Source: an uncultured virus (IMG/VR IMGVR_UViG_3300003324_000404) (taxonomy: Duplodnaviria; Heunggongvirae; Uroviricota; Caudoviricetes). Taken from it: DNA of 20,000 nt. The position numbers were made by a program, and so were the translations under genes. This document shows, piece after piece, positions 1-20,000 of the stretch (positions are counted from its first letter, which is position 1; every line of letters begins with the position of its first letter). The stretch is from the IMG/VR virus record IMGVR_UViG_3300003324_000404. One strand, written 5' to 3'. The notes under the pieces are model-generated. The model was not told the origin of the DNA. It worked only from the letters and a program-made list of their open reading frames with translations, and ran no database searches.

Positions 1-612
1 TTCGCTGTAATCATCCCACTGCTTCTTCTCAGGCTTCTCCGGAAGCGTGGTAACGGTTGCGACGGGTCCTTCGATCGACGGGATGCCGTCATCGCCCGGA
101 TAGACCGGAGGCTCTGAGAGAATCTTTCCAGGAGGGAATCCCTCGGTTTCAACGTCAGGTACTGGATGAATATCCGGGCGCTCTGCCCGGATCTTCGCAG
201 CAGCCTCCTGCATCTCCTTCGGCCAGATGCCCTCCATGAACTTGTTTGCGCGATTCGGATCCTCGAAGAGGTACCAGATGAACGCATCGAACGCGCCTGT
301 GGCAACGAAACGATCCCAGATCTCGTTGCTCTTGCGGAACTCGAGACCGTCCGGACCGTGCTCCTGGATTCCGTAGGCGTGCTTGACAAGGATCTTGACG
401 ATGTCGAGCATCTCCCGAATCTCCGGAGGAGTCATCTTGCGCTCAGGATCCGGGTTCTCCCCGATGACATTTTCCTGGAAAGCCTTGAACCTCGCCTCCA
501 GTGCCTCCAGCTCCATGTCGTGGGCGACTTCGAACCGCGTCAGGTTGAAGAACAGCGTACGGTTCATGGGCTTGCCGTCGAAACCCTCCCACTGGATGTG
601 CTGCTTAAGCAT
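1..612 (-). CDS. conserved phage hypothetical protein (3' end runs off the window)
   Basis: Manual translation MLKQHIQWEGFDGKPMNRTLFFNLTRFE... is open from 612 to the window edge. The start overlaps the stop of the upstream gene. It is absent from the ORF track because there is no stop in the window. Confidence 0.85.
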   Translation of the reverse strand, partial: MLKQHIQWEGFDGKPMNRTLFFNLTRFEVAHDMELEALEARFKAFQENVIGENPDPERKMTPPEIREMLDIVKILVKHAYGIQEHGPDGLEFRKSNEIWDRFVATGAFDAFIWYLFEDPNRANKFMEGIWPKEMQEAAAKIRAERPDIHPVPDVETEGFPPGKILSEPPVYPGDDGIPSIEGPVATVTTLPEKPEKKQWDDYSE

Positions 613-808
613 GTGCTTCCTTTCCGAAGAGCATTTCCTGCTCTTGTGATTCGAGATTCTTGGTTTGCAGGACTTCACCGCTTGTGTCTGTGATCATGGC
701 GGAGTGCCAGCGACCATAAACGGCTTCAGCGTCCTCGAGGTAGGTGGTCTGCGCGATCTCAACGAACTCTTCGTTCGCGGCTTGTCGAAAGACCTTGTAT
801 CTGAGCAT
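605..808 (-). CDS. hypothetical protein, 67 aa
   Basis: MLRYKVFRQ... with AGGAGAACC immediately before the ATG at 808; start shortened relative to the ORF track. Confidence 0.8.
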   Translation of the reverse strand: MLRYKVFRQAANEEFVEIAQTTYLEDAEAVYGRWHSAMITDTSGEVLQTKNLESQEQEMLFGKEAHA

Positions 809-821
809 GGTTCTCCTAGAG

Positions 822-860
822 AGAAAGAGAGACCCAATGCATGGGGTCATTGGGCCTCTC
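822..860 (-). terminator. intrinsic terminator-like hairpin
   Basis: GAGAGGCCCAATG...CATTGGGTCTCTC stem followed by TTTCT, just after the stop at 876. Confidence 0.65.
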
Positions 861-875
861 GGTCTGGGGATCTGT

Positions 876-1085
876 TCAGTTGTCGTTGGTGTTCGTGTCG
901 TCGGTCTCGACGTGGAGGTCGACGGACGCCGAACCGCTCGCGTTGAGGCGCTTCTTCACGTAGAGGAGCGCTGCGACGGCACCGCCGGCGATGGCGGCGC
1001 GCTTGGCGTTCTTCTTGGTGACGAGGCGCTCCCTGAGCGAGGGCTTCGGGGTCTCGACGACCACTGGGTCGTGGATCGTGGACAT
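876..1085 (-). CDS. small membrane-anchored protein, 69 aa
   Basis: MSTIHDPVV... has a hydrophobic AAIAGGAVAALLYV segment and a purine-rich RBS, and lies downstream of a 27-bp motif copy. Confidence 0.8.
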   Translation of the reverse strand: MSTIHDPVVVETPKPSLRERLVTKKNAKRAAIAGGAVAALLYVKKRLNASGSASVDLHVETDDTNTNDN

Positions 1086-1117
1086 GTTTGCCTTCTTTCT
1101 TGGGAACAGGTTTCCGT

Positions 1118-1144
1118 TCATTATGTACCGTGTAATTCTCGCGA
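1118..1144 (-). promoter_or_regulatory. 27-bp cassette motif, outlying copy
   Basis: TCGCGAGAATTACACGGTACATAATGA matches TCGC-N8-C-N6-(T/C)ATAAT-GA. Confidence 0.7.
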
Positions 1145-1222
1145 CTTACCCGCAGTCAAAGAAGCAGTCAAGCATTCCTCGAGGCTCGAGAAACCACAAT
1201 GATGACTCTCTTTGACTGCTCT

Positions 1223-1984
1223 TCAGAAATCCGGCACCGGGTCCTTCGTGAAGTCGATCAACGTCACCGCAGTTCCGTTATCGAGCAGCACCGGCGTGAG
1301 CACCAGATCACACTGAGTTCCCGATCGCCACCCGAGGATGTTCCCGATGCTCGTGTTCTCGAGTCCGAGCTCGTCGTAAAACGTGTTGAGGGACGTTCCA
1401 CGTTGATTGTTGGCCTCGAAATTGACGAAATTCATGGCCCTCTTGACCTCCTCCTGTGTTGACAGGAAGACCTTGTTGGTCGTGGCGTCCTTGAACCATG
1501 ACTTCCCCTCCGGAGTGATGTATCCGGCGGGCAGATCGCTCTCCTTGATCTTCTTCTTGGCGATGTCGTGGTTGATCTCGTCCATCTTCTTGAGCCCAAG
1601 CTGCTCGGCAGCCTTGTCGCGGAACTCATCGAAGTCTCCGGAGAGAACTCCGTATGCTGCGGCCAGTGCGGCGAGCCGCCGAGCCTGAACTCGGTTCGCA
1701 GCCACGATGCAGACGACCGTCATTACCCCGGTCGTTGCAGCAGGCACGTAGTACTTCCACGTCTTCTCGATCACGGCCTTGCGGGTGAACTCGAATGTCT
1801 GGTTTCCGCTCTCGACCTTGGCGACGATCTCTTCGTGCTGGATCTGTCGTGCGGCCTTCCATGTTGCCTTGACGGTGAGGTAGGTGGTGACGCCGATCCC
1901 GGCAACACCCAGAACCGTGAGAATCTGTGGCGATTCCTTGGCTACGAACTTCCCCACGTCCTTGGTGATGTGCTTGAGATTCAC
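1223..1984 (-). CDS. conserved phage protein with two N-terminal hydrophobic helices (DUF6353-like)
   Basis: GTG start overlaps the upstream TGA (GTGA). The KESPQILTVLGVAG...KAT and 'KTWKYYVPAA' pattern is recalled from DUF6353-type phage proteins; not searched. Confidence 0.75.
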   Translation of the reverse strand: MNLKHITKDVGKFVAKESPQILTVLGVAGIGVTTYLTVKATWKAARQIQHEEIVAKVESGNQTFEFTRKAVIEKTWKYYVPAATTGVMTVVCIVAANRVQARRLAALAAAYGVLSGDFDEFRDKAAEQLGLKKMDEINHDIAKKKIKESDLPAGYITPEGKSWFKDATTNKVFLSTQEEVKRAMNFVNFEANNQRGTSLNTFYDELGLENTSIGNILGWRSGTQCDLVLTPVLLDNGTAVTLIDFTKDPVPDF

Positions 1985-2091
1985 TGGTAATCCTCTTCTT
2001 CTCTGAAGTCCTGCACAAACTGGCGAACCTTGGGGTAGGCCAGCGTTCCGATCGCGATCCACTGAAGGATCTCATTGATGAGTTCAATCAC
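1981..2091 (-). CDS. small hypothetical protein, 36 aa
   Basis: (M)IELINEILQWIAIGTLAYPKVRQFVQDFREEEDYQ, with GTGA overlaps at both ends. Confidence 0.65.
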   Translation of the reverse strand: MIELINEILQWIAIGTLAYPKVRQFVQDFREEEDYQ

Positions 2092-2249
2092 CTTCTTGCC
2101 TTTCGCATCTCCCTGACAAATATCCAGATGAGCCAAACCGGGAAGCCGCCAAAGATGGCGGCTGTGATCAAGCACATGAAGACGTCGAACAGAAACGCGA
2201 GACACCCATACTGCTTGGGTGCTTGCTCGATGAAGATGTACTTGGTCAT
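2088..2249 (-). CDS. small membrane protein, 53 aa
   Basis: MTKYIFIEQAPKQYGCLAFLFDVFMCLITAAIFGGFPVWLIWIFVREMRKARR, with a TGATG overlap with the upstream gene. Confidence 0.75.
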   Translation of the reverse strand: MTKYIFIEQAPKQYGCLAFLFDVFMCLITAAIFGGFPVWLIWIFVREMRKARR

Positions 2250-2419
2250 CAGAGATCAGCCACCGCTTGCTTGAACGAGTTGATTCGGCCTTCGACCGTC
2301 TGGACAGTGTCGGCAACCATCGTCTGGGCTCGCTTGGCTCCGACAAGGATGACCACAAGCGTGGTCGTGGAAACTACCAAGCTGGTAGTTGCGATGATGA
2401 GAGTTGCGAGTTGCATCAT
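2249..2419 (-). CDS. small membrane protein, 56 aa
   Basis: MMQLATLIIATTSLVVSTTTLVVILVG... with an ATGA overlap and an AGGAG RBS. Confidence 0.75.
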   Translation of the reverse strand: MMQLATLIIATTSLVVSTTTLVVILVGAKRAQTMVADTVQTVEGRINSFKQAVADL

Positions 2420-2796
2420 GACTCCTGTGGAATTGAGAACTTCTTGACATACCAGGCATACGAAGCGTCGTACGTGCGCTTCGCCAGAGTTCCGTCCGGG
2501 TAACGGGCGAGGAACTTTACAAGAGGCGAGCTCGGAATTGTTCGCCCGGCTTCGTCTTCCTGGAATCGAGGCTCGATTTCCACTCGAACTACCTCGCACC
2601 ACCGGTTGCACTCCAAGATGCGCTTCCGGTCGTACTTGTTGTCGAACCCGTCAATGTCGGCCTTCATGAGGGACGACTCAACTAGCACAATCATTCCCGG
2701 CCTGAGCTCCGTTCCGTCGAACAACAGGTCGTCGTCCTCGGGGTTCATGACGTAATCGCGATCAACAAAGAGGGACTGCATGTCTTGCTCGTTCAT
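2416..2796 (-). CDS. hypothetical protein, 126 aa
   Basis: ORF track; AAGGAGATCCCAAC precedes the ATG. Confidence 0.85.
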   Translation of the reverse strand: MNEQDMQSLFVDRDYVMNPEDDDLLFDGTELRPGMIVLVESSLMKADIDGFDNKYDRKRILECNRWCEVVRVEIEPRFQEDEAGRTIPSSPLVKFLARYPDGTLAKRTYDASYAWYVKKFSIPQES

Positions 2797-2838
2797 GTTG
2801 GGATCTCCTTAGCTCTTCTAGCATGGACAGAAATATAA

Positions 2839-2890
2839 AGGAGCTGCGCGGCCCCTTATAGGGTGGCAGGGTAGACTACTACCTTCTCCT
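2839..2890 (-). ncRNA. putative small structured RNA 3 (~52 nt)
   Basis: An AGGAG/CTCCT closing stem encloses GGTAG-TAGT-CTACC and CTGC..CCCT-ATA-AGGG..GCAG hairpins. It starts right after the motif hexamer, has a T-rich tail and contains no ORF. Confidence 0.5.
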
Positions 2891-2934
2891 ATTATAGGCC
2901 AAGATTTTTTTGCGAGGTCTCAGCCAAAAGTTAA

Positions 2935-3035
2935 GAGAAGCTGATTTTCTCATTTCAATTAGCTGGGTCAGCGCTCCAGTGTCACCTGGTTGCATACCAT
3001 TCAATCCCACAATCGAGTGGGAACTAATACTTCTC
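2935..3035 (-). ncRNA. putative structured RNA 2 (~101 nt)
   Basis: GAGAAG/CTTCTC closing stem, ATTAGTT/AGCTAAT helix, TCCCAC/GTGGGA and CCAG/CTGG hairpins, and a T-rich tail. It sits between two motif copies. Confidence 0.6.
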
Positions 3036-3064
3036 ATTAGAGGCGTTGCAAATTCTGCGAAAAT

Positions 3065-3192
3065 TGGAGAGAAGAGGTACAACGCCCAACTAAAACGTTG
3101 TCGTTAAGTGGCTGTTTGGTCCGTGCCACCACGCCGCCCAGGATTCGAACCTGGACATTAGTGTGTCGGCATCCCTTACGGGATCTCTTCTC
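3065..3192 (-). ncRNA. putative tRNA-like structured RNA 1 (~128 nt)
   Basis: 8-bp GAGAAGAG/CTCTTCTC closing stem plus a 3' TCCA, an ATCCC-GTAA-GGGAT GNRA hairpin, a T-arm CCAGG-TTCGAAT-CCTGG (3138-3154), and GTGGC/GCCAC and ACAACG/CGTTGT hairpins. Confidence 0.7.
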
Positions 3193-3225
3193 ATAAGACG
3201 CCGTGTTTTTCTCGCGATTGCGCAG

Positions 3226-3256
3226 AAAACTACACCCCAGGTTTCAGGGTGTAGTT
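3226..3256 (-). terminator. intrinsic terminator
   Basis: AACTACACCC...GGGTGTAGTT stem plus a T run after the stop at 3264. Confidence 0.8.
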
Positions 3257-3263
3257 GTCGGCC

Positions 3264-3404
3264 TCAGCGAAGTGTGGCGTAGGTCTTCTTCGTCGACTTG
3301 ACGGCTCCTCGGATGACGAACATGACGATCTTGTACGGGATGTACATGACAGCCATGAAAGCCAGGAAGAGGAAGGTGTTTCTCATCAGTTCGAAGATGT
3401 CCAC
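3264..3404 (-). CDS. small membrane protein, 46 aa (cassette gene)
   Basis: GTG-start MDIFELMRNTFLFLAFMAVMYIPYKIVMFVIRGAVKSTKKTYATLR, with an AAAGGAAA RBS, lying between a motif and a terminator. Confidence 0.75.
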   Translation of the reverse strand: MDIFELMRNTFLFLAFMAVMYIPYKIVMFVIRGAVKSTKKTYATLR

Positions 3405-3462
3405 GTGTTTTCCTTTCGTTTGGGGTCATTATAGGCCTAGAAATTCCCGCGAAGCCATACAC

Positions 3463-3488
3463 AAAAGGAGAGCCTAGGTAGGCTCTCC
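3463..3488 (-). terminator. intrinsic terminator
   Basis: GGAGAGCCT-ACCT-AGGCTCTCC-TTTT. Confidence 0.85.
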
Positions 3489-3493
3489 CGGTC

Positions 3494-3697
3494 TCAGCTA
3501 TTGAGTTCTTCCCAGTATTCGGGGCTGTAGAACTCGATCGGGTCGATGCCCTTCTCCTCCAAGAACGCGTAAAACGCTTTCACGTTGCTCTGTTGAAGAG
3601 CGATGGCGCCGGCGGCGACCATTGTCATCAGGTAAGCAACCTTGTTTCGCTTGACGTGGTTCTTGAATGAGACGGCAGTCTGTACGATGCGGTCCAT
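3494..3697 (-). CDS. small protein with one hydrophobic segment, 67 aa (cassette gene)
   Basis: ORF track; AAAGGAGAAGAA RBS. Confidence 0.85.
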   Translation of the reverse strand: MDRIVQTAVSFKNHVKRNKVAYLMTMVAAGAIALQQSNVKAFYAFLEEKGIDPIEFYSPEYWEELNS

Positions 3698-3744
3698 TTC
3701 TTCTCCTTTGTTGGGGTCATTATAGGGCCAGAATATCCCGCGAC

Positions 3745-3780
3745 AAAAGACCTAGAGCCCGTGTATGGGCCCTAGGGTCT
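3745..3780 (-). terminator. intrinsic terminator
   Basis: AGACCCTAGGGCCC-ATACAC-GGGCTCTAGGTCT-TTT. Confidence 0.8.
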
Positions 3781-3783
3781 TGA

Positions 3784-3990
3784 TCAGCTTTCCGCAGGTT
3801 GTTCCTTCTTCCACTGTTCGCGCTTCTTGCGCTCTCGGTAAAGCTCGTATGACTCCTTTGCCCAGAACACGACGAGCAGCATGGCTGTCAGCTTGAGCTG
3901 CCAGATGAAATTCGCCTTGGTTCGAGGGTGGAGGTAGTCGGGGGTACGAGCGTTCCAAGCGGTTTCGAGCTTCTTGAACGGGTGGTACAT
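3784..3990 (-). CDS. small membrane protein, 68 aa (cassette gene)
   Basis: MYHPFKKLETAW... follows AAAGGAGACCCCA; has a hydrophobic LTAMLLVVFW segment. Confidence 0.85.
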   Translation of the reverse strand: MYHPFKKLETAWNARTPDYLHPRTKANFIWQLKLTAMLLVVFWAKESYELYRERKKREQWKKEQPAES

Positions 3991-4040
3991 TGGGGTCTCC
4001 TTTGTTGGGTCTGTCATCATAGGCCTTGAAATATCTGCGA

Positions 4041-4066
4041 AAAGCAAGAGCCCTTGCGGGCTCTGC
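4041..4066 (-). terminator. intrinsic terminator
   Basis: GCAGAGCCC-GCAA-GGGCTCTTGC-TTT (GNRA loop). Confidence 0.85.
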
Positions 4067-4068
4067 CT

Positions 4069-4272
4069 TTAGGCCTCGTCGAAACGAAGTCCGGGGATAA
4101 GTGATCGATGCCACTTCAGCTTGACAATCCACAGTGTTTCCGGCATTTCTGCTGGTACCGGATCTCTCAGAAGCATCCACTCAATGAGTTGGTGCCTCAG
4201 GTTCCATCGACGGTAGTAAACCGTGCCGAATTCTGTGGTGGTGTCAAGGAAGAACGGCTTTCGCTTAAACAT
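4069..4272 (-). CDS. hypothetical protein, 67 aa (cassette gene; paralog of 4915-5118)
   Basis: MFKRKPFFLD... follows AAAGGAGACCGC. Confidence 0.85.
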   Translation of the reverse strand: MFKRKPFFLDTTTEFGTVYYRRWNLRHQLIEWMLLRDPVPAEMPETLWIVKLKWHRSLIPGLRFDEA

Positions 4273-4319
4273 GCGGTCTCCTTTGTTTGGGGTCATTATA
4301 GGCATGGAATATCCGGCGA

Positions 4320-4345
4320 AAAGGAGAAGCATTGCTGCTTCTCCT
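4320..4345 (-). terminator. intrinsic terminator
   Basis: AGGAGAAGCA-GCAA-TGCTTCTCCT-TT. Confidence 0.85.
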
Positions 4346-4350
4346 AGGGA

Positions 4351-4521
4351 TTATGACTTGTACTTCCGGTTGTAGATGTTGTCGGCGGTCAGCCACGGGT
4401 GCTTCAAAGACACGTCCGGCTCGTTCCACCCAAACTTGGCACACTCGACGAAGTAGTCGATGTAGTTCAGGCAGTAGCCGAGGTAGACGAGTCCGGCACC
4501 GATGGCGAGCTTCTTCAGCAT
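4351..4521 (-). CDS. small protein with hydrophobic N-terminus, 56 aa (cassette gene)
   Basis: Manual translation MLKKLAIGAGLVYLGYCLNYIDYFVECAKFGWNEPDVSLKHPWLTADNIYNRKYKS; AAGGAGAAACA RBS. Confidence 0.8.
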   Translation of the reverse strand: MLKKLAIGAGLVYLGYCLNYIDYFVECAKFGWNEPDVSLKHPWLTADNIYNRKYKS

Positions 4522-4572
4522 TGTTTCTCCTTCTGTTGGGGTCTTTCACTATAGACCCAGTAAATATCGCGA

Positions 4573-4598
4573 AAGAAGAGAGGCCTTGCGGCCTCTCT
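4573..4598 (-). terminator. intrinsic terminator
   Basis: AGAGAGGCC-GCAA-GGCCTCTCT-TCTT. Confidence 0.85.
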
Positions 4599-4601
4599 AG
4601 T

Positions 4602-4838
4602 CTACTCCTTGATTTCGTAGACGTTGTATTTCAGAACATTTCCGTAAGGCATCGGCTGGCGATAGAGCTCGATTCCGTACTTTCCGGGTTCGCGAATCTG
4701 GCCCGATTCGATGGCGGCGTTCATGGCTTCTGCATAAAGCGTCAGCGATGGATCGCCTCCGTCATGGATGGGCAGAGGCGGAGGGAAAGTGGCGAGCTCC
4801 ACCACATAGCAATGATGTCCTTCGATGTCTTGAAACAT
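4602..4838 (-). CDS. hypothetical protein, 78 aa (cassette gene)
   Basis: MFQDIEGHH... follows AGGAGACCCT. Confidence 0.85.
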   Translation of the reverse strand: MFQDIEGHHCYVVELATFPPPLPIHDGGDPSLTLYAEAMNAAIESGQIREPGKYGIELYRQPMPYGNVLKYNVYEIKE

Positions 4839-4885
4839 AGGGTCTCCTAGTGTTGGGGTCATTATAGGCCTGGAATATCCGGCGA

Positions 4886-4910
4886 AAAGGAGAGCCTTTG
4901 CAGGCTCTCC
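4886..4910 (-). terminator. intrinsic terminator
   Basis: GGAGAGCCT-GCAA-AGGCTCTCC-TTT. Confidence 0.85.
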
Positions 4911-4914
4911 AGGG

Positions 4915-5118
4915 TCAGGCCTCTCGGAACACGAGACCGGGGAGCACTACGCGACGGCGTCGTTCGAGTGTGACGATCCAGAAGCCATCGGGAAGGTCGT
5001 CAGGAATTCCCACATGCTTGAGATTCCACTGAATGTAGCGGTTTCTCAACGTGCGAACTTTGACGCTGTGATGGATTTCCGAACCGTCTTTGTCGACGTA
5101 ATAGCCACGTCTTTGCAT
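4915..5118 (-). CDS. hypothetical protein, 67 aa (cassette gene; paralog of 4069-4272)
   Basis: ORF track; AAAGGAAACC RBS. Confidence 0.85.
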   Translation of the reverse strand: MQRRGYYVDKDGSEIHHSVKVRTLRNRYIQWNLKHVGIPDDLPDGFWIVTLERRRRVVLPGLVFREA

Positions 5119-5166
5119 TTCGGTTTCCTTTCTTTGGGGTCATTATAGGCCATGAATATCCAGCGA

Positions 5167-5193
5167 AAAGCAGACCCAATGAAGGGTCTGCTT
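5167..5193 (-). terminator. intrinsic terminator
   Basis: AAGCAGACCC-TTCATT-GGGTCTGCTT-TT. Confidence 0.85.
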
Positions 5194-5197
5194 GGGG

Positions 5198-5413
5198 TCA
5201 ACTCGTATATCCAAAGGAATGAGTGTCGATCATTTCCAGAGTTCTGTCTGTACGATCGGCGGGATGGATGTAGGCATAAAGGCCGTATTGGGCATTGAGC
5301 TCGATAGCAGCTTTAACAGCGTCTTCGAGCGTCTCCCACTTGAGCCATGTGTCTGCAGGTCCACCGAGGCCGGTTGACGTAACAACCATGTTACTCAGTG
5401 TGATAATGAACAT
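5198..5413 (-). CDS. hypothetical protein, 71 aa (cassette gene)
   Basis: ORF track; AAGGAGACCCGC RBS. Confidence 0.85.
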   Translation of the reverse strand: MFIITLSNMVVTSTGLGGPADTWLKWETLEDAVKAAIELNAQYGLYAYIHPADRTDRTLEMIDTHSFGYTS

Positions 5414-5464
5414 GCGGGTCTCCTTGGGTCTTATGAGTCATTATAGGCCTAGAATATCCCGCGA

Positions 5465-5490
5465 AAAGGAGAGCCTGTGTCGGCTCTCCT
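5465..5490 (-). terminator. intrinsic terminator
   Basis: AGGAGAGCC-GACACA-GGCTCTCCT-TT. Confidence 0.85.
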
Positions 5491-5495
5491 GGGTT

Positions 5496-5735
5496 CTAGA
5501 CCCTCGCGTTTACGAGGTCCATGTACTTCTCGGTCAGCTCAGTGAGGTTGTCATCGAAGTAGTTGACCATGGCGGCGTGATCGGAATCGTCATCAAGCGG
5601 GTCGTCAAGAGCTGCCTGCTTCATCGCGTAGTAGTACGCGATTCTGCGAGCAACGTCGTCGAGTTCGTCGTCGGTGCGAGCGATCACCATCTCCAGGTAC
5701 TCTTCGGTGATGGTCACGAGGTTGTCGATAGACAT
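5496..5735 (-). CDS. highly acidic hypothetical protein, 79 aa (cassette gene)
   Basis: MSIDNLVTITEEY... follows AAAGGAGATAGC; D/E-rich. Confidence 0.85.
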   Translation of the reverse strand: MSIDNLVTITEEYLEMVIARTDDELDDVARRIAYYYAMKQAALDDPLDDDSDHAAMVNYFDDNLTELTEKYMDLVNARV

Positions 5736-5786
5736 GCTATCTCCTTTTGTTGGGGTCATTATAGGCCTGGTAAGTATTGCGAGCAC

Positions 5787-5830
5787 AAAAATATAGAGCC
5801 CCTGTAGATTGTGCTACAGGGGTCCTATAT
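5787..5830 (-). terminator. intrinsic terminator
   Basis: ATATAGGACCCCTGTAG...CTACAGGGGCTCTATAT-TTTT. Confidence 0.8.
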
Positions 5831-5847
5831 CGTCCTTCTGACGGTCC

Positions 5848-6132
5848 TCAGCGGAGTTTTCCGGCGAAGTTTAGGGCTCTCGAGCCGATCACGTGTCCGT
5901 GTTCGTATGCGACGATGACGAGGATTCCGAGGAGGTTCGCTCCTGCGATGACCCAGGTGTCGGGATTGACAGCTCTCTTGGAGTGCTTCTCCTTGAGCTT
6001 GTACAATCTCTCCAGCCGGTTCAGGCAGGTGGCGTACGCCTCAGAATCCCCATCCATCGAGCGCATGTCGTCTTCGAGCGTCTTGATCGTGAGATCGAGG
6101 CTCTGAGCTTCATCCGAGACTTTGCTCAGCAA
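5848..6132 (-). CDS. small phage protein with C-terminal membrane segment, 94 aa
   Basis: TTG start after AAAGGAGACCCCA; coiled-coil-like N-terminus and a PDTWVIAGANLLGILVIVAYE segment. Confidence 0.85.
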   Translation of the reverse strand: MLSKVSDEAQSLDLTIKTLEDDMRSMDGDSEAYATCLNRLERLYKLKEKHSKRAVNPDTWVIAGANLLGILVIVAYEHGHVIGSRALNFAGKLR

Positions 6133-6192
6133 TGGGGTCTCCTTTCATTGGGATTCATTATAGGCCATGAATCCCTTGCGACCCAGTGGTGT

Positions 6193-6522
6193 CTAGGAGA
6201 TGTCTTCGCGTCGGACGTTCAGAGTGATGTTCTGGCCATTCTTGAGCGTGTCTGGGTGTTCGTTCCAGTCGACGCTCTGATAGACCTGTCCGTCCTGCAT
6301 GTCCTTGTGAAGGACTAAGTCACCAGCGCCGTCGTAATCGCTAGCCGCTTTCCGCAGAAAGAGCCCCAGGAACGTAGCGACGACAGCGATGGTACCGGCA
6401 ACCTCGTTCTCCTTGGGGAGATCCCAAAGAGCGTCGAGTCCCAGATAGGCTGTGGCGAGCCCAGGGCAAACGACCATGACGAATAGCTTGAGCCGGTCGT
6501 ACCACTTGTTATTCACTTGCAT
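6193..6522 (-). CDS. holin (Dp-1 family-like)
   Basis: NKWYDRLK...PGLATAY...WDLP...EVAGTIAVVATFLGLFL pattern with two TM helices, located after the tail genes. Confidence 0.8.
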   Translation of the reverse strand: MQVNNKWYDRLKLFVMVVCPGLATAYLGLDALWDLPKENEVAGTIAVVATFLGLFLRKAASDYDGAGDLVLHKDMQDGQVYQSVDWNEHPDTLKNGQNITLNVRREDIS

Positions 6523-6535
6523 ATACCGCTCCCCT

Positions 6536-7129
6536 TCAGTTTGCTAAACAGGTGGTGAAGTCTTGAACAGTGGGCAAGGGGTTAGTTACCAACTTGCCTC
6601 TGTTCTTCTGTGCCACTTCCAAGAACCGCTGCAGAGCCTGGTAGTAGTCTCTACCGGCTTTCTGCCGTCTTTCCTCAGAGTAAGGTGGCTTGTGACGCAG
6701 AATATCGAACAAGTCCGACTGCGCCTGTTGCAGATCGATGTTGGCCGAAGCGACTTCTGTCGTGTATGTTCCCCGTTCATTCAGAGACTCCAGCACATCA
6801 GCCAGAGTTGTCTGAAGACATACAACAACCTCTTCGATTCGATCTTGAGATGCCTGGACGTCGTTGCTCGCCTTTTGGCTGACAATCGCTGCCCAAGCCG
6901 TGATTGCAACGATTACCAAAACTGCAAAGTTGGCAACCCAGGGATAGCGCATGAACCCGGATTCGTTGCCTTCGTGGTGGTTTCCGAGGTTTTCTTTCAC
7001 GATCGTGTCCACCTCATCCAACTCCTCCTTTATCTCTTTCATGCCTTGCATGAGTCGAGTGAGGTAGCCTAAGACGAAACCGATTGACAGCCCAACGAAG
7101 AGGGCGAGCAATCGGTCGTCAAACGCCAT
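6536..7129 (-). CDS. membrane protein, 197 aa (lysis-cassette neighbour)
   Basis: Two hydrophobic segments plus a helical soluble domain; adjacent to the holin. Confidence 0.8.
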   Translation of the reverse strand: MAFDDRLLALFVGLSIGFVLGYLTRLMQGMKEIKEELDEVDTIVKENLGNHHEGNESGFMRYPWVANFAVLVIVAITAWAAIVSQKASNDVQASQDRIEEVVVCLQTTLADVLESLNERGTYTTEVASANIDLQQAQSDLFDILRHKPPYSEERRQKAGRDYYQALQRFLEVAQKNRGKLVTNPLPTVQDFTTCLAN

Positions 7130-7346
7130 CGTCCTCCTCCTTCTTTGGCAGGTCCTTCTTCTCGTTGGGGGGTTGTTTGACTAGCTTCTCCTTTTGGGTC
7201 AGAACGTAGCCCAAGATTGCGCCTACCCCAGTAACCGCAGTGGCATTTTTGCCGACATCCAGCCCAATCTCTGGGCCAATCAGCATGACAACAGCGCCTA
7301 ACACGCCAACGACGAAGAGGACATTGAAATGCCACTGCTTCATCAT
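7119..7346 (-). CDS. small 2-TM membrane protein with charged tail (possible second holin-like protein)
   Basis: Two hydrophobic helices and a K/E-rich C-terminus. Confidence 0.75.
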   Translation of the reverse strand: MMKQWHFNVLFVVGVLGAVVMLIGPEIGLDVGKNATAVTGVGAILGYVLTQKEKLVKQPPNEKKDLPKKEEDDGV

Positions 7347-7364
7347 GCTGGTTCGTTGACCTTT

Positions 7365-8525
7365 CTAGGAAAGTTTCGAAGACAACGTCGGGTATCCAAC
7401 CTCGCCGTTTTCGTCTTTGCTGCGAATGAATTCGGTCACGAACTGGTTCGCTGAACCATATCTTCCTTGTACCTTGACTTTATCACCGAGTCGGTAATCT
7501 TTGCCGTACTTGAAGTTGATGAACGGGGAGATTTGAGCGTCCACCGTGTGTTCGCGAGCGCCTTCTTTGCGCACGGCCCGAAGGCCAAGATCTTCAAGAC
7601 TCTCTTCGAAGTCGTCGGCATCTTCACCGTCTTCCTTCGATCCTCCGTCTACGAAAGTGTCTCGACGATTCCAGCCCGTGTTTGTGCCTGGAAGTTCGTC
7701 TGGATCGGTGTAGTAGTGGTTGCGAGGGTCCCCCACAACATACGCACCGGTCTTGAGCTTTGCACTCGAAAAGACATACTTCGGGTGATCAAGATGGCCA
7801 GCTTTGTAGCTGAATACCACTTCATCAGTCAGATCGCGGCCCTTGTAGATGTCAAACCTACAGTTGAGAATATCTTCCACAAGCTCTGTGCTGAAAGCAC
7901 CGCCGCTTCCGAAATTCACTTTGCGACCTGTCGTTCCATTTGGACGGATGATGCGAATTCCCAACTTCCCTGAAACCAGGAAAGTCAGAAGCTGCTCGTA
8001 TATGTTGCCGTTCTGGATCTTACGAGCTTTGACGGGGCCATCGTCGGTTCCTGCCGGCATTGAGACCGTCACAACGACGTGAGGCAACTCGTTTCCAGCA
8101 GGATAGGTAGAGCTCGCACGGAGAATATCATCCCCCGTACCATTCGCTACCGCAGTCCAGACCAATGCAGCACAAGCTTCCTTGAGAGTGTACTTGTGTT
8201 GCATCTTGACCGTCTTGCCATATGGAGCGTTCTTCCAAACCCTGTTCTCCAGGAAGGCATCGATAGTCCTCCCCTTGATGACGAGTTCATCCACCCCGTC
8301 ATCGTTCTCCTCGATCTCGTGCGAATCCACCATCATGACTTCGTTGCTGTCCAGCAGGGTGCAGAGACTACGTTCGGGTAAAAGGTCCCGTGTATAGTCA
8401 ATATCCTGCGTGTGGAGCTCGAAATCACCACATGGTTGGTAACGCTCGGTCCAGATGAGAGTGGAATATCCCTCCACGAGCTCCTTGACTGAGAAGTCGT
8501 TTCGGTTCATCGTGAGAAGATCCAT
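7365..8525 (-). CDS. minor tail / baseplate hub protein (ReqiPepy6 Gp37-like)
   Basis: Start at MDLLTM (TGATG overlap). 'YSTLIWTERYQPCGDFELH' and 'YGKDYRLGDKV' motifs; second gene after the tape measure. Confidence 0.85.
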   Translation of the reverse strand: MDLLTMNRNDFSVKELVEGYSTLIWTERYQPCGDFELHTQDIDYTRDLLPERSLCTLLDSNEVMMVDSHEIEENDDGVDELVIKGRTIDAFLENRVWKNAPYGKTVKMQHKYTLKEACAALVWTAVANGTGDDILRASSTYPAGNELPHVVVTVSMPAGTDDGPVKARKIQNGNIYEQLLTFLVSGKLGIRIIRPNGTTGRKVNFGSGGAFSTELVEDILNCRFDIYKGRDLTDEVVFSYKAGHLDHPKYVFSSAKLKTGAYVVGDPRNHYYTDPDELPGTNTGWNRRDTFVDGGSKEDGEDADDFEESLEDLGLRAVRKEGAREHTVDAQISPFINFKYGKDYRLGDKVKVQGRYGSANQFVTEFIRSKDENGEVGYPTLSSKLS

Positions 8526-9358
8526 CAGACCCCCCAGTACTGAGCAGTGAACGACAAAGGGCCCTTCCACTGCCACTTCGTGGTCCCCGGAGGAACCTTG
8601 AAGATGTTGTAGCCGGGGTGAAGCGTGATCCACTCAGAGTCTTCTCGAAGAATGCCCATTTTGTTCTGGACAGTTCCTCCTTGCTTGTTCCAGTGGATAT
8701 AGCGCTGACCAGGAATCGTAGAGACCGAAAGAACGTCTCCGATATTGAAGCCCTTGTCGAAAGTCATCCCAATTGAGTCGTCTTCAGCGACACGCAAATA
8801 CCAGTGGTTCATTGTGTCGGTGAACTTAACAGCGAACTGGAATCCCGCTTCTGCTGTTCCCGGGTTGTAAACGTTGGGATTTGTCTCACTCAGCGCCGAT
8901 GCGGGGTATGACGTAGCCGCAGGAGCCCTGAACTTGTCCTGTAGGCAACGAAGCGTGATCTGGACAGCAGGATCCTTGGCGAACAAAGCCGCCTCAAATC
9001 GAGTGCAGTACGCCTCGACAGTGGAGTGAAGAACTCCACCAGCCATAAGGTCGATCCAGACCTTTGGGTCGTAACCCGTCCTGAGCATGGTGTAGAGATT
9101 GTTTCGGAGATTCTTAACGTCTCCGTGCAGCATGATGAGCGCAACGATGTCGCGATCATCAGACTCGATTCCCTGAAACCTTCCCCCCGAGCCAGTCTTG
9201 GCGATTGCCACAGTCTGGTCCGGGGGGTCAAGCCCGTCGATGTTCTTCACCACATACGGATCTGCATCCGTAGAGTAGGGGGTGAAGGGCAAGTTCACCA
9301 GGTCAAGCCCACGAAGCCGGATCGATGTGATCACAGGCGTTCTCAGCAATACTGTCAC
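8525..9358 (-). CDS. distal tail (Dit)-like minor tail protein
   Basis: Directly follows the tape measure; 277 aa with 'YVVKNIDGLDPP' and 'WITLHPGYN' motifs. Confidence 0.8.
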   Translation of the reverse strand: MTVLLRTPVITSIRLRGLDLVNLPFTPYSTDADPYVVKNIDGLDPPDQTVAIAKTGSGGRFQGIESDDRDIVALIMLHGDVKNLRNNLYTMLRTGYDPKVWIDLMAGGVLHSTVEAYCTRFEAALFAKDPAVQITLRCLQDKFRAPAATSYPASALSETNPNVYNPGTAEAGFQFAVKFTDTMNHWYLRVAEDDSIGMTFDKGFNIGDVLSVSTIPGQRYIHWNKQGGTVQNKMGILREDSEWITLHPGYNIFKVPPGTTKWQWKGPLSFTAQYWGV

Positions 9359-12300
9359 TGGCCCTTCACCTCCTTAAAGAGAGCAATTTGAGACTTGGTT
9401 GAACGGTAGATTTCCACCCTGTTCGCTGGCTTGGGCGACAGAATGGTTTGGTTGAAGTTGTACGTCTCGTTGATCGACGCTGCTTCAATCCCACGCCGGC
9501 GGCTCTCGTTTGCCGAAATATCTTGAGCCCTGCGGCCCGATACTCCAGCATTGATGGTGTGTCGTCCGGACAGGGCTCCACTGATCTCGGAGGCGTCCCT
9601 AGCTAGCTGACTGAGATCCAGAACCGGGGTGATCTTGGGCTTGATCCCTTCCAGAGAATCGCCCATCGCCCGACTCTTGTTGAACGCGAAACGCATCGCG
9701 TCCAGGCTCTTGTTTGCCAGATCCTCAGATGCCCTTTCTGCTGAATTGGCATGCTTAGAGATTCCGTCAGCCAGACCCTTAGCGATCCACTGACCAACAT
9801 CATCTCGCATAACCTTGGAGGGACTTTCGATTCCGAGCCGATCTCTGATCCAGCCCGGGATATGATCCGCAACCCACTCGAGCTTCTCCTGGACCCAATG
9901 CCAGGCATCTTCGATGCCGTTGACAACACCGTCGAGAAGGTTTCCGCCGATGTCCTTACCCCAGTTCAGCATGTCGTCCATCCAGCCAAAGAGCTTGTCT
10001 TTGACTCCTTGGATGATCCCCGAGATTGCCGCCTTGACGGTAGTGAGACCGTTGTTAAACTTTTCCTTCAGTCCAGCGAACCAGTCACCAACAGCATTCT
10101 TGATGTTGGTCAGAGTTTCCTTGACGTTCGTCAGTCGCTTGAACGCACCGATAATGTCGTCGATTGCTCCCGAACTCTGACCCCGCAGAAGCGCGATAGA
10201 GCCCGCAAGCAACGCAAGCGCGGCCGCACCGATGACGATTGCAGCAGCAAGGACGATAATCGCGGCGCTGAAGATGACAACAGCCGCTGCCAGAATGACA
10301 AGACCTGCGCCACCGATAATTGCGCCGGCCCCGAGTGCAACAAACGCAGCCGCGGCAAGCGCAAACGTCCCAAGCGAGTTTCCAAGAACATCCACCAGCA
10401 AGGTTACCCCATCGCCGATGGCCTGGAACGCTGCCGGACCCACAACCGCAATGATGCCCAAAGCAAAGGCAAAGGCAAGGATGCCCAAGCCCGCTAGAGC
10501 AATTCCCTGACCCACGAGCAATGCCGCAGCACCGAACGCCAGCATCACTGGTGTAAGAGGAGCCAGTGCTCCTGCAGCAATCACGAGAGCGGTGAAACCC
10601 AGCGTGATGAACACGAATGCCTTTGTCAGCTTGTCTGCCGGGATGGCCGACAACAGCTTGAGTGCTGCTGCAATGACGAAGATGGCTGCAGCACCAGCCA
10701 GAAGGCCGAGAGCTCCACCGCTCGCTAGAACCTTACCGGCAAGACCAACCGCGCCCAACGTCACGACAATAGCAACAAGGCTATTACTGAGAGCCTCCGC
10801 ATTGATGCCCGAAATCTTCTCGAGAGCGTTTGCCAAGACCAGGAGGCCCGCCGAAGCAATCAGCAAGCCAACTGATCCCCTGAGTGCAAATTTGCCGAAC
10901 GCACGCATGGCCAGACCGATGCCGATAATCACCGCGGCAGCCTTACCGCCACCGTCGATGATCATGCCCCAATCGAGATTGGCGTAGAACTTCAGAGTTC
11001 CAGCAAAGGCCACAAGAGCCGCCGACAGAATGAGCAAAGCCGCAGCAGTTGCAAGGATCGTAGCGCCGCCACCGGTCTTGCTCAGAATTGCAGTGGCTGC
11101 AACAATACCGCCAACAACAAGCCCAACAGCCTTTAGACCCTGAACGAGCTCTTCGGGCTTAAGCTTACCCAGAATAGCAACTGCTCCGGCAAGGATCACA
11201 ATAGCCGTAGCGAACGCCACCATTGCAACGCCGAGGCCTGACATAGCAAGACTCTTCTTGCTGACGTCCTTGATGCTCATTCCGGAATCGCCCTTGAGAA
11301 GTACTCTCATAGAGACAGTCAACGCAGACATCAAACCCGCAATTGCGGCCATAGAGTAACCCAACTGCTTTGCGTCGAGCTTCGACAGCAAATATGCAGC
11401 GCCAGCCAGAAGCGCCACTGAGATTGCGATCTTTCGGATGATGTCTGCCTTGATGTCCGACTGCATGGTCTTGAGGTTGTCGGTGATCTGATTAAGAACA
11501 CCACCCGCACTACTTGCAATCCCCTTGAACGCGTTCGCAACCTTGATTGCTGCAAGCAAGAACCCACCGGTCAACAGTGTGTTGATGATGTTCAAGAAGC
11601 TGTCGAGGTCCATGTTCTCCATGGCGTCGGCAAACGCACGGCCCAAGCCCTCAACGAAGAGACCCAGACCCGTGGCCATCACTTCGAACACATTCCTGAG
11701 GCCTTCAAGAAGCTTCGGACCTGCAGACTCGATTCCGTCCACAATGCCCAGAACGACGTTCACACCTATCGGCACCAAGGCCTCAGCCGGCGAGTGAATA
11801 CCGAGCGCATCCTTGATCCACTGGACCATGTTGTTAGCCAGGTCCACGATGGCATTCTGGAGCTGGTAACCTACCGAGCCACTGAAGCCTTCAAGAATAC
11901 CGCCGATGAAGTTGTCTGCGACGGCCTTACCCTGAGAAGCCAAATTCTTAGCAGTGTCGGCAATGTGGCTGAACACGTCGCCAAGAGGCCTAAGCGCTTT
12001 GACCAGCGCAATGACCATGCTTTGCAGACGGCGGAAGATCAAGTAGAGAGTTGTACTCTTCTCGGCCTTCTTGAAGAAGTCGCTTACTGCCTTAGCACCC
12101 TTGGTAAAGAAGTCAACAAACGAGCTTCCTGCTCCGCTAGAGAACAAACCGAAGAAGAGCTTGATCAGTCCGATTCCCTTGCCGATCAAGGTAAAGACGA
12201 ACTTGATGGCACTGAATATCGCGACAAACACCTCTCGAATGGCGTGCATCGTCTTGACGTTGAGTCGGAACAGCTCGAAGAAATCGTGGAATCCGCGGCT

Positions 12301-13587
12301 GAAGGCTGTCAGCGCTTTGCCAGTGGCCGGCGGGAACACTTCCTTGAACGCGTTCTTGATCGGAACGAAGAGTCGAAGAAGATCCTTGAAGGCCTGCTTG
12401 ATGCCCTGCAGGAGCTGGAATCTTCCGCCGAGCTTGTTCCAGTCGTTCAGAACATGGTTGATCTTTCCGAAGAAACTACCGATCCCGTCGGTGATGAAGG
12501 TGGTGACTCCGGTCCAAAGTTTCTTGGACTTCTCGAAGTTACCGAAGATGTTCTGGAACACCTTGGCCCAACCAGAACCGATAGATTCCTTGATGACGTC
12601 ATAGGCCTGACCAATGGTCTTGACCTGAGTCGCAGAATCGATCGATGCCTGCGAAAGCCTGTTCAGCTCCTTCGCGGCCTCTTCCGAATATCCCATGCCC
12701 TTGAGCTGCTCGACAGTGAAAGCCGTGTACTTTCCGGTTGTCTTGTCGAGCTGACCAGCCATCACCTTCATAGTCTTGGTGAAGATGTCGCCAGTCAACC
12801 AGCCCTCAGTCAGGGAATCGCGGAAGCTTCCCGTCTTCTCAATGGCGGCTTGCATGGCAGCGCCCTGGTCTTCGCCAGCCTTGGCAGTTTCCTGCAATGC
12901 CTTCTGGATGTTAGTACCACCCATATTGGCGTTGGCTAGCGAGTTCCAGTCCATCAGTCGGATGACGCCAGTGCTCAGCGCCTGCGACATCTGGTACATA
13001 GCGCTGTTGAGCTGCTCAGAAGTGGCACCAGACAAGGCTGCCGTGTTGGCCATACCCTTGATGGCTGCTGTGGCCGGCCCCATCGCGACACCAGCAGCCG
13101 TAAATCGACCAATGCTCTGTGCCATCTGCGAGAAGTTGTAGATGGTCAGGTCGGAGTACTTGTTCAACTGCTGCAACGTAGCGTTGACAGCAGGAAGTTT
13201 GGCCCCGGTGTTGGCGATAATCGTCTGAATGGAACTCAGGTTGGTTCCATACTCCTGGAAACCCTGAGTGAACGGATCGACGATCAGACTCTTACCCATT
13301 CTGAGGGCAGAGTCCACCACCTTGTTGGTAATGTTGGAGATGGCTGTCACCGCAATGGTCGTCAGTGCGATCCACTTCTTGCTGATGCCGTCAACGGCAT
13401 CGGCCATGGGCTGCATGCTGAAACGGCCGACAGACCGGTTGATGTCCTCAAGACCGCGACCCGCGTTCTGGAACTGCAACGACGACTTCAGCTTGTCGAG
13501 GGATCCGAGGGACTGTGCAACACCGGACTCGAACTGCTTGTTGTCAAAGTGCATTGCTACAATTTGATCTTCAACGGTGTTGCTCAT
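9355..13587 (-). CDS. tape measure protein
   Basis: 1410 aa, Ala/Gly-rich and helical, with a long hydrophobic region and an N-terminal tape-measure domain (LNKYSDLTIYNFSQM). Confidence 0.95.
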   Translation of the reverse strand: MSNTVEDQIVAMHFDNKQFESGVAQSLGSLDKLKSSLQFQNAGRGLEDINRSVGRFSMQPMADAVDGISKKWIALTTIAVTAISNITNKVVDSALRMGKSLIVDPFTQGFQEYGTNLSSIQTIIANTGAKLPAVNATLQQLNKYSDLTIYNFSQMAQSIGRFTAAGVAMGPATAAIKGMANTAALSGATSEQLNSAMYQMSQALSTGVIRLMDWNSLANANMGGTNIQKALQETAKAGEDQGAAMQAAIEKTGSFRDSLTEGWLTGDIFTKTMKVMAGQLDKTTGKYTAFTVEQLKGMGYSEEAAKELNRLSQASIDSATQVKTIGQAYDVIKESIGSGWAKVFQNIFGNFEKSKKLWTGVTTFITDGIGSFFGKINHVLNDWNKLGGRFQLLQGIKQAFKDLLRLFVPIKNAFKEVFPPATGKALTAFSRGFHDFFELFRLNVKTMHAIREVFVAIFSAIKFVFTLIGKGIGLIKLFFGLFSSGAGSSFVDFFTKGAKAVSDFFKKAEKSTTLYLIFRRLQSMVIALVKALRPLGDVFSHIADTAKNLASQGKAVADNFIGGILEGFSGSVGYQLQNAIVDLANNMVQWIKDALGIHSPAEALVPIGVNVVLGIVDGIESAGPKLLEGLRNVFEVMATGLGLFVEGLGRAFADAMENMDLDSFLNIINTLLTGGFLLAAIKVANAFKGIASSAGGVLNQITDNLKTMQSDIKADIIRKIAISVALLAGAAYLLSKLDAKQLGYSMAAIAGLMSALTVSMRVLLKGDSGMSIKDVSKKSLAMSGLGVAMVAFATAIVILAGAVAILGKLKPEELVQGLKAVGLVVGGIVAATAILSKTGGGATILATAAALLILSAALVAFAGTLKFYANLDWGMIIDGGGKAAAVIIGIGLAMRAFGKFALRGSVGLLIASAGLLVLANALEKISGINAEALSNSLVAIVVTLGAVGLAGKVLASGGALGLLAGAAAIFVIAAALKLLSAIPADKLTKAFVFITLGFTALVIAAGALAPLTPVMLAFGAAALLVGQGIALAGLGILAFAFALGIIAVVGPAAFQAIGDGVTLLVDVLGNSLGTFALAAAAFVALGAGAIIGGAGLVILAAAVVIFSAAIIVLAAAIVIGAAALALLAGSIALLRGQSSGAIDDIIGAFKRLTNVKETLTNIKNAVGDWFAGLKEKFNNGLTTVKAAISGIIQGVKDKLFGWMDDMLNWGKDIGGNLLDGVVNGIEDAWHWVQEKLEWVADHIPGWIRDRLGIESPSKVMRDDVGQWIAKGLADGISKHANSAERASEDLANKSLDAMRFAFNKSRAMGDSLEGIKPKITPVLDLSQLARDASEISGALSGRHTINAGVSGRRAQDISANESRRRGIEAASINETYNFNQTILSPKPANRVEIYRSTKSQIALFKEVKGQ

Positions 13588-13973
13588 ACCTTCTTCACCT
13601 CCTCAAAGACAGCCTTCGCGATTTCGTCGAAGAGCGGTTGGATGACCGGATTGATGTAATCCCGGCCGATCACGTAGCCGCCTGTGCGAGTACCGTGACC
13701 GTACTGGATGAGAATTGCAATGATCTGTCCATCCTCTACGTGACTGTTGTGAAAGTCGAGGTAGTACTGACCGTTTTGCTGACCAGTTGTGTAGTACCAT
13801 CCGGCCGCAGTTTCACCACTCTCAACCGGTGTGGCCGACCTAAGGGCCTCAACCCCGCGGGGGCCATAGCGGTTGAGAATAGTCAGAATGCGATTCTGCT
13901 TCAGCCTGTTGAGGTAGGCAGTGGTTTTGCGAAAGTTTCCAGATGCCGAAAGCGTGATCATTCCGCGTGCCAC
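13584..13973 (-). CDS. virion neck/tail-completion protein (HK97 gp10-like)
   Basis: 'ATPVESGETAAGW' and 'IQYGHGTRTGGYVIGRDYINP' motifs. Confidence 0.7.
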   Translation of the reverse strand: MARGMITLSASGNFRKTTAYLNRLKQNRILTILNRYGPRGVEALRSATPVESGETAAGWYYTTGQQNGQYYLDFHNSHVEDGQIIAILIQYGHGTRTGGYVIGRDYINPVIQPLFDEIAKAVFEEVKKV

Positions 13974-13986
13974 TGCCTACCCCCCT

Positions 13987-14334
13987 TCAGGGCTGATCGA
14001 TGGTGTACTTGTCTCCGTTGAACACTCCCTTGATGGTCAGCATCAGAATACCGCCTACCAAGAGAACTGCAACGGATGGTTGCGCGTGACGATAGAAGAG
14101 CTCGATGTTGCCTTCTGCCGCCGCTAAGCACCAAAGAAACTGACACATCCAAATATCCCGCATTTTGGGTGTCCAGAGGTGCTTTCTTTCCCTTCGTGCA
14201 ACGTAAAGACTCCACATTGCCGCAAAGGCCAGAAGGACAATCGTCAAACGAAGCCCTTGCTGCCATACGACATATAGAACCCAGAGCGGAACGTTACAAA
14301 GGAGAAAGAGAGCCACTGTTTTTCTCCGTGGCAT
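13987..14334 (-). CDS. membrane protein, 115 aa
   Basis: Three to four hydrophobic segments; GGAGGGA RBS. Confidence 0.75.
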   Translation of the reverse strand: MPRRKTVALFLLCNVPLWVLYVVWQQGLRLTIVLLAFAAMWSLYVARRERKHLWTPKMRDIWMCQFLWCLAAAEGNIELFYRHAQPSVAVLLVGGILMLTIKGVFNGDKYTIDQP

Positions 14335-14342
14335 AATCCCTC

Positions 14343-16766
14343 CTATGCAGGGTCGTAGTACAGGCGAATTGCGAAATACGCGATGTCGATGTGTGCTGTT
14401 CCCACACCCAAGCCGGGCCTGAAATCATCACACCAGATTCGGTTTGCAGGAATTTGAGTTCCTGGAATTCCTGTTAGTCTCGACAAGACCTCGTCAGCAG
14501 AACATTCGACTTCTCCGAAAGATCCCACAGGAATATCGTTGAAGACGAACTCGCTTGGGGCCGAAGAGTTTCCAGAACTGTTTGTCACACCAGATGACTC
14601 GCAGTAAAGGAATGGTACAGTCGTTGGCGCCGGGAAATATCCGGCATACGGACTGAAAGCCGAACCATCGTTCGAAGATCTCCGCGCAATCACAACATAG
14701 TGCGCCTTAGTCAACACATAGCCTGGCGGAGTAGCCGGCATGTAGATGTTGACGTTGGATGGAGCTGTTCCCGTGTCTGTTTCTCCGAAATACTCAGGTG
14801 CATACCGCTCGTCGTGAGTGACAGTTACATAAGTAGACGTGTCTGGAGTGCCCATTTCGTCGAATGCTCCTCCACCACCAGGACCTGTAGCATCCCAAGC
14901 AGGTAGGTCGAGAGTGAACGACTCCAACGGTGCCTCCTCGAAGCAGTTTGCCAGGAATCTTGAGTTATCCAGAACTACCTCTGCCGTGACTTCGGAATCC
15001 CCCACATAGCCCGCATCGTTCTCGATGAAGGCTTGCGGGTCGATGCTTGGCGTCAAATTTCGATCGAGCAAGTAGGTAACCGAACCGGCATCGCGCTCCC
15101 AGACTTTTACATTGGCTGCGCCCCAGGTCCAATACACCCTGGCCCTGTACCAAGTCTCGTATTCGATGCTGAACGTCACATCGGCGGGGGTGGTGGTTCC
15201 TTCGTCTCGCCAAGCAACTACCGGGAGATGTCCTGCGTCGATCTCGACTTGAAGACTTCCCGGAATATCCCCATCAAACGCCATAACTTTCTTTGTGTCG
15301 CCAATCGCTGTTGACTTGAGCGCCACGCTCTTGACTTTGAAGTCGATGAAGGAGGTAAACGCCTGCTCGAGATAGTCGGTGTGTCCCGCATTCCAGATCA
15401 TCTTCTTGATCCAACCCTGATCCGTATCGGGATACGCTCGCAGGTAGAAGTCGCCATCCGTCAAGTTGAGGATGACGATCTTCGCCTCGTAGACACGGAC
15501 TTCCACAGGAAGTTCCGCCGGATCCGAATTGAAGTTGGAAGCCCCACGGAAGTTCATGAAAGCTCCGGCCTCGAGAGCGGCCACAACATCAGCCTCTGTC
15601 GAGTTAACCCACGCGTCCATGCGAAGAGGAACGACGTAGTCTGTGGGGGTACCACTCACGTCGGTCAACTTGAATGCCATTCCCTCTTGAGCACCGTCAG
15701 AGAAACCGCCAACAGCTTCCAAACCCTCGACGTCGGTCGAGATGTGCACTTGAGCCTCGGCATCGACATTGTCGGGATCGTCTGGGTTCACAAGCCCATC
15801 GATGGACATGCGAATATGCAGCTCGATCTTGCTACCGACTGCATATCCTCCAGTTAAGGGCGGGATCGGGAACGTGTACCCAAGATCGCCCTCACCAGAC
15901 GTGACGTACGTAGTATCATCATCGTCCGCCAGCACATCTCCTGTGCCGACGATAGTAGGAGTCGCAGCCGAGCCATTGTCCTCCATGTCGACCCCGAGAA
16001 TGGGGATTTCCGTGATGTCAAGGCCGTTGTTCACGATTCCAAAGACAGTGACCTCTGTGTCGTTCTCAACGTCTTCATCCGTTTCGTCAATCGGAAGGCC
16101 GGGGTTGTAGCTGTTGAAGTCGTCCACAAGGTTGATGCAAGACTCCTCCTCGGTCGGAGGGGGCGGCGGACCCACCGACAGTGCATTACACGGCGGAAGT
16201 GTTCCTCCGAGAATGGTGTTCAGGAGCGCGTCAACGTCAGCTTCTCTCGAGTCGAACGTGTAGTACGACCAAATACCACATGCTGGGGTTGTCTTGATCG
16301 TAATCGATCGAGACTCCGGAGTCGAGACGTCAGTCTTGGTCTGATACGAACGACCAGAAGGCTGTGCCTGAGCGTTGTAGACAATGTGCAGCCGGTAGCC
16401 CAGATTCTCGGTCTCATCGTTGCCGATTTGCGTGACCCAAGCCAGATTGAACTTGATGCGAGGGTTCTGGTGAGTGTACATGCCCGGATAGTCGGTCGAC
16501 TCGTAGACACCTTCGCACTGAAGAAAGGCCTTTGGCGTATTTACGCACTGAATTTCGGCAGAGAACTCGTCTGCCTCAATCTTCTCGTAGTAGATTACGC
16601 CGTCAAAGTACCATTTCTCCGAGTCGTTCTCCGTCGTCGGATTGATGTTGACTCCGGTGAAGCCGTTCCAGACATAAGCCCCGCCTGTATGAGGGAACAG
16701 AACAGCCTTGGAGGAACCGTACTCGTAGGTACGTTCGCCGGTAGCGTCGTGAACGAGCTCTGTCAT
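14343..16766 (-). CDS. tail protein: N-terminal major-tail paralog fused to a long acidic C-terminal region
   Basis: The N-terminus MTELVHDATGERTYEYG...WNGFTGV aligns by eye with the major tail MTKVTWDGTGERKFETG...WNGLTTV, followed by a PPPPP linker. Confidence 0.8.
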   Translation of the reverse strand: MTELVHDATGERTYEYGSSKAVLFPHTGGAYVWNGFTGVNINPTTENDSEKWYFDGVIYYEKIEADEFSAEIQCVNTPKAFLQCEGVYESTDYPGMYTHQNPRIKFNLAWVTQIGNDETENLGYRLHIVYNAQAQPSGRSYQTKTDVSTPESRSITIKTTPACGIWSYYTFDSREADVDALLNTILGGTLPPCNALSVGPPPPPTEEESCINLVDDFNSYNPGLPIDETDEDVENDTEVTVFGIVNNGLDITEIPILGVDMEDNGSAATPTIVGTGDVLADDDDTTYVTSGEGDLGYTFPIPPLTGGYAVGSKIELHIRMSIDGLVNPDDPDNVDAEAQVHISTDVEGLEAVGGFSDGAQEGMAFKLTDVSGTPTDYVVPLRMDAWVNSTEADVVAALEAGAFMNFRGASNFNSDPAELPVEVRVYEAKIVILNLTDGDFYLRAYPDTDQGWIKKMIWNAGHTDYLEQAFTSFIDFKVKSVALKSTAIGDTKKVMAFDGDIPGSLQVEIDAGHLPVVAWRDEGTTTPADVTFSIEYETWYRARVYWTWGAANVKVWERDAGSVTYLLDRNLTPSIDPQAFIENDAGYVGDSEVTAEVVLDNSRFLANCFEEAPLESFTLDLPAWDATGPGGGGAFDEMGTPDTSTYVTVTHDERYAPEYFGETDTGTAPSNVNIYMPATPPGYVLTKAHYVVIARRSSNDGSAFSPYAGYFPAPTTVPFLYCESSGVTNSSGNSSAPSEFVFNDIPVGSFGEVECSADEVLSRLTGIPGTQIPANRIWCDDFRPGLGVGTAHIDIAYFAIRLYYDPA

Positions 16767-16774
16767 GGTGCCTC

Positions 16775-17314
16775 CTAACCTTTCGATCCGAGCGCTGCAC
16801 GGCGCTGAGCGTTGAGCCTCATCATCTCAGCTCGGCGATCACGAGCACTCTGCTTGACGGGCTTGTTGTCGGCTTTGACGCTGTGAACCTTGATCAGCGT
16901 CAGAAGTTTGTTGAGGTGCCAGTACTGGGCCTGCCAGTCGATCTGGAACCCACTCATCCAATAGTAGACGAGTTCAGCAGTGATTGCCTCACCGCTTTTG
17001 GCTTCGGGTCGTTGGGAGAACCACGTAGCCGATGCTTTCTTCTCCAGATACTCAGAAACCTGTATTTGTTGTTCTTCCGTGAGCTTCCAGAAAACCTCCG
17101 GAGGCACATTGGGAGTCAAACACATGCATTCCAAGTACGAAACGCTTTGTTCGTCCGTTTTGTCAGGAGTTGACAGAAGAGGAAGTTCCCATTTCTCTTC
17201 CCATTTTGACAGAGAGGCCAGAGAATGCTCTAGCTCGATGTCGATTGTCTCGACGAGAAACTTGTTGTTCTCTTCGTCGTACTCTTGAGACAGTTCGATT
17301 GTGAGTTTGAGCAT
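16775..17314 (-). CDS. tail assembly chaperone-like protein
   Basis: Start at MLKLTIE after AAGGGAG; 'LEHSLASLSKWE' and 'WHLNKLLTLI' motifs; lies after the major tail gene. Confidence 0.75.
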   Translation of the reverse strand: MLKLTIELSQEYDEENNKFLVETIDIELEHSLASLSKWEEKWELPLLSTPDKTDEQSVSYLECMCLTPNVPPEVFWKLTEEQQIQVSEYLEKKASATWFSQRPEAKSGEAITAELVYYWMSGFQIDWQAQYWHLNKLLTLIKVHSVKADNKPVKQSARDRRAEMMRLNAQRRAALGSKG

Positions 17315-17333
17315 TCTCTGGCTCCCTTCTCGA

Positions 17334-18224
17334 TCAGTAGTCGAACGACCAGTCGTCGTTGCCCACCAGGTTGTAGCCAGCCTGAGCGTGAGCAGTGACG
17401 TGAGCCGTCTCGCCCGTGCTGAGTGCCGGCTGCGCACCCGGAGTCTTGTTGACGCCGTTGATCTTCCACTGCACACCGGTCACCGTCGGCAGGGTCACCA
17501 CGTGGGTGCCGCTGTTGTAGGTGGGCTGGTTGGCAGCAACGCCCAGGTTGACATCGGTGAGACCGGCGCCGCCCATGGCGTTCAGGACCTCATCCGGGGT
17601 GGGCATACGAGGGTCGTCTGCCACCGTTCCCTGAACGATGTCCAGGAGATCTGCCAGCAGGTCCTGATCGACCGTCGGGTCGGTGCTGTCGATCGTGAGC
17701 AGGCTGGTCGGCCTCAGACCAAGGGCAATGAAGTCCTCGTCCGTGAAGGCCACCGGAGTGGACTCGAACTCCCACGAGAAGTTGGTCATCTCGGGGCTGT
17801 CGTTGACCGTCGCGTACGCCTTCTCCGACGGAGAGGTGGTGTTGTTGTACGCGAAGTGGTGCTTGAACCCCGCGTCGGGGTCAACATCGTCGCCCACCTT
17901 CGTCCTGTAGTACAGGTCGAAGGGCTTGCGGGCCTGCTGGCCCACAGCGACACCGTTGACGACCTTGAAGCCGTCGCACTCGAGGAACTCGTCGGGGCAC
18001 ATGTATGCCTCGATCGTTCCGCCGAACGTCTCGGCTGCGCGAATCGCGCCGTACACGATGTTGTCCGCGTACGTCTTGGTGTTGTCGGCGCCCGCAGGCG
18101 TCTCGGTGACAGTGGTGAGACCGTTCCAGGCTACACCGTCGCCACCACTCGGGAAGAGGATGCCGTGATCGCAGCCCGTTTCGAACTTGCGCTCACCGGT
18201 ACCATCCCAGGTGACCTTCGTCAT
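17334..18224 (-). CDS. major tail protein with C-terminal Ig-like extension
   Basis: Motifs WNGLTTVTETP, YADNIVY and SPSEKAYATVNDSPE; strong AGGAGG RBS; highly biased codons. Confidence 0.9.
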   Translation of the reverse strand: MTKVTWDGTGERKFETGCDHGILFPSGGDGVAWNGLTTVTETPAGADNTKTYADNIVYGAIRAAETFGGTIEAYMCPDEFLECDGFKVVNGVAVGQQARKPFDLYYRTKVGDDVDPDAGFKHHFAYNNTTSPSEKAYATVNDSPEMTNFSWEFESTPVAFTDEDFIALGLRPTSLLTIDSTDPTVDQDLLADLLDIVQGTVADDPRMPTPDEVLNAMGGAGLTDVNLGVAANQPTYNSGTHVVTLPTVTGVQWKINGVNKTPGAQPALSTGETAHVTAHAQAGYNLVGNDDWSFDY

Positions 18225-18233
18225 TCTTCCTCC

Positions 18234-18560
18234 TTAGAAGAACAAGGTGAAAACATCGTGGTTGAGGTTGTCTGCCGGGAACGACCTGTCGTGTCGAGCT
18301 CTGGGCAGCGATGCCAACAGGTCATACCAAGGACCCTCGGGATCCTCGTCAATTGCTGTCAGCGTGTACCGCTTTTGATGGCGGAATGGTGCATTGTCGG
18401 CGAACGAGGTGTCCCCTGTGTTTCGCCCGATCGTGATACAGGGGTACGTCATCTTCAACCCCGCAGGAGGCTGGATGTATAGCGCAGGCTTCGCTGGCAA
18501 AATATCTTGATCGACGAGAGCTCCAAAGATCTCGTCAAGATACGCTCGCAACTGGTCCAT
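18234..18560 (-). CDS. tail terminator protein
   Basis: 'YIQPP...MTYPCI' and 'DNLNHDVFTLFF' motifs; AGGAGGTG RBS before the ATG at 18560; precedes the major tail gene. Confidence 0.75.
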   Translation of the reverse strand: MDQLRAYLDEIFGALVDQDILPAKPALYIQPPAGLKMTYPCITIGRNTGDTSFADNAPFRHQKRYTLTAIDEDPEGPWYDLLASLPRARHDRSFPADNLNHDVFTLFF

Positions 18561-18867
18561 TGTATACACCTCCTAGCCTGAGGAGTAGGCGGGGATGTTG
18601 GACTTCCACAGAGGGAACTTTCCACTTTTTCCCCGCCCACTCAACGTAGACGATGGCGAAGAAATTCTCGTTGGCAAATGCATCCGCCAAAATCTCGATA
18701 AGGTTCTCGACATCGATCTCGTCGTTAACCTTGTCCTCAGTGCGGGTCTGGCGTGCAGCTCTCTTGACGTCTCCGAAATATGATCTCTCGGTGACGACAT
18801 CCTTCCACACGCCAGGCCGCACTTCGGTCGAGACGGCAAATCCGACCTTGCCGGCGAATCTTGCCAT
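18535..18867 (-). CDS. head-to-tail stopper/connector
   Basis: 110 aa directly after the capsid gene; 'WAGKKWKVPSVEVQHPRLLLRLGGVYNG' pattern. Confidence 0.75.
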   Translation of the reverse strand: MARFAGKVGFAVSTEVRPGVWKDVVTERSYFGDVKRAARQTRTEDKVNDEIDVENLIEILADAFANENFFAIVYVEWAGKKWKVPSVEVQHPRLLLRLGGVYNGPVASVS

Positions 18868-18879
18868 CAGCTACTCCGA

Positions 18880-20000
18880 TCAGGCAGTGCGAGTGAAGCT
18901 CCAGGTCGCGTCGAAGTTGTGCGGGAAGTAGTACCCGGCGTTCGGGTATGCCCTCACGTACAGCGTGTCGCCCACCGAGAGGGCCGACTGCGCACCAGAC
19001 GACAGAGTCGCGTTGGTCTCGTCGTTCTTGTAGGTCACGTTCGCGGTGCTCGGGATCGTCACCACACCAGTGGAGTTGACGAACGTCGGAACACCCGGAG
19101 TGACCTCGGTGCCGTTGGCACGGACGAGGGCCAGAGCCGCCTTGTACTTGGTCAGAGCACCGGAGATCCGGGTCTCGATCAGGTACTTGTACTGGTTGTA
19201 GTCGATGTCGAAGTCGTCGAACAGGCCGATGGCCGCACCCTTGTCCGCACCGACGGTGTAGTCGATCAGGTTGACGATGAGCCCGAGCAGCTCGCCGTCG
19301 TCCGTCTGCACACCCTCCATGACCTCGACGGTCACGATGTTCTTCACACGAAGAGCGACAGCCACGTCGTTCTCGGTCGGGTAGAGGCGACGCCCCATCC
19401 GGTCCTTCTCGAGGAGGAAGTTGGCCAGCTCGTCGTCGGTGGTGTAGAACGTCGGGTTGCCCGAGCCCTTGTAGTACTTCCTGGCGCGCAGGATGTACTC
19501 CACCTTGTCGTCCACGGTCGACTCGGCCGGAACGATGACCTTGTGGGTGTAGACGTCGTCGTCGAACGCGATCGGACGGATGCCTGCGCCGTCGCCGGCG
19601 GTCGGGGGCTCCTTGATCTTGTCCTCGTCGTCCACCTCACGGCCGTCACCCACGAGGATCGCACGAGCGATCTCCTCGTCGAGCATGACGCGCATCTCGG
19701 CCTTCATCCAGGCCACCACGTCGATGTCGGTGATGTCGAGGATGTCGTCGCGGTCGAGCTTCTGCTTCTTGTAGATGGTGGCCGGCGTGGTGACGCGCTT
19801 CGACAGCGTGAACCACTCGTCCTTCTTCAGGCTGCCCTTGGCGTAACCCTTGGCACGCGCCTCGTCGGCGGTGATGTCGGCCAGCATGGTCTTGACCCGG
19901 CTGAAGGGGGAGTGGCGAACGCCGTTGAGGACACCATCGACCCACTCGGTGCGACGCTTGATGAACTCAGGCGAGGGAACAGGTAGTCGATGTTCTCGAT
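18880..20000 (-). CDS. major capsid protein (5' part outside the window)
   Basis: The frame is open to the window edge. Motifs 'DITADEARAKGY', 'IYKKQKLDRDD' and 'DDFDIDYNQYKYLIETRISGAL'; highly biased codons; upstream of the head-tail genes. Confidence 0.9.
   Translation of the reverse strand, partial: REHRLPVPSPEFIKRRTEWVDGVLNGVRHSPFSRVKTMLADITADEARAKGYAKGSLKKDEWFTLSKRVTTPATIYKKQKLDRDDILDITDIDVVAWMKAEMRVMLDEEIARAILVGDGREVDDEDKIKEPPTAGDGAGIRPIAFDDDVYTHKVIVPAESTVDDKVEYILRARKYYKGSGNPTFYTTDDELANFLLEKDRMGRRLYPTENDVAVALRVKNIVTVEVMEGVQTDDGELLGLIVNLIDYTVGADKGAAIGLFDDFDIDYNQYKYLIETRISGALTKYKAALALVRANGTEVTPGVPTFVNSTGVVTIPSTANVTYKNDETNATLSSGAQSALSVGDTLYVRAYPNAGYYFPHNFDATWSFTRTA

What the first reader, a model, noticed from the sequence alone, without database searches (positions are those of the whole stretch)
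2839..3217. Three tandem ORF-less units form a cluster of closed, multi-hairpin ncRNAs
Seen: after the motifs at 3191-3217, 3034-3060 and 2889-2915 there is no RBS-plus-ORF. In each case the bases right after the hexamer pair with the unit's far end (GAGAAGAG/CTCTTCTC, GAGAAG/CTTCTC, AGGAG/CTCCT), enclose 2-4 hairpins and are followed by a T-rich tail. All three begin with a related (G)GAGAAG sequence. Inference: these are three discrete small RNAs of about 128, 101 and 52 nt that share an end architecture. They could be decoys or sponges for host RNA-binding or defence proteins. I do not recognise them as a known family.
Basis: partly seen in the sequence, partly recalled or inferred. Interest (0 to 1): 0.85.

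Follow-up and report, generated by a model that had tools for sequence, protein, structure and literature searches.

The report
New tRNA-like phage small RNA array
An uncultured soil phage carries three gene-less, promoter-driven units in a row, and the first is a well-conserved folded RNA of about 125 bases with a transfer-RNA-like arm that matches no catalogued RNA family and has no known function.

Summary
On the minus strand, three copies of the phage's repeated promoter motif (11 exact copies in the window against 0.28 expected) are each followed by an ORF-less stretch. In each stretch the first bases pair with the bases just before a T-rich tail.

Unit A (3192-3060) is a real structured RNA. 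I found 15 distinct homologs in viral and metagenome contigs. 98% of pair cells are standard pairs, against 31-48% in slid controls, and 22 of 34 pairs show compensatory changes. It has a terminal stem, four hairpins including a canonical tRNA T-arm, and a short helix clamping that arm. It matches no Rfam family, ARAGORN calls no tRNA, and it fails the YrlA/Y-RNA membership tests.

Unit C (2890-2831) is conserved in three lineages, with 3 compensatory pairs. It runs straight into the ribosome-binding site of gene 2796-2416, so it is more likely a structured leader or attenuator. Unit B (3035-2926) is an orphan with no comparative support.

Related phages carry variable arrays of such closed units. 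They also encode a YonO/crAss-like RNA polymerase, which may read these promoters.

Function is unproven. My best guess is a trans-acting mimic of the tRNA elbow. No expression data exist.

The parts
3193..3217 (-). Promoter motif of unit A (TCGC-N15-TCTTAT)
   Evidence: Same 25-nt geometry as the window's 11 exact motif copies. All 15 homologs of unit A have such a motif directly upstream.
3060..3192 (-). Unit A: conserved structured RNA, about 125 nt plus tail. P1 3192-3185 with 3076-3069; H1 3184-3171; P2 3170-3167 with 3136-3133; conserved linker 3166-3155; T-arm 3154-3138 (loop TTCGAAT); H3 3130-3107; H4 3101-3079 (loop TTTTAGTTGGG); T-rich tail 3068-3060.
   Evidence: 15 distinct homologs at 107-161 bits to model R1. 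98.0% of pair cells are standard pairs and 22 of 34 pairs show changes on both sides; slid controls give 31-48%. The same result holds on an ungapped MAFFT alignment of 8 sequences. MFE z-score -3.98. G-U pairs fit only this strand.
3036..3060 (-). Promoter motif of unit B (TCGC-N15-TCTAAT)
   Evidence: Exact motif match. It resembles the promoter that precedes unit C in relative L008.
2926..3035 (-). Unit B: orphan ORF-less unit, closed by GAGAAG(T) with (G)CTTCTC, with 3-4 predicted hairpins and two ATTGAA(A)TG motifs (3005-2998, 2959-2951)
   Evidence: MFE z-score -2.60. No homolog in related loci or IMG/VR apart from identical copies. It holds 2 of the window's 3 ATTGAA(N)TG matches.
2891..2915 (-). 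Promoter motif of unit C (TCGC-N15-TATAAT)
   Evidence: Exact motif match.
2831..2890 (-). Unit C: two small hairpins (2882-2869, 2863-2851) closed by AGGAG 2890-2886 with CTCCT 2843-2839, then TTATATTT
   Evidence: Homologs in L008, L014 and L039. 3 compensatory pairs in 3 distinct sequences, one of them in the terminal stem at the third base after the hexamer. A local terminator-like hairpin at 2857-2838 was also flagged.
2797..2830 (-). Conserved leader between unit C and the start codon, holding the Shine-Dalgarno AAGGAG
   Evidence: 87% identical over C plus leader in L008 and L014. When C is folded together with the leader, CUCCUU pairs with AAGGAG instead of with the 5' AGGAG.
2416..2796 (-). 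First gene after the array (126 aa, unknown function)
   Evidence: Good RBS. Distant homologs in 18 Streptomyces, Arthrobacter and Microbacterium phage records.

Best explanation
The stretch holds three back-to-back transcription units without genes. Each consists of the phage's own repeated promoter motif, an RNA whose first bases pair with its last bases, and a U-rich tail.

Unit A is a gene for a stable, compactly folded small RNA of about 125 nt. It belongs to a family conserved in a lineage of uncultured soil and root siphoviruses related to Arthrobacter, Streptomyces and Gordonia phages. Its core is a tRNA-derived module: a canonical T-arm clamped by a short acceptor-like helix (P2). A hairpin whose loop carries a D-loop-like GUUGG sits beside it, and the whole is closed by a purine/pyrimidine terminal stem that doubles as the terminator stem.

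The mechanism I think most likely is that unit A acts in trans as a mimic of the tRNA elbow. It would bind, and so occupy or recruit, a host or phage factor that recognises that shape; candidates are tRNA-modifying or processing enzymes, an Rsr-like protein, or the ribosome.

Unit C is the structured 5' leader of gene 2796-2416. It probably gates read-through or translation through three competing segments: 5' AGGAG, CUCCU and the Shine-Dalgarno sequence. Unit B is a lineage-specific cargo of the same promoter/terminator cassette, and whether it has a function is unknown.

Shown: the motif repeats, the absence of ORFs, the conservation and covariation of A and (weakly) C, and the fact that A and C are not in Rfam.

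Inferred: transcription, the start site, termination at the terminal stem, the tRNA-elbow fold, and all function.

Rough odds:
- A is a selected structured RNA: 0.95.
- A is made as a discrete sRNA: 0.7.
- A works by tRNA mimicry in trans: 0.3-0.35.

The confidence given for this entry (0.5) is for the statement as a whole.
For: Family and structure:
- 15 distinct homologs came from four pattern scans. All score 107-161 bits with model R1.
- 98.0% of pair cells are standard pairs, against 76% in shuffles and 31-48% in slid controls. 22 of 34 pairs change on both sides.
- An alignment not fitted to the structure gives 97.8% paired and 18 of 34 pairs changing on both sides.
- Independent MFE folds of most homologs recover the same helices.

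tRNA-like features:
- The T-arm is a 5-bp stem with loop UUCGAAU and a G-C closing pair. Three of its stem pairs covary.
- Every P2 pair covaries: 4 of 4.

Genomic behaviour:
- There is one copy per genome in 5 of 5 related records.
- All 15 copies have their own promoter motif and a T-rich tail.
- 11 of 15 are followed by another promoter motif, so unit A is not tied to one downstream gene.
- Flanking genes differ between lineages while the RNA stays 81% or more alike.
- No reading frame is open in all homologs, and the frame starting at the hexamer's ATG runs for 12 to 45 codons.

Terminal stems:
- They covary with the bases right after the hexamer in unit C.
- The same holds in other units of related phages, for example GAAAGAG/CTCTTTC, GAGAACC/GGTTCTC and GAGAGAGAAATC/GATTTCTCTCTC.
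Against: - No RNA data exist: no listed sequencing run that holds the stretch is an RNA run.
- If the TATAAT-like hexamer is an ordinary -10 box, transcription would start about 7 nt downstream and P1's 5' strand would not be in the RNA.
- P1 is mostly invariant: 5 of 8 pairs never vary. Its fourth pair is an A-C mismatch in 7 of 15.
- The T-tail in this window lies 5 nt after the stem, which makes a poor intrinsic terminator.
- In 4 of 15 lineages unit A is followed directly by an RBS and ORF with no promoter motif. That fits a cis-acting leader.
- The tRNA likeness is partial. ARAGORN finds no tRNA. The best Rfam resemblances are insignificant: mascRNA at 11.9 bits with E 6.3, and YrlA at 10.7 bits for the T-arm only.
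- The homologs were fished with patterns that fix the T-loop plus one other conserved segment. Conservation of those segments is therefore partly by construction.
Confidence: 0.5

Rival explanations
1. Units A and C, and perhaps B, are cis-acting leaders or attenuators. The aptamer-like fold decides whether P1 plus the U-tract terminates transcription or lets it run into the next genes. Any short RNA released is a by-product.
For: - Unit C has no promoter between it and gene 2796-2416. Its CUCCU(U) can pair either with the 5' AGGAG or with the Shine-Dalgarno sequence.
- 4 of 15 unit A copies (L023, L032, L036, L044) sit directly in front of an RBS and ORF.
- The T-tails are weak, as expected for a leaky or regulated terminator.
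Against: - 11 of 15 unit A copies are followed by a fresh promoter motif.
- The downstream genes are unrelated between lineages.
- Unit A's most conserved parts are loops and a tRNA-type arm, not an obvious expression platform.
- It matches no known riboswitch model.
Confidence: 0.25
2. Unit A is a phage Y RNA of the YrlA type. The terminal stem would bind a host Ro60/Rsr protein, and the tRNA-like domain would be the effector module.
For: - The layout is the same: the 5' and 3' ends pair, and the internal order is hairpin, T-arm, hairpin, D-like hairpin. This matches the V-T-AS-D order described for YrlA (passages and section 6 of PMC4201824).
- That paper reports YrlA-related sequences in 22 bacteriophages.
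- Sister units share the same terminal stem with different insides, as Y RNA paralogs do.
Against: - The Rsr-contact motif GNCGAAN0-1G is present in 0 of 15.
- No TROVE-domain gene is found in 0 of 5 related phage records, one of them rated 100% complete.
- Rfam YrlA scores at most 10.7 bits on the T-arm against a 69-bit cut-off.
- Helix P2 clamps the T-arm in a topology YrlA lacks.
- The host, and therefore whether it has Rsr, is unknown.
Confidence: 0.07
3. The units are passive cargo or relics: decayed tRNA genes or leftover terminator halves trapped between shuffling promoter-terminator cassettes of the PeSL type. They would have no RNA function of their own.
For: - The window's small genes are each flanked by a terminator hairpin and the promoter motif.
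- Unit B is present here and absent in the closest relative, exactly between two promoter copies.
- Related phages carry different sets of units.
- 'Empty' promoter-hairpin-T-run units exist.
- Unit B has no homologs.
Against: - For unit A this is excluded by compensatory change in 22 of 34 pairs across 15 lineages and one conserved copy per genome.
- For unit C it is weakly countered by 3 compensatory pairs.
- It remains fully open for unit B.
Confidence: 0.1
4. The stretch encodes small peptides: the 67-aa TTG ORF 2879-3082, or a leaderless ORF starting at the ATG formed by the hexamer and the first G.
For: - The ORFs exist mechanically.
- Every promoter copy creates an ATG at the hexamer/+1 junction.
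Against: - The 67-aa ORF has no RBS, spans a promoter and a terminator-like tail, has no PHROG match, and its middle is missing in relatives.
- The ATG frame ends after 12 to 45 codons and shifts frame between homologs.
- No frame is open in all 15 homologs.
- The substitutions are compensatory in RNA helices.
Confidence: 0.02

Closest known systems
YrlA-type bacterial and phage Y RNAs (Chen et al. 2014, PMC4201824; Rfam RF02553)
   Same: - About 110-130 nt long.
- The 5' and 3' ends form a stem.
- Inside lies a tRNA-like domain with an exact T-arm and a D-loop-like hairpin, in the order hairpin, T, hairpin, D.
- Found in some phages of actinobacteria.
- Paralogs share the stem and differ inside.
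   Different: - No GNCGAAN0-1G motif (0 of 15).
- No Ro60/TROVE gene nearby or anywhere in 5 related records.
- Fails the Rfam model.
- Has an extra helix (P2) closing around the T-arm and a conserved 12-nt linker.
- The terminal stem is a plain purine/pyrimidine helix followed by a U-tract.
tRNA and tRNA-like small RNAs such as mascRNA (Rfam RF01684)
   Same: - T-arm with a 5-bp stem, loop UUCGAAU and a G-C closing pair.
- A short helix follows the T-arm like an acceptor stem.
- The GUUGG loop could play the D-loop's part at the elbow.
   Different: - No cloverleaf, no anticodon arm and no CCA end.
- ARAGORN finds nothing.
- mascRNA scores 11.9 bits against a 42.5-bit cut-off, with E 6.3.
- P2 is only 4-5 bp.
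- The D-like hairpin lies 3' of the T-arm, not 5' of it.
PeSL promoter/stem-loop cassettes of T4-type phages (PMC2839356, PMC4122927; I saw only the search listing and the starts of the abstracts)
   Same: - A conserved composite promoter-terminator motif repeats around small, variable genes.
- Neighbouring phages differ by whole cassettes. Unit B is present here and absent in L008, between two promoter copies.
   Different: - A different phage group and a different motif.
- Here several cassettes carry folded RNAs instead of ORFs, and the stem-loop's two halves are split to the two ends of the cargo.
- Mobility through mini-circles was not tested.
Riboswitch or attenuator leaders whose closing helix is coupled to an intrinsic terminator
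   Same: - Promoter, then a multi-helix fold closed by P1, then a U-tract, then genes (unit C, and 4 of 15 unit A copies).
- Alternative pairing with the Shine-Dalgarno sequence in unit C.
   Different: - No match to any Rfam riboswitch.
- Most unit A copies are followed by a new promoter.
- No ligand or expression platform was identified.

Membership tests
tRNA | Cloverleaf with acceptor, D, anticodon and T arms detectable by a tRNA finder | tested here: not met
   ARAGORN finds 0 genes in the window. No tRNA model hit at E<=10.
tRNA | T-arm: 5-bp stem, 7-nt loop UUCRANY, G53-C61 closing pair | tested here: met
   CCAGG-TTCGAAT-CCTGG at 3154-3138. The stem pairs covary and the two inner G-C pairs are invariant in 15 of 15. 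The loop was fixed by my search patterns.
YrlA / Y RNA | Rfam RF02553 score at or above the gathering cut-off (69 bits) | tested here: not met
   No hit at E<=10 in the window region. In 5 related records the only hit overlapping unit A scores 10.7 bits and covers the T-arm only.
YrlA / Y RNA | GNCGAAN0-1G motif near the 5' end (the proposed Rsr contact; PMC4201824, section 6) | tested here: not met
   0 of 15 homologs have it anywhere.
YrlA / Y RNA | Encoded next to a Ro60/Rsr (TROVE) gene | tested here: not met
   PF05731 matches 0 of 5 related phage records. The control rang in 2 known genomes. Host genomes are unknown.
YrlA / Y RNA | Paired 5'/3' ends enclosing stem-loops in the order V, T, AS, D | tested here: inconclusive
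   The order H1, T-arm, H3, H4 (with a D-like loop) fits. P2 around the T-arm and a 7-bp H4 stem do not fit.
Rho-independent terminator (terminal stem plus U-tract) | G+C-rich hairpin immediately followed by a run of U | tested here: inconclusive
   The consensus scan flags only a local hairpin in unit C, at 2857-2838. The terminal stems span 50-125 nt. The tails start 0-5 nt after the stem, and 15 of 15 unit A copies have a T-rich tail.
PeSL-type promoter-terminator cassettes | A conserved composite promoter plus stem-loop motif repeated around small variable genes, with cassette-wise differences between relatives | tested here: met
   11 motif copies against 0.28 expected. Terminator hairpins sit directly upstream of the motifs. 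Unit B differs as a whole cassette from L008. The motif itself is unrelated to the T4 one, so this is a likeness in how it works, not homology.
CRISPR-repeat mimic (RNA anti-CRISPR), considered for unit B | Similarity to a host CRISPR repeat | tested here: inconclusive
   No CRISPR-DR family of Rfam hits at E<=10. The host and its repeats are unknown. The idea rests on a recalled likeness of the hairpin plus ATTGAA motif to repeat 3' ends.

The most novel reading that the evidence does not exclude
These phages make a family of 'closed' small RNAs. Each would be transcribed from a phage-specific promoter that abuts the start site, possibly by the phage's own YonO/crAss-like two-barrel RNA polymerase. 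All would share one terminal purine/pyrimidine helix that serves as a common handle for a protein, as the Y RNA stem serves Ro60. The variable insides would be interchangeable effector modules. Unit A would be a tRNA-elbow mimic that captures a host tRNA-handling or defence factor, unit B perhaps a mimic of another host RNA, and short units would act as gates. On this reading the array is an RNA-based host-takeover or counter-defence kit.
Probability: 0.15. Interest if true: 0.85.

Novelty: new variant of a known kind. Interest (0 to 1): 0.66.

Why it matters
Few phage-encoded structured small RNAs are known apart from tRNAs. This one has unusually clean comparative support, contains a tRNA-derived module in a new topology, and sits in a group of actinophages whose own non-canonical RNA polymerase and promoters are uncharacterised. 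If the terminal-stem covariation means what it seems to, the conserved 25-nt motif is a promoter that ends right at the transcription start. That would give a first handle on what this polymerase recognises. The cassette-wise exchange of folded RNAs between related phages would extend modular promoter-terminator shuffling from genes to RNAs. Identifying the partner of unit A could reveal a new way for phages to exploit tRNA-recognising host machinery.

Tried and rejected
- **Close relatives among cultured phages:** megablast and blastn of 2400-3700 found nothing.
- **Neighbour protein as bait:** The search for related loci with the 126-aa protein gave only identical contigs.
- **A wasted scan:** one viral scan used a miscounted fixed gap and returned 0 matches. 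I repeated it with a variable gap.
- **RNA expression:** no RNA holder is listed for the stretch. I did not lay reads.
- **T7-like RNA polymerase (PF00940):** 0 of 4 records, but the search had no positive control.
- **PDB sequence search of the 938-aa polymerase:** nothing meaningful.
- **Integration site carrying a tRNA 3' half:** no integrase among the 30 window ORFs. The linker plus T-arm pattern has 0 matches in the genomes of 185,579 bacterial species. A looser pattern hit only ordinary tRNA T-arms there.
- **Weak full-length R1 hits:** L093, L097, L101 and L103 (15 bits) look like an unrelated degenerate tRNA-like element. A weak hit next to unit A in L039 (15.3 bits) may be a diverged paralog but was not pursued.
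- **Extension of P2 to 6 bp,** as in the mascRNA alignment: not conserved in other homologs, by reading the sequences printed.
- **H4 loop GUUGGG pairing with the mRNA leader CCCAAC:** the loop is invariant while the leaders of G003 and G006 lack CCAAC. Rejected.
- **Candidate pseudoknot between linker ACUAA and H4 loop UUAGU:** 4 of 5 pairs are invariant; one covaries (U-A to G-C in 2 of 15) with one exception. Kept only as a lead.
- **Unit B homologs:** BLAST against relatives and a 16-mer scan of IMG/VR gave only self copies and two unrelated chance hits.
- **My census script for terminal stems is crude.** It accepts only contiguous pairing, and some units are misclassified as mRNA-type. 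It found a stem of 5 or more pairs starting at base 1-2 in 27 of 37 ORF-less motif hits, against 19 of 85 mRNA-type hits.
- **Literature:** my searches found no earlier description of this RNA or of promoters for this polymerase group (passages read). Supplements were not opened.
Full report
**Context**

The window is part of an uncultured siphovirus in which every gene lies on the minus strand. Reading that strand, the order is:
- a capsid-protease fusion, two major-tail-like proteins, the tape measure and minor tail proteins;
- a holin;
- a run of small genes;
- the stretch in question, followed by further genes.

The major tail protein is under 50% identical to those of Streptomyces, Arthrobacter and Gordonia phages. 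Positions 2400-3700 are 100% identical to an IMG/VR record (G001) that shares only 56% of the window's sampled words overall. Sequencing runs that hold the stretch are labelled root and soil metagenomes, and none is an RNA run.

**Observation**

A 25-nt motif, TCGC-N15-hexamer (mostly TATAAT), recurs on the minus strand only. The pattern TCGC-N17-TAAT has 11 exact matches against 0.28 expected.

Eight copies between 6181 and 3428 are each preceded by a terminator-like hairpin. Each is followed by GACCCCAA..AAGGAG..start codon and a small ORF.

The copies at 3217, 3060 and 2915 are instead followed by GAGAAGAG, GAGAAG and AGGAG with no RBS or ORF. These first bases are complementary to CTCTTCTC (3076-3069), CTTCTC (2940-2935) and CTCCT (2843-2839), each shortly before a T-rich tail.

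MFE folds keep these closures.

**Unit A is a conserved structured RNA**

A scan for the promoter-leader motif found a 64-kb relative (L008, record G002). Its unit A is 81% identical, its flanking genes differ, and unit B is absent.

Three further pattern scans of IMG/VR and one of JGI metagenomes brought the family to 15 distinct sequences.

On an ungapped MAFFT alignment of 8 sequences, the structure I derived by eye gives:
- 97.8% standard pairs, against 31-48% when the partners are slid;
- changes on both sides in 18 of 34 pairs.

On the model-fitted alignment of all 15 the figures are 98.0% and 22 of 34. Single-sequence MFE folds recover most helices independently.

The RNA has these parts:
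- **P1:** a terminal stem of 8 bp.
- **H1:** a hairpin, usually closed by a GNRA-type tetraloop.
- **P2:** a 4-bp helix. All four of its pairs covary, and it encloses a conserved 12-nt linker and the T-arm.
- **T-arm:** a canonical tRNA T-arm, with a 5-bp stem, loop UUCGAAU and a G-C closing pair.
- **H3:** a hairpin with a 12-14-nt loop ending in AACA.
- **H4:** a hairpin with a 6-7-bp stem and the loop UUUNGUUGG.
- **Tail:** T-rich in 15 of 15.

G-U pairs at several positions fit only the minus strand.

A candidate pseudoknot between the linker and the H4 loop has one covarying pair (2 of 15) and one exception. I keep it only as a lead.

Two caveats apply. My search patterns fixed the T-loop plus one other segment, so conservation of those segments is partly by construction. 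P1 itself is mostly invariant: one pair is compensated in 2 of 15, and one pair is an A-C mismatch in 7 of 15.

**What unit A is not**

- **Not in Rfam.** There were no hits at gathering thresholds over the whole window, and only chance-level hits at E<=10.
- **Not a tRNA or tmRNA.** ARAGORN finds none.
- **Not a peptide gene.** No frame is open in all homologs. The frame that starts at the ATG formed by the hexamer runs for 12-45 codons.
- **Not a bacterial sequence or attachment site.** The linker plus T-arm pattern has 0 matches in the genomes of 185,579 species, and a looser pattern hit only ordinary T-arms there.

The closest described kind is the YrlA type of Y RNA. These have paired ends and a tRNA-like domain in the order V, T, AS, D, and some are phage-encoded (PMC4201824, passages and section 6). 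Unit A fails the membership tests:
- the GNCGAAN0-1G motif is in 0 of 15;
- a TROVE gene is in 0 of 5 related records, one rated complete;
- the Rfam YrlA model reaches 10.7 bits, on the T-arm only;
- the P2 clamp is a different topology.

So unit A may work like a Y RNA or another tRNA mimic, but it is not a member of that family.

**Units B and C**

Unit C has homologs in L008, L014 and L039. It has two small hairpins and the terminal stem. Three pairs are compensated among three distinct sequences, including a terminal-stem pair at the third base after the hexamer: G-C here, A-U in the others.

There is no promoter motif between unit C and gene 2796-2416. When unit C is folded together with the leader, CUCCUU pairs with the gene's AAGGAG instead of with the 5' AGGAG. 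Other lineages carry different two-hairpin units, or bare hairpins, in the same position before the gene block. I read unit C as a structured leader or attenuator that may also release a short RNA.

Unit B has no homolog beyond identical copies. It lies exactly between two promoter copies where L008 has none. It holds 2 of the window's 3 ATTGAA(N)TG matches. Its status is open.

**The array and the promoter**

Related phages carry variable sets of ORF-less units behind the same motif. Most start with GAGAAG and end with CTTCTC plus T's.

Where the start differs, the end differs to match:
- GAAAGAG with CTCTTTC;
- GAGAACC with GGTTCTC;
- GAGAAGC with GCTTCTC;
- GAGAGAGAAATC with GATTTCTCTCTC;
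- AGGAG with CTCCT.

In a crude census, 27 of 37 ORF-less motif hits had a stem of 5 or more pairs starting at base 1-2. The figure for mRNA-type hits was 19 of 85. The script misclassifies some units.

These matches argue that the bases right after the hexamer are part of the RNA. A standard -10 box reading, with a start about 7 nt downstream (established knowledge), does not predict that.

The relatives encode a 938-aa protein of PHROG 4291, labelled 'RNA-dependent RNA polymerase':
- It scores 1179 bits, full length.
- It carries a DFDGD motif.
- It has homologs in 250 phage records.
- It is present in G001, G002, G004 and G006. The two records without it are fragments rated 70% and 45% complete.

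A preprint assigns this protein group to the YonO/crAss-like two-barrel polymerases (10.1101/842583, passages).

The same promoter motif is conserved in Arthrobacter phage Circum and Streptomyces phage Rima, which infect different host genera. Neither carries unit A.

I infer, at roughly even odds, that the motif is read by the phage polymerase with a start site abutting the motif. Strongly conserved motifs directly upstream of start sites are documented for other phage two-barrel polymerases (PMC10770324, passages). The promoter of YonO itself was undetermined in PMC5467207 (passages). From memory, T7-type promoters also abut their start sites.

Against this inference, the motif sits in front of presumptive early genes and of the polymerase operon itself. 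That would suit host polymerase.

**Cassette behaviour**

Three features resemble the PeSL promoter/stem-loop cassettes of T4-type phages: the terminator-promoter junctions around each small gene, the cassette-wise difference at unit B, and the changing unit sets between relatives. For the two PeSL papers I saw only the search listing and the starts of the abstracts.

**Mechanism and verdict**

Shown:
- a repeated promoter-like motif;
- three ORF-less units;
- a new, strongly covarying RNA family (unit A) with a tRNA T-arm;
- weak covariation for unit C;
- nothing comparative for unit B.

Inferred: transcription, the RNA ends, termination at the terminal stem, and function.

My best guess is that unit A is a stable sRNA acting in trans as a tRNA-elbow mimic (about 0.3). 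A cis-acting leader role comes next (about 0.25). Smaller shares go to a Y-RNA-like partnership with a host Rsr and to other roles.

The finding is real and new as an RNA family. It is a new variant of the known kind 'phage or bacterial tRNA-like small RNA'. Its biological meaning needs RNA-end mapping and partner identification.

Noticed in passing
window 6181-3428 (minus strand): Each small gene after the holin has its own copy of the 25-nt promoter motif and is preceded by a terminator hairpin ending in CTCTCC plus T's. This is a promoter-terminator cassette array.
   Followed up: partly
G001 40022-42823; G002 19577-22393 (L064:578-3394, minus strand): The phage lineage encodes a 938-945-aa YonO/crAss-like putative RNA polymerase with a DFDGD motif. 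[quoted passage not shown] It has homologs in 250 phage records, including Lactococcus and Faecalibacterium phages.
   Followed up: partly
L065 (Arthrobacter phage Circum) and L066 (Streptomyces phage Rima): The same TCGC-N15-TATA(A/G)T-GAGACC motif is conserved in cultured phages of different host genera: 9 or more and 12 or more copies in front of small genes. I found no mention of it in the papers I searched.
   Followed up: partly
L065 11234-11385 (Circum record about 29233-29384, between gp41 and gp42): A promoter-motif copy is followed by an ORF-less stretch of about 105 nt that starts GGAGAAGAG and ends in a T-run. This is an unannotated candidate sRNA in a cultured phage.
   Followed up: no
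G002 about 23293 and G001 about 39104; L020 and L039 units before the gene block: 'Empty' units: a promoter motif followed at once by a short hairpin and a T-run. One sits just upstream of the exonuclease-polymerase operon.
   Followed up: no
L040 (unit after unit A) and L039 1740-1886 (minus strand): Sister units in other lineages also contain T-arm-like hairpins. One of them gives a weak hit to the unit A model (15.3 bits, E 0.036), which suggests diverged paralogs.
   Followed up: no
window 14343-16766 (minus strand): In this 807-aa protein the first 180 residues match the major tail protein family (phrog_2645). It lies two genes downstream of the 296-aa major tail protein, so it is a second, extended tail-tube-like protein.
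   Followed up: no
window 18880-19887 (minus strand): This ORF matches both head maturation protease and major head protein families. That fits the capsid-protease fusion reported for Arthrobacter cluster AM/AU phages (PMC5513430 passages).
   Followed up: no
G002 (L050:9091-9798 and L050:18028-18411, minus strand): The complete relative encodes a protein with the N-terminal domain of dATP/dGTP diphosphohydrolase (PF18909) and a Tad3-family Thoeris inhibitor (PF25185).
   Followed up: no
window 1144-1120 (minus strand): A further promoter-motif copy (hexamer CATAAT) is followed at once by the hairpin GAACGG-AAAC-CTGTTC and then an RBS. The same arrangement occurs in G001 and G002.
   Followed up: no
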